Assembly (NCBI GenBank): GCA_963737905.1
Contig: CAVTUQ010000026.1
Coordinates: 64,001-128,000, forward strand
Reading direction: 5' to 3'
DNA from: an uncultured delta proteobacterium
Lineage (GTDB): Bacteria; Desulfobacterota; Binatia; UBA9968
Length of the DNA stretch: 64,000 nt
The notes under the pieces were generated by a model. It did not search any database. It was not told the origin of the DNA and saw only the letters and a program-made list of their open reading frames with translations. The translations under genes were made by a program, and so were the position numbers. Positions within the stretch are counted from its first letter, which is position 1. The number at the start of each line of letters is the position of its first letter. Of the stretch, positions 1-64,000 are shown one piece after another.

Positions 1-3000
1 GACGAATTTCCAGTGATCGGTTCCCGCGGCAACTTTTGCAGCTACTTGGCCGCCCCCCTTTGTCAGCATGGGGAACTCATTGGAGTATTGAACGCGCGTC
101 GCATCGAAGTCGCGCCCCTTCACCTCAGCGCAGATTAAACTATTGGAAACATTCGCCGACCAGGCGGTCATCGCCATCGAGAACGTGCGACTGTTCAAAG
201 AACTCAAGAATCGTTGGAGCAGCAGACGGCGACCAGTGAGATATTGGGCGTTATCGCTAGTTCGCCGACGGACATTCAGCCGGTTTTAGATGTTGTCGCA
301 GAAAATGCAGCGCGTCTCTGTGACGCCACTGATGCTGCAATCATTCGTGTTGAGGGCGAATCCTTAAAGGCTGTGGCTAATTACGGATCGCTGTCCGCCG
401 CTTCTGACCCCCCATTCGACCGATTCTCTATACCTGCCCGAGCCATCATTGACCGGCAAACTATTCACATTCATGACCTTGCGGCAGTGCCGGAAGATGA
501 GTTGCGAGCACGCTTTGCTCGAAGTCTCGGCGTTCGTACGGTACTTGCAACGCCGCTGCTCCGTGAGGATGTTTCCATTGGATCTATTCTGATCCGTCGG
601 ACGGAGGTCCGTCCGTTCTCAGAAAAGCAGGTCGCTCTACTGAAGACTTTCGCCGCCCAGGCCGTGATCGCTATCGAGAACGTGCGGCTGTTCCAAGAAC
701 TCAAGGAGTCGCTGGAGCAGCAAACTGCCACGAGTGAAATCTTGGGGGTGATCGCAAGCTCGCCGACGGAAGTTCAGCCGGTTCTTGATGCCATCGCCCG
801 GAACGCAGCGCGGGTATGCGGATCCGATGACGCGACGATTCGCCTGCTTGAAGGTGAGGAGATGATCCCGGCGGCCCATTTCGGGTCGATCCCAATGCCT
901 GGACCTGGCCGGGGAACCCTAGGATGGCGCTCGGTCGGCAACGAGGCTTTGCTCCAGCGCAGGACGATCCACATTCCAGACCTTCAGGCGGAGGCTGAGA
1001 GGTTCCCGGACAGCTCTCACATAGGGCGTGGTATTCGAACCTTTCTTGTCACCCCGTTGCTGCGTGAGGGGAGCGCCATCGGGGTCATCGCCATCCGGCG
1101 CAAGGAGGTCAAGCCTTTCACTGATAAGCAGGTGGTTTTGTTAGAGACATTTGCTTCACAGGCTGTGATTGCCATCGAGAACGTGCGGCTGTTCAAAGAA
1201 TTGCAAGAGCGCAATGCGGAATTGCGGGAGGCGCTGGAGCACCAGACGGCGACAGCCGAAGTGCTCGGCATCATCAGCCGCTCGCCCACCGACGTGCAGC
1301 CGGTCCTCGATGCCATCGTCGAAAGCGCCGCGCGAGTCTGCGGGATCGATGACGTGGTGTTGCGACTGGTTGAGGGACGCGCGACGGTGGTACGCGCTCA
1401 TTTTGGTCCCATACCCGTTGCTGGCCGCGAGATCAGTATTGAGGAGTTGCAGTTTCGCTGGGTTCGCGAGCACGGCGCCCTGCATGTTCCCGACGCCCGG
1501 GCGCAGAACGAATTTACGATGGTAAGCGCGCGAACCTTCTTGATAGTCCCGCTTCGTCAGCAGGGAGAGATGATCGGGGTGCTGGTCGCGCGGCGAATCG
1601 AAATCCATCCGTTTACCCCGGCGCAAATCAAACTGCTCGAAACCTTCGCTGACCAGGCGGTCATCGCCATTGAGAACGTGCGGTTGTTCCAAGAACTTAA
1701 GGAGTCGTTGGAGCAGCAAACGGCGACCAGTGAGATTCTTGGTGTGATCGCCAGCTCCCCGACAGATATACAGCCGGTGCTTGACGCGGTCGCGGAAAAC
1801 GCCGCGAAAATCACAGGATCAGACGATGCCCTCATCTACCGGGTGGACGGCGATAATTTGAGACGGGCCGCGAAGTATGGACCCAGAGAATGGGGACCGC
1901 TCGGAGAAATTGGACAACGGCTCACTCGTGGGACGCCTGCTGGAAGGGCCGTTATTGACCGGCAGGTAGTACATGTCCCGGATCTTCTCGCCGCGCAATC
2001 GGAGTTTCCCGACGTCAGACGACATCTGCAGTACGGCAGTCGGACCGTCCTGTCGACGCCTTTGCTGCGCGAGGGTGTGCCAATTGGGGTGATTCATATG
2101 CGCCGCACCGAGGTCCGACCTTTCTCGGACAAGCAAATCGCCTTGCTCAAGACCTTTGCTTCACAAGCCGTCATCGCCATCGAGAACGTCCGTCTGTTCC
2201 AAGAACTCAAGGAGTCGCTGGAGCAGCAAACCGCGACGAGTGAAATATTGGGTGTCATCGCCAGCTCGCCGACGGACATCCAGCCGGTGCTGGATGCGAT
2301 TGCGGCAGAATGCAGCGCGGTTGTGGAGCTGACGATGCAACGATTCGACTCGCTCGAGGGTGAAGAGATGGTCCTGCGCGGCTGCATTTCGGAGCGATAG
2401 CTATCCCGGGAACGGCGGCGACGAACCTCAGGACTCCGTTCGGTGGGCAACCAGCGTTAGTACGCGCAAGACGATCCACATTCCCGACCTTCGAGCGCGA
2501 GTCAGAACGAATTTCCCGGATAGCTCGCAATGGGTACCGGCGTTCGCGCACTTTTCTTGTGACGCCACTGCTACGTGAAGGGACAGCGATTGGTGTGATG
2601 ATCGATTCGCCGCATCGGAGGTGCGGCCTTTTACCGATAAGCAGATCGAGCTGCTCGAAACCTTCGCCGATCAGGCCGTGATCGCCATCGAGAACGTGCG
2701 GTTGTTTAAAGAATTGGACGAGCGAACCAACGAATTGACGCGCTCGGTGGGCGAGCTCAAAGCCCTCGGCGAAGTCGGTCAAGCGGTAAGCTCGACTCTG
2801 GATCTTGAAACCGTGCTGACGCGAATCGTTTCCCACGCTGTTCAGTTGAGCGGCACCGACGGCGGAGCGATTTACGAATACGACGAGTCCTCGGAAGAAT
2901 TTCTCCTGCGCGCCACCGATCACATGGAGGAAGAACTCATCAACGCTCTGCGTGCTAGTCCGCCGCGTCTGGGAGATGGAGTGGTCGGCCGGGCAGCAGC

Positions 3001-4099
3001 GAGTCGCGAACCGGTCCAGGTCCCCAATATCCTGGAGGAGCGCGGCTACGCGCCGCGCATGCGCCAGTTGCTGGAACGTTTCGGTTTCCGCGCCAGCCTG
3101 GCCGTTCCGTTGCTGCGCGAAGACCACATCATCGGTAGTCTAGTGGTAAGGCGAAAATCGATTGGCGACTTTCGCCCCGAAGTTATCGAGCTTTTGAAAA
3201 CCTTTGCCACCCAGTCTGTGTTAGCGATCCAAAACGCCCGGCTGTTCCGCGAGATCGAGGAAAAGAGCCGCCAGATCGAAGCGGCCAACCGGCACAAGTC
3301 GGAATTTCTCGCCAACATGTCCCATGAGCTCCGCACGCCGCTCAATGCCATCATCGGCTTCTCGGAAGTCTTGCGGGAGAGACTGTTTGGCGAGCTGAAC
3401 GAAAAACAAGCCGAGTACACCGACGACATTCTCACCTCCGGTCGCCATCTGTTGTCGCTAATCAATGAGATTCTCGATCTCTCCAAGGTCGAGGCCGGGC
3501 GCATGGAGCTGGAGCTGGCAACGTTCGATCTGCCGTTGGCAATCGACAATGCGCGCACCTTCGTGCGCGAGCGGGCCACCAGGCACGGCATCAATCTCGA
3601 TGTCTACGTTGACGAGCGGCTTGGAGACTTTGTCGGCGACGAGCGGAAGATCAAGCAGATACTTCTCAATCTGCTTTCCAACGCCGTGAAGTTCACGCCG
3701 GAGGGAGGACGGATCGGAATCAGCGCCAGGCAGACTGACGGCGCAGTGGAAATCTCGGTCAGTGACACGGGCATCGGCATCGCCGCGGAGGACCAGGCAA
3801 GAATTTTCGAGGAATTTCGCCAGGTGGGATCCGACTATGCGCACAAAAGCGAGGGGACAGGACTCGGGTTAACCTTGGCCAAGAAATTTGTCGAACTGCA
3901 TGGTGGCAGGATCTGGGTGGAGAGCGAAGTAGGGAAGGGATCGACATTTACCTTCACATTGCCGATCAACCCTCACCCATTCCCTCTCCCAGAGGGCGAG
4001 GGCTTAGAAAGTAAGGGAGGAAAATTCGAAACACGAAATCCGAAATTCGAAACAATTTCAAATGAGCAAGCAAAAACACAATGTTCCAATCAATCCTGA
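1..4099 (+). CDS. Multi-GAF sensor histidine kinase (>=7 GAF domains, HisKA, HATPase); 5' end outside window, broken by frameshifts at ~210 and ~2300-2620
   Basis: Repeated GAF units ending [19 protein letters not shown] and starting [18 protein letters not shown] in ORFs 214-2400 and 2621-4099; H-box [14 protein letters not shown]-box [11 protein letters not shown] boxes DTGIGI and GTGLGL; no hydrophobic segment visible. Confidence 0.9.
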
Positions 4100-4190
4100 T
4101 TCAGATTCGGCGCTTTTGGATTTTCCGAGTTTGAGATTTATTTGGCTGCGGTTTGTTTCGGATTTCAATATTCGGATTTCGGATTTTAAT
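3970..4190. repeat. REP-like hairpin (CCCTCACCC...GGGCGAGGG) followed by inverted heptamer arrays (AAATTCG/AAATCCG ... CGGATTT)
   Basis: ccctcacccattccctctcccagagggcgaggg at ~3970-4002; aaattcgaaacacgaaatccgaaattcgaaac at ~4022-4053 mirrored by gtttcggatttcaatattcggatttcggatttt at ~4155-4187. Confidence 0.7.
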
Positions 4191-4280
4191 CGTGTTGAGC
4201 TTGGCGCTTGGCGGGAGATATATCCGGGTTTGGAAAGGAGGATGTCGCGCAAAGATGATACTTACAGAAGGGAGATTGAT

Positions 4281-4691
4281 ATGAAAATCGACGGCGGTTG
4301 CCATTGCGGCAATATTACCTATACCGCGGAAATCGATCCCGAAAAAGTCGGTATATGCCATTGCACGGACTGCCAGACACTTTCCGGGACAGCATTTCGC
4401 ACGAGTGTGCGCGCAAACAACGACGCGTTTCAGTTGAAGGGCGGTCCGCCCAAGATCTATGTCAAGACCGCTGAAAGCGGCGCCAAACGCGCCCAGGCAT
4501 TCTGTCCGGAGTGTGGCACGCCGATCTATTCGGCGGCGGTGAAAGACCCGGATACTTTCAATATCCGCGTCGGGACCATACGGCAGCGGGCCGAGCTGAG
4601 GCCCAGGTCGCAAGGCTGGTGCCGGTCCGCACGAGACTGGGTGAATGATCTGCAATCGATAAAGCAGTTTGATAAACAGCGGGGCGGTTAA
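4281..4691 (+). CDS. GFA/CENP-V family Zn-binding protein
   Basis: GGCHCG, CHCTDCQ and FCPECGTP motifs; RBS GGGAG before ATG 4281. Confidence 0.9.
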   Translation: MKIDGGCHCGNITYTAEIDPEKVGICHCTDCQTLSGTAFRTSVRANNDAFQLKGGPPKIYVKTAESGAKRAQAFCPECGTPIYSAAVKDPDTFNIRVGTIRQRAELRPRSQGWCRSARDWVNDLQSIKQFDKQRGG

Positions 4692-4907
4692 GGCAGTGGG
4701 TTGCGCTGGCCTACTTGGCCACTCTCGCTAAGCCAAAATCCGTTCGGAAATTAGCCCGATCGACCGTTTACACTTCAGGCGAAAGCCTGGGCTGTGAAGG
4801 GCACGGTTTGGCGTTAGGGATGGTGATCAAGTGCTCTACGGTAGGGCGTTTTCGAGGTTGACACCTGAAATCCGTGCTCATAGACTTTGACTACTGAGGG
4901 AACTGAT

Positions 4908-5189
4908 ATGCGTTCACGTGCAGGGTCTCGACGTTTACAAAAGAAAAATGGGCGAGTAGAGAAAACGATACGAGAGTGGGAAAGATCATATCCGGATATG
5001 TGGATTCTCTTAGAGGTGACGGAACAAGTCAATAATGAACCGGTGCGCGGAAAAGTGATCGCGACTGCCGGTGATCCGGAGGAGTTTCAAACGGAATGGA
5101 AAAGACACCGGGGAAAAGGTGTCCTCACAATGCTGACCTACGGTCCTCCGCTCGAGCCTGGTCCGGCGGTGGTGGCCAGTGCCACGTAG
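4908..5189 (+). CDS. Small hypothetical protein (DUF5678-like), overlapping a downstream aspartyl protease
   Basis: YPDMWILL...GKVIATAGDPEE pattern; overlaps next ORF. Confidence 0.55.
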   Translation: MRSRAGSRRLQKKNGRVEKTIREWERSYPDMWILLEVTEQVNNEPVRGKVIATAGDPEEFQTEWKRHRGKGVLTMLTYGPPLEPGPAVVASAT

Positions 5190-5556
5190 CTGGGCATCAT
5201 TTCCTCCTAATTCTCTGCCCGTTATAGCCCTTCGGATCAGTGATGTCATCATCAGGGCTTTGGTCGACACTGGCGCTTCTCAAAGCTTGATTGATCCCCG
5301 TTTAGTCAAACAACTCAGCCTTCAAGAAGACGGTCGCGGTTGGATTGTCGGCGTTGGCACAAAACCGCTCCAGGTCTCACTCGTATCGATTGAAGGTGCG
5401 GCAATCGGTCGTTGTATTCTGAATTCTTTCAGAGCGGGAACATTGGATTTGACCAATCTGAGGATCGGTGTCCAACTGATTCTCGGTATCAATTCCTTTG
5501 AAGGGTACCGTCTGCAATTCGATCTAGCAAAGGGGCGGCTCCATCTTTTGTCATAA
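5179..5556 (+). CDS. Retropepsin-like (clan AA) single-domain aspartyl protease
   Basis: ALVDTGAS catalytic motif and C-terminal LILG motif. Confidence 0.85.
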   Translation: MPRSWASFPPNSLPVIALRISDVIIRALVDTGASQSLIDPRLVKQLSLQEDGRGWIVGVGTKPLQVSLVSIEGAAIGRCILNSFRAGTLDLTNLRIGVQLILGINSFEGYRLQFDLAKGRLHLLS

Positions 5557-5752
5557 GGATAGACTGAGCGTTCGGACACACTTGTGAGGCTCAACATGGA
5601 AACTTGCCCAGTGGCGGGCGTCAGTTCTTCCTTGCGTACTCTTGATGAGATGAGATAGAAGTTCCCAAACGTGTGTTTAACACTACAACACTTTTGATTC
5701 TGGTGACGTAACCGCCATTGGTTGAATTGAGATGAAGGATAAAGGCGGAAGG

Positions 5753-6712
5753 ATGAAGGTCCGGATCGGCATCAGCCTGGGCGACGGTGCGCTGGACACC
5801 GCGTCGCCGGATAGTGTTCTCGAGTTTATCGACGATTGCGAGCGCTGGGACATCGACTCGGTGTGGGTCAGTGACCGCATCGCTGCCCCCAGGCCGACCC
5901 TCGAGCCCGTTGTATTTATGGCTTACCTGGCATCGCGCATGCGCAACATGAAGTTCGGCACGAGCGCCCTTGTGTTGCCGACCCGCCATCCCGTGGTGCT
6001 TGCCAAGCAGCTTGCTACGCTCGATTTTCTCTGCAAGGGAAGGCTTCTGCTTGTCGTGGGCATCGGCGGCGATGATTCACGCGACTTCGAGGCGACGGGG
6101 GTGCGCAAAGAAGAACGCGGCAAACGGGGCGATGAAGCGATCGTGCTGATGAAGAAACTGTGGACCGAGGAGCAAGTGACCTTCGAGGGACAGTTCTATT
6201 CGGTTCGTGATCTAACCTTGCTTCCACGGCCTTATCAAACAGGCGGACCGCCGGTTTGGGTCGGTGGCCGTAGCAAGGCCGCCTTTCGACGCGCAGGGCG
6301 TCTCGCCGACGGTTGGCTCGTTTCGTCCGTGACCCCGAGCGAAGTCGCGGCGGGCATCGAAGCGATCCGCAATCACGCCACGGAGGTTGGGCGGGAGATT
6401 CCTGAAGATCATTACGGAGTTTTAGTTCCTTATGTTTTCGCAAAGGATACCGAAGACGCTTTAAAAATTGCCGGCCCTTCCATTCGCAGGCGGCAAGACA
6501 TCCTTCCGTCTGATTACTCTGCCCTGGGCACACCGGACCAGGTGCGGAGAAAAATCCAAGAGTATATCGCCGCCGGCGCTACCAAGTTTGTCATGCGTCC
6601 CTACGGTCCAAAGGAAACGCATAGAGAACAAGTGCGAATTCTTGCCCAGGAAGTAATTCCGCCATTGCAGACGCCTTTCAGTCCGGCTGAGCGCGGCGAA
6701 CGATTAGGTTAA
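5753..6712 (+). CDS. LLM-class (luciferase-like) flavin-dependent oxidoreductase
   Basis: SVWVSDR, LPTRHPVVLAKQLATLD, PPVWVGG, RAGRLADGW motifs. Confidence 0.9.
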   Translation: MKVRIGISLGDGALDTASPDSVLEFIDDCERWDIDSVWVSDRIAAPRPTLEPVVFMAYLASRMRNMKFGTSALVLPTRHPVVLAKQLATLDFLCKGRLLLVVGIGGDDSRDFEATGVRKEERGKRGDEAIVLMKKLWTEEQVTFEGQFYSVRDLTLLPRPYQTGGPPVWVGGRSKAAFRRAGRLADGWLVSSVTPSEVAAGIEAIRNHATEVGREIPEDHYGVLVPYVFAKDTEDALKIAGPSIRRRQDILPSDYSALGTPDQVRRKIQEYIAAGATKFVMRPYGPKETHREQVRILAQEVIPPLQTPFSPAERGERLG

Positions 6713-6831
6713 TACAGGAACCACAAGAGGCTATGTTCGAGGTCGCGGCAGCCCATCTTCTTGTACAGCACGCAACATGCGAACGAATGTTGCGGTTTGC
6801 ACGAGCGAAAAATACGCAGGAGGATAAGAGC

Positions 6832-7233
6832 ATGAAAATCGAAAGAGTAACCAGCCCTCATGTCGCGGAACCGCCGCCGGGTCGATGGTCCAATGCTTTG
6901 CGGGTCGGTGACATGCTGTTTGTCTCCGGCATGGTTTCCCGCGCCGGCGACGGCAGGACCATCGAAGGCCGCGATGAATACGAGCAGGCGAAAGTGATTT
7001 TCGGCAAGATCCGCGGCCTCGTGGAGGCGGCGGGAGGCGCCATGGCGGACATCGTAAAGGTGACCATTTATGTCGTCAACATCAAGAACAATACCGAAGT
7101 GTGGCGCGCGCGTCAGGAGTTCTTTAGCGGTGATTTTCCATGCTCTACGCTGGTCGAAGTCAGGAGCCTTGCGACCCCCGAGATTCTCGTCGAGATCGAA
7201 GCGATCGCTTGTATCGGTGCCGGCAAACGATAA
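6832..7233 (+). CDS. RidA/YjgF/UK114 family protein
   Basis: LFVSG, IVKVTIY, FPCSTLVEV, LVEIEA motifs; AGGAGG RBS. Confidence 0.9.
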   Translation: MKIERVTSPHVAEPPPGRWSNALRVGDMLFVSGMVSRAGDGRTIEGRDEYEQAKVIFGKIRGLVEAAGGAMADIVKVTIYVVNIKNNTEVWRARQEFFSGDFPCSTLVEVRSLATPEILVEIEAIACIGAGKR

Positions 7234-7305
7234 GGCAGGTGACATCTCCAGCGACAGAATAATAGAACTCAGCGCATCCCACCGACATCCCTCGTCTGGA
7301 GGAAT

Positions 7306-8349
7306 ATGATGAAAATTGATTTTTTCAGAGGTTTGGTGCCGAAACGGAAAAAATCATGTTACCCACTGCCGGTTGTGCTCTGGTTCTTGCTGATGCTCTC
7401 TCTTCCTGGCACTTCGAGCGCCGCGGATAAACTCGTTTTCGGCTGGAGTGCCATCGCGGGTTCCCAGGCGGTTCCGTGGATTACGAAAGAGGCGGGGCTT
7501 TTCGAGAAGCATGGGCTGGACACGACGCTCATCTATCTGGACGGAGGATCCAGAGCGATTCAGGTCTTGCTTTCGGGTGAGGTGCCTATCGTTCAAGGCG
7601 GCGGCAACTCGCCGGTCGCGGCGCGCTTGCGCGGCGGTGATGTGACCTTGATCGCGGGTATCGTGAATGTCCTTGCCTACAGTTTGATCGTCCATCCGGA
7701 GATCAAACGGCCGGAGGATCTCCGCGGCAAGAAATTGGCGATTAGCCGCTATGGCTCCAATTCGGACTATGCGACGCGCAAAATTTTGATCAAGTGGGGA
7801 CTTAAGCCGGACACGGATGTTGCCATCATCCAAATTCCCGGAGGTCAACCCACAAGACTTGCCGCGGTACAGAACGGACAGGTCGCCGGGCTCGTTGCGC
7901 AGCCGCCGGTGACGGTGCTTGCGCGCAAGGCGCGTCTTAACAGTCTTGCGGAGCCCTCGGACTTTGGCAGCGCCTATACGAACACACCGATCGCTGCCAC
8001 CGGTGCCTTCATTAAAGACCGGAGGGATACTGTCCGGCGATTCACGCGAGCTTTGGTTGAGGGAATCTTCGTCTATAAGACTCAAAAAGAGTTCAGCAAG
8101 CGCGTCATCGCGAAATACATGCGGGTAAACGATCCCGACGCCGTTGAGGATAGCTACCAGTTTTTCTCTCCCGTTGTCCCGTCCAAACCCTACCCGCCAC
8201 TGGATGGGATCAAGGAAGTTCTTTTGGAGTTGGGAGAGAAGGATCCCAAAGCCCGCGGCGCAAAGCCTGAAGATTTTGCGGACTCGAGCTTTGTGAAGGA
8301 GCTGGATGATAATGGTTTCATCGACGGGCTTTACAAAAGCAAGCGATGA
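7306..8349 (+). CDS. NMT1/SsuA-like ABC substrate-binding protein
   Basis: Signal peptide; GLFEKHGLD and DLRGKKLAISRYGS motifs. Confidence 0.85.
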   Translation: MMKIDFFRGLVPKRKKSCYPLPVVLWFLLMLSLPGTSSAADKLVFGWSAIAGSQAVPWITKEAGLFEKHGLDTTLIYLDGGSRAIQVLLSGEVPIVQGGGNSPVAARLRGGDVTLIAGIVNVLAYSLIVHPEIKRPEDLRGKKLAISRYGSNSDYATRKILIKWGLKPDTDVAIIQIPGGQPTRLAAVQNGQVAGLVAQPPVTVLARKARLNSLAEPSDFGSAYTNTPIAATGAFIKDRRDTVRRFTRALVEGIFVYKTQKEFSKRVIAKYMRVNDPDAVEDSYQFFSPVVPSKPYPPLDGIKEVLLELGEKDPKARGAKPEDFADSSFVKELDDNGFIDGLYKSKR

Positions 8350-8373
8350 TCGCCTCGGAAAGTACCTGGTGCG

Positions 8374-9213
8374 ATGACTGACAAAGGAAACGAAAAACGC
8401 GAAGAAAGCCTCCGCGTATTTAGCCAAGCTGCCACCATTTATGACCGGATCGGTCCGGGAATTTTTTCCCATTTCGGTAGACGGCTTATTGATCTCGCTG
8501 AAATTAAAGCTGGCGCCAATGTGCTTGACGTAGCGGCAGGGCGAGGGGCGTTGTTGTTTCCGGCGACTGCGAAGGTTGGACCTGCTGGGCATGTTACTGC
8601 TATCGACTTTTCGCCGGATATGGTGCGGGAGACCGCTAAAGATATTGAGAGCCATAAATTGCATAACGCTGAAATCCGTCAGATGGACGCCGAACAAATG
8701 ATTTTTTCGGACGCGTCCTTCGATTAGGTCGTGTGCGGCTTTGCGCTATGGATGTTCACTGAACCCGCGCGCGTTCTCCAGGAATTTTACCGTGTACTCA
8801 GGCACGGCGGGCGGATCGCGCTTAGTACGTGGGCGGCGGACAATCCATCTCAGGTTTGGTGTAATGAAGTGCTGCGGCCCTACGTGCCGGCGCCCGCGTC
8901 AAAGGCAGTGGCTTCGAAGGACGACTCCAGGTTCGATATGCCCTTGCAGTTAGAAACGGCGCTACGAGATGCCGGTTTTTCAAGTATAGAAATTACCGAG
9001 GAACAAAAAGATTTCGCCTATGCCAGCGAGGAAGACTTTTGGCAATCTCTTTGGTCGGCTGGGATACGACGGCAACTCGAAAAAATGACGCCGGCGGGAC
9101 TTGAACAGGCCAAGAGCGACGTGTTTCAAAAGTTGCAGGCGATGAAGAAACCCGACGGATTCCACAAGCGGAATCATGCTTTATTCGCCTTCGGTACAAA
9201 GCCGGTTGTGTGA
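8374..9213 (+). pseudogene. Class I SAM-dependent methyltransferase interrupted by an in-frame TAG (8725-8727)
   Basis: VLDVAAGRG motif I; SFD*VVCGFAL continues in the same frame into ORF 8731-9213. Confidence 0.8.
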
Positions 9214-9274
9214 TGCGGAGATTTCTAGTGAACGAGCGTGCCTTTAAATAAGACCGAAAATACGTTGATCGGTG

Positions 9275-9730
9275 ATGAAAAAGATTACGTTGCAGAACTA
9301 CGTGACTGACAAATACTATCCCAAGATAGTCAAAGCTGTCGACAACGAGTTAAAGTCTCAAAACTTTGTCGCACCGATCCGGGTATTTGTCTCGATGGGA
9401 TTGCTTGACGCGCAGGACATCGATAACTGGCGAAAAGGACGGGTGCCATACCTAGAGAAGGCCATAAGATGTAATCTCGCAAAAGCCAGTCGCATTCTGC
9501 GAATTCTTCGATTCCATGCTCACGACTTGAATCTCAAACCGTCCGTTACTGTATACCGGAGGAGAACTGCCGGCGGCAAGATCGATCTACGATTTTCCAA
9601 ATACGGGGAGAAAAATATCGAGGAGGCGTATTCGAGGCATTTTGTTATGCTGGGCAAGTCAAGCGCGATAACAGCTTCAGCAAGGAGCGTCAGGCCGACT
9701 CTTATAGCCAGCGCGGGAGAGTCTTCATGA
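9275..9730 (+). CDS. Basic hypothetical protein
   Basis: ~150-aa ORF overlapping next gene by ATGA; no recognised motif. Confidence 0.65.
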   Translation: MKKITLQNYVTDKYYPKIVKAVDNELKSQNFVAPIRVFVSMGLLDAQDIDNWRKGRVPYLEKAIRCNLAKASRILRILRFHAHDLNLKPSVTVYRRRTAGGKIDLRFSKYGEKNIEEAYSRHFVMLGKSSAITASARSVRPTLIASAGESS

Positions 9731-10683
9731 GGAAGACCTGTGTAACGTTGCTTACGGGTTTTCTTGTCGCCGCCTCGGTCCATGCCGCCGACAAAATTAG
9801 AATCACTGTCTCCGGACTGAGCGGCCAGTTTATGACTTTTCCTTTGGCGCAGAAAAGGGGTTTCCTCAAAGAAGAAGGGATCGAGGCCGAGATTATTCGT
9901 ATCACCGGCGCTGCCTCCAGAGCTGCCTTAAGCAGTGGCGAAGTGGATTATGGTACTGGCCTTGGCAGCAATATCGGAGGCGCGATGACGGGATTGCCGA
10001 TCAAGGTGGTCGCTTGCTACGTGCCGGCACCGGTGCTCGCCCTGGTTGCGCGGCCCCAGTTCAAATCGGTCCATGACCTCAAGGGCAAGACGGTCGGAAT
10101 TCTTGTCTTCGGGGGCGTTGCTCATTTTGCGGCGCGGACTATCGCCAAGCACTTTGGTTTAGACTCGGAAAAGGATATGAAGTTTATCGCTGTCGGTCCA
10201 GTAGAGGCGCGTTTTGCGGCGCTAACGCAGGGTTTGATTGATGCGACTCTGCTTGCTCCTCCTTTAGATTCCGAGGCAAAAAAACGGGGCTTTAACGTTC
10301 TTGCCAGGGCGGATGAAATCTTCATCTTCCCCGAGACCGGGCTTGTATCAGGCGTGAAGAAAATCCATGACAAACCGGATGAGGTCAAGCGGGCCATTCG
10401 CGCGGGGATCAAGGCCACCCGCTACATTCGAAGCAATCGTGACGGAACCATTCAGTTTATAATGGAGTGGCTGAAGGTGAATAAAGATGTCGCCACAGCC
10501 ACCTATGACGGGGTGTCCAAAGTCTACAATGACGATGCGGGCGTATGCGAAAAGGGACTTCGCCTGGTGATCGATGAGACGAGGAAAACCTTGAAGATCA
10601 ACCGAGAAGTCCCGCTCGCCGATGTTGCCGATCTCTCGATTCTGAGGGAGGCGCAGAAGGAGTTGAGAACCAAGCCAGAGTAG
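9727..10683 (+). CDS. NMT1/SsuA-like ABC substrate-binding protein
   Basis: Signal peptide ending VHA; GFLKEEGIE and DLKGKTVG motifs. Confidence 0.85.
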   Translation: MRKTCVTLLTGFLVAASVHAADKIRITVSGLSGQFMTFPLAQKRGFLKEEGIEAEIIRITGAASRAALSSGEVDYGTGLGSNIGGAMTGLPIKVVACYVPAPVLALVARPQFKSVHDLKGKTVGILVFGGVAHFAARTIAKHFGLDSEKDMKFIAVGPVEARFAALTQGLIDATLLAPPLDSEAKKRGFNVLARADEIFIFPETGLVSGVKKIHDKPDEVKRAIRAGIKATRYIRSNRDGTIQFIMEWLKVNKDVATATYDGVSKVYNDDAGVCEKGLRLVIDETRKTLKINREVPLADVADLSILREAQKELRTKPE

Positions 10684-10711
10684 TGCGAGCTCAGCAAAAA
10701 CGGAGGTGAAT

Positions 10712-11170
10712 ATGAGGGACAAGGCGATTGTCTTCGAGCCAGGCGAGGGCAAAGTGCTTAGCGCCCGAGGAAGCACGATGTTCTTCAAAGCCACTCACGC
10801 CAGCACGAACGGGGCGTTTTCGTTCATGGAACGCACGCTCCCTCCGAGCGGCAGGAAGCCGCCGCCTCACATTCATACCGATTGTGAAGAAGCCTTCTAC
10901 GTGCTCGATGGAGAAATAGAATTCTTTCTTGGTGACGACACGATTATCGGCCGGCCTGGATCGTTTGTGTTGGTGCCGGGAGGCGTCTCGCATACCTTTG
11001 GCAATGCGGCCGCGGCGCCTGCCCGCCTGCTGGTCATTCATGCGCCGGCGATGGACGCTTACTTTGAAGAATTGCAGACGCTGTGGTCCGGGCAACTTCC
11101 CCCCAGTCCGGCAGACGAGAGAGCGCTGATGAAACGGCACGGCATGGAGCCAGGGGCAATCAAAAAGTAA
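10712..11170 (+). CDS. Cupin domain protein
   Basis: PPPHIHTDCEEAFYVLDG and VPGGVSHTF metal-binding motifs. Confidence 0.9.
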   Translation: MRDKAIVFEPGEGKVLSARGSTMFFKATHASTNGAFSFMERTLPPSGRKPPPHIHTDCEEAFYVLDGEIEFFLGDDTIIGRPGSFVLVPGGVSHTFGNAAAAPARLLVIHAPAMDAYFEELQTLWSGQLPPSPADERALMKRHGMEPGAIKK

Positions 11171-11176
11171 AGGGGA

Positions 11177-11491
11177 TCACGTTCCGTCTCTTCTGCCGGG
11201 TGCGCCCAGCGCTTTCCAGTACTCCAGTATGCCGACCATGCCGGCAAAGCGCACGAGCAGAAATGGGTGCAGGCCTAGTCGATAAAGCTTAGGCATATCC
11301 CGCTCACGAAGGGCGTCGATCTCGGCTTGGCTGAAGCGATATTTAGCCGCCACTTTATCCGGCTCGTGATCAAGTTGGCGGACGATATCTTTATCTCGAA
11401 TCATATCGCTGACAAAGATATTGAGATTGGTCGTTAGGTGCCTCGCCTCGTCGATGAAACTGCGCAGCGTATCTTGCCCCTTCTGAGTCAT
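11177..11491 (-). CDS. LigA-like small subunit of extradiol dioxygenase
   Basis: YRFSQAEIDALRERD...LYRLGLHPFLL pattern; ATGA-coupled to the LigB-like gene. Confidence 0.7.
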   Translation of the reverse strand: MTQKGQDTLRSFIDEARHLTTNLNIFVSDMIRDKDIVRQLDHEPDKVAAKYRFSQAEIDALRERDMPKLYRLGLHPFLLVRFAGMVGILEYWKALGAPGRRDGT

Positions 11492-12411
11492 CGAAGCTCC
11501 CAGTAGGCGTACCCGAGACCGATGTGCCAAAGCCGAACATACTCGACGATGGTGGCCTTGACGTCGTCCCCGATGATTCCGGCGGCGATGATCCAGTTTA
11601 CCAATTCCCCATTGCCCTTGCGAAGTATCTCTTCGGGTGACATTACCGCTAACGCTTTTGCTTCGCCCCTGGACAATAGATCGAGCACATGGTTATCGAA
11701 TTCTTCGTCGACCTCGCCATATAGCGGCGTGCCGGGAAAGTGCGACATGCCGCCGGTGGCTTGTACGAGCACTTTGCGCTCCGACCCGTCGATGATTTTT
11801 CTAATGGCTTTGCCGAGCTCGTAGCAACGCCGCGGGTGAGGAATCGGCGGCACGTAACCATTGGTGAACAGCAGCATGATCGACTTATCGGCTTTAGGAT
11901 TCAAAAAATTCTGTGTCAGCACCAACTCCCCGTCCATAGTGTCGTTAGTGGTAAAGGGCATGTCGAAACCCATCGCGAGCAGCTCTTTGAGCATGCAGAC
12001 ACTCAGCTCTTCGTCGACTCGGTAGACGTAGGGCTTGTCGCCGCCTTCCCAGTCGGAGACGTGCTGCGGCATCCCAGCGGGCGCCGACCCGTAGGAAGTC
12101 TTGCCCTGGTATTTCTTGTACACAGCGCCGGTGATTGTCTCGATCTCCGCGGGATCAATAACGCCACTGCCCTTGGCTTCTTTACCGATCAGAAGACAGA
12201 AGGGCGGATAGCAGCGGAAATCAAAATTAACGAAGTGGTCATCGTGAATGACCAGCATCGTGTCCGCGCCCGACTTCTCGACCTGCTCGCGCAAGACGCC
12301 AAGTGCTCTTCTGCCTCGCGCGACTTTCGCTTTGTAATCTTCGTTTTCCGCCGGCCGCGTGAATAATTGCAAATGCGAGTGAGGAGCGGCTACGGCACCG
12401 ACAAATGGCAT
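11488..12411 (-). CDS. LigB-like class III extradiol ring-cleavage dioxygenase
   Basis: APHS, HDDHF, ATGGMSH and GNGELVNW metal/catalytic motifs. Confidence 0.85.
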   Translation of the reverse strand: MPFVGAVAAPHSHLQLFTRPAENEDYKAKVARGRRALGVLREQVEKSGADTMLVIHDDHFVNFDFRCYPPFCLLIGKEAKGSGVIDPAEIETITGAVYKKYQGKTSYGSAPAGMPQHVSDWEGGDKPYVYRVDEELSVCMLKELLAMGFDMPFTTNDTMDGELVLTQNFLNPKADKSIMLLFTNGYVPPIPHPRRCYELGKAIRKIIDGSERKVLVQATGGMSHFPGTPLYGEVDEEFDNHVLDLLSRGEAKALAVMSPEEILRKGNGELVNWIIAAGIIGDDVKATIVEYVRLWHIGLGYAYWELR

Positions 12412-12625
12412 GACTTTCGTTTACCTCTCGGTCTGGGCTGCAAAACAACGAAGTCGCGGCGGACCGCAAAATTCCCCCGGCACCCGAAAACATTACGCAT
12501 TGATGCCGTAAAATTTCAAGCCGTTATCCCACATTTCTTGGCGGGAAAATTCTTGCGTCGCCTTGAGAAAATCCGAGTCGCATCACCGCAAAGGCGCACG
12601 AAGAGGAGGAGGCGTGGGTTATTCT

Positions 12626-12701
12626 TTCCATTGAAGTAGTCGGCGTTTATCCGGGTAAATTCTTTCCACTTCTCCGGAACTTCATTCTCCGGAAAAATCA
12701 A
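12626..12701 (-). pseudogene. 3' remnant of a 7Fe-type (FdxA-like) ferredoxin
   Basis: IFPENEVPEKWKEFTRINADYF resembles the ferredoxin C-terminal tail; the Cys-cluster part is absent upstream. Confidence 0.6.
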
Positions 12702-12896
12702 AAGTCAGTTTCACCTTACTGAATTGGATTCATAACTCACGTTTGTCGCAAAAAAATAGAAAGTCTCCCTTTGTAAAGGGAGATTTGGAGGATTTTCATC
12801 GACACGACTTTGACGAGACCCTGAGTCGGAGCATGAGGCCCGAGTATCACTTCCAGGCCTACGTGGATCGTTGGCGAGAGCAAGATAGGTCGATTG

Positions 12897-13340
12897 TCAG
12901 GAGGTGGTTCTTATCCTGATTTTCTTTCGCTGCGATGCGGCGCGCAAATTCCCCGAGCGGTGCGGAATCGTCACGATGGCGCTGCTGCTGCGAGTACGGC
13001 TGCTAGTTATCTGCCGGATTAAGCCGCCTCGGAGGTAGCTCGGGTCGATTCCCAACACCTCGCAAATGTTTCTGAAGGAGAAGATCCATTCGCTCTCTTC
13101 TTCCGCAGTTACCCAGTGCTTTGCCTCCTCATATTGCTTCCGCTGCCGCAGACTGCACCCGCGGAGATTCATCGACAAGCACGAAACAGCGTCCTCCAGA
13201 ATAGCCACCATGAGTCTCCGTTCGGGTTCCCGGTACTGGCTATTTTTGAACATAGCGTAGAACTGCGCCGGCAAGATCGCGTCGGGTTCGAACAGCTTCC
13301 CGGTATCGTGCATCGCAAGCACGCTGGCAGACATCGTCAT
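12897..13340 (-). CDS. Hypothetical protein (LPxQF...ERRLMxAxLEDA...FSFxNICEVLGIDP type), divergent from nhaR-like gene
   Basis: ORF with purine-rich RBS before ATG 13340; helical, basic C-terminus. Confidence 0.7.
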   Translation of the reverse strand: MTMSASVLAMHDTGKLFEPDAILPAQFYAMFKNSQYREPERRLMVAILEDAVSCLSMNLRGCSLRQRKQYEEAKHWVTAEEESEWIFSFRNICEVLGIDPSYLRGGLIRQITSSRTRSSSAIVTIPHRSGNLRAASQRKKIRIRTTS

Positions 13341-13466
13341 ATTCTCTTTCCTTCCCCCATTCCGTGGGAAAAACTCACTGCAGAACAACATAGGCCTTGG
13401 GTGGTTTGTTAGACAAATTCATAATTTCTCATTGATTCATAGAAATAATCGAACTATCATCGCTTG

Positions 13467-14366
13467 ATGGAATGGCTAAATTACCATCATCTGCTTTACT
13501 TCTGGACCGTTGCGCGAATCGGTAGCGTTTCGCGCGCGAGCGCTGAACTCCGGCTTACCCAAGCGACCGTGAGTGCCCAGCTTAAATCATTGGAACAGTC
13601 ACTGGGCGAAAAACTTTTTCACAAGAGTGGAAGACATCTGGTTCTAACGGATACCGGAAAGTTGGTGTTTCGCTATGCGGAGGAGATTTTTTCGCTGGGG
13701 CAGGAGTTGATGGGCACGCTTAAGGGCCGTCCCCAGGGTAGATTGGCTCGAGTGAACGTCGGGGTTACGGAGGTTATGCCGAAATTAGTTGCCTATCAAT
13801 TGATCGAACCGGCGCTCAAGTTGAAAGACCCGTACAGGATTATTTGTCGAGAAGGCAATAATAGTGAATTGCTGGCGGCCCTGGCCGTGCATGATATCGA
13901 CGTGATGCTAAGCGATGGACCCATCGATCCGGCTGTTAACGTAAAGGCTTTCAACCATCTCCTCGGCGAGTGCAGCGTGATATTGTTTGGCGCTCCCCAG
14001 TTGGCAGCCAAATACCGCGCCGGATTTCCGCAGTCACTTGACGGCGCTCCTTTTTTGCTCCCTACCTCTAACACCACGGCCCGCCGCTCGCTAGACGAGT
14101 GGTTTGAATCGAAAAACATCCGGCCGGCAATCGTTGCGGAGTTTGAAGACAGCGCCCTAATGAAGGTCTTTGGCCAGCGGGGGTTGGGGCTCTTTGTTGT
14201 TTCTTCGGTGATCACCGCCGAGGTCCAGCGACAATACGACGTCAAGATGATTGGTCGATTGGAGGGTGTCACCGAGCGATACTATGCAATCTCGCTTGAT
14301 CGGAAGCTGAAGCATCCGGCCGTTGTGGCGATCTCAGACGGTGCCCGAGCTAGACTCGGTGGCTGA
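13467..14366 (+). CDS. nhaR: LysR-family transcriptional activator, NhaR-like
   Basis: MEWLNYHHLLYFW N-terminus, HLLGEC and EFEDSALMKVFG typical of the NhaR subfamily. Confidence 0.85.
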   Translation: MEWLNYHHLLYFWTVARIGSVSRASAELRLTQATVSAQLKSLEQSLGEKLFHKSGRHLVLTDTGKLVFRYAEEIFSLGQELMGTLKGRPQGRLARVNVGVTEVMPKLVAYQLIEPALKLKDPYRIICREGNNSELLAALAVHDIDVMLSDGPIDPAVNVKAFNHLLGECSVILFGAPQLAAKYRAGFPQSLDGAPFLLPTSNTTARRSLDEWFESKNIRPAIVAEFEDSALMKVFGQRGLGLFVVSSVITAEVQRQYDVKMIGRLEGVTERYYAISLDRKLKHPAVVAISDGARARLGG

Positions 14367-14398
14367 AGCGAATCTTCATCTGACTGATCCAGAAGAGA

Positions 14399-14490
14399 AC
14401 TCACCGCGGAGCCGCTGAGGGCGCAGAGTAAACAGTTCCCAATCAAGAAATACTCCGATCTCTGTGAACTCGGCATCTCTGCGGTGAAGT
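14399..14490. repeat. ~90-bp palindromic dispersed repeat; inverted homologue at 54117-54205
   Basis: CACCGCGGAG...CTCTGCGGTG termini; internal sequence also matches the reverse complement of the 54.1-kb copy. Confidence 0.75.
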
Positions 14491-14541
14491 AAGATTGTTG
14501 CTTTGGTTGCGGCTCCGCCGCGCTGGGAATAACGTGACGCC

Positions 14542-15669
14542 TCAACCTAGCACCGGTTGAATGTTATACAGCCGGGCGGCATTTTCGCCCAGGATACGGT
14601 CTTGGGTTTCGACGGAGAGTCCTGCCGATCGGATGCGCGAGACCGTTTGCGGCCATTTGCTGTCGCCATGCGGGTAGTCGGAAGCGTACATGATGCATTT
14701 GTCGCCGACGGTGTTGATCACCGCGGGCAGCATGATTTCTCCCGGCTCGCAGGATACCACCATGCGCCCTTCGGCAAAAAGCTCGCTCGGTTTTATGCGG
14801 CTCTTCGGCCTCTTGCGGCTCAAAACTCCATCGTACATGCGCGGGTTCTTTTCACCGCGCTCGTGCATCTCGTCCATTCTTTCAACCCAATAGGGCAGCC
14901 AGCCGCAGCCAGTTTCGAGTAAGCCGAAGCGAATTTTCGGGAAAAGATCGACGATCCCGCCGCCGACGAGAGAAACCATCGCGGTCGTTAACGTGAGCGG
15001 CATGGACACCGCTTTGGCGCCCCAGAAATGATCGAACAATTCCTGGCCGACGGTGGGGTACATTCCCGTGACGGTGTGCACTCCGACGCCGACATCGAGT
15101 TGTTGGACGGTTTCCCAGAACGGATAAAGATCGGGATGATCGAGGGTGCGCGTGCCGATGGTGCCGGGAACCATAACGCCGACGGCGCCGAGGGATTTAA
15201 CCGCGTGTTTCAATTCATCCGCGGCGGCTTTGGGATCTTGCAACGCAACGATCGCAGCGAAGCGCAAACGACCGCCGCTTTGGGCGCAGCGCTCCGAGAT
15301 CCAGGTGTTGTACGCGCGCGCGATCGCGCTGGCGAGTCCGGCGTGCTCCAGACTATTGATCGACATCAACACATTCGGGTAGATCACCTGAAGGTCGATG
15401 CCTTCGAGATCGAGATCCGCCAGCCGACCGGGGACGTTGCTGAGATCGAGATCTTTGACCGAGAGCGTCGGAGTCGAATTGGCGATGCTGCCCGGCGTGC
15501 CCGGGCCCCAGCCGAACGGCTTGGTGATAAGGCGCCCTTCGATCAGATAGAATCCGCGTCCGTCATCGAACGTGACGAAGCGCGGGCGGTTCCGATGGAA
15601 TTCTTTGTCCAAGTAGTTGTCAAAAACTGTCTGAGGAATTTGAGTATGGCCGTCGGCATCGATAATCAT
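14542..15669 (-). CDS. Amidohydrolase_2 family protein (LigY/ACMSD-like)
   Basis: IIDADGH, LETGCGWLP, YASDYPHGD motifs. Confidence 0.9.
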   Translation of the reverse strand: MIIDADGHTQIPQTVFDNYLDKEFHRNRPRFVTFDDGRGFYLIEGRLITKPFGWGPGTPGSIANSTPTLSVKDLDLSNVPGRLADLDLEGIDLQVIYPNVLMSINSLEHAGLASAIARAYNTWISERCAQSGGRLRFAAIVALQDPKAAADELKHAVKSLGAVGVMVPGTIGTRTLDHPDLYPFWETVQQLDVGVGVHTVTGMYPTVGQELFDHFWGAKAVSMPLTLTTAMVSLVGGGIVDLFPKIRFGLLETGCGWLPYWVERMDEMHERGEKNPRMYDGVLSRKRPKSRIKPSELFAEGRMVVSCEPGEIMLPAVINTVGDKCIMYASDYPHGDSKWPQTVSRIRSAGLSVETQDRILGENAARLYNIQPVLG

Positions 15670-15888
15670 AGAATCTCCCCTTTTTGTGACCTTCAAAAGC
15701 GGTACTCACCGCGGAGGCGCTGAGAGGCCGTGGAGTAAGAGTCATAAAATTTTCCTAGCCGGTTATCCCTCCGGCGTGTGAAAGTCGAATGGAATATATC
15801 GCCCGGGCAGAGAAAACGTCAACCTAACAGAGAAACTTGTCCTGCAAGTTTAGCTTGACACAAGGAGCTGTGTTTAGTTAAGAAAGTT

Positions 15889-15966
15889 TCTCCCGCCAAG
15901 GCGCCAAGAGCGCAAAGAAAAAAACTACTTATCCGAACTTGGCGTGCTTTGCGTCTTTGCGGGAGT
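15889..15966. repeat. Palindromic intergenic repeat (CGCCAAGGCGCCAAG ... CTTGGCGTGCTTTGCG)
   Basis: Inverted arrays of ~9-bp units seen directly. Confidence 0.65.
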
Positions 15967-16013
15967 CATCTTCTTCGCAGCATTTGTAATGCAACGCTAT
16001 TGGAGGACTAATT

Positions 16014-17117
16014 ATGCCGCCCGTTGAACAAGTCAAAGCCAAACGTTCTGGCGTCGGTTTGCGTGCCTGTGATTCCGACCGTGCATTTCCGGGCTTCACA
16101 TTATTCGCGCCGCAAAGTGGCGGCGGCAAGGTCTACCTCATCAATCTCGAGGGTAACGATCGTTCACACCTGGCAAATGCCTTACCCTCCCGGCAACTCG
16201 GGTTATCTCACTGAAAGGGGTACTTTTTTCTATAACGGAAAGACCAACGAAGATTCCAAACGCTTTATCAGCGGAAACCTTGGAAGGGCGGTGCTGCGCT
16301 TGAGGTCGACTGGAACGGCCGTGTACTGTGGGAGGTCCGGCAACCCGACCACCATCACGATGGCATACGGCTTCGTAACGGGAACGTGCTCCTGATTTGC
16401 CTAGCTCAATTGCCGCACGATCTCGTTCCGAAGATCAAAGGCGGTATGCCTGGCACCGAGCACAATGGGGAGATGTATGCGGACTATCTCGTCGAGATGA
16501 CCACTGCCGGTGAAGTAGTTTGGGAGTGGCGTACGTGGGAGCACCTCGATCCAGAGAAAGACTGCATTACAGCGGTACAGGATCAGCGCGAAGAGTGGAC
16601 CCATGGCAATGGTGTAGCCGAGCTGCCAAACGGCGACATCGTATTGAGTTTTCGTAACATCTCAACCGTCATCATCATCGATCGGAAAACCGACAAAATT
16701 ATCTGGAAGCTCGGTGCTCCGCCGCTATCGGGCCAACACGCCCCGATGCCACTGCCTAATGGCAACTTGCTCCTCTTCGACAACGGCCCGCATCGTTTGG
16801 ATCATACAATGCCGTTTTCGCGCATCATCGAAATTGAGTTGGCAACCAAGCAAATCGTGTGGAAGTACCAGGAGAAACGGGAGTACGAATTTTTCAGCCC
16901 GCGTATCTCCAACGCCCAGCGCTTGCCCAACGGCAACACACTCGTCTGCGAAGGCGACTTCGGCCGGCTCTTCGAGGTAACTCTCGATGGCGAATTGGTC
17001 TGGGAGTACGTGAACCCCTATTTTGGCGAAGGACCCACCGGTCTCAACAATCGCGTCTTCCGCGCCTACAGATACAGTGAAGAAGAGATCGCTAGAGCAA
17101 AGGCCACGGGAATTTGA
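16014..17117 (+). CDS. Arylsulfotransferase (ASST)-like beta-propeller, frameshifted (~16160, ~16280)
   Basis: GFTLFAP N-terminus; WTHGN, QHAP, LFDNG, AQRLPNGNTL, WEYVNP, FRAYRY motifs. Confidence 0.8.
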
Positions 17118-17159
17118 TTTCGTTTCGCATAAAGGCATTAGATAGGCTACGCTTTACTC

Positions 17160-17408
17160 ATGCGTGTCTCGGTCACCATAGAAGATGATGTTGCCGCGTC
17201 GCTCAAACGCCTTGCGAAAGCGCTCGGCTTAAGGTTCAAGACCTTAGTCAATCTGGTGCTCAGAGAAGGTATTAAGAGCATGACCGGGCCGGTGAAAAAG
17301 CGAAAAACTTTTCAGACGCGTTCGGTCGACCTTGGGCCATGCAGGATTGCCAATGTGGATAACCTTGCGAAAGTCCTTGCAAGAACCGAGGGTGAATCGT
17401 TTAGATGA
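17160..17408 (+). CDS. VapB/CopG-like RHH antitoxin
   Basis: MRVSVTIEDDV...FKTLVNLVLREG; overlaps a PIN remnant. Confidence 0.75.
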   Translation: MRVSVTIEDDVAASLKRLAKALGLRFKTLVNLVLREGIKSMTGPVKKRKTFQTRSVDLGPCRIANVDNLAKVLARTEGESFR

Positions 17409-17561
17409 TCCTTTCGCCGGCCTCCGGGAATGCAAGCGAACTTGGTGCCGGATGCCCATCTTGCTTCGCTGGCTATTGAGCACGGATTGATCCTCTGCTC
17501 CACCCACGGCGACTTCGGCCGTTTTCGAAATCTCCGCTGGCAAAATCCGCTTTCGGCTTAA
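17405..17561 (+). pseudogene. VapC PIN toxin with internal deletion
   Basis: ATG-ATC-CTT start joined almost directly to C-terminal ANLVPDAHLASLAIEHGLILCSTHGDFGRFRNLRWQNPL. Confidence 0.75.
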
Positions 17562-17632
17562 GGCGTCGCCGCGATTTACCAACCTCGCTTTTGAAAATAA
17601 CTGGTCGATGGCCCAGTTAGAGTAACTGTTAA

Positions 17633-17667
17633 CATGCGGTTAAATTACGCGGTATTTTAACCACATG
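17633..17667. terminator. Hairpin between convergent genes (possible bidirectional terminator)
   Basis: CATGCGGTTAAATTAC-GCG-GTATTTTAACCACATG, 16-bp stem with 2 mismatches. Confidence 0.4.
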
Positions 17668-17674
17668 CTGAAGG

Positions 17675-18142
17675 TTACGCGGACTTCGCCCGTATCACTA
17701 GATCAACGTCGCACTCCAGGAGTTGGAGCAAAGACACGAGCTGATCGAGTGACTTCTTGTAGTTAGTTTGATCGAGCAGCCGATAGAGTTGAGTCGCAGA
17801 AGTACCTAGCCTCCGAATGATCTCGCGCTTGGAAAGTGGGCTATCAGCGATACGCCTTTGAGCTTCCAGTGTTAGTTTATAGAGCATGAGATCTCTTAGA
17901 TAATGGGATCTCGATTGTATTCCAATACCTGTTCTATGTGGACGGTTCCGGTCTTTCCCGATTGAAGTTCGTAGGTGAATCCCTCGCCGCCAATATCTTT
18001 GTCCACATACACCCGGACTAACTGGATCATCCGATGTCGGACTTGGCCTGGCTTTGACGTACGGAAAAACGTATGTCTTTCCGGATGCCCTGGCTTCGAA
18101 GCCCTTCCTTTTATTGTTGTATCTTACAGACCTAATCTTCGT
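17675..18142 (-). pseudogene. HTH-containing antitoxin-like protein, frameshifted, start codon apparently mutated (ACG)
   Basis: KIRSVRYNNKRKGFE...GFTYELQSG...VLEYN then HTH SKREIIRRLGTSATQLYRLLD. Confidence 0.6.
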
Positions 18143-18330
18143 AGCAGACGCTGCTTCAGCCTATCGGCCTCTGCGATGGCGAAGTCTTTCGTAATTGCGG
18201 CACATTCCGCTTGGATCGCTAGGTCTGCAGCCATTCTTGCGATAACCGGCTCAAAGGCACGTCCCCGCCGCTTGCCACGGATCGTTTTCTGGACGACTTT
18301 GCGGAACGTTTTCGGTTTCACTGTCACACC
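18124..18330 (-). pseudogene. Antitoxin-like small protein or remnant
   Basis: MAADLAIQAECAAITKDFAIAEADRL resembles acidic C-termini of MazF-associated antitoxins; no cognate toxin. Confidence 0.35.
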
Positions 18331-18950
18331 CCACGCACAAAGTAACCGAATACGTCGAGTTGTCGATCTTCCCCCACAGCAGTAAGTGAATCGCTCCAGC
18401 AGCAGCTCCGAGATATCAAAAAGACCTCGGATGACCTTTCCCCAAGTCGTCGCCCCCCGGACGATCTCATAAACGCGATAGTCTCGGGTTGTGCTGCTGT
18501 GGTAAATGAAGCGCTCAAATCTTCCGAGGAAGGAGAACATCTAATGGAAAAACTTTCTCGGTATTGATCTGCCTAAGAGGGTATCACAGCTAGCTGCGCA
18601 GAGAGAAATCAAACCCGCGTCGCAGCTTCGGTTCGCCAAGGATACCGTCACGGTCGAGAAGGGCTTAAAGCAATTACCGCAGGGAAGCGATTACATTTGA
18701 GGCGACAGCTCGTGGTGGTGGTTTGCCAAGATTTTCTGTCACCGGTCCTTGTTTGCCTCTTACCCTAAACCCAACTCTACTTGGAGAGAAGCGGATGATT
18801 GACCTGAAAGCTCCGCCTAACAGGAGGGTTTTTCTCCCATTCCTCGAAGGAGACATTAAACCCATGGGTATCGGTGCCCTGCACGCAAGTGATTCTACCG
18901 CGCGATCAGATTTGCCACTACCACTTATCTCACATAGGATAATATCAACC

Positions 18951-19412
18951 GTGAAGCTTTACCTCGATACTTCGGTTCTGGGCGCTGTGTTCGACACAAA
19001 ACCTATTGGCCGCCGTGAAACGACTCAGCTATTTTTTGAAACCGTACGAAGAAGTAGCGACACTTTGTATATCTCGGATTTGGTGCTGGACGAAGTTGAT
19101 CGGGCTCCCGATCGTGTACGTTTTTCGCTGATGACGCTTGTGCGACAAATTCGGCCGCTGGTGCTTTCCGAATCTCGCGACAGCTTGTCGTTGGCCGACG
19201 AGTACGTCGCGGCACGCGTGATTCCGGTAAGCTCGCGCGACGACGCGAGGCATGTCGCGATCGCTACTCTTGCCGGGAACGACGCGCTGGTCTCGTGGAA
19301 TTTTAGGCATTTGGTGAATCTAAGAAGAAAACGACTGGTTCATTCGGTGAACATTCGACTCGGATACCCACTGATCGAACTGGTTTCTCCCGAGGAGGTT
19401 CTTTATGAGTAA
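18951..19412 (+). CDS. PIN-domain (VapC-like) ribonuclease
   Basis: LYLDTSV, VLDEV, DDARHVA, SWNFRHLVN motifs. Confidence 0.85.
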   Translation: MKLYLDTSVLGAVFDTKPIGRRETTQLFFETVRRSSDTLYISDLVLDEVDRAPDRVRFSLMTLVRQIRPLVLSESRDSLSLADEYVAARVIPVSSRDDARHVAIATLAGNDALVSWNFRHLVNLRRKRLVHSVNIRLGYPLIELVSPEEVLYE

Positions 19413-19611
19413 AAAATGGGAAAGTGAGTCCTTAGGCTGGATACATGCTATCCGCAAGCGGAATTATGAGAAAACTAAAGGAAAGTCGTTAGCCGAGCTT
19501 CCACCGGGCCCTGGTGCCAAATCCAACACCCTGGTCAAAAAACTCAAACTTCAGCGTGCTCCAGTTCACGCGAACAAAAAGGCCCGGACTAAACGGGGAG
19601 TTAATTCGTAA
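19405..19611 (+). CDS. Small basic protein overlapping the PIN gene (probable partner)
   Basis: 8-bp overlap, GAGGAGG RBS. Confidence 0.6.
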   Translation: MSKKWESESLGWIHAIRKRNYEKTKGKSLAELPPGPGAKSNTLVKKLKLQRAPVHANKKARTKRGVNS

Positions 19612-19665
19612 CAAGTAGTTTGGGAGAGACTGGGGGCAACGCATAGGTACGGTTGCTGTCTCTTG

Positions 19666-20652
19666 TCATTTGAGCACCCTATCGGCTCTCGCCAGCACAT
19701 TCGGCGGGATCGTCAGGCCGATCTGCTTGGCTGCCTTCAGATTAATGATGAACTCAAACTTTTTCGGCTGCTCCACCGGCAGATCGGCCGGTTTGGCGCC
19801 TTTCAGAATCTTGTCGACATACGTGGCAGTGCGCCGGTCCAAGTCGGTAAGGTTCACACCGTAGAACATAAGCCCCCCGGCCTCTACATATGATGAAAAT
19901 GGGTATATCACCGGAAGCCGGCTCGTTACCGCAAGGTCTACAATCTCTTGTCTGCGATCACCGACAACGGAGCTCGCCACTATCATAAGGACTGCTTGAG
20001 CGCGCCTCTTGACTGCAGCTCGGAATGCGCTCTCAATGTCCCTTGAAACCAGTATGTCAACGTATTGAAGCTTCACCGCCAATGCTCCGGCGGCGAGTTC
20101 CACTTCTTTTAACATTTGTGCAGTTGCCCGGCTGCGTCGAAGTCCCGAAGACGGCCGCGCGGGAGAGGCCAGGAAGGATCTCCTTCAGAAGCTCCAGTTG
20201 TTTTCCGCTTATCTCCGGGGCGAGGGTAGATAAGCCAGTGATGTTCCCGCCAGGCCGCGCAAGACTGGCGACGAAACCGTTCCCTACAGGATCGTTAACC
20301 TGCGTCATGACAATGGGAATCGTGGAAGTTGCGTCCTTGGTAACACGAGTCGGTACCGGACCAGCCGGTGACGATGACATCCACTTTGAGACGCGACTAG
20401 CTCGGCAGCGAGCGCAGGAAGACGATCGAGTTTTCCCTCTGCAGATCGCCACTCAATGACAATGGTTTTCCCCTCCACATATCCCAATTCGCCGAGACCC
20501 CGGCGCAATGCCTCGCTGCGGACCGGGTCAAGGAAGCGACTCATTAGGTAACCTATCCGCGGGATTTTCGTCGGCTGCTGCTGCGCCTCGGCGAGCTGAA
20601 TGGTTGTTAAAATTAGAACCGGGAGCGCATAGACAAGGATCTTTGCCTTCAT
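19666..20652 (-). CDS. ABC_sub_bind (PF04392-type) substrate-binding protein, frameshifted twice
   Basis: Signal ending AEAQQ; DPVGNGFVASLARPGGNITG; PADLPVEQPKKFEFIINLKAAKQIG spread over three frames. Confidence 0.85.
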
Positions 20653-21016
20653 AGGCTCCTCCGAAACTAGTCAGGCTAAAACCAGTCTGGTTGGTAGAAG
20701 TATAGGTGCTTTCCTTATTTCATCACCTGGTATGATCTGTCAATGTTCGCAGAATATAGCCTTGACTCCATCGGCTTAGTGCCGTTAATAGGTGCGCCAC
20801 CACATGAAGCTCAAAGACATGAGGAAGGCGCCGATACACCCCCGCTTGGCACTCTGGATGCCCCCGCGCTGGACCGGGATAGGTTCCGCCGCCGTGCACG
20901 GCGCCTTCTGAAATAGCATGTGTCTTGTTCTTGCGCTCGTCCGCGACATCATAATAAATCTCTCCGCGTTCGCTCCCGTGTCGCAGGAGGCCGTTCATGA
21001 AGCTTGATAACTCACC

Positions 21017-21052
21017 GTAGAGTTTTCACTACCGGGGTAGAGGAAAAACTAC
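21017..21052. promoter_or_regulatory. Tandem palindromic GTAG-N8-CTAC sites, candidate enhancer (UAS) for a sigma54 activator
   Basis: GTAG-agttttca-CTAC (21017-21032) and GTAG-aggaaaaa-CTAC (21037-21052), 20 bp apart, ~100-130 bp upstream of the -24 box. Confidence 0.6.
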
Positions 21053-21148
21053 CCTTTGGGTGTATCGCCGTTCGCCTTAAGATCCCACCGCTCGAAATTC
21101 TTCCGTTCACTCAGCACCTTACTCTCATCGAGCCACGTGCGCTGACCG

Positions 21149-21163
21149 TGGCACGGCGGTTGC
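21149..21163 (+). promoter_or_regulatory. sigma54 (-24/-12) promoter
   Basis: TGGCACGGCGGTTGC matches TGGCACG-N4-TTGC, ~77 bp before ATG 21240. Confidence 0.75.
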
Positions 21164-21239
21164 GCTACGAAAATCGGGTCGGGCGTAAATCCAAACTGAT
21201 TCATCTGAAACATGACAAATAACACGGAGGTTCAAAGCT

Positions 21240-22571
21240 ATGAAGTCACGATGGATTGGTCTAGTAATTTTCCTATTATTTACAGGTATCTTCTTTTCAT
21301 TGGCCCCTCAAGTCTGTCCCGGATTTAGGCGGTTCCTCGGCATGGGGAGACGACGACGATAAGCTACCGTTTCCAAAGAATGCGACCGTTACAACTCTGA
21401 TCACGACACCACGCCGCTTGCATCGGTTGACCGGAGACAATCACCGTAATTTATACACCGTTGGTTTAGGCACGCCTCCCTGCCCGGTTTGGCAAATCAA
21501 CCTCCACAAACCCAGCCTAATTCCGGTCGGATTCATTGTACCCGCTGCCGGAGACTGCGGCTTCAATGGAATTGCGTTTAACCGAGAACGGCAATCTGTT
21601 TGTGACCGACGCAGGGTAGGAATTCACGTCCAATTCACGACCGGGACCATTTACACGTTTAAACCAAGCGCCAAGAATCCGCCATCGCCACCATTTTCGC
21701 CTCAGGCGTTCCGGGAGCTAAGCGCATCGCCTTCGATAAGAAGGGAAACCTCTGGGTTAGTGACGGAGTGACGGGTCAGGGAAGAGTTTGGAAGATTGCA
21801 CTGGGGGTGGTGTGTGTGAAGACGAAGTGAATCCTTATCAGGGCTGTGAAGAAGTATTTCGTATCCAGCCGATGGCAAACGAGGTTAATCTCGATGCTAA
21901 TGGAGTCGGCGGTGTAGGGCGTGACATCCGTACGCTGCCGCAAGGGACGATAACCGTGACACCAACATCGCGTAATGCCGCCAACACTGAGGGCTCTGCG
22001 CCGTTCGTGGCCACCGGCCTCGCTTTCGACAAGGACGGAGATAACTGTTCATTGCTGATCAGGCGCGAGAAGCGATCTGGAAGGCGAAATTCGACCGCAA
22101 CGGCTATCTAAAAAGCAAAACAGGTTGCGATACTACCTTTACACCCAACACTCTCTGTCTCGACAACGTCTTTGTCGCGCATCCCTATCTTGAAGGCGCT
22201 GACGGAATCGCATTGGATCGAGATGGAAATATATGGGTCGTTGCCGCTGAACGCCAGGCCATCGTGTTTGTGACCAAGAATGGGAAAGTAATTGAAGTCT
22301 TCCGCAATCCCGTGAACGCGGCTGGCTTGAGAAATTCGGCCGATCCGGCAGTAGGAAACAACCACATTCTTGAACATCCCACGGGTCTCTTCCTTACCGG
22401 AAAAGCCCTCTGCTCGGCCCAGAACGACCATGGGGCAAGGGATAATGTCACTCGACGCTTGGGCGAGATCAACGCCAGCGCAGCCGAAGATGGGCCAATT
22501 CCTTTAGGTAAGATATCTTGCATGGACCAGGAGTTAAAAATTCCCGGTCTACGGTTTTACCCATCGACTAG
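21240..22571 (+). CDS. Secreted SMP-30/gluconolactonase-like beta-propeller, multiple frameshifts
   Basis: GGAGG RBS, signal peptide MKSRWIGLVIFLLF; blade motifs NGIAF, GLAFDKDG, EGADGIALDRDGNIWV across frames. Confidence 0.7.
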
Positions 22572-22992
22572 TGCTGTTTTCACCACGGGAGCCTCCTGGA
22601 ACAAAACCAGGATCGACGGCGTCTCTGATCCGCGAGGACGGAATCGAACATGGAGGTAAGATCGCCGCCGTGCAGACAATCTGTTCCTCAAGCCGGAGAA
22701 AAAATAGCTCCTCCCGCAGGAACGTAGCCAGGATTCTGTGTCGTTCGATCTGGGGTACGTTCCTGCGAGAACCGGGTCGGACCTGCGCAGAGTAAAAGTC
22801 CTTTGTGCGTCTAACCGGTTTCACTTTCTTGTATGCCACCAGGTGCGGCAATGGATAGAAGTAATGGTTTCCGGAGCGGTTGACAGCGAAGTTCAGGGTC
22901 GGATAGGTTCTAGAACCGATCCGATATCCTCCGTTTTCCAGTCTCCCCGAGCCAAGTGACGGTTCTCTTAGAATGGATTTAGGAGAACTCTG

Positions 22993-25082
22993 ATGGGATG
23001 GCTTAGCGGAGAAAAGAAAAGTGAGAATTCACGAGCTACTGAACTGAGCCAGCTCAAAGAAGAGTTGCGTGGCGTCTCTGAAAAACTCGAATCCCGCGAG
23101 AGCGAACTGGCCGAAGCCTTGGAGCAGCAGACCGCAACAAGTGAGATCTGCGCATGATCGCGGGAACGCCCACCGATATTCAAATAGTGCTCGACGCCGT
23201 GACCGAGAGTGTCGCTCGGCTTTGTAACGCTACAGTGGAATCCTTTGTGTGGGCGGATGAGGTGATTAGCAATGGTGAGTGGCCAGAGGTCTAGTGGAGC
23301 TCAGGGGAGGAAAAGCTGCGTAGTGGGACTTTTGCTCGGGTAGGTTATCTGGGCGCGGGAGACCCCGTCAGCGGGGGTTATCGCATCGAGGCGTTCCGCC
23401 AGGGACTAAAACAGCTCGGCTACATCGAGGGGAAAAATCTTATAATCGAGTATCGGTTCGCCGGGGCTAGGTTGGATCGGCTGCACGAGTTGGCGGAAGA
23501 CCTTGTCCGTCTCGAGGTCGACATTATCTTTGCGCGAGGTATGCCGGCGACCGACGCTGCTAAGAACGCGACGCAGACGATCCCGATCATCACAAGCAGT
23601 AGCGACCCGGTAGGGTCCGGGCTTGTCGCCAGCTTAGCGCAACCGGGTGGAAACATTACCGGGCTGACCAACCTTACCTCGGAGTTGGTCGGAAAACGGC
23701 TTGAGCTGCTCAAGGAGGTGATTCCTAAGCTATCCCACGTCGCCGTTCTTTGGACTCCAGGTCATCCTGCGGTTGGAGTTTGGAGAGAGGCCGAGGTTGC
23801 CGCTCAATCTCTGGGCGTGCAGCTCCAGGCCGCAGAGGTACGAGATCGAGACGATTTAGAGCCGGCTTTCGCAGCTATAAAAAGAGAACGTGCTGAGGCC
23901 CTGATCATGCTACGGAGCCCCATCGTTAATGACCTGACGAAAGGGATCGTCAATCTTGCGGCCAAGAGCCGGCTACCGGCCATCTACGATGATAAAAGAT
24001 TTCCGCAGCTTGGTGGCCTCATGAGTTATGGGGTCAATCTGGCTGATCTGGACCGGCGTGCGGCCACGTATATCGATAAGATTTTGAAAGGCGCCAAGCC
24101 CACAAACTTGCCCATCGAACAGCCGACGAAGTTCGAGCTGCGGATCAATCCCAGGACCGCCAAAGCCCTAGGGAGCAGAATAACGGAGACTCTGCGCGAG
24201 GCTTATAGCGGGTTGGAAAAACAGGTCGAAGATAGAACCCGCGAGCTTGCTGGTGCCAACGAGAAATTAAAGGAGTTGGATCGACTGAAATCGGACTTCG
24301 TCTCTCACGTCTCGCACGAGCTGAGGACGCCGCTCACGGCAATCAAAGGTGCCGTGGATCTGATACTACGCGAGGTCGCGGGACCGCTTACCGAGAAGCA
24401 AATTCATTATCTCACCCGCGTAAGATCGAATACGCAGCATCTGGCCGGTTTGATCAATGACTTGTTGGATCTCGCCAAGATCGAGTCGGGAAGAATCGAG
24501 GTTAAATCCAGTCGTGTTTCTCTCAGCGGTCTCGTGCATGAGGTGGCGGAGTCCTTGCGGCCCGTTGCGGCGGAGAAAGTCATTGCACTTGAAGCGATCA
24601 TTCGCGAACCGTCCATTCTAGTGTGGGCGGATCGGGATAAGATCAATCAAGTCCTGACGAACCTGATCGGCAATGCGATCAAGTTCACGCCTGTTCAGGG
24701 CAGGGTTACAGTGTCAGCGTCAAGAAATGGCGGAGAAAGCGTTCAGGTGTCTGTATCCGATACCGGTCCGGGAGTACCGGCGGACGAAAAAGAAAAGATT
24801 TTTGCTAAGTTTTACCGGATCGCCGAGGTGAATGGAGAGAATTCCAAAGGCACCGGTCTCGGTCTTGCGATCTCCAAAGCGCTTGTGGAGTTGCATGGCG
24901 GCAAGATTTGGGTGGAGTCTGAGGCGGGTGGCGGCAGCACGTTCTCGTTCACTCTGCCGTTATCAGGTCCGCAAAATTCCGGATGGTGTTCTGGATTGAC
25001 TGCTCGGAGAAGATTTAACAGAGAGCGAGTGCTAGTGGCAACGACAATGAAATCAAATACTTTACCACGAAGTGCTTCATGA
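22993..25082 (+). CDS. Histidine kinase with an ABC_sub_bind sensor domain (N-terminal coiled-coil/GAF-linker stub separated by a frameshift at ~23150 and TAG 23292)
   Basis: ORF 23472-25082: DPVGSGLVASLAQPGGNITG...PTKFELRINPRTAKALG joined in frame to [36 protein letters not shown]. Confidence 0.8.
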
Positions 25083-25264
25083 TCAGACGCCGCCGACAGA
25101 ACGTGAAGCTACAGGTCGTCAGCCGGCATGGTTAGCCGGCATCCAGGTCCACGTGGCTGACTCCGGAGAAATCTATGTGAACTGGATGGCCAACACGCGA
25201 TGCTGGTCGACAGAAACGAGTAGTTTAAGAACGATCGTGGCTACGCCTCGATTTGGAAATGAGG

Positions 25265-25341
25265 TGCGAAGAGCACGAAGTATAAGAAATTGAATGTAAA
25301 TATTTCCGTGTCCTTCGTGCGCTTCGTGCGCTTCGTGGTGA
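25265..25341. repeat. Palindromic 9-mer repeat element (CACGAAG/CTTCGTG)
   Basis: gcgaagagcacgaag ... cttcgtgcgcttcgtgcgcttcgtggtg. Confidence 0.65.
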
Positions 25342-25388
25342 CATGATATTTTTTTATTGATTCGACAATTTGGAATCGGCACCCAAAA

Positions 25389-26741
25389 ATGAAAACTCTT
25401 AGCGGGACCATACTTGTTGCGGATGACGATGCCGATATTCGCGACATTCTAAGTGAAACTCTGAATAGCCTTGGTTCCCGAGTGATCACGGCCGCCAATG
25501 GGCGCGAGTGTCTGGACAAGGTGGACAAGGAGGCGCCGGAACTGTTGCTCCTCGATATCGAGATGCCGGTTAAAAACGGACTCGAAGTGTTGAAAGAGTT
25601 ACGACAAAGAGGGCGTGACACGACAGCAATTATGATCACCGCCTACGGCACGATCGAGCGGGCCGTGCAGGCGATGCAAGAAGGTGCGTTTGATTTTATC
25701 ACCAAGCCCTTTGACCTTGACCATATTGCCATGGTCGTGGAAAAGGCGCTGGAGCGCGAACGGCTTAAGAGAGGCCTAGAACGCTTTACCGAGGAAGCTG
25801 GCGAGCGATATCGGTTAGTGGGCGGTGAGAGCCCGCAGATGCGAGAAGCGATCGAGACGGCTAAAAAGGCCGCCTCCAGCAGGTCGACGGTTTTGCTCCT
25901 TGGCGAAAGCGGCGCGGGGAAAGAAGTCTTCGCCCGGGCCATCCATAACTGGAGCGAAAGAAAGCATGAGCCGTTCATCGCGATTAATTGTGTAGGACTT
26001 TCCAAAGATCTTCTTGAAAGCGAGTTATTTGGCCATGAAAAAGGGGCCTTCACTGGCGCGCATCATTTTAAAAAGGGCAAGATGGAACTAGCCCATCGTG
26101 GAACCGTTTTTCTCGACGAGGTCGGGGACATTTCGGCGGAGTTGCAAACCAAGCTCCTCAGATTTCTTCAAGAGCGGGAGTTTGAGCGGGTCGGCGGCAC
26201 CCAGCCGATTCACGTGGATGTTCGGGTGATCGCAGCTACCAACCGTGACCTCTCGATCGCCATCAAAGAAGGACGATTCCGTGAGGACCTCTATTATCGT
26301 CTTAACGTCATTCCCATCTCGCTGCCGCCATTGAGAGAACGAAGAGAAGATATACCCGTTCTCGCGAGATATTTTTTGCGGCGGTTTGCCTTGGAAACGA
26401 AGAAAAACTTTACCGGGATCACAGCGGAGGCGGAGGCGAGGCTTGTAGCCTACGCATGGCCGGGCAACGTTCGTGAGCTGGCGAACGCGATTGAGCGAGC
26501 CGTCGTACTCGGCCAGGGCCCCGAGATTACTCTCGAAGATCTGTCGCCGCGTATCGCTTACTCGGAAGACGAAGGAACTTCCGACGGTTTGTCCTATCGC
26601 GGAGCCGTAGACGCTGCCCGAGCGAATGTCATCAGGCGAGCGCTGGCGACCACTCAGGGCAATCGAGCCGCCGCTGCAAGGATCCTCGGCCTGCACAAAA
26701 CCCACTTGCTAAATCTGATGAAGTCCCTCGGGATTGGTTGA
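25389..26741 (+). CDS. sigma54-dependent response regulator (NtrC/AtoC family)
   Basis: Receiver (ADDD, LDIEMP), GESGAGKE, GAFTGA, FREDLYYRL, Fis-type HTH. Confidence 0.95.
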   Translation: MKTLSGTILVADDDADIRDILSETLNSLGSRVITAANGRECLDKVDKEAPELLLLDIEMPVKNGLEVLKELRQRGRDTTAIMITAYGTIERAVQAMQEGAFDFITKPFDLDHIAMVVEKALERERLKRGLERFTEEAGERYRLVGGESPQMREAIETAKKAASSRSTVLLLGESGAGKEVFARAIHNWSERKHEPFIAINCVGLSKDLLESELFGHEKGAFTGAHHFKKGKMELAHRGTVFLDEVGDISAELQTKLLRFLQEREFERVGGTQPIHVDVRVIAATNRDLSIAIKEGRFREDLYYRLNVIPISLPPLRERREDIPVLARYFLRRFALETKKNFTGITAEAEARLVAYAWPGNVRELANAIERAVVLGQGPEITLEDLSPRIAYSEDEGTSDGLSYRGAVDAARANVIRRALATTQGNRAAAARILGLHKTHLLNLMKSLGIG

Positions 26742-26831
26742 GTGATACGACAGAAAGGCTTCGTCGAGTTTACCATAGAGGAGTAATTCGTCACGAGGAG
26801 TCGACTAAGACTGACCGAGGCCCTCCGATTC

Positions 26832-26927
26832 CGTCATTCCAGCATGGAGTGCTGGAATCCAGGTCGACATGGATGTCTCCGGACGCATCTTGCGCACCCT
26901 GGATGCCGGCAATCCATGCCGGCATGA
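26832..26927. repeat. REP-doublet-like palindrome (GTCATTCC...GGCATGAC)
   Basis: Two hairpins in inverted orientation. Confidence 0.6.
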
Positions 26928-27129
26928 CGAAGCTCTACCATTTTCACACTCTCTAGGCGATCGTTAAGATGATGAATCACGAATGTTTCTTCAAGCGCCA
27001 CATGATGCTTGACCTGCGAGGAGGAGCTGTGTTTAGTTGGTTCGTGGACGGAGGCGAAACCGGTCGGTTTGAGCTGAGAGAAAACTCGTCGCTCATCGCT
27101 GACGACGGAGTTTAAGGAAAAGAAACCTG

Positions 27130-27154
27130 GATTCCCGTTTTCACGGGAATGACG
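27130..27154. repeat. REP-like palindrome, identical copy at 46424-46448
   Basis: GATTCCCGTTTTCACGGGAATGACG present at both sites. Confidence 0.75.
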
Positions 27155-27175
27155 CGGGGAAAAAAGAGGTAGACA

Positions 27176-27883
27176 ATGCCCAGCTCGTGGGAGAAAATAA
27201 AGGTCGATAACAGTCAGATGCCGCTTTATGTGAGTGTGCCGGCGAGCGGCGGGCCGGTGCCGGGCGTCGTCGTAGTGCACGGCCAGTCGGGTTTGGAAAG
27301 TTTTATCAAAGACACCACCCACATGCTGGCGCTTCAGGGATACGCTGCCGTTGCGCCGAATCTCTATCACCGCGATGGTACGGACTGCAAGGACGACAAT
27401 CCGACCCGCAAAGCGCGCTTGCGCGACACGACGATCATCAACGACATCAATGCTGCCATCGGGTTTCTCAAGAATCACCGGCAAGTCGACGGTGGACGGT
27501 TAGGCATCGTCGGCTTTTGCATGGGAGGGCGGTTAGTCTATCTCATGTCCGCTGCGAGCAAAGATCTCAAAGCCGGTGTGATGTTTTATGGCAGCGGCAC
27601 CATGGTGCCGTTTGGCGAAGGTCCGTCGCCGTTCGATCGCACGCGCGAGATCAACTGCCCGGTCCAGGGACACTTCGGCGCTGAGGATCAAAACCCATCC
27701 CCCGCAGACATGCGAAAGCTCGACGCGGAGCTTACGAAATGGGGCAAGGTCCACGAGTTTCACACCTACACTGGGGCGGCCCACGCCTTTGTGAATTCAG
27801 GTTCAAGCAACTACCGCCCCCGCGCCGCTGCCCTGTCGTGGCCGAAAGCGATGGCATTTTTTAGCAGGCATTTAGTGGGATGA
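27176..27883 (+). CDS. Dienelactone hydrolase family protein
   Basis: GFCMGG nucleophile elbow, GAAHAF. Confidence 0.9.
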   Translation: MPSSWEKIKVDNSQMPLYVSVPASGGPVPGVVVVHGQSGLESFIKDTTHMLALQGYAAVAPNLYHRDGTDCKDDNPTRKARLRDTTIINDINAAIGFLKNHRQVDGGRLGIVGFCMGGRLVYLMSAASKDLKAGVMFYGSGTMVPFGEGPSPFDRTREINCPVQGHFGAEDQNPSPADMRKLDAELTKWGKVHEFHTYTGAAHAFVNSGSSNYRPRAAALSWPKAMAFFSRHLVG

Positions 27884-27948
27884 AATTTAGCCCATGAGAA
27901 CGGTCGCTAGAAAAAAATAGGTTCTTCTGGGTTTAGTGTGGAAGAGTA

Positions 27949-28135
27949 TTCACCACAAAGGGCACGAAGAGCACGAAGAAAAGAAGATTTTACCGCAAAG
28001 AACGCAAAGGACTTAGGTTTAAGATCTGTGAGGCGATGGCCCTGGCGTTACCATTAGCGGTGCGGTGAAGGACACGAAGTTTTGGTTTACCATGTATATC
28101 CGAACCCTTCGTGTACTTCGTGATCTTCGTGGTGA
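27949..28135. repeat. Composite palindromic 9-mer repeat element
   Basis: caccacaaagggcacgaagagcacgaag ... cttcgtgtacttcgtgatcttcgtggtg. Confidence 0.65.
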
Positions 28136-28481
28136 CGAAATCAATGTGATAGTGTCAGATTGTCCACACGGAAGCGTGAAGAGACAGCGCGGCATTTAGC
28201 AATCGATAATTGTGACCCTCCCGAATCGTCGCAAATTTTCTCTCTCGCCTTTGCAAAATTTTCTTAGTGTCATTCCGAACGGAATGTGAGAAATCTTTTT
28301 GGTAGTCGTCCGGGACCAACTCGAGTATATGGTCCAAGATCCGACCCTAGATTCTCCGGCTCGTACCTTTTTGCTCACTTGACCGGTTCATCATAGTCTC
28401 CGTTTTTCTCCCGCTTTCGATTTTCTTTTTAAAGACTGCTCGCTTACCGTTTTGTGTGCCAGACTCATCGGTTCGAGATTA

Positions 28482-28498
28482 TTGGTATGTTCTTTGCT
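28482..28498 (+). promoter_or_regulatory. Possible sigma54 promoter
   Basis: TTGGTATGTTCTTTGCT, GG-N10-GC spacing. Confidence 0.45.
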
Positions 28499-28513
28499 GA
28501 TTCGAAGTTGTCT

Positions 28514-28972
28514 ATGGGAATCGCATTTAAGATCGCTAATCAATCAGGCGAAACGAATTCGATGACTGCCGAGGCGGATTACTCCATCTACACATTCCAG
28601 CAGTTACTTAAGGAACGTTATTGGTTTGATGCCGATCACTACTTCAACCGCGAAAGACTCGAAGAAGAGATCGAAAAGCGTTGCGCGCGTTTTCAAGAGC
28701 CAACCAAGCGGAAGAGATCTGCTGCCGCTGGGTCGGGTAGCCGGTACAGGCCTTACGGTCTTATGTTAGGCGTTTTTTTTCTTGTGATTTCGAGCGGCCC
28801 TTTCCTCGCCGTTGAGTTCCTCGACACGATGAACGTCATTAGGGACGTTAACGGAGATAACTCGCTCTTGTCGGGCGTGTGGGCGCTCTTCACGCTTCCA
28901 TTCGCGGTGATGGTATATATGATCGGCGGCATCATGGATGCGGAACGCGTCGTAAAATGGTTCAATCTATAG
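28514..28972 (+). CDS. Hypothetical membrane protein (2 C-terminal TM segments); start uncertain
   Basis: Hydrophobic stretches GLMLGVFFLVISSGPFLAV and VWALFTLPFAVMVYMIGG. Confidence 0.6.
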   Translation: MGIAFKIANQSGETNSMTAEADYSIYTFQQLLKERYWFDADHYFNRERLEEEIEKRCARFQEPTKRKRSAAAGSGSRYRPYGLMLGVFFLVISSGPFLAVEFLDTMNVIRDVNGDNSLLSGVWALFTLPFAVMVYMIGGIMDAERVVKWFNL

Positions 28973-29203
28973 ACAGGCGTGGAATTTGCGTGATCAAGAC
29001 TCAAGGTCGATCGCGCCTGAGTTCCGCAGCGGTCATGCGCACTAGCGGGGCCGTCACCACGTGCGAATACTCCCAACCGATCGGATCAGTCACGATCACG
29101 CCTGCTACTGGAGCGAGTAGCGAATGGAACGGCTTGAACGATTTGAACCTCTTGAACGGTCCAAGTCGCTCAAGCCGGTTTCAGAGGCATCGGACTCGGC
29201 GAT

Positions 29204-30031
29204 TTATGGTACCCCCGGCGGCTTGGTTTTGCCGTCATAGTACTCTTGGGTGAAGTCCGGTTTGCGTCTTTGCGAAAAGGCGGCCGAGCCTTCGTCATAA
29301 TCCTTGCTTTGCCTCAGGTGGGCGTAGAAGTCGCGGTGCACTTCGAAGGCTTTTTCCCAGCCCTGGATCTCGTACAACAGTTTGTCTTCAATGTACTCCA
29401 TGGTATGCGCGGCGATGAGGCGGCCGTTGCGATTGATCGTCGTACATAGCTCAACGCAATCGTCGATGAGCTTGCCAGGCTCGCAGATTTTCTGCACGAG
29501 ACCCAGCCGAAAGGCTGTATCAGCGTCGATCATCTGGCCGGAGAGCGCGAACCAGTACGCCCAACCGGTAGGCAACTGGCAGACGTAATGCGGCCACGCC
29601 GCCATATGCGACCAGCGGACCTCGGAGCAGCCGAATTTCGATGCCGGGACGCAGTAGCGGATATGACAGGCGAGGGACAAACTGAAACCGCCGCCCACGG
29701 CGTAGCCGTTAATGGCGGCAATGATCGGTTTGTGCATTTGCAAAGCCCGGGTATTCGAGTAAGGCCGCGGGCCGGAGCGCGGTCCTTTCATCTCGCCCTT
29801 TGCAAAAGCGAGATTCTCTTTGAGATCACCGCCGGCACAGAACGCGTCCCCAGTGCCCGTGAGAATAATCGACCACACATCGTCATCCGCCTTTGCTTTC
29901 TGCCACGCTTCGTCTAGCGCCCAATAAAGATCGCGGCTGATGGCGTTCTTTTTCTCCGGGCGGTTGAGACGGATGATCGCTATGTGGGGCTCGCGCTTTT
30001 CGTAGATACATAGGGGTTCTGGTTCGGACAT
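29204..30031 (-). CDS. Enoyl-CoA hydratase/isomerase family
   Basis: LNRPEKKNA, AFCAGGDL, AAINGYAVGGG. Confidence 0.9.
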   Translation of the reverse strand: MSEPEPLCIYEKREPHIAIIRLNRPEKKNAISRDLYWALDEAWQKAKADDDVWSIILTGTGDAFCAGGDLKENLAFAKGEMKGPRSGPRPYSNTRALQMHKPIIAAINGYAVGGGFSLSLACHIRYCVPASKFGCSEVRWSHMAAWPHYVCQLPTGWAYWFALSGQMIDADTAFRLGLVQKICEPGKLIDDCVELCTTINRNGRLIAAHTMEYIEDKLLYEIQGWEKAFEVHRDFYAHLRQSKDYDEGSAAFSQRRKPDFTQEYYDGKTKPPGVP

Positions 30032-30054
30032 ACTTCCTCCTTGGTTTTGTGAGT

Positions 30055-30140
30055 TAGAGGTCAGAGATCAAAGATCAGAGGTCAGAAGTCAGTCTTGCGG
30101 TTTGAAGTGTCAATTTGACGACTGATCTCTGACTTCTCAA
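30055..30140. repeat. Inverted heptamer array (TCAGAGG/TCAGAGA ... CTCTGAC)
   Basis: agaggtcagagatcaaagatcagaggtcag ... ctgatctctgac. Confidence 0.6.
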
Positions 30141-30152
30141 CCTCGTTTCTGG

Positions 30153-31360
30153 TTAGTACAGTACTTTTTCATCTTCGAGTGCAGCAATTTCCTTATCGCT
30201 CAGGCCAAGGAGTTCCCGGGCGATCTCGTGCGTGTGCTCGCCCATCATCGGGGCGAGGCCGCGCACCTTGCCCGGCGTTTCAGAAAAACGCATAGGAACG
30301 TTTTCAGTCACCACGTCGCCCGCTTCCGGCTCTGTCATATTTACTAAAAAGCCGGTGGCCGCATATTGGACATCGCGTTTGAACTGGTCTTCGACGTCTT
30401 GCACGACGGCCGCGCAGACGCGGGCTCCTTGCACCAGGTTCATCACATCATACGGGTCATGTTGCAGGGTCCAACTCGTGACCCATTTGTCTAGTTCTTC
30501 TTTGTGCCGCACGCGGCCGAGATGGGTGGCAAATCTTTCGTCTGGTTTCAATCCCGATTTTTGCAATAAAGCCGAGAAACGCTCCCATTCGTCTTGAGTA
30601 TAAACCGCGATGACGCACCAGCGGTCATTGCCCATACACTGGTAAGGACCGTAAGGCGCCGCGACCAGGCTGCGATTACCCTCGGGTTTGGGCTCTCTCT
30701 TATTGACCGAATATTCCAGATATTTCGGACCGAGTAGCGATGCGCCGATCTCGACCTGGGCGCTGTCGATCCATTGGCCGCGTCCGGTTTTCTTGCGCTG
30801 GATCAATGCCAGCACGACGCCGAAGGCGCCGGTCACACCGCCCATAAAATCCGGATGCTGGGTACGCGGCTCGGCTGTCGCTGTGGTGGCGTTGGCATAG
30901 TTCCAAAGGTACGTCGTTGCCATGGTGTTGCCGACGTTCGGGCCGTAGGTTAGATCGGCGGCGTGGGGTCCGCTGCAGCCCATGCCTTTAACGCGGATCA
31001 AAATACAAGACGGATTAATCTCCTTGAGCTGCGGCCAATCGAGTCCCCACTTTTCTAAAATACCCAGACCATAATTCTCCACCAGTACGTCGGAGATTTT
31101 TACCAACTCTCTGACGAGACGGCGGCCTTTGTCGGTTTGCATGTTGACGGTGAAGGATTTTTTTCCGCGCTGCAGCTTCATGAAATCGGGATTTTTGTTC
31201 CACTTGGCGGGGTCTTCGCCGCGATGGCCGTCGCCGCGCAAGCGCGTTTCACAGCGAATCACTTCGGCGCCGAACTCGCAAAGCACGCGTGCCACCGTGG
31301 GGCCGGCGGCACCGGTGGTCAATTCGACGACGCGTATTCCTTCCAAAGGCAGCTTGCCAT
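30153..31360 (-). CDS. CaiB/BaiF family III CoA-transferase (likely 1-bp deletion just after ATG 31360)
   Basis: LEGIRVVEL, GAEVIR, DVLVENY, GRGQWID, APMMGEHT. Confidence 0.9.
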
Positions 31361-31503
31361 AATCGCCTTAATCCTCTTCAGATTTCGTTACAATTTCGCT
31401 GCGGACAACTGTCACCTGAACGAAGTGAAGAATCTCAGGTGCGATCATTCTTCGCCTGCGGCTTAGAATGAAGGGACTGATTGAACGGACTAGTGGAATC
31501 CCA

Positions 31504-32715
31504 TCAGATCACTCCACTCGCGCGCAGGGCGACGAGATCGTCGTTGCTCATGCCCAGATCTCCACAATAGATTTCCTTGTTATGCTCGCCGATCAACGGC
31601 GCCGCGCGCGTAATCCGCCCCGGCGATTCGCTGAGTCTCGGGACTGGACCGAAATGCAGGTATTTGCCGATCACAGGATGTTCCATCTCGACGAATGTTT
31701 CGCGGGCTTTTACCTGGGCGCTATTCATAAACTCACCGACGGTGTTGATAGGCGTAACCGCGATGCGCCGTTTTTGGCCTTCCTCGTAGAGCTCTTCTTT
31801 CGTGTGACGGCTGCAGAATTCCGTGATCGCCCCAACCACGATCTCCGGATTTTTCCGCCGATACGCCATCTTTTCGAACTCGGGGCCTGAAATGGAAGGC
31901 GGCCGTCCCATCCAGTCCACTAACCGGCGCCATTGCTCGACCGGGATAATAAAGATACGCGCGTAACCGTTTTTCGTCGGGTACGGGTCGTAAAGATCGG
32001 TCTCTTCGCCTTTGCGTGAAGCGCGCGCCGGTTTAGCGCCGCTGTAACCATAGTTGGGAATAAAGTAACCGGCGATGTGTCCGGCGCACTCGTGCATCGA
32101 GACAACGATGTGCTGGCCTCTGCCGCTTTCTAAACGATGGTAAAGCGCCACCGCAATTCCGAAGGCGCCGTAGGTGGATGCCATACCATAGGCGATCTCG
32201 CCGGGAGGTTGCAGCGGCGGTTCTCCGGGTTCACCGGCGAGATAGAGAAGATTCCCGAGAGCGATACCCGCCATGTCGTTGGCTTTGTAATCCCGCCACG
32301 GGCCGGTCTCGCCGAAGGGAGTGATTGACGCATGAACGAGTCCGGGATTACCGGCGCTCAGTTCTCGATAACCAAGGCCCAGCTCTTCTCTTCGCGCTGG
32401 ACGGTACGTTTCGATGACCACGTCGGCTTTTTGGGCGAGCTCCAGCAATATCGCTCGACCGTCCGGCTTTTCGAGATCGAGGGTGATGCTTCGTTTGTTG
32501 GTGTTGAAGTGGAGAAAGTAGAGGCTCTTCTCCGGATGCGGCGAATCGTCTTTGAATGGCGGAACTCGCCGCGCTTCGTCGCCGTCCGGCGGCTCGACTT
32601 TGATTACGTCCGCGCCCATATCGGCGAGGAGCTTGGTGCAATGAAAACCCAAAGGGCCAGCGAGATCCAAGACCCGATATCCGGCGAGCGGGGGGTGCTG
32701 ATTGTCTTCTGTCAC
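31504..32715 (-). CDS. CaiB/BaiF family III CoA-transferase
   Basis: LADMGADVIKVEPP, NTNKRSITLDL, APLIGEHN. Confidence 0.9.
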   Translation of the reverse strand: MTEDNQHPPLAGYRVLDLAGPLGFHCTKLLADMGADVIKVEPPDGDEARRVPPFKDDSPHPEKSLYFLHFNTNKRSITLDLEKPDGRAILLELAQKADVVIETYRPARREELGLGYRELSAGNPGLVHASITPFGETGPWRDYKANDMAGIALGNLLYLAGEPGEPPLQPPGEIAYGMASTYGAFGIAVALYHRLESGRGQHIVVSMHECAGHIAGYFIPNYGYSGAKPARASRKGEETDLYDPYPTKNGYARIFIIPVEQWRRLVDWMGRPPSISGPEFEKMAYRRKNPEIVVGAITEFCSRHTKEELYEEGQKRRIAVTPINTVGEFMNSAQVKARETFVEMEHPVIGKYLHFGPVPRLSESPGRITRAAPLIGEHNKEIYCGDLGMSNDDLVALRASGVI

Positions 32716-32887
32716 GATGCCTTCTACTAGAAAAAACCCATTGCCGATTTCTCAGTACAGTTACTTCGGATTGGGGAATCCTGTCAAGACGCGCTGGAAC
32801 TTTATTCTGGCTTGACTAAACTTTGCTGGAAGTGGTACGGGCATCTATGCGGAAGAAAATTGCAACAACGGCCGGAGGAGGCCGCCT

Positions 32888-33883
32888 ATGAAGCGTTTGA
32901 TAAATTGGTGGTTGATTTGTGGATGGGTCGCGCTTGCGCCCACCGTATTTGCGGCATCGCAAACGGAGAGCGTCACTATCGGCTACTCGTCGTTCTCCGG
33001 CGCCTATGGGCCGCTCTGGATCGCGGTGGAAGACCAATTGGGGAAAAAATATGGTCTCGATCTGAAGGCAATTTATGCGGGCAGAATCCGGCCGCAGCAG
33101 CTACTCGCCAGCGGCGAGGTGCCCTTCGTCGTGGCGACGGGGACCGGCGCGCTGACATCACATATTCTCGGTGTCAAGGATCAAGTGATCGTGTTGACCT
33201 TTGTCAATAAGGTAAACAGCTCCCTTTTCACCAAAGCCGATATAAAGAGCCCCGAGGGATTGCGCGGTAAAACTATTGCCACCGGCCGCCCGGGCGCTTT
33301 CGCCGACGTAATGGTACGCTATGTTTTGAGCGCCAAGCTCGGGCTCGCGCCGGACCGTGACGTAAAGCTCTTGCCCATGGGGGAAGCGGCGTTGACCTTA
33401 CCGGCACTGGAAAAAGGTATCGTCGATGCGGCGTCGCTGACTATTCCCAACACCTTGATCGCAAAGAAAATGGGTTTTCGCGAGTTGGTCGATTACAGCA
33501 AAGCCGGAGTGGTATATCCGTACAATACCGTTACGACTTTGAGACAAACTCCGGGGAGAAATATTGAGTTAACAGAAAAGCTTTTGAAGATCATGATCGA
33601 GGGAATCCATATCTTCAAAACAAGCAAGCAAAGGAGTTTGGCCGTCCTGAAGAAATACATGCGGGGTGCGGGAGGTGATATTCTCGACGAGACCTATGAG
33701 GACACGAAGGCGAGCCTCGAGGCCGTGCCGACCCCGTCTTTAGAGGTCATCAAGACCGCATTGGATATACTCTCGTACCAGTACCCACAAGCAAAACAAA
33801 CCGATCCAAACCCGATCATCGATCCATCCTACGTCAAAAAGATTGAGCAGAGCGGATTCATCACGGCGTTGTACAAGAAGTGA
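32888..33883 (+). CDS. NMT1/SsuA-like substrate-binding protein
   Basis: Signal peptide ending VFA; KKYGLD, LRGKTIA motifs. Confidence 0.85.
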   Translation: MKRLINWWLICGWVALAPTVFAASQTESVTIGYSSFSGAYGPLWIAVEDQLGKKYGLDLKAIYAGRIRPQQLLASGEVPFVVATGTGALTSHILGVKDQVIVLTFVNKVNSSLFTKADIKSPEGLRGKTIATGRPGAFADVMVRYVLSAKLGLAPDRDVKLLPMGEAALTLPALEKGIVDAASLTIPNTLIAKKMGFRELVDYSKAGVVYPYNTVTTLRQTPGRNIELTEKLLKIMIEGIHIFKTSKQRSLAVLKKYMRGAGGDILDETYEDTKASLEAVPTPSLEVIKTALDILSYQYPQAKQTDPNPIIDPSYVKKIEQSGFITALYKK

Positions 33884-33940
33884 GAGCCGAGAAGAAAATA
33901 TCCTGAATTTAGAAACTATTTCGGAAAGTGAGGCTTGCTT

Positions 33941-34987
33941 ATGCTAGAGGGTAAACTGCGAATCGCTCCCACCTGTTATCACGTGCTTCATCAAGTGCCG
34001 GTGATGACGGCCCACGAGATGAACTTTCTTTACGATGAGGGTCTCAAGGCTGCCGATGGTTCGCCGGCCTATACGATCTTGCATGATTCCATGGTGCCCT
34101 TTGGGCTGGAGAAGCTGGGGATCTCGCAAGCCATGAAAGAGAAATCGGTGGACATCGCGCTGGATGTTCAATCGCGGACGGTTTTCTTTCAGCGCGCCCG
34201 GGGCGCTGATCTTTACATCATCGCGGGTTGGAGAAATCAGCATACGAATGTCTGGGTCGCGCCGCCGCATATCAAGTCCCTGGGGGATCTAAAGGGCAAG
34301 CGTGTGGGAATCAGCGATTTCAATAGTATTCGCCATTGGGCGATACAGATTCAGTTGAAAAAGGCGGGTCTGGACTTGGACCGCGATGTGGAGTGGGTGA
34401 GAATAGGAGTCGCCTCTCACCTCCACAAACAGGCAATCAGGAGCGGCAGAGTCGAGTGCGGGCCGGTGCCAACCTGGGATGCGGAGGATCTTAAGAAGGA
34501 GGGGTGCAACGTACTGGTCAGTCCCGCGGATCAGTATCCTGATGGACGACCGGAGAGAATCATAGCCGCTACCGGACGGATACTCGAGGAAAAGCCCGAT
34601 TTAGTCAAAAGCTTTCTCAAGGCATTGATTCGTTCCTATTGGTTTGTGCGTGATATGCCGAAGAATTACGAATACATCACCAATCTCGAAAAAAGACTCC
34701 GGTTCCTGAGTCCCGACCCCGAAGAACGCGTGGTCAAAAATCATCCGTCTCGAACGGCGCGCGACTTGGAGGCGATGCCGTTTCCCATCGATGGGCTGGC
34801 CACTGGTTTTGAAGATATGCTCAAGGAAGAAGAGCGGCTCGGGGAGCTCAATTACAAGGTCCCCGCGATCAAAGAAGTCAGTGCACAGGATCTGGTCACC
34901 GAGGCGTACCAGGAATTGATTCAGCGAAAAGAGCTGCAGCCGGAATATCAGCGGGTAAGCGCCGTTGCGGAGCGGTGGGGGTACTGA
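33941..34987 (+). CDS. NMT1/DszB-like periplasmic-binding-fold protein lacking a signal peptide
   Basis: DLKGKRVGISD, GLDLDRDVEWV, EKPDLVKSFLKA; no hydrophobic N-terminus. Confidence 0.7.
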   Translation: MLEGKLRIAPTCYHVLHQVPVMTAHEMNFLYDEGLKAADGSPAYTILHDSMVPFGLEKLGISQAMKEKSVDIALDVQSRTVFFQRARGADLYIIAGWRNQHTNVWVAPPHIKSLGDLKGKRVGISDFNSIRHWAIQIQLKKAGLDLDRDVEWVRIGVASHLHKQAIRSGRVECGPVPTWDAEDLKKEGCNVLVSPADQYPDGRPERIIAATGRILEEKPDLVKSFLKALIRSYWFVRDMPKNYEYITNLEKRLRFLSPDPEERVVKNHPSRTARDLEAMPFPIDGLATGFEDMLKEEERLGELNYKVPAIKEVSAQDLVTEAYQELIQRKELQPEYQRVSAVAERWGY

Positions 34988-35044
34988 AAGTTTCCAAATA
35001 GCAGCCAGAGGTCAGTGTTCAGTATTCGGGTCGGGAGACGAGGT

Positions 35045-36091
35045 ATGAAAAGTAATAGGAACAAATTTTCAATGGCGGTTGCTCTAGGCCTGCTCCTTTT
35101 TTGTTTACTGTGGGTCGTATCAGTCCATGCTCAATCGCCGGGGAATTTTTTCGAAGGCAAAACGATCACACTTTTTGCCGGTTCGTCGGCGGGAGGCGGA
35201 ACAGATATCGCGACGCGGCTCATCGCGCGACATATGGAGCGGCATATGGCGGGGACGAGATTCCTGGTGGTCAACAAGCCGGGCGCGGGGGGCATGATTG
35301 CCGCAAACGAGCTCTATAACCGGAGCAAGCCGGACGGACTGGCCATGAGCACCATGAACACCGGCGCTCTTTTTGGCATCGCCACGGGCAACGACGCCTT
35401 GAAGTTTGACTTGCGGAAATTTATTTTTGTCGGCCAAGCTTTTGATGAAGCGCAGACGGTCTATATGCGCTCCACGACGCCTTATACAAGCTTCGATGCC
35501 ATTAGAAAGGCCAACAAGGAGGGCAAACTACCGAAGATGGGGGCGCAATCCCTCGACCACACCAGCAATGTTGTGGTGAAGATCGTCGGAGAAATTTTGG
35601 GCTTGGACTTTCAAGTCATCCCCGGTTATCCAGGTACCCCGGAGATATTGCTCGATATCGAACGGGGCGCACTCGACGGCCGCTCTCAGGGAACCGGCTC
35701 CCTCTTGAGCACCCGAAGGGCGTGGATCGAGAAGCGATTTATCCGGCTGCTCGCTACTTCAAAGAACAAGCGCGACCCCCGCATACCCGAGGTGCCGACG
35801 ATCGAAGAGCTGTCGCCTCCAGGGAAGAAGAATTTGCTGAGCGCGTTATATGCCGCCGAAAATATTGGTCGATCCATTGTCTTACCGCCGGGGGTTCCAC
35901 CGGAACGAGTCAAAGTTCTTCGCGATGCCTTTGCGGCGATGACTCAAGACCCGCAATTTTTGAAAGAAGCCGAAAAAATCGGACTGGAAATCGGCTTGAC
36001 CCGCGGTGAGGAGATGAACCGCGATATCGACAGCACGGTTGGCGACAAGGAGCTGATGGGTATATATCGCAAGATTATGACCGCGCAATGA
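35045..36091 (+). CDS. TctC/Bug-like tripartite tricarboxylate transporter binding protein
   Basis: AGGGTD, NKPGAGG, KPDGL, GYPG motifs; signal peptide. Confidence 0.85.
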   Translation: MKSNRNKFSMAVALGLLLFCLLWVVSVHAQSPGNFFEGKTITLFAGSSAGGGTDIATRLIARHMERHMAGTRFLVVNKPGAGGMIAANELYNRSKPDGLAMSTMNTGALFGIATGNDALKFDLRKFIFVGQAFDEAQTVYMRSTTPYTSFDAIRKANKEGKLPKMGAQSLDHTSNVVVKIVGEILGLDFQVIPGYPGTPEILLDIERGALDGRSQGTGSLLSTRRAWIEKRFIRLLATSKNKRDPRIPEVPTIEELSPPGKKNLLSALYAAENIGRSIVLPPGVPPERVKVLRDAFAAMTQDPQFLKEAEKIGLEIGLTRGEEMNRDIDSTVGDKELMGIYRKIMTAQ

Positions 36092-36125
36092 ATGCTGACA
36101 ACTTGATTCTGACGGCTATATTCTT

Positions 36126-37562
36126 TTGAATTCTCTCGCCCTCCTCATCGATTTCGGCAGCACGTACACCAAAGTCGTTGCCGTGGATCTTCGTACCTCC
36201 GAGGTAATCGGTCGCAGCCAGGCCGCGTCAACGGTCAACACCGACGTGCGAGAAGGCCTCCTTCGGGCGCTGGCGGCGCTGCACGAAAGACACGCTTTGT
36301 TCGATCACCCGCCCACCGATCTGGGCGCGTTGGGAGACAATCTCGTGCTCGCCTCGAGCAGCGCTGCGGGCGGGTTGAGGATGGCTGTGATCGGCTTGGT
36401 TCCCGGTCTCACCGTCGAGGCGGCAAATACGGCGGCGTTGGGTGCCGGGGCCAAAGTGGTCGGCTCGTGGTCGTTCAAGCTCGCAGAGAAAGCTATGGGT
36501 GAGATCGAAGCGCAACGTCCCGACATGATCTTGCTCACGGGCGGCACCGATGGCGGCGATTCGGCGACCATCCTTCATAACGCGCGCTTGCTTGCGCGTT
36601 CCGCGCTGTCGGTTCCGATCGTCATGGCAGGCAATCAGGCTGTCATCGGGGAAGTTCGAGACCTCTTGACCCGTACCGGCAAGGAAGTCCGCTCGGCAAC
36701 CAACGTCATGCCGCGATCGGGCCAGCTTGCGGTGGACGCCGCGCGCGAAGAGATTCGCAAGCTTTTCATGGAGCGCATTACGCAGGCGAAGGGGCTCGAC
36801 GGCCTCGCCGGACTCGTGCCGGTGATTCTACCGACACCGATGGCAGCGCTTCAGGGCGCGCTTCTGGGCGCCCAAGGGACCCGGGAAGAGGAGGGTTGGG
36901 GCGATTTGCTAGTGGTGGACGTCGGTGGAGCAACGACCGATGTCCATTCGATCGGTTACGGACAAGCTACCGGCCCGCAGATCGTTGAGCAGGGTCTGCC
37001 GGAGGCCTTTGCCAAGCGAACCGTCGAGGGGGATCTAGGGATTCGTTTCAATGCAGGCACGCTGTTGGATCGAGTCGGTCTCGATGGGTTTGAAGAAGAG
37101 TTTCGCGCCGGCTTCCCGGGACTTCAAGTGTCGCGGGAGAAGATCGCGCAGTATATCGAGCAAATCAGTCAGGAGACCTCCCGTGTTCCGCAAGAAGATT
37201 GGCAGAGCGCAGTGGACGCGCAACTGGCGCGGATTGCCGTGGATCTTGCCGTGGAGCGCCACGTCGGAAAAAGAGAGAGAATTATAACTCGCGAAGGCGA
37301 AACCTGGGTCTACTACGGCAAGGACTTGAGCGAGACGCGAACACTGATCGGAACCGGCGGAGTGTTCATTTACAATTCACACGTCGCTCACATTCTCTCA
37401 CCGGCAGGCAGCGTCGATCGTCGCTATGATGTGCTCAGGCCTAAGAGCCCAAACCTTTTTGTCGATTCTTCGTATCTCCTGTACGCCGTCGGACTGCTTT
37501 CCCAGAGTCAACCCGATGTAGCGGTGCGGCTATTCAAGAAGAACATGAGCCCCTTAATCTAA
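36126..37562 (+). CDS. glmL: GlmL/MutL-type (glutamate/methylaspartate mutase accessory) ASKHA ATPase
   Basis: DFGSTYTK, SSSAAGGL, GGTDGG, VDVGGATTDVHS, KRTVEGDLG. Confidence 0.85.
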   Translation: MNSLALLIDFGSTYTKVVAVDLRTSEVIGRSQAASTVNTDVREGLLRALAALHERHALFDHPPTDLGALGDNLVLASSSAAGGLRMAVIGLVPGLTVEAANTAALGAGAKVVGSWSFKLAEKAMGEIEAQRPDMILLTGGTDGGDSATILHNARLLARSALSVPIVMAGNQAVIGEVRDLLTRTGKEVRSATNVMPRSGQLAVDAAREEIRKLFMERITQAKGLDGLAGLVPVILPTPMAALQGALLGAQGTREEEGWGDLLVVDVGGATTDVHSIGYGQATGPQIVEQGLPEAFAKRTVEGDLGIRFNAGTLLDRVGLDGFEEEFRAGFPGLQVSREKIAQYIEQISQETSRVPQEDWQSAVDAQLARIAVDLAVERHVGKRERIITREGETWVYYGKDLSETRTLIGTGGVFIYNSHVAHILSPAGSVDRRYDVLRPKSPNLFVDSSYLLYAVGLLSQSQPDVAVRLFKKNMSPLI

Positions 37563-37615
37563 GTGAGTTGAATTCCCCGCAGCTTGCCTCGTAGAATTGC
37601 GCCTTCCCGAAGTCC

Positions 37616-37693
37616 GTCATTCCCGCATGCCTTTAGCGGGAATCCAGGGAGGATGTTCGGACTGGACCCCCGATAAGAACATTCGGGGGTGAC
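37616..37693. repeat. REP-doublet-like palindrome between convergent genes
   Basis: gtcattcccgc...gcgggaatccag ... ctggacccccga...tcgggggtgac. Confidence 0.65.
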
Positions 37694-37727
37694 GATCTTG
37701 GAATAAATCGCAATTTTTTTGATTCGC

Positions 37728-38812
37728 CTAGAGGTTATAAAGCCTGGCGGCGTTTTGTCCCATGATTTTGGTCTTGAGATCGTCGGAAAGATCCTTCCGC
37801 TCCATCACTTCTTCGACCGTGTGCGGAAATTTCGAGTCGCTATGATTATAGTCGGTGGCAAAGATCAACCGATCTGCCCCGACGAATTCGGCGACGTAGG
37901 GCAATGTCCGCTCTTCCATTTCGAAAGCATAAAACATTTGCCCGCTGCGCATATATTCGCTGGGCGGTTTCTTTAGCCAGGGCACCGTCGGCTGGAGAAA
38001 CTCAAAGTGCTCGTCTAGGCGCTCCATCCAGTAGGGAACCCAACCGGCGCCCGCCTCCATGAAGGCGACTTTGAGACGTGGAAAACGCTCAAAAAGCCCG
38101 CCGACAACCACACACAGCACGGCGATCATTTGTTCGAACGGGTGCGCCATGGCGTGGGTGTAAAACGGATGGTCGAAACGTTCCGTTGCTGCGGGGACGC
38201 CGTCGCCGGCGCCGACGTGAATGCATACGGGTACGTCGAGGCGCTCCGCCTCGGCGAAGAAAGGATAGAGGTCGGGATCGTCGAGGTTTTTTTTCGAGGC
38301 GGAAATCGGCGGCGCGGCCACAGCAACAAATTTGAGCTCTTCCACCGCGCGACGCAGTTCCTTGACGGCTTCCACCGGGTCTTGAATCGCTGTCAGCGCG
38401 ACTCCTTTGAGCCGGCGCGGATCGGCCTTGCAGTAACCGGCCAACCAGTTGTTGTAAACTCGCGCCATGGCCGAGGCGAAATCTTTGTCTTCGACGAACG
38501 GCAGGCTTAAAAAAGGCGAAGTGCCGAATAGGACTGCCGCTTCGATGCCTTCGAGGTCCATATCTTTCAGACGTTGGACAGGATCGATCATGCCGGTCGT
38601 CGGCTGCGGGTTGCGGTTGCGCGGCGCGCCGACAAAACTGCAACCTTTGCCCACCGGTTTGGGAGTCAAGCTTGCCGTCGATCATGACAAAGTTAAATCC
38701 GCGATTGTCCTTGACCGTTTTCGGCGCGCGTGAACGATAGGGTTCGCTCAAGCAAATCCGCCCACTTGATATCTCTTTCCAGCACATGGCCGTCGGCATC
38801 GATAATACGCAT
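37728..38812 (-). CDS. Amidohydrolase_2 family protein, frameshifted near 5' end
   Basis: MRIIDADGHV start; MEAGAGWVP, FATDYNHSD. Confidence 0.85.
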
Positions 38813-38944
38813 GATAATGACTCCTCGCTCGCTAACCGAAAATCACCGTAAATCACAATTATCAGAAACGACCGAGGTTTCTCAAGGGATTCTCAATTGC
38901 CAAATCAGAGCGGTATCAATCACAGTGAACCTTGACAATCGCGG

Positions 38945-39140
<196 letters not shown>

Positions 39141-39870
39141 GCGTGTGAGTGAGGAGGACGGAAGACGTGCTCTCACGCGGGCTACGGCTGGACCTCTGGC
39201 GCAGATTGATCAAAAAGGATCGTGAGCCACGGACCTTCTACGGCCCGGGGCGGATTATCGGCGACTGATCACTATCACGCGAGCATGAGGACGCAGGCGG
39301 AAGCCGATCTTGACGGGTCTAGACGACGCGGTGGCGGGCTGCTGCCACTGGTGTATAAAAGGATATCTGTCAGACGGACGGAGCGCACGATCGTAACAGA
39401 TCGATGTCACGCTCTGCTACGCGGGGCAGAGGAGACTAAGAGCGTGAGATGCGCGTCGCGCAGAAAAGGCGGGGGCAACCCGGTGTACGAGATCGCGGCG
39501 TTAGCCCGATGCGGGCCGTCGCGCGCGATATCCAGATGATCTCAGCGGTCGACGCCTGACGACGCGGAATGGGTGAGAAGGTGCGCGCCGCACGATGTCG
39601 GAGCAGACTGGCGGGAGGATAACGATGGCCGATCAAGGCGCGTGCGGAGTCGCTGTCTGGGGGTCTTACCCAGTCTTACGTAGCCGCGGGGGGTGACTGG
39701 AAGGCGAGGGGGCGGAGCGCGCGGCTCGATGGACACATGGAGCGCCGACAGCGCGGCGTGTTATTGATATGAACGGCGACGGCGTCGCGACAGCGAGAGA
39801 CCGGGAGTCTGCCTGGCAAGGTGGAGCTTGAAGCCGGGCTAACTAACCCATCCGACATAATTTTACTGAT

Positions 39871-41040
39871 TCAGGCAGCGATTTAGTTTTGTGATCTTTG
39901 AATGAGTTCTTGGACGGTGGAGCCACGAGAAACGCAGAGAATCCCTTGAGGTTTGAGGACGAGCGGTTGATGAATGAGCTTGAAGCGAGGTTTTAGACTT
40001 GCAAAGAACGACGTCTTTTGCGCGACTGGCTTTGGATAGCACGGTCTGAGCTGAAGTTTCAGATTGTGCCCAACGCAGATTGCTGCCAGGCCGAGTTGGC
40101 CCATAGTGATGAGTGGGACGACATCAAGCCCCTCCTTTGAGCTCAGCGAGTTTCGGCTCCTCGTCCGGCCATGAATCCCAAGGGCGGAGCGGCAGGGCCA
40201 GGTGGTGTACGCGAGTACTCAAAGTAGCCGTCTCGGGATCAAGAGATCGAGCTGATAGCTTTTGCGTTTCGTGATGCACGGCTTTCGTAGAACCACGCGG
40301 AGAGTTTTGCCAGCGGCTGGGGAGGAGACTCAAAGACCCATGCCTTCTCGAGCGCTGCCAGCGCTGGCGTCCGATCAGGGCCGCCCACCACTTAAAGAAG
40401 GCTTTGATGGCTAGCCGCCCTTTTTCAAATCGATGATTCGCTCTGGAAAGCCCGTCCATGCGAACTCCAAGGGAGCTCTTCCCAGTCGCCTCTGAATCCT
40501 CGATCAGATCGCGCAGGAAATACGCCCGGGATCATGACATTGCCGGCGATTCTCACCTCAAATGTGTCCGGTCTGAGCCAGATGGCAGAGGTATAGAGAT
40601 CTTTACGATGTGGGGTTGAACCCCCGAAGGCCCACGACGTGGGCCCGTGTATACGCTGCCGTCGAATCTATAGTCATCGGCCCGCCTCTCCCGCTCATGG
40701 CTCACACGATTACTGTTGATCTCCCCAGGCCTGAGGGCTGGTGCGTGACCGTAGCCACGGGCCCCTTCTTCCCGAGGCAGACGCAGCAGGCCGCAACCGC
40801 TTGACGGTCTTCCGAATGCCTGCCAGCGCCGGCCCCGACCAACGACTGACGATCACCAGATCTGTCGATGGCCGGTAGTCTCCTCCCACATCATACGGGA
40901 AACACCCCTGACTCTGCGTGAGGTCGATGATCCGAAGTATCGCCGATCAACTCCACCTCCGTAGGCGGTGATGTCCTGGAACTAAATTCGATCTTCAAAA
41001 AACTCTTGCATGGAAGAAAATCGGCTCTACTAATCTCACT
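39871..41040 (-). mobile_element. IS1380-family transposase, heavily garbled by deletions
   Basis: Frame-hopping minus-strand translation gives LKIEF..QDITAYGG, TID.DGSV, AFRGFNPH, AQTGHI, GNVHD, FLRDLIE, RMDG and RFKLIHQP. Confidence 0.7.
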
Positions 41041-41162
41041 TGGAGTGCCTCCTTGCAGGGTGTGTGTGGCAACGCTTATCCCGCAACGTGCAGCATCAAG
41101 TATCCATCATGTGAAACTAACAAGCGAGAAGGAAAGCGAAGGAAAGAAGAAAAGCTCAGCGG

Positions 41163-42176
41163 TTACTTAACCTCGCCCGGAAACAGCTTCGATCCGTAGT
41201 CGCGGTTCACCTCACGGATGAGCGTGTTGTCGTAGAACCTTTTCGGGTCGAGCTCGGCAGCCTTTGATACCGAGGACTGTTCAAGGACAAGCTTGATCGC
41301 CGTCGGATCGACGGTCATGTCCTTGTTCCAAACCTTGACGCCTTGCTGGTAACTTTCTTCCAGCAGTTTGGGGTCCGTGAGTTTGGTGTATTGAGACTCG
41401 ACCTTCTTGGCGAATGCCGGATCGTCGATAGCGCGTTTCACGCCATCGAGATAACCCATGAGAAATATTTTCAAGGTGTTGGGGTTTTTCTGCACGAACA
41501 CTCGGGCGAGGCCCGTGCCCGGTCCGATGATTTTCAACCCGCGTTCGTAGTAGTCAACGATCACGGGGAAACCTTTATTGCGGGCCATCTCGCTTTGCGG
41601 CGGCGTTATGATCAGCCCGTCCGCATTGCCAATCAAAAATGTGGCCAACGCTTCGGGCGGGCCTTTGTGGTACAAGAGCTTGATGTCCTTTCCGATCTCC
41701 ATGCCATGCTCCTTGGCGGTTTTTCTCATGGCAATTTCACCGAACGCGCCTACGGAGGTCGTGGCGACGGACTTGCCGCGCAGACTTTCGAACGTGGTCA
41801 ATCCTTTCTGGCCAAACAAGACTAAAGTGCTGCGATCGACAGCCGCGCCGATATAGATGAGATCCGAGCCCGCCACATTGGCATGAATGGTGGCGGTGCC
41901 GCCCTGGTAGATGTCCACCGTGCCCGACAAGAGCGCCTGTGCCGAAGCCGTGGCGCTCAACTGGCTGATATTGAGGTTAACCCCGCGCTTTGCAAAATAG
42001 CCGGCCTCATGGGCCACGAGCAGCGGCAAATACAGCGGCCCGTAGGCGGCGATCGCCACTTCCAGTTGATTTTTTTCCGGCTTTAGCTCCTGGATTTGCG
42101 CGGCGAATGCTGGCACAGCATCGCGCGAAAGAGTGAACAAGACGCAGAGCACGAGAAATAGATAGACGAGTTGCAT
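41163..42176 (-). CDS. NMT1/SsuA-like substrate-binding protein
   Basis: Signal peptide; GYFAKRGV, LRGKSVA. Confidence 0.85.
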   Translation of the reverse strand: MQLVYLFLVLCVLFTLSRDAVPAFAAQIQELKPEKNQLEVAIAAYGPLYLPLLVAHEAGYFAKRGVNLNISQLSATASAQALLSGTVDIYQGGTATIHANVAGSDLIYIGAAVDRSTLVLFGQKGLTTFESLRGKSVATTSVGAFGEIAMRKTAKEHGMEIGKDIKLLYHKGPPEALATFLIGNADGLIITPPQSEMARNKGFPVIVDYYERGLKIIGPGTGLARVFVQKNPNTLKIFLMGYLDGVKRAIDDPAFAKKVESQYTKLTDPKLLEESYQQGVKVWNKDMTVDPTAIKLVLEQSSVSKAAELDPKRFYDNTLIREVNRDYGSKLFPGEVK

Positions 42177-42317
42177 ACCTTCAACCTCCAGGGGTCAAAT
42201 ACAGGGAACTCCGGCTAGTTGTCAATGTTTATAGCCATGACGTTGACGGCGGGAAGCCTTTTCGCATAGTCTCTCCTGTCACTTATCCCATGTCCGTGAA
42301 GAAAGGAAGGTCACGCT

Positions 42318-43348
42318 ATGCGCAAGATATTCTTTTTCTCTGCAGTGTTGTATGGTAATGGCTTCCGCGCTGAGACGCCCTGTTTCGGCAGCGGGCGAGG
42401 AATTCTATGGCGGCAAGGTGATTCGAATCGTCGTCGGGTTTTCCGCGGGCGGGGGGTTCGACACCTACGCCCGCGTCTGTCAGCCGATACATGGGGAAGT
42501 ATATCCCTGGGAACCCGACCATAGTCGTGGAAAACATGACGGGCGCCGGCAGCTTGATCGCCGCCAATCACATTTACAAAGTGGCCAAACCGGACGGTTT
42601 AACCATCGGGGCCTTCAATGGCAATCAGGTTTTAAATCAACTGGTGGGAGCGCCGGGCATTGAGTTCGATGCGCGGAAGCTGGGTTGGATTGGAGCCCCG
42701 GGTTATAACCATGATCTTTGCCTTCTCAACCAAAAAACCGGGGTCACCAGCGCTGAACAGTGGCTTTCTTCCAAAACCCCCTCAAACTCGGCGGGAAGCG
42801 CTCCCGGTACGCCCACGGACGACGGACCCAAGATTCTCAAGGAAGCTATCAGTTTACCTATGCGCTTGGTCAGCGGCTACAAAGGAACTGCGGATATTCG
42901 GGTTGCCGTGGAGTCCGGTGAGGTCGATGGTCTATGCGGTTTTTCCTGGGCCTCGATACGCGCGACATGGCGGAAGGCGATGGAGTTAGGGCAGGTTATC
43001 GTCATACTCCAAAACACGCCGAAGTCGGCCCCCGAACTGCAGAAAGTCCCGCTGGCCATTAGTTTCGCCAAAACCGCAGAAGCGCGCCAACTCATAGAGG
43101 CGGGGATTCACCAGCCCAGCGCTCTCACGTATAGTTACTCGCTGCCACCGGGCACGCCTAAGGATCGCGTGCAGATTCTCCGCCGTGCGCTTCTAGAGAC
43201 CGTAAAGGATCCGGAGTTTTTGAGCGATGCCGGAAAAGCGAATCTGGAGATCGCACCGGCTTCAGGGGAAGAAATCGAGCAGAGCATTCGGGAGTTGTTC
43301 AAGACCGATCCCAAAGTTGTCGCCAAGCTAAAGGAGATTCTGAAATAA
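42318..43348 (+). CDS. TctC/Bug-like binding protein, frameshifted near 5' end
   Basis: VGFSAGGGFDTYAR; IPGNPTIVVENMTGAGSL; GYKG. Confidence 0.85.
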
Positions 43349-43364
43349 GCGTAGGCGGACGGTC

Positions 43365-43440
43365 AGAGGTTCAAGGTTCAACGTTCAAGGTGGATGAGAC
43401 CGTGCTTTTCTTTGAACTTTGAACCTGGAACTTTGAACTG
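43365..43440. repeat. Inverted heptamer array (TTCAAGG ... CTTTGAA)
   Basis: ggttcaaggttcaaacgttcaagg ... ctttgaactttgaacctggaactttgaac. Confidence 0.65.
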
Positions 43441-43472
43441 CCATGCAACAGCATGGCATTGATCCGAATCGG

Positions 43473-44078
43473 TTACAGAAGCGCTTTCACCGACGGCCGT
43501 TCCTTTATTCTCTGGAGCCATGTCGTAAGCCGCGGTAAGGAGGGTGTTGGAATGGCGCCGTAAGATTCCATCCGGAGAAATCGCGGCAACAGGTCGATAT
43601 CCGTCAAGCTCATCTCGCCCAGAAAATACGGTTTGTCGCCCAACGCTTCTTCGAGATACTGAAGCAGATGGCGAAGGGCTTGACGTTTCGCCTCGACAAT
43701 AGTGTCACTACGCTCCGATTCTTTCTTGAGCATTTCCCCCCGCAGAGCCCAGTACGGCTCATGGATGTAGTTCAGTCCGTAGTCGACCAGAACCCTTCCG
43801 CGTCCACGCAGGTAGGGATCTTTCGGCATCAGAGGAGGGTTGGGATATTTTTCGTCCAGATACTCGTTGATGATGCAAGACTCGAAAAGAATCTTCCCGG
43901 CATCGTCGAGCACCGGTACCTTTCCGTAGGGGTTTAGTTTTAAGAATTCGGGCCGCTTCTGGTCCTTTTTTCCGAGATCGAGCGTTACTCGGTCGTAGGC
44001 GAGCCCTTTTTCATGTAAGGCGATTTTTGTTCGATCGCTGTTCGACGAAGGTACCGCGTCGTATAACGTCATGGCCAT
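43473..44078 (-). CDS. Glutathione S-transferase family protein
   Basis: LNPYGKVPVL, FESCIINEYLDE. Confidence 0.9.
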   Translation of the reverse strand: MAMTLYDAVPSSNSDRTKIALHEKGLAYDRVTLDLGKKDQKRPEFLKLNPYGKVPVLDDAGKILFESCIINEYLDEKYPNPPLMPKDPYLRGRGRVLVDYGLNYIHEPYWALRGEMLKKESERSDTIVEAKRQALRHLLQYLEEALGDKPYFLGEMSLTDIDLLPRFLRMESYGAIPTPSLPRLTTWLQRIKERPSVKALL

Positions 44079-44170
44079 GACTTTTCCCTCGCTCTATGAA
44101 ATTTTCTATCTTCTAGCACCGGTAGATGGGGGCGACAAGGGCGCTTGGACAAGGCAGGTCGCGTCACGGA

Positions 44171-45088
44171 TCATTCTCTTCGCGGGGTGCTTACCAGCAC
44201 AACCGATCCGATGATGAGCGCGGCGGCGAGCACTGTACGTATTGTCATCGGCTCCTGTGCCAGGAAGTAACCGAGCAAAACCGCAACCAGCGGATTGACA
44301 TAGGCGTAGGTGGCCACCAGTGGCGTGGGCGCCACGCGTAAGAGCCAAACATAGGCAACGAAGGCGATGGAGCCGATTACGGTGAGATAGACGAGCGCCA
44401 GTGCCGACCGTCGAGAAACAGCCGCAAGCTCGAAGCCGCTCCATTCTCCGAAAACGGTCGCGACAAGCATCAGGGCCAGGCCTCCGGCAAGCATTTCCAT
44501 CCCGGTGCCGAGTAAGGGTGACGCAGGAAGCCGGGCGGTCCTTCCGTAGAGTGATCCCATCGTCCACGCGATCGACGCGAGAACCAACGCCGCCGCGCCG
44601 AAAAGATTCGCGGTGTCGGCGTCGCGGGCCGCTGAGCCGATCAACAAGACGACACCGCCGAAGCCAATGAGTATGCCGGTAACCGCGATGAGGCCCGGCC
44701 GGTGACCGGTGGGAAGAAAAGCATCGATGAGCACCATCCAGAGCGGCACCGTCGCCACCAACAGCGCAGCGAGGCTTGATGCAACAAATTGTTCCGCCCA
44801 GACCACGCCGCCGTTGCCGCCTACCAAAAGGAAAATACCGATGATCGCTGCACTACGCCATTCCACCGCTTCGGGGCGAGGATCGCCGCTAAGACGGCGC
44901 ACAGCGTAAAGAAAGCCACCGGAGAAGATGAAGCGGGCAGCGGCCATCAAAAAGGGTGGGAGGGTCTCGACGGCGTAGCGAATGGCGAGATAGGTCGAAC
45001 CCCAGATCAAGTAAACAGCGACCAGCGCCGACCAGATGGCCGGCAAGGAAGCACGATACTCCGAAGCCGCCGGAGCAGGTTGCGGCAC
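44171..45088 (-). CDS. EamA/DMT transporter (YedA-like)
   Basis: VYLIWGSTYLAI, YAYVNPLVAV; ~10 TM; GTG start overlapping upstream TAG. Confidence 0.9.
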   Translation of the reverse strand: MPQPAPAASEYRASLPAIWSALVAVYLIWGSTYLAIRYAVETLPPFLMAAARFIFSGGFLYAVRRLSGDPRPEAVEWRSAAIIGIFLLVGGNGGVVWAEQFVASSLAALLVATVPLWMVLIDAFLPTGHRPGLIAVTGILIGFGGVVLLIGSAARDADTANLFGAAALVLASIAWTMGSLYGRTARLPASPLLGTGMEMLAGGLALMLVATVFGEWSGFELAAVSRRSALALVYLTVIGSIAFVAYVWLLRVAPTPLVATYAYVNPLVAVLLGYFLAQEPMTIRTVLAAALIIGSVVLVSTPRRE

Positions 45089-45714
45089 TACAAAGCTCCT
45101 TCGAGTCGAAGGAGCCATCGTTTTGCCTTGAGGCCTGATCCGCCGCTGTAGCCGCCCAAACTTCCGTCGCTGGCGACGACGCGGTGGCAAGGAATGACGA
45201 TAGGTATCGGATTGTGTGCCAGCGCCCCGCCGACGGGCCGGCTGGAGCGAGGACGCCCCAATTCTTTTGCGACCCGATGATAAGTCCAGACCTGGCCTGG
45301 CGCGATGCGGCAGGCAACATCGAGAACGCTCCGCTGAAACGGCGTCAGTTGTGAGATATCGACGGGGAGATTGAATCTGGACCGGTCACCGGCGAAGTAC
45401 TCGCGCAGCTGCGCCAGGACGCGCTGAACGGCTTTAGGACTTTTCTCCAGTCGCGCGCGGGGATCGAAGCGTTCAATAAATTCGTTCTCCTGCCGCCCGA
45501 AGTCCAGCGCGCAGAGCCCACGCTGATTGACCGCGGCAAAAAGCGGCCCCAAAGGCGAGCTCATTTCACCCCACTGGATCAACGGCGCTTCCTCTGCAAA
45601 CCACTTCCTGACGCGGGCTCGCGAACGGGAAAGAGTGGTCGCGGTCGGTCCGCTCAGCGACTTGCGCAAGCTCTTTACAACAGCAATTTCATTTTTTAGT
45701 GTTGGTGTTCTCAT
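45088..45714 (-). CDS. ogt: Methylated-DNA-protein-cysteine methyltransferase (Ogt/MGMT) with N-terminal extension
   Basis: NPIPIVIPCHRVV active site; LREYFAG, TPFQ. Confidence 0.9.
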   Translation of the reverse strand: MRTPTLKNEIAVVKSLRKSLSGPTATTLSRSRARVRKWFAEEAPLIQWGEMSSPLGPLFAAVNQRGLCALDFGRQENEFIERFDPRARLEKSPKAVQRVLAQLREYFAGDRSRFNLPVDISQLTPFQRSVLDVACRIAPGQVWTYHRVAKELGRPRSSRPVGGALAHNPIPIVIPCHRVVASDGSLGGYSGGSGLKAKRWLLRLEGAL

Positions 45715-46226
45715 CTTTCCTCCTCCAGGGCGAGGCGCAGGTGACGAACTGCCTGGTAAACATTGGCGCGTGCGCTCTCCCGTGAGCAATTTAGGATCTG
45801 CGCGATCTGGGGATAGTCCAGGTCTTGGAGATAGCGCAAGGTAACGCAAGCCTTTTGTTTTGCCGGTAACCCGTTCACCAAGTTCCGCACTTTTTGTTCC
45901 ATATATTTACGCGAGATCGAATCTTCGCTCGTCGTTTCCGGCCCCGTTGCCGAATGCTTCAATGATGAAAGCTTCTCGCGCCGATGTTTCATTCGGCGAA
46001 ATTGGGTGTACGCGCAATGGGTCGCAATCTTGTAGAGCCACGCTCTATGGTTGCTATCCGGCCGTAGGCCCGGAAAACTCTCATAGGCGCGTAAGAATAC
46101 GTCCTGGGTGAGGTCCTCGACATCTTTGCCACCATCGCGGCGCCCGTATTTTCCCATGAGCCGCCAAATATAGGCGAAGATTTCGTCGTGATGCCGCTCG
46201 ATCAGATCCTCAAAGCGAAGCGCCAT
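45711..46226 (-). CDS. ECF RNA polymerase sigma factor
   Basis: EDLTQDVFLRA, RAWLYKIA, LPAKQK, YPQIAQIL; ATGA overlap with ogt. Confidence 0.9.
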   Translation of the reverse strand: MALRFEDLIERHHDEIFAYIWRLMGKYGRRDGGKDVEDLTQDVFLRAYESFPGLRPDSNHRAWLYKIATHCAYTQFRRMKHRREKLSSLKHSATGPETTSEDSISRKYMEQKVRNLVNGLPAKQKACVTLRYLQDLDYPQIAQILNCSRESARANVYQAVRHLRLALEEER

Positions 46227-46377
46227 TTCGGTTACCTAACTCTCCGAATGGTATAACCACGAAGCCGTGGTTTTGTGAAATCTGGGCGGAATTTAATTGC
46301 TCGCTGCGATGTCAGATTGCTAGGACTTTCAGCGCACGATGGGCAAATTGAAACCGTGCTTCGGGCAAGGTTGAGAT

Positions 46378-46448
46378 CGTCACTCCCGCGGAAGCGGGAG
46401 TCTAGGCACGAAAAAACACACTAGATTCCCGTTTTCACGGGAATGACG
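46378..46448. repeat. REP doublet
   Basis: cgtcactcccgcggaagcgggagtctag ... ctagattcccgttttcacgggaatgacg. Confidence 0.75.
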
Positions 46449-46486
46449 TGCACAGGAAAAAGCGTTAAGCAGGGGAATAGCGCAGC

Positions 46487-46936
46487 TTACGCTTCCGGGG
46501 ACATGCCCTTTTTCTTGAGCTCCTCGATCGCGTTGGGAGTTTTTTTGAGGCCGCCGGCGCCCATCCCTTTGAGCACGTGGGATGCCTTGGTGAACTGGAT
46601 GTCGTCATAGGAAACGACTTCGATCCGATTCCCCCAGGGGTCGCGGAAATTGAGCCGCTCGTTGATGCTCTTGAGGCCAAGTTTTTCCAGGGCTCCGCGC
46701 ACCGGTTCGCGGTCATCGACGACGAAACCGAAATGACGCTTGTCGTCCGGCCCCTGGGCCTTGCCGAGGCTCAATTGAATGAACTGGTCCCCCATATCGA
46801 TGAAAGCATTGTGGTCGCTCTTGCCGCGCAGTTTGAAGTCAAAAATCGCGCCATAAAATTCCAGCGCCTTGTCCAAATCGCCGACTTCGAGCACCACGTG
46901 GTTAATTCCCAACGCCCGGGCTTTTTTTTCACTCAT
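46487..46936 (-). CDS. VOC/glyoxalase family protein
   Basis: INHVVLEV, RHFGF, DPWGNRIE. Confidence 0.85.
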   Translation of the reverse strand: MSEKKARALGINHVVLEVGDLDKALEFYGAIFDFKLRGKSDHNAFIDMGDQFIQLSLGKAQGPDDKRHFGFVVDDREPVRGALEKLGLKSINERLNFRDPWGNRIEVVSYDDIQFTKASHVLKGMGAGGLKKTPNAIEELKKKGMSPEA

Positions 46937-46964
46937 CAATCTTCTCCTTTCCTTTGACGCAACT

Positions 46965-47543
46965 CTACGTTCCGGTCCGGAAGCCAGGCTTGTCAACAAT
47001 CCGAAGGGAGCTCGCCTGCGGCCCTTTTTCCCCTTGTTCTTCCGCCCAACGCACGCCGGTTCCGATCTCTAAGCGGTCAAATTCTCCTGCCGGGAGGCTG
47101 TTCTTATGAAAGTAGATTTCACGACCGTCCAGGCTTTGGATAAATCCATAGGCTTCTCTGCGCAATAATAGGCTAACAAATCCGCCGACTTCCTGCTCGG
47201 GATGAGTTTTCACCTGTCGACGTTTTTTTTCAGTCAGCTTTTTGACCTGGCGGCGCATGACGCCGAATGCTCCGCGTAAAACCGCAGGCAACCGTTCGTG
47301 AGGGTCACCTTCGCTAGCCTCGCGGATCACCACCAACTCGTGTTGTGGGGGAACTGTAACATCGATCCGCACGCGAAAGGGATTTCCTGTTCGTTGGTGT
47401 TCCTGCGGCTTCTCTACGGCCATGCGACAGCTGACGATCTGATTACAGACGCGTTCGAGCTTTGTGGCTTGCTTACCGATGAGCGCTTCGATGTCCGGGG
47501 TTTTGCGAACGTTGCGAAAAGTGATCTTCAAGGGAACCCGCAT
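46965..47543 (-). CDS. HPF/RaiA-family protein with C-terminal cold-shock domain
   Basis: PLKITFRN...FRVRIDVTVP then YGFI...EIYFHKN...GPQA. Confidence 0.85.
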   Translation of the reverse strand: MRVPLKITFRNVRKTPDIEALIGKQATKLERVCNQIVSCRMAVEKPQEHQRTGNPFRVRIDVTVPPQHELVVIREASEGDPHERLPAVLRGAFGVMRRQVKKLTEKKRRQVKTHPEQEVGGFVSLLLRREAYGFIQSLDGREIYFHKNSLPAGEFDRLEIGTGVRWAEEQGEKGPQASSLRIVDKPGFRTGT

Positions 47544-47815
47544 AAGTCAACCTCCAATCTTAATCTTTTCTCCGGTTGGGCAACGAGGACGTCCCTTCTG
47601 ATATTTATTTCATGCAATATTTTTCAGCGCTGTCAAGACATTTAGATAAGATAAATGACCGGGAAATTTTTTGGAGTTATACGGCCCGGAAAAGCTTCGA
47701 CCGGGGGAGTTTTTAACGCGGTGGATTCGCACTTTTGAACTTCAGTTGCTTTGCCGCTCTTCTGGGTTTAAGTATGCGAATCCGGTTGTTGTGGCCCCTC
47801 TAAATTTGTTGTCCG

Positions 47816-49088
47816 TCACTCATCACTGTTGAAATCAAGCAACCCCTGGAATTCCAGCCCTTCGATTTCTTGAAGCGTTTTGCCGGCGATGCCTTGAAGA
47901 TCGCCGTACATGCCGACGGTGGCCTGCATGACGCGATCGATTTGTTCTTCTCGCTTGGACCACTGCTTGGTGATGGCTTTTCTCTCGCGGTCGAGGTCTT
48001 CGCGCATGGAGGAGAAAGCCTCGACGATTGCTTGTATTCGGTGGCGGAAGCGCGGCCCGGTAAGGTATTGGTAAACCATTTCCATCTTGGTCTGTTGCCC
48101 CTCGGATGCTTGCCCGCGCGCCCGCGATCTCGATCAAAGTCTGGCGCAGGGCGACGGCGACGGGCAAAGCCACTTTGGGGTGAGCCACCCACACTTGGTC
48201 TACTAGGCCGAATGTTTCCACGTCTTTGGGGAGGACCTGGCTGACAATCACTGCGATCTCGGCCTTGGCGGCTCGTTGGTCTTCGCGCAACTTGGGTAGC
48301 CAACCGTCGCTCCAATTCTTGGTTCGCTTCGATTCCCAGAGAATTGTGCCGCACGGCTGGCCGACCGGGCCCATGACCCGATGGAGGATATCGCCGCCGA
48401 ATTCTCCCTTGGGGACGGGGTGGATTGTGTCCCGCGGGAAGCGAGCGCTCAGTAGACTTTCGATCTCTAGTTCCTGAACCTCTCCTTGAAGTTGCTGTGA
48501 CCCTTGTTCGGCGCGCCGTTTCAGGTCTTCGATCTGTTTCTGCATGGAGGCGATGGTCTGCTCGGCCTCCATGACCTTCAGTTTCATTTCATCCTCAGCC
48601 TCTCTTTTTGCCTTCTCTCGCGCGGCCGCCAAATCCGATTGCACTCTCTTCTCGACGGTTAGTTCCAGCTCGCGCTTGGCGTCGTCGAGCTCGCGTTGCT
48701 TTCGAATCAAATCGGCTTGGGCCTTCTGTGCATCGGCAAGCTTTATATCTTTTTGTTTAAGAATATCCTGAAGGTCATTGATTTCTATTACTTTTTGATT
48801 AAGTTCGTTTCCAACCGCGAGCTTGGCCTTCTTGGCCTCCTCGGCCGTAATTCTGACTTGCTCCTGTTGCATTTTCTGCGCGACCTGCTCGTCCATCGAT
48901 TGTTTTTGCTTTTGAAGAACTGCCTCGCGTTCATGGAGTGTCTTCTCGCGCTTCGCTATGTCGGCGTCCTTTTGCGTTAGGCGCTGCTCATAGTCGCGCC
49001 GGATCGACTCGAGTAAGGGCGCGGCCAGGGATTCGGTGAGCTTGATTTCGGTCTTACATTGGGGGCAAACAACCGTGGGTTCTGCCAT
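47816..49088 (-). CDS. DUF2130 coiled-coil protein, frameshifted at ~48110
   Basis: CPQC N-terminus, GSQQLQGEVQEL, ILWESKRTKNW; C-terminus in ORF 47816-48085. Confidence 0.85.
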
Positions 49089-49220
49089 TAGTTTCTCCTA
49101 TTCGCACGTTCTTAACCACAAACAACCTGGCGCGGCCGAGCCACAAGCAAACTCGGAATATCTCGCGCAAAGGCGCAAAGCATGCCCTGAGCAAGGTCGA
49201 AGGGGGCGCAAGACAAAAAC

Positions 49221-50408
49221 TTAAATCTGCTCCAGATGGAAGAACTCGATGGCGTTGCCGCAAACCATCTTGTATTTTTCCTGTTCCGGCACGCCGGCGA
49301 AGTTTCTTTCAATAATGGCCATGGACTCGGGCCAGTCGGATTCCTGATGCGGAAAATCCGAGCCCCAGATGAGACCATCGACATTGATCTTGTGGCGCAG
49401 CTCAACGCCGATCCGATCGAACTGAAAGCCCCACAAGCAATGCTCGCGAATATACTCGCTCGGCAAACGGCACAGAGGTTTGAAGCCGAGCAATCGCTCG
49501 GCCCATCGGACATGGCGGTCATAGCGGACGTCCGCGGCCTGCAGGAAAAAGGGAATCCAGCCGATCTGATTTTCGGCGAAAAAAATCCGCAATTTGGAAA
49601 AGCGATCGAACAGTCCCGACAAAACCCACTGAACCGCGGCCACCGAGCCGTTGCCACGGACGGGGCCGAAGCGCCCCACCTGGTATACCAGGTCCTGACC
49701 GAGTTTCTTCATCAATTCATCCGGTTCCCGTGGATACTTGAAAAGCGGGCGAGCGCGTTCGCCGGTGCGATCGAGATCGACGTGAACGCTCACCGGCATT
49801 TTCAAATCCAATGCCGCCGCCCAAAATGGATCGTCTTCTTTCGAAGGGTAGGGTTTGCCGCTGGGAAATCCCTGAAGGAGAACGGTCTTGAGCCCGCCTG
49901 TGGCACATCGTTCCATCTCTTCGATGGTGTCTGCCACATCATGTGTCAGCGGCAAGATGCCGACTCCGATGAGCCGGCTCGGATCAACCGCACAGTACTC
50001 CTCCGCTAGCCAGCTGTTGTACGCGCGCACGACCGCTTTGTAAGCAGCATCGTCTTCAATGCGGCGCCAAAACTTCGGTCCCCCTTGCTGCGAAGGGAAC
50101 AGGACTTCGGCGTCGATGCCGTCTTGATCTTGCTCCCGGATCCGCTGCTCGGGACTGCCAGTTCCCGGAGTGCCTTCATATTTACCGCCGAAAGGAACGT
50201 ATGCATCCCGACCTTTGCCGCCATATAAGTCTGCGGCGGCGGCCGGACGAACTATTTTGTTCCCGATGGTCCACGCGTCGCTCCCGTCCGGCTGGCGCAC
50301 GAGACGCGGAGCCTGATCGCGATGCTTTGCGGGAACGCGGTCTATCCAATACTTCGAATCAATTTCCAGGTGCGAATCACCCGAGATATAACGATACTTT
50401 TTGGCCAA
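49221..50408 (-). CDS. Amidohydrolase_2 family protein
   Basis: ISGDSHLE, DGIDAEVLFP, WGSDFPHQE. Confidence 0.9.
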   Translation of the reverse strand: MAKKYRYISGDSHLEIDSKYWIDRVPAKHRDQAPRLVRQPDGSDAWTIGNKIVRPAAAADLYGGKGRDAYVPFGGKYEGTPGTGSPEQRIREQDQDGIDAEVLFPSQQGGPKFWRRIEDDAAYKAVVRAYNSWLAEEYCAVDPSRLIGVGILPLTHDVADTIEEMERCATGGLKTVLLQGFPSGKPYPSKEDDPFWAAALDLKMPVSVHVDLDRTGERARPLFKYPREPDELMKKLGQDLVYQVGRFGPVRGNGSVAAVQWVLSGLFDRFSKLRIFFAENQIGWIPFFLQAADVRYDRHVRWAERLLGFKPLCRLPSEYIREHCLWGFQFDRIGVELRHKINVDGLIWGSDFPHQESDWPESMAIIERNFAGVPEQEKYKMVCGNAIEFFHLEQI

Positions 50409-50628
50409 TAGTCTTTCCTCGCTTTGTAACGAATGCTCGTGAACGGGTTGCGTGGTCGTATCGATCGGGAACACGATCACGGACACGCCGATCTTAGCCA
50501 AATCGGCTCTTCCTGCCAAGCGGAACCTCAATTGCTCAAGCACTGGACAATGCGCCGGGTTCCGGTTTACAAGGGATACACGTTACGGCGCAGCCATCGA
50601 ATGATCCAGCTTCTTGGGAGGTAGCCAA

Positions 50629-52848
50629 ATGATGCAGGTTGTCGGAAGATCAACACCGAGGGTTGAGGGCGAATTAAAGGTCACGGGAAAGGCGCTTTAC
50701 AGTGCGGATTTGAATTTGCCGGGTACGCTGTGGGGGAAGGTTCTGCGTAGCCCGATCCCGTACGGGCGTATCAAAAGCATCGACATCAGTAAGGCTCGGC
50801 GGGTGCCCGGAGTGAAGGCTGTGATCACCGGGCAGGACGTAACCGGGCTCAGGATTGGCCGGTGTATATATGATACGCCGGTTTTGGCGGACGGTGTGGT
50901 GCGGTTCATCGGCGAAAAGGTCGCTGCGGTTGCGGCTGAGACCGAGGAGGCGGCGGAGCGGGCGTTGGATTTGATCGAAGTTGAATATGACGAGATGGAG
51001 CCTTTGCTCGATCCGGTGGGAGCGGCCAAGCCCGACGCGCCGGTATTGCACCCCGATCTGCTTTCGTACAAGGGACTGCCGGTTCCGTTAGAAAAACTCA
51101 GCAACGTGTTTGCCTATCTCAAGTGGGGCAAGGGAGACATCGTAGCCGGTTTTAAACAGGCTGATCTGATCGTCGAAAACACATTTACCACTCAAGTAAC
51201 CCATCAGTCCTATTTAGAACCTCATGCTTGCGTGGTGAAGGCTGACTCGTCCGGCGGCGCGGAAGTCTGGGCCTGCAGCAAGACGCCCTTCGCGGTCCGC
51301 ACACAGCTTTCCAATTGTATTGGGGTGGCGAAGGAGAAGCTTGTTTTTCATCCCGTGCACATCGGCGGGGACTTCGGCGGCAAAGGGGGATTCATGGATG
51401 TCCCTGCTTGCTACTTCCTGTCGCTGAAGAGCGGCCAGCCGGTGAAGATGGTCATGGATTATTCGGAAGAGTTGGTAGCCGGCAATCCGCGCCATCCCTC
51501 AATTATCAAAGTTAAAACCGGCGTTAAAAAAAATGGCCTCATCGTAGCGCACCACATGGACTTTCTGTTCGACAGCGGCGCTTACGGATCGATGAAGCCG
51601 GCGGGATATCTGATCGGCGCCCAGACCTGCGCTGGACCCTACAAAATATTTAATTGCCTCATTGAAGAGAGAATGGTCTACACGAACAAGATACCCTGCG
51701 GGCATATGCGGGCGCCTGGCGATCCCCAGGGATTCTTTGCCAACGAAAGCCAGATGGACATGGTGGCGCGCAAGCTCGACATGGACCCGGCGGAGTTCAA
51801 AGGCAAGAACATGCTGCACGATGGCGATGAGACACCCATCGGCGGCCACATCTCTCATATCAGAGGCGTGGAAGCGCTGGAAAAGGCGATCCAGTTATCC
51901 GGCTATCTTAAGCCGAAGGCGAAGAACGTTGGACGGGGTCTTTCTTTCTCGGAATGGAGCCCCAGCGGCGGCGAAGGCAATGTCTTTGTGAACATCGATG
52001 AAGAGGGCACGGTGAAAGTATCAACGCCGGTGGTGGATCAGGGTGGAGGAGTGCTCACGGTCATCGTCGAGGTTGTGGGTGAGGAGCTCCAGGTTCCCGC
52101 GAACAAGATCGAGCTAACCCAGCTCGACAGCTCCGTAGTGCCGAGCGACGGCGGCGTCGGCGGCAGCCGTGCAACGCGAGTTTACGGAAATGCGGCCTAT
52201 GAGGCCGGCACCAAAGCAAAGACGGAAATTTTGACAATCGCCGCGGAGAAATTCGCCGCAAAGCCGGAAGAGCTTGAACTTAACAATAGTCGTGTCGTAC
52301 ACCGGGAATCGAAACGAAAAATGAGCTTTGCCGAGATTGTCAAAGCCAAGGGATCACCGATCACCGTGAAGGGTTATTACAAGAGCGCGGAAAAAGCCCA
52401 CGATGCTTCAATCTCGGCGCAAATAGCCGAAGTCCATGTGGATCCAGAGACCGGCCAGGTCACCTTGCAGCAGATGACTTCGGCCCACACCACCGGGAAG
52501 GTGATCAATCCTCTCATGCATCAAGGGCAGATAGACGGCGGCGTTGTGTTCGGTCTGGGTTACGCTCTGACTGAAGAGGTGATGTTCGATGGCGGCCGAG
52601 TCACGACAACCAACTTCGGCGAGTTTAAGATTCCCACCATCCAGGATATACCACCGCTGAAGACGGCCGTTATGGAGACGGTGCCGCACGGACCGGGCCC
52701 TTACAATAGCTTGGCCATCGGCGAGGTGGCTAACACACCGACGGCAGCGGCGGTGGCCAATGCAGTAGCCGATGCCTGCGGCGTGCGTATCACGGACTTG
52801 CCGGTGACGGCGGAAAAGGTTTATGAGGGGTTGAAGAAGAGGCATTAA
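50629..52848 (+). CDS. Xanthine dehydrogenase/CoxL-family molybdopterin-binding subunit
   Basis: GGDFGGK, MRAPG, GGSR, GQIDGG, AIGE motifs. Confidence 0.9.
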   Translation: MMQVVGRSTPRVEGELKVTGKALYSADLNLPGTLWGKVLRSPIPYGRIKSIDISKARRVPGVKAVITGQDVTGLRIGRCIYDTPVLADGVVRFIGEKVAAVAAETEEAAERALDLIEVEYDEMEPLLDPVGAAKPDAPVLHPDLLSYKGLPVPLEKLSNVFAYLKWGKGDIVAGFKQADLIVENTFTTQVTHQSYLEPHACVVKADSSGGAEVWACSKTPFAVRTQLSNCIGVAKEKLVFHPVHIGGDFGGKGGFMDVPACYFLSLKSGQPVKMVMDYSEELVAGNPRHPSIIKVKTGVKKNGLIVAHHMDFLFDSGAYGSMKPAGYLIGAQTCAGPYKIFNCLIEERMVYTNKIPCGHMRAPGDPQGFFANESQMDMVARKLDMDPAEFKGKNMLHDGDETPIGGHISHIRGVEALEKAIQLSGYLKPKAKNVGRGLSFSEWSPSGGEGNVFVNIDEEGTVKVSTPVVDQGGGVLTVIVEVVGEELQVPANKIELTQLDSSVVPSDGGVGGSRATRVYGNAAYEAGTKAKTEILTIAAEKFAAKPEELELNNSRVVHRESKRKMSFAEIVKAKGSPITVKGYYKSAEKAHDASISAQIAEVHVDPETGQVTLQQMTSAHTTGKVINPLMHQGQIDGGVVFGLGYALTEEVMFDGGRVTTTNFGEFKIPTIQDIPPLKTAVMETVPHGPGPYNSLAIGEVANTPTAAAVANAVADACGVRITDLPVTAEKVYEGLKKRH

Positions 52849-52973
52849 GTTTCGAGTTCAGGGTCTCGCGTCTCGGGTTAGGTTCGATCCTAGGGTAAAC
52901 TCAGGACCGACTTCGAGGAAGACCGAACGGGTCGAAACGCAAACTCGGAGCTCAACCGGAATAGGAGGCGATT

Positions 52974-54050
52974 ATGGCTGACGCATTACGCTATTACATC
53001 GCGCACAACGGGGGTCTGAAGATTATGCAGCCTCAAGGCGGGTCGATGAACACCTTCGGCGAGTTCTTCGAGGGCAAAACGCTGGAGCACTTGATCGGCT
53101 GCCACAACAAACCGGAAGTAGTGTTTGCGGCGGTGGCCTTCGACGGCGGTTATCGAACGCAGGACGGCGGCAAGACATGGGAAAAGATCATGGAAGGAGA
53201 TGTCCGCACCTTCACGGTGGACCCCCATGACGAAAGGATCGTGTACATGGGCATCGGTCCGATTCGGCTGTTTCGCAGCGAGGACGGCGGCACGAAGTGG
53301 GAGCCGCTGGACGGCATGCTCGACTTCTCCGACGAGGTAAAGAAGAAATGGGATGTGCCGCCGAGGCTGCGCGGCATTGAAAAGCCCCACGTGCGACATA
53401 TCTTCATCCACCCCGATGATCAGAATCTATTGTTCGTCTTGCTCGAACACGGCGGAGTATTGCTGAGCCGCGACTGCGGCAAAACCTGGGAAGATCGAAG
53501 CACGGGCATCGACTACGTGGACATGCATTACATCGGGAACTATCCGGGCAGCAAAGAGCGCTACTACGTTTCTTCGGCGCGGGGTTTTTTCCGTAGCGAT
53601 GATGCCGGAAGGCAATGGCACCGTGTGGAAAACGGCATGCCGTGGGCCTATACAGAGCTGCATAGTTACTCTCACGAGTGGCACTTCCTGCCGGGGGATA
53701 CGCCTCGAATGGTGGTGTGCGGCGGTAAAGGTTCGCCGGGCGTGTGGGCGCGTGAAAAGATGAATCCCAAAGGTCACATTTTGCTCAGCGACGACGCCGG
53801 AGAAAATTGGCGCATCGCGACCGGGGGGTTGGAAAAGGAAAATCCGTGGATGCCTTGGGTGTTGTTGCATCATCCCAGCGACGCTCATACGCTTTTTTGC
53901 GGCATGGGCGATGGCTCACGCGGGTATGGATTCGACGCGCGAGTAAAAGGGAAGGGCGCGTTCTATGTGAGCCGCGACCGTGGCGATTCGTGGGAGCCGG
54001 TGTTGAGTGAAACGCCGTCGATTCTAACCGCCTGGGTGGCGGCGAATTGA
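52974..54050 (+). CDS. BNR/Asp-box beta-propeller protein, no signal peptide
   Basis: Repeated SxDGGxTW boxes. Confidence 0.8.
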   Translation: MADALRYYIAHNGGLKIMQPQGGSMNTFGEFFEGKTLEHLIGCHNKPEVVFAAVAFDGGYRTQDGGKTWEKIMEGDVRTFTVDPHDERIVYMGIGPIRLFRSEDGGTKWEPLDGMLDFSDEVKKKWDVPPRLRGIEKPHVRHIFIHPDDQNLLFVLLEHGGVLLSRDCGKTWEDRSTGIDYVDMHYIGNYPGSKERYYVSSARGFFRSDDAGRQWHRVENGMPWAYTELHSYSHEWHFLPGDTPRMVVCGGKGSPGVWAREKMNPKGHILLSDDAGENWRIATGGLEKENPWMPWVLLHHPSDAHTLFCGMGDGSRGYGFDARVKGKGAFYVSRDRGDSWEPVLSETPSILTAWVAAN

Positions 54051-54116
54051 CGTGCCTGCGTTCGCAAGGACACACCTCGACAAAAGGGTGCTTCCGGGTT
54101 TTCTGTGAAGAAGTAT

Positions 54117-54205
54117 TCACCACAGAGGCGCCGAGTTCGCAGAGGTCGGAGAATTTTTTTTAATCAATAACTCTTTACTCCGCGTCCTCCGCGCCTTCGC
54201 GGTGC
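54117..54205. repeat. ~90-bp palindromic dispersed repeat (homologue of 14399-14490)
   Basis: caccacagaggcgccgagttcgcagaggtcggag...ctttactccgcgtcctccgcgccttcgcggtg. Confidence 0.75.
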
Positions 54206-54459
54206 AATCTCCGAGTCTTACTTCGCACGAATGCTGAAGTCCCGAAAAAAGAAGGGATTCGAATGAGAGTCGATGGAATAAAGAGTAAAGTTGGAGTCTG
54301 AACACGTCTTTTTCTGAACCCGATCACACTCTTCTATGATTTTGCTTTTTCTCCTTCGCAGTTACTCCTTGTCTCCGCGTCCCCTTGTCACCTGGACCGA
54401 TTTCTACCCCTAACCTTTCACCCCTTACACCGTAAGCAGTCAGGACAGGAGAGAGAACC

Positions 54460-55434
54460 ATGACTATAAGGATTGTTTTCAGCTTACTGCTTACTGTCCT
54501 TCTGCCGGCTGTTTTTCTCGCCGAGGCACAGCAGGCTAAGGTCTATCGTGTCGGGGTTATCCACCAGGGCGGACCGTATAGAGCGGTAGTGGACGGATTA
54601 CGGGACGGGCTCGGGCAGTTGGGATACGAAGAGGGGAAACACATCGTCTTGGAAATCCGAGATACAAAGAGTGATCTGAAGCTCGTCGAGGAGGCAGCAA
54701 GGACTTTCGAACGCGAAAGAATCAACTTGATATACGCGGTTACCACTTCTGTAGTTACACCGGTCAAGAATGTTACCTCGAAGATCCCAATTGTTTTCGT
54801 CGTCGGCAGCGACCCGGTCGCCAGCGGACTGGTGCAGAGCTTTGGGAAACCTGGAGGGAGACTCACAGGTGTTCAGTACTCGACCACGGATCTCACAGGG
54901 AAACGGCTAGAGATCCTAAAGGAAATTCTTCCAAAACTAAGTCGGGTGGTAACCTTCTATAATCCTAGCAACCGCATGGCCATGGAGGCCGCCGCATTGG
55001 CCCGCGAGGCAGCCCGGCAGTTTCGTGTCCAGATAGTCGAGCGACACGCCACCTCTGTCGAAGAGTTGCGCCAGCGCCTCGGAGCGTTCAAAGCCGGAGA
55101 AGCGGATGCCTATTTCTACATCACCGATGGAATGGTAACGAGCCAGGCTCAACTAGTCATTGATATGGCAACGTCAAAAAGGCTGCCGACCATGTTCTCT
55201 GAACAAAATCTCGTTGCTATGGGTGGCCTGGCTAGCTATGGTCAGAATTTTCACGAGACTGGCCGCCTCTCGGCCAAGTATGTTCAGAAAATCATGACAG
55301 GCGCCCCTCCGGGGGACCTACGGGTGGAAATAGTCGATAAGTTCGAGCTGGTGATCAACTTCAAGACGGCTAAGCAAATCGGATTAGCGATACCGCCAAA
55401 CGTGCTGGCGCGGGCGGACAAGGTGATCAAATGA
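54460..55434 (+). CDS. ABC_sub_bind (PF04392-type) substrate-binding protein
   Basis: AEAQQ signal; DPVASGLV..PGGRLTG; FELVINFKTAKQIG. Confidence 0.9.
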   Translation: MTIRIVFSLLLTVLLPAVFLAEAQQAKVYRVGVIHQGGPYRAVVDGLRDGLGQLGYEEGKHIVLEIRDTKSDLKLVEEAARTFERERINLIYAVTTSVVTPVKNVTSKIPIVFVVGSDPVASGLVQSFGKPGGRLTGVQYSTTDLTGKRLEILKEILPKLSRVVTFYNPSNRMAMEAAALAREAARQFRVQIVERHATSVEELRQRLGAFKAGEADAYFYITDGMVTSQAQLVIDMATSKRLPTMFSEQNLVAMGGLASYGQNFHETGRLSAKYVQKIMTGAPPGDLRVEIVDKFELVINFKTAKQIGLAIPPNVLARADKVIK

Positions 55435-55504
55435 TTTTCGATTGCCGATTTTACATCGGGGGAATAACTAATCTAAGATCCTAAATCCAAAAGAGGAGGT
55501 AACC

Positions 55505-56494
55505 ATGGAACAGAGAGCTTTAACGCGGCGTGAGTTTCTAGTTCTTTCCGGCAGCGGTCTGGTGGTGGCGGGTATGCTCGGGCCCCAGGCGGTCCTGGCT
55601 CAGAGCACAACTATTCGCCAGGGATATCAGACCAATATCTGGGGAATGCCGACTTACTATTTGCTCCGCTCTGGCGCGCTCGAGAAGCGGGGGCTCAAGT
55701 TTGAAGAGTTCGCCGTTCCGTCGGGGAACCTGACGATGCAGCAAATGGTGGCGCGGCAGGTGGACCTTGGAACTTATGCCGGCCAATCCTTCGTGACCGG
55801 TTACGACAAGGGCGGCCTTGTCGTAATCGCGCAGATCGAGCACGTGGGAAAGACCGCTCGGGTGATGGCGCGGAAAGAATTGAAGGTCACCAAGGTCGCC
55901 GAGCTCAAGGGGATGAAGATCGGAAACCAGGTGGGCTCCTCGATCGGCAACACGTTCGTGGACATCATCGCGCCGCGTGCTGGGTTGAAGAAGGCGGACT
56001 ATCAGGAAGTCAAGATGAACGTGAACGAAATGGTGGCCGCAGCAGCAGCTAAGTCGATCGATGCGTTCGTCAGCGTGGATCCTTATTGTTCCATCGCTGA
56101 GGCCGAAGGGATCGCCACCACCGTGGTGAGCTTATACGACTACGATCCGATGCCGGTCTTCATGGCGGCAACGCCGGAGTTCGTCGATAAGAACCCGGGA
56201 GCAGTGGTGGAGTACCTCAAAGCCTGGCTCGAAGTCGGTAAAGACTTCAAGCAGAATCCCGGCAAGGTGGGAGAAGTCATTTATACTTTTTTCACGTCCA
56301 AGGGTTACACGATGAGTCGGGAGACTTTCAACAAGGCGATGGGGAACGTCGAAGTGGAACCCGGCTTCCCGGCGAGCGTGTGGCCCTATCTGCAACAAAT
56401 CGCGGAAGGTTTACTCAAGGAAAAGAAGATCAGCACGATTCCGGACTGGAACAAGGCGCTTCGTCCGCAGTTCATGGAGAAAGCCCGCGGCTGA
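55505..56494 (+). CDS. NMT1/SsuA-like binding protein with Tat signal
   Basis: TRREFL twin-arginine motif; ELKGMKIG. Confidence 0.85.
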   Translation: MEQRALTRREFLVLSGSGLVVAGMLGPQAVLAQSTTIRQGYQTNIWGMPTYYLLRSGALEKRGLKFEEFAVPSGNLTMQQMVARQVDLGTYAGQSFVTGYDKGGLVVIAQIEHVGKTARVMARKELKVTKVAELKGMKIGNQVGSSIGNTFVDIIAPRAGLKKADYQEVKMNVNEMVAAAAAKSIDAFVSVDPYCSIAEAEGIATTVVSLYDYDPMPVFMAATPEFVDKNPGAVVEYLKAWLEVGKDFKQNPGKVGEVIYTFFTSKGYTMSRETFNKAMGNVEVEPGFPASVWPYLQQIAEGLLKEKKISTIPDWNKALRPQFMEKARG

Positions 56495-56538
56495 TGAATC
56501 CACTTCTTGAGCACTTTACCAGCAACTGCCAGAGAGAC

Positions 56539-56946
56539 TCAGGAATTTCTTACCTTGGCTTCCGCGAACAGTTGCTCGGCTGCTTCGGCGCCGTCGGCTC
56601 GGTTATAGTCCTGGTCTAAGTCGCCGTCTCCGGCCGGGCTCTTCACTGTGAAGAAAACGGCGGGACCGCCGATGGCGCGGCTTCGATGGTTGGTAAAGCG
56701 CGGAATGTGGATCAGGTCGCCGCGCTCGCAGATGCGCTCTTCGTCGCCGAGAACGAAGTGGAGCTTGCCGTCAAGGACGAGAGTGAACTGCTCCTCGTTA
56801 GGGTGCATATGAAGCGGGGGGCCTTCGTCTTCCGGCTTGGTGACTATTCCCGCTTTCATAAATTCACCGACAGCGCTCTGCACGAACTGCTGTGGGTTTG
56901 CCGTGCTGGGGTTCTGTTGCATCTCCGCGATTTTGTAGAAAGGCAT
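56539..56946 (-). CDS. Cupin domain protein
   Basis: PLHMHPNEEQ, GDLIHIP..TNH. Confidence 0.85.
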   Translation of the reverse strand: MPFYKIAEMQQNPSTANPQQFVQSAVGEFMKAGIVTKPEDEGPPLHMHPNEEQFTLVLDGKLHFVLGDEERICERGDLIHIPRFTNHRSRAIGGPAVFFTVKSPAGDGDLDQDYNRADGAEAAEQLFAEAKVRNS

Positions 56947-57099
56947 TGTCTATCCCTCCATCTCTGCCGGCCAGTCTGGATCTCCCCTTACTCCAAGGCA
57001 GAATGAATGTCCAGCCTGTTCCGGTCGTGGACTGGGGCGCGCAAGTTGGCATTCCGAGGCGAAGCCGAGAATCTGGAATTCAATTGAAGGAGGCATCCC

Positions 57100-57340
57100 A
57101 TGGTAACTCGTAGCACGTCGAATTTCGGCCTGGTCGGCACCGACTGGCGGCAACGCATCTGGTACCGGCTCAAGCCCGGCCTGCGCTACGCGCTCCCATG
57201 CGAAGGCGCCGAGCCCAGAGACTCAGCATGGCAAACCGCTTCAGTGGGGTGTGCGACTTGAAGAGATGATGGTGGTGACCGAGAAAGGACCCGAAATCAC
57301 AACTCAATTTCCCATCGAGGAGATCACGACTATTGATTAG
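57100..57340 (+). pseudogene. M24 (Xaa-Pro) peptidase-like gene with large internal deletion
   Basis: AGGAGG + MVTRSTSNFGLVGTDWRQRI joined to C-terminal GVRLEEMMVVTEKGPEITTQFP. Confidence 0.6.
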
Positions 57341-57383
57341 GTCGGAGAAGAACGCAGAGCATGCCCAGTAAAAACTGATGGTG

Positions 57384-58030
57384 CTACATCGGTGGCATGA
57401 TGCCGCCGACACCAACGGTGATGCGAGTAGCCGTAAGCGTTCCATCCTCGCCCCGCACGGCTGGAATAAAGACGCCGGTTCCCGGCTTCAGGAGCGATCG
57501 GTCCGCGGACACATTTTTCACAATGGGGGTTCCGGGGGGAACAAAGACTTTTTGCTCTCCGTTTTTGTACTTGAGAGTCAGTAACTCTCCCTGAACCTTC
57601 TCAACCGCGACCTGCTCTACTTTCTCGACGCTGGCGTTGGTCATCGTTGAGCCAGGCTGCAGATCCCACGGTCGGTGTCCTTCACCGGTGCCCCGACCGC
57701 TCTCCGGGAAGATATGGACCTCAAGAGCCTTCAGATTGCCGTCGGCTTGTTTAACGAGGTCGCGCCGACATAGTTTCCCGCTGTGATATCGGAAAGTTTG
57801 GCCGCTTCTACGCCACCGACCCTGACATTGTCCGGCAACTTGACTAACACCTCGCCTGCCGATGTCGTTACTTTGAGCGAGTCTTTTTCTATCGCGGAAA
57901 TCTTTCCGCGAATCGTAACGGGCTTTCCTTGTGGCGCTTGCGCCTGAGTCGTCTCGAGTTGAACGACACAGATCAGCGCAGTGACAGTGATAAACCGGAG
58001 GGCATGAATAGCTATGCGATGAATTTTCAT
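57384..58030 (-). CDS. Secreted OB-fold (DUF5666-like) protein, frameshifted at ~57755
   Basis: Signal peptide; TIRGKI, LSDI..GNYVG, then EVHIFPE...PWDLQPGSTMTNA. Confidence 0.7.
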
Positions 58031-58895
58031 CTGTCTTCCTTTCTTATGGGCACAATGCGATTGCGGTGGCTCGAAGATAGCCCGCCACTGTTTGTAATCA
58101 TTCTCAAGCTTGGGTTGGGAGAGTGAAACGAACTAGATGAGGTTTTGGCGGTTAGATTTCGGGTTGTTTCAATCAATCCGACCGTGTCAGCTATCTTTCG
58201 TAAAGGGATTCGGCTCCTCCAGTAATTCCTTTTTTAGCTCGGCACGGACGTGGGCAAGCCTATGTTGAAACCACGAATTCGCTCTTGGCCGGAAAACTCT
58301 CGGAACAAGCTCGTCGCCGGTGTAAACTCCTCCGTTTACCGGGCTCTGCTCAAAAATAAGCCGCCAATCCACGATCCTTTCGTCTTTTTTGACTTGGTTA
58401 CGCCGAAAGACCATAAACTTCCCCTCTGGATGATAAGGTGCTCGGTCAAATACCTCCCATCAAGCTCACCAAAGCAGGCTCAGAAGCATAATCTATTGGT
58501 AGCGTTATAGACTGTCTGAGCCCAAGGAGTCCCATAACAAAGCATCCTCATCCATGTCAATAGGGGCGAAAAGAACGGACAATGTCCGGCGCGATATGCC
58601 CGGTCCGCTCGAAGGAAACGTCAGGGAACTCACCTTCTCTGCGACTCGCCACCGCCGCGCCGCTGGCGTAAATTCGGCTGACGTCATCATTCCGACCGTT
58701 GGCGCAGCTCAGCCTCAGGTTATCTTTCGCTGTCCGAATCTTTTGCGAATTGGCCCTGTACCGCGCTCCCATATACATGCTCGATCCTTAAAGAGCCGAA
58801 ATCCGAACCGTTGGCCTCCAACCGTTGGCCATCAAACCAGCCACGAATTTTTTCTTAGTTATTGGCGGAACGCGGTTGTTGAGCTTGTCTGCTGC

Positions 58896-58925
58896 CATGA
58901 TACAATGGATTTACATTGTATCATG
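58896..58925. promoter_or_regulatory. Palindromic operator of the TA operon
   Basis: Perfect 12-bp inverted repeat CATGATACAATG-N6-CATTGTATCATG containing TACAAT, just before the RBS. Confidence 0.7.
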
Positions 58926-58940
58926 CTAAAGGAGATTTCC

Positions 58941-59168
58941 ATGGTGAAACGGTTAACCCAACATGGCAACAGCGCGGCGCTGATTATCGATAAGCCCGTA
59001 CTCGACCTCCTGAATATCACGATGGATACCCCTCTGGAAATCGCCACTGACGGGCGAAACTTGATTATCTCTCCGGTTCAAAGCGCACGGCGAGAGCAGC
59101 GATTTCGCTCCGCCCTCGAAGCCGTAAACCGCCGGCACAGCAAAACTCTGAAGGCTTTGGCAGAGTAA
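58941..59168 (+). CDS. AbrB/MazE-type antitoxin
   Basis: LTQHGNSAALIIDKP. Confidence 0.85.
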   Translation: MVKRLTQHGNSAALIIDKPVLDLLNITMDTPLEIATDGRNLIISPVQSARREQRFRSALEAVNRRHSKTLKALAE

Positions 59169-59176
59169 TCTCTTCC

Positions 59177-59569
59177 GTGGCCGATACCCTTTTTCTGACC
59201 CTTGCCGAAATGGTAGAAATCCATGCCGATCAAATTCATCGCTACGGCGGTCAGGCAGGCGTTCGAGATTTGGGGCTGTTAGAATCTGCGCTGGCCCAAC
59301 CGGAAGCCTCCTTTGCGGGAGCGTGGCTGCATAAGGATCATTATGAAATGGCTGCCGCCTACGCCTATCACCAGTGTCAAAATCACCCCTTCATCGATGG
59401 CAATAAACGAGCCGCGCTGGCCGCAGCGCTGGTGTTTCTTGAGCTTAACGGCATCAGCATTTTGGATCCAAGAGGACGGCTGAAAAATGCCATGTTTCGT
59501 ATCGCCTCCGGCAAGATGAACAAAGCGGACTTCGTCAAGCTCTTGAGGAAATTGCCTCGCGCAATCTGA
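59177..59569 (+). CDS. doc: Death-on-curing (Doc/Fic) toxin
   Basis: GVRDLGLLESA, NHPFIDGNKR. Confidence 0.9.
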   Translation: MADTLFLTLAEMVEIHADQIHRYGGQAGVRDLGLLESALAQPEASFAGAWLHKDHYEMAAAYAYHQCQNHPFIDGNKRAALAAALVFLELNGISILDPRGRLKNAMFRIASGKMNKADFVKLLRKLPRAI

Positions 59570-59744
59570 CCTTTGGCGTGCCGATCAGTGCCGCAAAAAA
59601 CGCGGTACAGCGCATCTCATCAAACCAGTAGGTTAGAAACTTGACGTCATATTTATCTTGAAGCGCCAGATCCTTCTGGTGTGCATCTGCCACGGCATGT
59701 CGAGTTGCCCCTTCGATGTAGTGGCGATCCATGTAAACGGGCAT
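59535..59744 (-). pseudogene. Truncated DUF4242/SCO4226-like nickel-binding domain gene
   Basis: MPVYMDRH..VADAHQKDL..YDVKFLTYWFDE; similarity lost after CTAF. Confidence 0.6.
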
Positions 59745-59784
59745 ATTTCATCTTCTCTCGCTAAAGATCACGCCGCTATTGGTG

Positions 59785-60546
59785 TTACAAGTCGCCGAGG
59801 TTCGCTTCCGTGATCAGTTTCCATAGACGCGGAGGATTTCCAGTGTCGAGTTCAATCATATAAAGTTCGTCATTGGCCTGCCGGATCGACGTGGTTTGCT
59901 CGAGGGTTAGACCAAAAACCGCCCGGAGAATCATTTGATTGGTAATGGCATGGGCAACGATAAGAATCGCTCCCGAGCGGTGCTGTCTGCGGATCTCTTC
60001 GAAAGTAGTGCGAACACGGTCATAGAATTGGTTCAACGACTCCCCTCCATCGAGCTCGTCATCGGGATCGCGACTTCGTCTCGGGTATTCTTGTGCGGTC
60101 TCCGGATCTATCCTTTTATCCAAATATTTCCCCTCAAACTTCCCGATCCTTCGTTCCCTCAATCCGGCCAGGCTATTCAGGGGGACTTCACCGCGCACGA
60201 TCTCAGCAGTGTCTCGACTGCGACTAAGAGTACTGGAGTAAACGGCGTCTAAGTGAACTCCCTTTAGGCGCTCTGCAAGTTTGGCTGCCTGTTGCCGCCC
60301 CGTCGAGTTCAAAGGGATATCGGTATCTCCTTGAAGGCGGTGGTCGCGGTTCCAGTCTGTTTCTCCATGGCGGGCGAGATAAATTCTAAGCGTCGTGACG
60401 GGCTGGTCTGCGACGGCTTGCCCTGCTCCTAATGTCAAGGGAAACGAAAGGAGGAGAAGACACAACGCTAACCCGGCCAACGTCCAAGATATCGTACGGC
60501 GACGTGCTCGGTCGAACCTGTTCGCATAATATCCTGTCTTCTGCAC
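59785..60546 (-). CDS. Histidine phosphatase family protein with signal peptide
   Basis: LARHGETDWN, GGES, VAHA. Confidence 0.9.
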   Translation of the reverse strand: MQKTGYYANRFDRARRRTISWTLAGLALCLLLLSFPLTLGAGQAVADQPVTTLRIYLARHGETDWNRDHRLQGDTDIPLNSTGRQQAAKLAERLKGVHLDAVYSSTLSRSRDTAEIVRGEVPLNSLAGLRERRIGKFEGKYLDKRIDPETAQEYPRRSRDPDDELDGGESLNQFYDRVRTTFEEIRRQHRSGAILIVAHAITNQMILRAVFGLTLEQTTSIRQANDELYMIELDTGNPPRLWKLITEANLGDL

Positions 60547-60642
60547 AAGATCTCCTTTCGAAATTCGGACAAACCGATAATCTACGTCCGGCCGTAACCC
60601 CGGATGCCGAACGCTCCGACTTTAACATCAACGGACAACTAC

Positions 60643-60868
60643 TAAGGAGTTCATTGGTTAGTAGACATAAGACGCCCAGGGGGCGAGTCATGGAGAGCGC
60701 GGGCACCCAAACGCAAAGGAAGCGTTCAGGCCCGGGCGGCTGGAATAACCACTCCTGGAGTGGATCGGGTGGTGGCCGACAAGGCACAGGCTTATTGCCC
60801 GCGCGCGGAAGGACTCGTCCCTTGGGCTTTTCCGAACCCTTGTTGTCTACATACTTATGAACTCCTTA
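60643..60868. mobile_element. MITE-like element with imperfect terminal inverted repeats
   Basis: Left TAAGGAGTTCAT-tggttag-TAGACA; right reverse complement TAAGGAGTTCAT-aagtatg-TAGACA; no transposase inside. Confidence 0.65.
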
Positions 60869-61166
60869 AATAAGTGAGCGGGCCTAATCTTCGGCATTTG
60901 TGAAGAATATGTCAATCTGATCGCGATCACCTTTGACAGCGGGTGAGGGCTATTACAAAAGACATTATAGCTCGGTCTCCGAGCTTACGGGTCCGAGCTC
61001 GTTTCAACAGCCCGAGCTCTGGCGATAAAGGGCCTCCTTAGGTTTGACAGAAAAGTTCCTTATCGCGTAGTCTCTGTCTCAGAATAGGGTAGCCCATTGT
61101 CATCCGCTGAACTCAAGTGTTAATTCACTGCTCGCTGCTGACTGAAGCGAACGAACTCGTCACGTC

Positions 61167-61757
61167 ATGTTTCAAGTTAAGCATCTATCACGACGCCGTT
61201 TTTTAACAGTTGTAAGTTTAGTTGCAGGGGTGTCCGCGGCAGCCGCTGTTCAACGTTGGGGCGTTGGCCAATTCGCTTCAATTTGGTCGCGCATCTACAA
61301 CGGGCTCATAGATCCAGGTCTTAAAGATGCAGCTGAAGGTCCACTGGGCGAAGGGGCGGTCCGAGCGCTTCTGGCGACGACGGAAGCGTTCGTTGGTACC
61401 GAGATCGAGAGAAGTCATTATGAAGCCTTTTTTCGCTGGCGGTCCGAGAATCTCAGTGGATACCGAAGTCTTTATGAGCGATTCGCAGTAGTGGTTGATC
61501 GCGCGGCAAAGGAGTCGCGCAAACCTGATTTTGCCAGATGTGATATGGAGGTGCGACGGGAAATACTTCAAAGGTTCAAGCCTAACACATACGCGCTAGT
61601 TTTTGAACGCGACGGTTTGCGCTTTGAGAAGTATATCTTCCAGCAGATCCTCGATTTGTTTTCACACACCGACGCATGGATTTTGCTAGGCTATAAATCT
61701 TGGCCTGGTACTCCCAGGGGGCTGGATGCGTATACCAAAGCACCCAGCAAAGCATGA
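61167..61757 (+). CDS. Tat-signal partner of GMC oxidoreductase (gluconate 2-dehydrogenase subunit 3-like)
   Basis: SRRRFL; C-terminal AWILLGYKSWPG; upstream of GMC gene. Confidence 0.65.
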   Translation: MFQVKHLSRRRFLTVVSLVAGVSAAAAVQRWGVGQFASIWSRIYNGLIDPGLKDAAEGPLGEGAVRALLATTEAFVGTEIERSHYEAFFRWRSENLSGYRSLYERFAVVVDRAAKESRKPDFARCDMEVRREILQRFKPNTYALVFERDGLRFEKYIFQQILDLFSHTDAWILLGYKSWPGTPRGLDAYTKAPSKA

Positions 61758-61879
61758 CGCGAGAGATTCCGCCCGTACCACGGAAGGGTTCCCAGGAGAG
61801 TCGGGGTTGTTGCCTCGCGGCGGTTTTTTCTTTGCCCCGTCGTGCTGGCTTTAACAATAGCCTGTTAGTTTAGCTTGCA

Positions 61880-63451
61880 ATGAACAAAAGCACAGTCGCC
61901 ATTGTTGGCTCAGGAATTGTTGGAGCGGCTATGGCGTACGTCTTGACTAAGAAAGGATATCGTGTCGATATCTTCGAAAAAGGTCCCGAGTATCCCTACC
62001 CGCACACCAAGCAATTTACCGAGCGAATACGTTTCCGGTACAAAAACCCCATTTACACTCTTGCCGAAGAGCTAAATCAAGTGATGGTTTCCGGTGACTA
62101 CCGATGGAAACCTGAGGACGAACGTCACCTGGTAGTTGGAGGCTCCGCGACTCAATGGAACGCTATCACCCTTCGAATGGGTCCCAATGACTTCAAGACG
62201 AAAAGTCTATACGGTTACGGTGCGGACTGGCCGCTGGGGTACGCGGACTTGGAACCGTACTATTGTCAGGCTGAAGCATACCTGGGAGTCTCAGGCACCG
62301 ACCTTGATAATCCGTTTGCTCCGCCGCGATCCAAACCCTTTCCCTTACCACCGTTTGATCTCAGCTATGACGATAAAATCATGGCTGAAAGACTCCACAA
62401 GCATGGCCTGGTTCTCCATACGACACCACAGGCAAGGACACGCCTTGCTTACGAAGAGCGACCGGGATGTCAGAATTTTGGGGTTTGTAATGTCTGTCCG
62501 ATCGGTGTTCGCTATTCCCCTAACTATCATCTCCTTCGTGCGATTGGGACGGGTCTCTGTCAAGTACATGAAAACACGTCGGTGCGAAGAATCATGATGG
62601 ACAAGTCCGGACGAGCCAAAACCTTGGTCTACCAAAGCCATGACGCGGCGAAGGAAAGAGAACACGCGGCGGATGTGATTGTAGTGGCCGCCGGCACTAT
62701 CGAGTCTGTCCGTTTGCTGCTTCTTTCGGCAGACAGCGGTCATCCTGGCGGATTGGGGAATGATGGAGGCCAGGTCGGAAAACATTTCACGTTCCACCAT
62801 ATTTGGTCCGGCGCGTATCACTACCCGTCGCCGTTGCGTCCAGAAGTAATTGGCGGCCCTACCGGGCAGAGTCATCAGTTTTTCAACCATTCAAGCCGTG
62901 GCAAGCAGGGTGCAGTCAAGATCGAATTTGGTTCACGTAGCGGATCTGATCTCGTCAATCAGGGGGAGGTGACGAAGTGGGGTACTGTCTCCGAAATTAT
63001 CGAACAATTGAAACCAAGACTTCATTGGCGTCTCATTCTATTTCATAACGAGTCCGTTCCGAGCCCGGAAAAATATATCGGATTATCTGAAGAGCGGGAC
63101 CGGTTCGGAGACCGCTATGCGAACGTTCACTACAGCGCCTCTGAGTTTGACCATGAGACCCATCTTTTCGCGCTCAAATTATTCGATTCCTTTGCAGAAG
63201 CAACGGGCAGTGACGACAAGGTCATATCCCCCGTTTTTTGGTCCGGGGGTCACCACATGGGCGGCTGTCGTATGGGGCAGATGATTGGGGAGAGTGTTGT
63301 AGACTCATTTGGCAAGCTCCACGGAAGTCCCAACCTGTTCGTTGTTGGGGGTAGCAACTTTGTCGGTACTTCGGGGGCCGTCAATCCTACGCTAACCATG
63401 GTAGCACTGGCACTTCGGACGGCAGACTTTATCGGCGATCAGTTCTCCTAG
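61880..63451 (+). CDS. GMC family FAD oxidoreductase
   Basis: IVGSGIVG, VGGS, CxxFGVCNVCP, HHMGGCRMG, NPTLT. Confidence 0.9.
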   Translation: MNKSTVAIVGSGIVGAAMAYVLTKKGYRVDIFEKGPEYPYPHTKQFTERIRFRYKNPIYTLAEELNQVMVSGDYRWKPEDERHLVVGGSATQWNAITLRMGPNDFKTKSLYGYGADWPLGYADLEPYYCQAEAYLGVSGTDLDNPFAPPRSKPFPLPPFDLSYDDKIMAERLHKHGLVLHTTPQARTRLAYEERPGCQNFGVCNVCPIGVRYSPNYHLLRAIGTGLCQVHENTSVRRIMMDKSGRAKTLVYQSHDAAKEREHAADVIVVAAGTIESVRLLLLSADSGHPGGLGNDGGQVGKHFTFHHIWSGAYHYPSPLRPEVIGGPTGQSHQFFNHSSRGKQGAVKIEFGSRSGSDLVNQGEVTKWGTVSEIIEQLKPRLHWRLILFHNESVPSPEKYIGLSEERDRFGDRYANVHYSASEFDHETHLFALKLFDSFAEATGSDDKVISPVFWSGGHHMGGCRMGQMIGESVVDSFGKLHGSPNLFVVGGSNFVGTSGAVNPTLTMVALALRTADFIGDQFS

Positions 63452-63526
63452 CCTTTTACGTCCGATTCCCAACGCGATTGGTGGAGGAATTGATGGCGTG
63501 ATTCTCCAGCATCAAAGGAGCGAAAA

Positions 63527-64000
63527 ATGAAAACGATTTTCTTCGTGGGGCTTGTCTATATTGGACTTGGCGCTGAGGTCGTGTTGTCCCAGGTCCCCTT
63601 TTATCAAGACAAAACGATTTCCGTTGTTTTGGGCGGCCCTCCTGGAGGGTCCGCGGACATGCGGACAAGAGCGGTCACCACACTCTTGCGTAAACATATT
63701 CCCGGAAATCCCACCATCATCGTCCAATATATGGCAGCCGGGGGAGGGCGGCAGGCTGCCAACCATGTTTATCGAGGAGCGCGGCCGGATGGCCTTACGA
63801 TTGGCAGCATGGGAGCGGCCCTGGTCGCCAACGCGGTGCTCGGTGTAACCGGTGTTCAATACGACATCGACAAGTTTCTCTATCTTGGTACGCCGGACAG
63901 CGCGCAGCACTATATTTTTATAACCAATCGGAAGGCCGGCCTGACCAGTTTGGAGAAGTTACGCTCAACGCCCGGCGTACGGATCGGATCTCAATCCGTA
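63527..64000 (+). CDS. TctC/Bug-like binding protein, partial (runs off window), frameshift in signal region
   Basis: GGPPGGSAD, KHIPGNPTIIVQYM, PDGLTIG. Confidence 0.8.
   Translation, partial: MKTIFFVGLVYIGLGAEVVLSQVPFYQDKTISVVLGGPPGGSADMRTRAVTTLLRKHIPGNPTIIVQYMAAGGGRQAANHVYRGARPDGLTIGSMGAALVANAVLGVTGVQYDIDKFLYLGTPDSAQHYIFITNRKAGLTSLEKLRSTPGVRIGSQSV

Follow-up and report, generated by a model that had tools for sequence, protein, structure and literature searches.

The locus raises two questions: whether a gene that joins a binding-protein domain (ABC_sub_bind, PF04392) to a histidine kinase core, with neither a signal peptide nor a membrane segment, is real, and what such a kinase might sense. 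The initial annotation had read this fusion, with the domain cut at ...TAKALG, in the window (the whole stretch of 64,000 nucleotides that was analysed), and both Pfam and hydropathy agree with it. The features of the locus are the following:

19666..20652, minus strand: free PF04392 binding protein of the SBP1 type with signal peptide MKAKILVYALPVLILTTIQLAEAQQ (Pfam on two pieces)
21029..21054, no strand assigned: candidate activator-binding site, CTACC-GG-GGTAG then N8-CTACC(C) (read by eye; conservation)
21149..21163, plus strand: predicted sigma54-type promoter TGGCACGGCGGTTGC, -24 GG and -12 GC (consensus match; conservation)
21240..22659, plus strand: gene for a secreted beta-propeller of the SGL/NHL type, split across at least five frames (ORFs; SGL match, PF08450)
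22866..23294, plus strand: remnant, comprising a conserved upstream region and the start (~100 codons) of a gene for a coiled-coil/GAF kinase (similarity to locus L010)
23303..23318, plus strand: Shine-Dalgarno sequence AGGGGAGG and a CTG where the relatives have their ATG (start regions of L089 and L178 compared)
23316..24173, plus strand: PF04392 binding domain of the kinase, residues 1–286, without signal peptide and without the last ~16 residues of the family (Pfam; 3LKV; fold match)
24174..24287, plus strand: junction and signalling helix, made of what is left of HAMP helix AS2 (its last ~9 residues) and an S-helix into the DHp (alignment with dCache-HAMP kinases; AF2)
24288..25082, plus strand: kinase core, with HisKA at 24288–24491 and HATPase_c at 24630–24965 (Pfam; comparison of the relatives' C-termini)
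25389..26741, plus strand: NtrC-type response regulator with Response_reg, Sigma54_activat, AAA_lid_14 and HTH_8 (Pfam)

The stop-to-stop frame 23295–25079 (frame 23295–25082) carries three Pfam matches: ABC_sub_bind at residues 33–300 (E 5.6e-45; 154.3 bits, cut-off 25.9, with profile positions 19–285 of 293 covered), HisKA at residues 332–399 (73.4 bits) and HATPase_c at residues 446–557 (114.8 bits). The H, N, G1 and G2 boxes of HisKA-class histidine kinases are all present, and the motifs read in the translation are SHELRTPL (H-box), NLIGNAIKF (N-box), DTGPG and GTGLGL. The binding domain ends at ...TAKALG and the junction lies between nucleotides 24173 and 24174, where the remnant of HAMP AS2 reads S/N-R-I/M-T-E-N/T-L-R-E-A-Y. 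The ORF given initially, 23472–25082, contains the fusion; its start is wrong. It starts from a TTG inside the gene, and 52 residues are missing from the beginning of the binding domain. The ATG of the relatives, downstream of the conserved Shine-Dalgarno sequence, corresponds to a CTG in the window (23316–23318), and the first canonical start would remove the same 52 residues. At the other end, the frame exceeds the stop of the relatives by ~28 codons. Because of the CTG and the C-terminal extension, expression of the window's own copy is uncertain. The kinase frame (1764 nt from the CTG) and that of the regulator (1353 nt) are both unbroken.

No membrane helix is found in the window kinase, whose highest 19-residue Kyte-Doolittle mean is 1.05. 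Among 34 relatives of the same architecture this value is at most 1.61, compared with 2.1–2.4 in dCache kinase controls. An export signal is also absent from the fused proteins with complete N-termini (10-residue hydropathy at most 1.47, versus 1.8–2.8 in free paralogues). The AF2 model of the fused kinase (pLDDT 82.6) and its Foldseek matches show the two-lobed periplasmic-binding-protein fold in the binding domain, and one helix over residues 279–353 crosses the junction. Confidence is ~90 across the binding domain and dips to 63–69 at residues 281–300. The closest structures are 3LKV (TM 0.84), 3LFT (0.82), 6HNI (0.81) and HK853 (0.74). Sequence matches of the domain in the PDB range from E 1.3e-30 (3LKV) to 5.7e-18 at 22–28% identity, and the family motifs DPVG and GGNITG are retained. 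The alignment of the fused domain stops 15–17 residues before the ends of free binding proteins and PDB chains; the last ~16 residues of the family, after ...AKALG, are missing, a loss that could impair closure of the domain.

The initial annotation cautioned that the consensus is error-prone and that the fusion might be a chimera. We find the same architecture in 34 metagenome protein clusters from several sources, among 120 relatives listed, and neither HAMP nor dCache appears in the Pfam lists of any of the 34; the membrane-less homologues that were to be sought thus exist. The junction, ...TAKA(L/F)G-x-R/A-x-x-x-N/T/K-L..., is common to all 16 sequences read. The fusion is also present in 4 of 90 genomes of the family, including the window's own and the unpublished G260, and in 0 of the 31 high-quality ones. 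Read support proposed for 24150–24200 comes from a 255-nt short-read contig (24045–24298) that bridges the junction with 11 differences and no gap. The short-read evidence consists of Logan contigs, with each run containing at most 0.20 of the words, and the stretch was found in none of the RNA runs; the CTG at 23316, the frameshift near 23145 and the TAG at 23292 lie outside the comparison. Because the junction recurs in the relatives, in three other family genomes and in the short-read contig, we consider an assembly misjoin at this point refuted and give it next to no weight.

Searches beyond these relatives returned little. A class-wide genome search with the whole protein gave no full-length match among the best 6 candidates per genome in 200 other genomes, a blank that is uninformative because one genome, G209, later proved to carry the fusion. 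In scans of metagenomes and genomes with the junction piece, only L089 crosses the junction at high identity among the matches listed. One apparent relative, L123 (39% over residues 1–188), was rejected; it is a free binding protein. A profile search with an alignment against 1.84 billion representatives returned mainly double or hybrid kinases and free binding proteins among its best 150 matches. Pfam was applied to 19 of these 150 and showed no PF04392-kinase fusion; the search carries no information on distant fusions. We found no paper on a cytoplasmic PF04392 kinase in the accessible part of the open literature, a coverage that does not extend to subscription journals.

Where did the fused gene come from? 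In a blastn comparison with L010, the binding half aligns with the gene SBP2 (78% nucleotide identity, from 87 nt past its start to 58 nt before its stop) and the kinase half with the adjacent dCache-HAMP kinase from residue ~375 (87% nucleotide identity over the core, 6606–7423). The order of one or more binding-protein genes, dCache kinase and NtrC-type gene occurs in seven loci (L010, L011, L090, L026, L111, L177 and L179). In these unfused loci a secreted binding-protein gene adjoins the Cache kinase, and transporter genes are absent. Judged from the alignments, the fused gene is the second binding-protein gene, without its signal peptide and last 16 residues, joined to the last ~9 HAMP residues of the kinase through a deletion of ~1.35 kb. 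The ancestral state, in which the protein is free and its gene adjoins that of a dCache kinase, and the fused, derived state coexist at the same locus in related genomes. In G246 the order is promoter, propeller, SBP, dCache-HAMP kinase and NtrC; G209 has the divergent SBP, the repeat and promoter, an intact propeller, the fused kinase with an ATG, and NtrC. The expected synteny of kinase, regulator and propeller is therefore seen in G209, where the whole block is intact. In quick trees of the kinase core, fused and dCache kinases intermingle with 6–7 label changes, and well-supported branches force 2. This is only a hint of recombination between fused and unfused genes, because an AU test on the quick trees does not reject a single fused clade (p 0.104; the group was named after seeing the tree).

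In the fused proteins, the binding half has a mean identity of 79% over 378 pairs, and the kinase half one of 83%. Between the window and L089, the one pair compared, dN/dS is 0.24 for the binding half and 0.13 for the kinase half, and free SBP2 orthologues give 0.26. By these ratios, the binding half is under purifying selection. Two fused proteins, P0029 and P0031, carry a different, SBP1-like binding domain at the identical junction.

The neighbours of the kinase are largely as first described. The NtrC-type regulator that follows it (25389–26741) reads GAFTGA and, at Walker A, GESGAGKE, and is a conserved partner in related loci: orthologues with 60–88% identity come after a fused or a dCache kinase in 10 loci. 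Its best NCBIfam matches are AtoC and NtrC, and because all fall below the cut-offs (AtoC 482 versus 714 bits) the regulator does not count as an equivalog of a named system. The divergent gene (19666–20652, minus strand) is indeed a PF04392 paralogue with a signal peptide, 89% identical in nucleotides to SBP1 of L010. The secreted propeller, too, lies behind a consensus sigma54 promoter as proposed. TGGCACGGCGGTTGC is the only exact TGGCAC-N5-TTGC match in the 64 kb (chance expectation 0.10; at least one match in 9 of 100 shuffles), and it sits 77 nt upstream of the ATG at 21240, which begins a gene with a hydrophobic N-terminus. The last piece of this broken gene matches SGL (PF08450), and intact orthologues have 434–448 residues with SGL and NHL matches; no propeller match was found in 166 other loci. 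A relaxed sigma54 pattern with 2 mismatches is of no use, because its 22 matches are fewer than the 26 expected. A sigma70 promoter and terminator scan of 20600–23400 gave nothing above chance.

The promoter and the sequence upstream of it are conserved. GG-N10-GC is retained in L011 and L090 and also precedes the propeller orthologues in G246 and G209, and the genome contains rpoN. Which gene follows the conserved promoter varies: a propeller in the window, G246 and G209, a cupin in L090 and an unknown gene in L011. About 95–120 nt upstream of the -24 element lies the candidate activator-binding site with an inverted repeat, GGGTAG-N8-CTACCC (21035–21054), and alignment with L011 and L090 shows no variation in the columns of this site; GGTAG-N8-CTACC is also found upstream of the G209 propeller. 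The candidate arms of 5–6 nt were read by eye and rest on conservation alone, and an automated inverted-repeat search of 20950–21250 found no repeat of 10 nt or more. Between propeller and kinase, the remnant is 79% identical in nucleotides to L010 1656–2032, the 5' end of a GAF-HisKA-HATPase gene. It has an ATG at 22993, a 1-nt deletion near 23145 and a TAG at 23292–23294, and the segment 23004–23302 is absent from L089.

We propose that the kinase of this two-component system has been stripped of its membrane sensor and now works as a soluble cytoplasmic sensor, an explanation to which, as a whole, we assign a probability of about 0.6. The ancestral unit had a sigma54 promoter and a cargo gene, together with genes for one or two secreted PF04392 proteins, for a TM-dCache-TM-HAMP histidine kinase and for an NtrC-type activator; in it, the free binding protein would have signalled by docking on the dCache domain. 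Through the deletion of ~1.35 kb, the kinase was joined, where its HAMP helix AS2 ends, to the second binding-protein gene, and the signal peptide was lost. In the resulting soluble kinase, the two-lobed binding domain continues through one helix into the phospho-accepting helix. The domain may still close on a small ligand, now an intracellular one, and its motion would pass down the helix and switch between kinase and phosphatase activity. The phosphorylated regulator would bind the GGTAG-N8-CTACC repeat and open the sigma54 promoter of the secreted SGL/NHL propeller. The comparisons establish the kinase's architecture, where it came from, that it is conserved, and its synteny with regulator, promoter and propeller; cytoplasmic ligand sensing and the action of the regulator on the propeller promoter we infer from selection, fold, synteny and the conserved upstream inverted repeat. 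For the state before fusion, a predicted complex of SBP2 with the L010 dCache domain scored 0.50 (runs 0.50, 0.03 and 0.54) against 0.00 for the best control, with contact agreement of at least 76% and partner pLDDT of at least 81, although the model may remember solved SBP-Cache complexes. Of 157 solved complexes, 116 reached the mark for docking, as did 2 of 215 mismatches; at scores of 0.60 or below, only 18 of the 157 did so, and both mismatches. The prediction thus lends weak support to docking of the free protein.

Two other explanations of the fused gene have to be weighed against a ligand-sensing kinase. The deletion may simply have removed the periplasmic input, leaving the binding domain as a folded cap or dimer contact on a kinase that is constitutive or otherwise controlled, with the regulon uncoupled from the outside signal. 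That the binding domain is without its C-terminal ~16 residues and outside its original compartment, that it has no known ligand, and that the model is less confident at the junction would all fit a ligand-blind protein. However, its dN/dS equals that of the free orthologues, the DPVG and GGNITG motifs have been kept, and a mere cap is hard to reconcile with P0029 and P0031, because these bear a different binding domain on the same junction. We consider a ligand-blind kinase unlikely. Slightly less likely still, in our view, is that the fused gene and its neighbours are decaying pseudogenes in the window's genome. The CTG in place of ATG, the extended C-terminus, and the TAG and frameshift in the upstream remnant could be read in this way, as could the propeller in at least five frames and the paralogue in three (19666–20115, 20057–20452 and 20305–20652). 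Against decay, the kinase and the regulator have no frame break, and the whole block is intact in G209. The breaks of the neighbours also coincide with 1-nt indel differences in the relatives' short-read contigs, at 20121, 20366 and 20394 in the paralogue and at 21309, 21681, 21800 and 22556 in the propeller, and fragmentation is genome-wide, with 91 of 153 binding-domain profile matches partial. Both observations fit an error-prone consensus, and the 1-nt indels that break the propeller and the paralogue look like consensus errors.

How does the proposed soluble kinase compare with known systems? Binding-protein-stimulated kinases with Cache-like periplasmic domains include LuxP/LuxQ, HptA/HptS, ChvE/VirA and CBP/ChiS, according to a review (PMC8050422) in whose text the term 'ABC_sub' does not occur. 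In our unfused relatives, as in these systems, a dCache kinase gene is immediately preceded by one for a secreted binding protein, and the locus has no transporter genes. In contrast to these systems, the binding protein here is of the PF04392 family and fused to the kinase; the Cache domain, both membrane helices and most of HAMP have been deleted, and sensing would shift to the cytoplasm. The fused kinase resembles the BvgS/EvgS-type kinases in that a bilobed binding-protein fold is covalently joined through a helix to a histidine kinase. The Venus-flytrap domains of BvgS and EvgS are periplasmic, belong to another binding-protein class and are joined through a membrane helix, whereas the fused kinase has no membrane segment. 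The NtrB/NtrC and AtoS/AtoC systems share a HisKA kinase, a REC-AAA+-HTH activator and a sigma54 promoter with an upstream repeat; the regulator's NCBIfam matches to them are the sub-threshold ones given above. Sensing of ligands inside the cell by a binding-protein fold is familiar from LacI/GalR, the LysR effector domains and AmiC. The principle is the same, but these are transcription factors or an antiterminator partner from other families, and the fused protein is a histidine kinase.

A PF04392-kinase fusion as such is not new, because the ESM Atlas contains PF04392, HisKA and HATPase_c clusters of 648–656 residues, commonest in Bacillota. Compared by Pfam list and length, these share all three families with the window kinase and differ in being ~90 residues longer and from another phylum. 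The solved PF04392 proteins 3LKV, 3LFT and 6HNI (CD0873) are aromatic amino-acid binders (PMC10443332). They have the same fold as the fused domain (TM 0.81–0.84), yet they serve transporters as secreted or lipid-anchored partners and keep the whole C-terminus, and because identity is only 22–28% they hardly predict the ligand of the fused domain.

The locus is a clean example of sensor-module swapping in kinases, with its breakpoint at the end of the HAMP helix. It also offers a simple test system, in which a soluble kinase and its regulator come with a defined promoter and with free paralogues that can be screened for ligands. A bolder reading, which we hold only tentatively and think somewhat doubtful, takes the fusion as a natural 'Rosetta stone': orphan PF04392 proteins of soil bacteria would act as co-sensors of dCache kinases, a single deletion would convert a binding-protein-dependent periplasmic sensor to a cytoplasmic one-piece one, and gene conversion with free paralogues would re-tune the module, as in P0029 and P0031.

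In uncultured soil lineages, few gene families have expanded as much as PF04392. This genome has 127 PF04392 matches and 9 matches to the permease family PF02653, and C26, the contig of the window, carries none of the 9. Binding-protein arrays show no enrichment of NtrC-like genes nearby (4 of 50 arrays, a count equalled or exceeded in 235 of 1000 random placements). The initial suggestion that the many orphan ABC_sub_bind proteins act in signalling is partly supported and holds up for a minority only. A HisKA-type kinase core occurs within 2.5 kb of eight of the 50 arrays, compared with 2.6 expected, and the largest arrays are not among the eight. We hypothesize that at least some PF04392 proteins feed two-component systems.

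The gene block in the window contains the following features:

19666-20652, minus strand: PF04392 (ABC_sub_bind) paralogue with a clear signal peptide
21149-21163, plus strand: sigma54 promoter TGGCACGGCGGTTGC, an exact TGGCAC-N5-TTGC
21240 (ATG), plus strand: propeller with a hydrophobic N-terminus; pieces match the SGL family
23295-25082, plus strand: fused kinase, a stop-to-stop frame of 595 residues with ABC_sub_bind (PF04392) at 33-300, HisKA at 332-399 and HATPase_c at 446-557 (Pfam)
25389-26741, plus strand: NtrC-type regulator, the next gene after the kinase, with a receiver, a sigma54-interaction AAA+ domain, its lid and HTH_8 (Pfam)

Pfam searches, a motif scan and ORF analysis agree with the initial annotation, which had described the kinase and regulator, a promoter ahead of a secreted propeller, and a divergent, secreted paralogue. 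The kinase ORF proposed there, 23472-25082, has the correct architecture but starts at an internal TTG, leaving out 52 residues of the binding domain. The consensus breaks the propeller over at least five frames and the paralogue over three. A 91-residue ORF with no Pfam match (20723-20998, minus strand) lies between the paralogue and the promoter region, and an arylsulfotransferase-type propeller fragment (PF05935; 16386-17117) is found upstream.

The fused kinase had been described as lacking a signal peptide and TM segment, and hydropathy analysis bears this out. No 19-residue mean exceeds 1.61 in the window protein or in 34 relatives that share its architecture; among the fused proteins whose N-terminus is complete, the 10-residue mean at that end is at most 1.47. 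These values are below those of the controls: 1.8-2.8 at the N-terminus of free paralogues and 2.1-2.4 at the second membrane helix of dCache kinases. Because a histidine-kinase core needs ATP, the whole fused protein would have to be cytoplasmic.

At the related locus L010, the gene order is GAF kinase, SBP1, SBP2 (both free PF04392 binding proteins), dCache-HAMP kinase and NtrC-type regulator.

Window segments and their counterparts in L010 (blastn)
19728-20588, minus strand: L010 4209-3352, 89%; SBP1
22866-23235: L010 1656-2032, 79%; upstream region and first ~80 codons of the GAF kinase
23334-24166: L010 4420-5255, 78%; SBP2, from 87 nt after its start to 58 nt before its stop
24179-24998: L010 6606-7423, 87%; dCache kinase from about residue 375
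25381-26693: L010 7572-8881, 84%; regulator

Free binding proteins end in ...TAKAL(E/G)(L/V)KIPAHLLMEADxVIE-stop, dCache kinases read ...EEFN(K/R)MTENLREAYSxLEKKVE... at the matching place, and fused proteins read ...TAKALG(N/S)R(M/I)TE(N/T)LxEAYSxLEKKVE... at the junction. Together, the nucleotide map and this protein comparison indicate that the fused gene consists of SBP2, stripped of its signal peptide and its final 16 residues, and attached to the final ~9 residues of HAMP helix AS2. The missing stretch of about 1.35 kb comprises the tail of SBP2, the spacer, the dCache domain with the two membrane helices, and most of HAMP. The longer N-termini of some relatives (MRxxGxRxxAGAMLLQxxKVARIGYL) look, by eye, like the signal peptide of free binding proteins (MRKKVNRLAVAVMLLTLSFSAEAQQPKKVPRIG in locus L090) minus 8-9 residues. 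Many ~600-680-residue proteins (P0035, P0036, P0121-P0206), 40-56% identical to the window's binding domain, have PF04392 only, apparently as two binding domains in tandem.

Both the fused and the unfused states are found in related genomes. In G246 (locus L177), TGGCACGACGGTTGC, an intact 434-residue SGL/NHL propeller and a 182-residue ORF precede an unfused module, made up of a free PF04392 protein (325 residues), a dCache-HAMP kinase (648 residues) and a regulator 81% identical to the window's. In G209 (locus L178), a divergent SBP1-type gene, GGTAG-N8-CTACC, TGGCATATCTGTTGC and an intact 448-residue propeller frame are followed by the fused kinase, starting at ATG (MRSRTLARIGYL...), a small ORF and the regulator. 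The G209 block is the intact form of the window's block; the synteny of fused kinase, NtrC and propeller, proposed earlier as a check, is kept there. The small ORF (L178, about 7014-7466, minus strand; 151 residues, …DGGQHA…RFWNHDV…) may resemble the DUF559/Vsr-like endonuclease family. One or more binding proteins followed by a dCache-HAMP kinase and then NtrC is an arrangement shared by L010, L011, L090, L026, L111 (with two extra GAF domains), L177 and L179. The last (L179 3319-7979), on contig C40 of the window's own genome (G000), is a second, unfused module that encodes a PF04392 protein of 339 aa, a dCache-HAMP kinase of 632 aa and an NtrC-type regulator of 447 aa, with exact sigma54 motifs just upstream on both strands (7769 minus, 7979 plus). 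At L091 the regulator is paired with a GAF kinase, and at L110 (613-13382) a tandem array of 11 PF04392 genes, all on one strand, comes after an NtrC-type regulator that shares 60% identity with the window's.

The initial annotation had cautioned that the fusion could be a chimera, which is contradicted by the occurrence of the same junction elsewhere. Among the 120 matches listed in a protein search, 34 clusters combine PF04392 with HisKA (and HATPase) at 70-99% identity to the window protein, several with the source name Candidatus Binatia; HAMP and dCache are absent from the Pfam lists of all 34. All 16 relatives whose sequences were read share the junction, in which ...TAKA(L/F)G leads into x-R/A-x-x-x-N/T/K-L-x-x-x-Y. 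A junction-spanning match (residues 1-201 of the junction query, 83-86% identity) was obtained in 4 of 90 family genomes and 4 of 23 genera (G000, G209, G228 and, as the fourth, G260, which is marked unpublished), and in none of the 31 high-quality family genomes; L181, the same stretch as L089, was counted once. A soil short-read run, possibly of the window's own sample, yields a 255-nt contig that spans 24045-24298 with 11 differences and no gap; the contig crosses the junction (24173/24174) and bridges 24150-24200, one of the two intervals suggested earlier for read mapping.

In the window's copy an apparent CTG (23316) stands where L089 and L178 have ATG, with the conserved AGGGGAGG ahead of it. 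Upstream are an in-frame TAG (23292) and a GAF-kinase remnant with a 1-nt deletion near 23145; 23004-23302 is absent from L089. The kinase frame overruns the relatives' stop by ~28 codons (...PQNSG then WCSGLTARRRF..., 24975-25082), and a TGA in another frame at about 24996 makes a 1-nt indel near the kinase end likely. Compared with short-read contigs of relatives, the window has 1-nt indels at 20121, 20366, 20394, 21309, 21681 and 21800, and one of 2 nt at 22556. These positions coincide with the frame breaks of paralogue and propeller and, together with the 91 of 153 genome matches to the binding-domain profile that are partial, fit an error-prone consensus. The kinase-regulator spacer (25000-25388) is ~390 nt long, versus 19 nt in L089, and contains a triple direct repeat, CTTCGTGCG, and a T-run. 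The bin 25143-25383 has a very high summed depth in two soil runs, 217 in one and 162 in the other, which would suit a repeat that is widespread.

In the single fused pair compared, window and L089, the binding half has a dN/dS of 0.24 (dS 0.44) and the kinase half one of 0.13 (dS 0.87). The ratio for free SBP2 orthologues (L010 versus L011) is 0.26. Across the 378 pairs formed by the window protein and 27 full-length relatives, binding halves average 79% identity and kinase halves 83%. In the fused proteins P0029 and P0031, residues 1-240 of the binding half are closer to SBP1 than to the window's domain, and the last ~45 residues and the junction are window-like. This mosaic suggests that the binding module was swapped with a paralogue after fusion. 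Relative to L089 (window 23316-24995), synonymous sites have diverged half as much in the binding half as in the kinase half, and in the regulator they are saturated; the kinase half of the window protein shares 94% identity with the dCache kinase P0037 but no more than 90% with other fused proteins except P0004. The uneven dS and the likeness to P0037 hint at recombination within the fused gene.

The binding domain matches PDB 3LKV (E 1.3e-30), 6HNI and 3LFT; the ligands of solved PF04392-family members are L-Trp, L-Tyr and L-Phe (PMC10443332). In the AF2 model (pLDDT 82.6), the binding domain is folded confidently. Foldseek matches have TM values of 0.84 (3LKV), 0.82 (3LFT), 0.81 (6HNI, closed form) and 0.74 (HK853). 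A single predicted helix, 279-353, links the binding domain, whose final helix it continues, to the phospho-accepting helix by way of the junction; confidence is lower, 63-69, at 281-300. A rigid helical link is thought to operate in Venus-flytrap kinases such as BvgS, which the continuous helix would resemble in the model.

Cytoplasmic sensors with a binding-protein fold are known among transcription factors. The PF04392-kinase core fusion as such is already known and not new, because ESM Atlas clusters from Bacillota hold the same three families in one protein of 648-656 residues. What is new is a soluble PF04392 kinase of traceable origin (the Bacillota clusters being compared by domain content and length alone), the preservation of fused and unfused states at one locus, and the link that ties dCache kinases to a family of orphan binding proteins. 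A literature search at title and abstract level found no paper on a soluble PF04392 kinase.

The genome has 127 PF04392 matches versus 9 PF02653 permease matches, none of the latter on the window's contig. The proposal that orphan PF04392 proteins act in signalling holds in part. A HisKA-type core lies within 2.5 kb of 8 of 50 binding-protein arrays, compared with a random mean of 2.6 (3 of 1000 placements reached 8), but the largest arrays have no such core within that distance and NtrC-like genes are not enriched near the 50 arrays. Cache kinases stimulated by a binding protein are well established for 13 other families of such proteins (PMC8050422). Computed docking of SBP2 with the L010 dCache domain gave 0.50 (runs 0.50, 0.03 and 0.54; best control 0.00). 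In calibration, 116 of 157 solved complexes and 2 of 215 mismatches attained the mark, but only 18 of those 157, along with both mismatches, had scores of 0.60 or less. Contacts agreed to at least 76%, and the partner's pLDDT was 81 or more. The docking, which used alignments made for this analysis and a model that may remember solved SBP-Cache complexes, lends weak support to SBP2 docking on this domain.

TGGCACGGCGGTTGC is the sole exact TGGCAC-N5-TTGC in the 64 kb (0.10 expected; at least one in 9 of 100 shuffles), 77 nt before the propeller ATG, and rpoN is present in the genome. The region 21010-21175, including GGGTAG-N8-CTACCC (21035-21054) and GG-N10-GC, is conserved in L011 and L090, and the promoter region is also kept before the propeller in G209 (84% over 162 nt) and G246. 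Genome-wide, the combination of repeat and promoter occurs once, in the window. The obvious reading is that the regulator would act at the propeller promoter. The gene behind the promoter varies: the window, G246 and G209 have the propeller there, L090 a cupin and L011 an unassigned ORF. Of 60 other family genomes, 25 have an intact propeller orthologue (the 25 include the unpublished G208 and G231); linkage was checked at the loci named here only. A dienelactone hydrolase (PF01738; 27176-27883) directly follows the regulator and is 82% identical to one preceding the promoter region in L011; the block has thus been rearranged between loci. Two further ORFs, one small with a start that we take to be ribbon-helix-helix-like (17160-17408) and one of 229 residues whose C-terminal half presumably resembles a PIN domain (18723-19412), may form a toxin-antitoxin pair.
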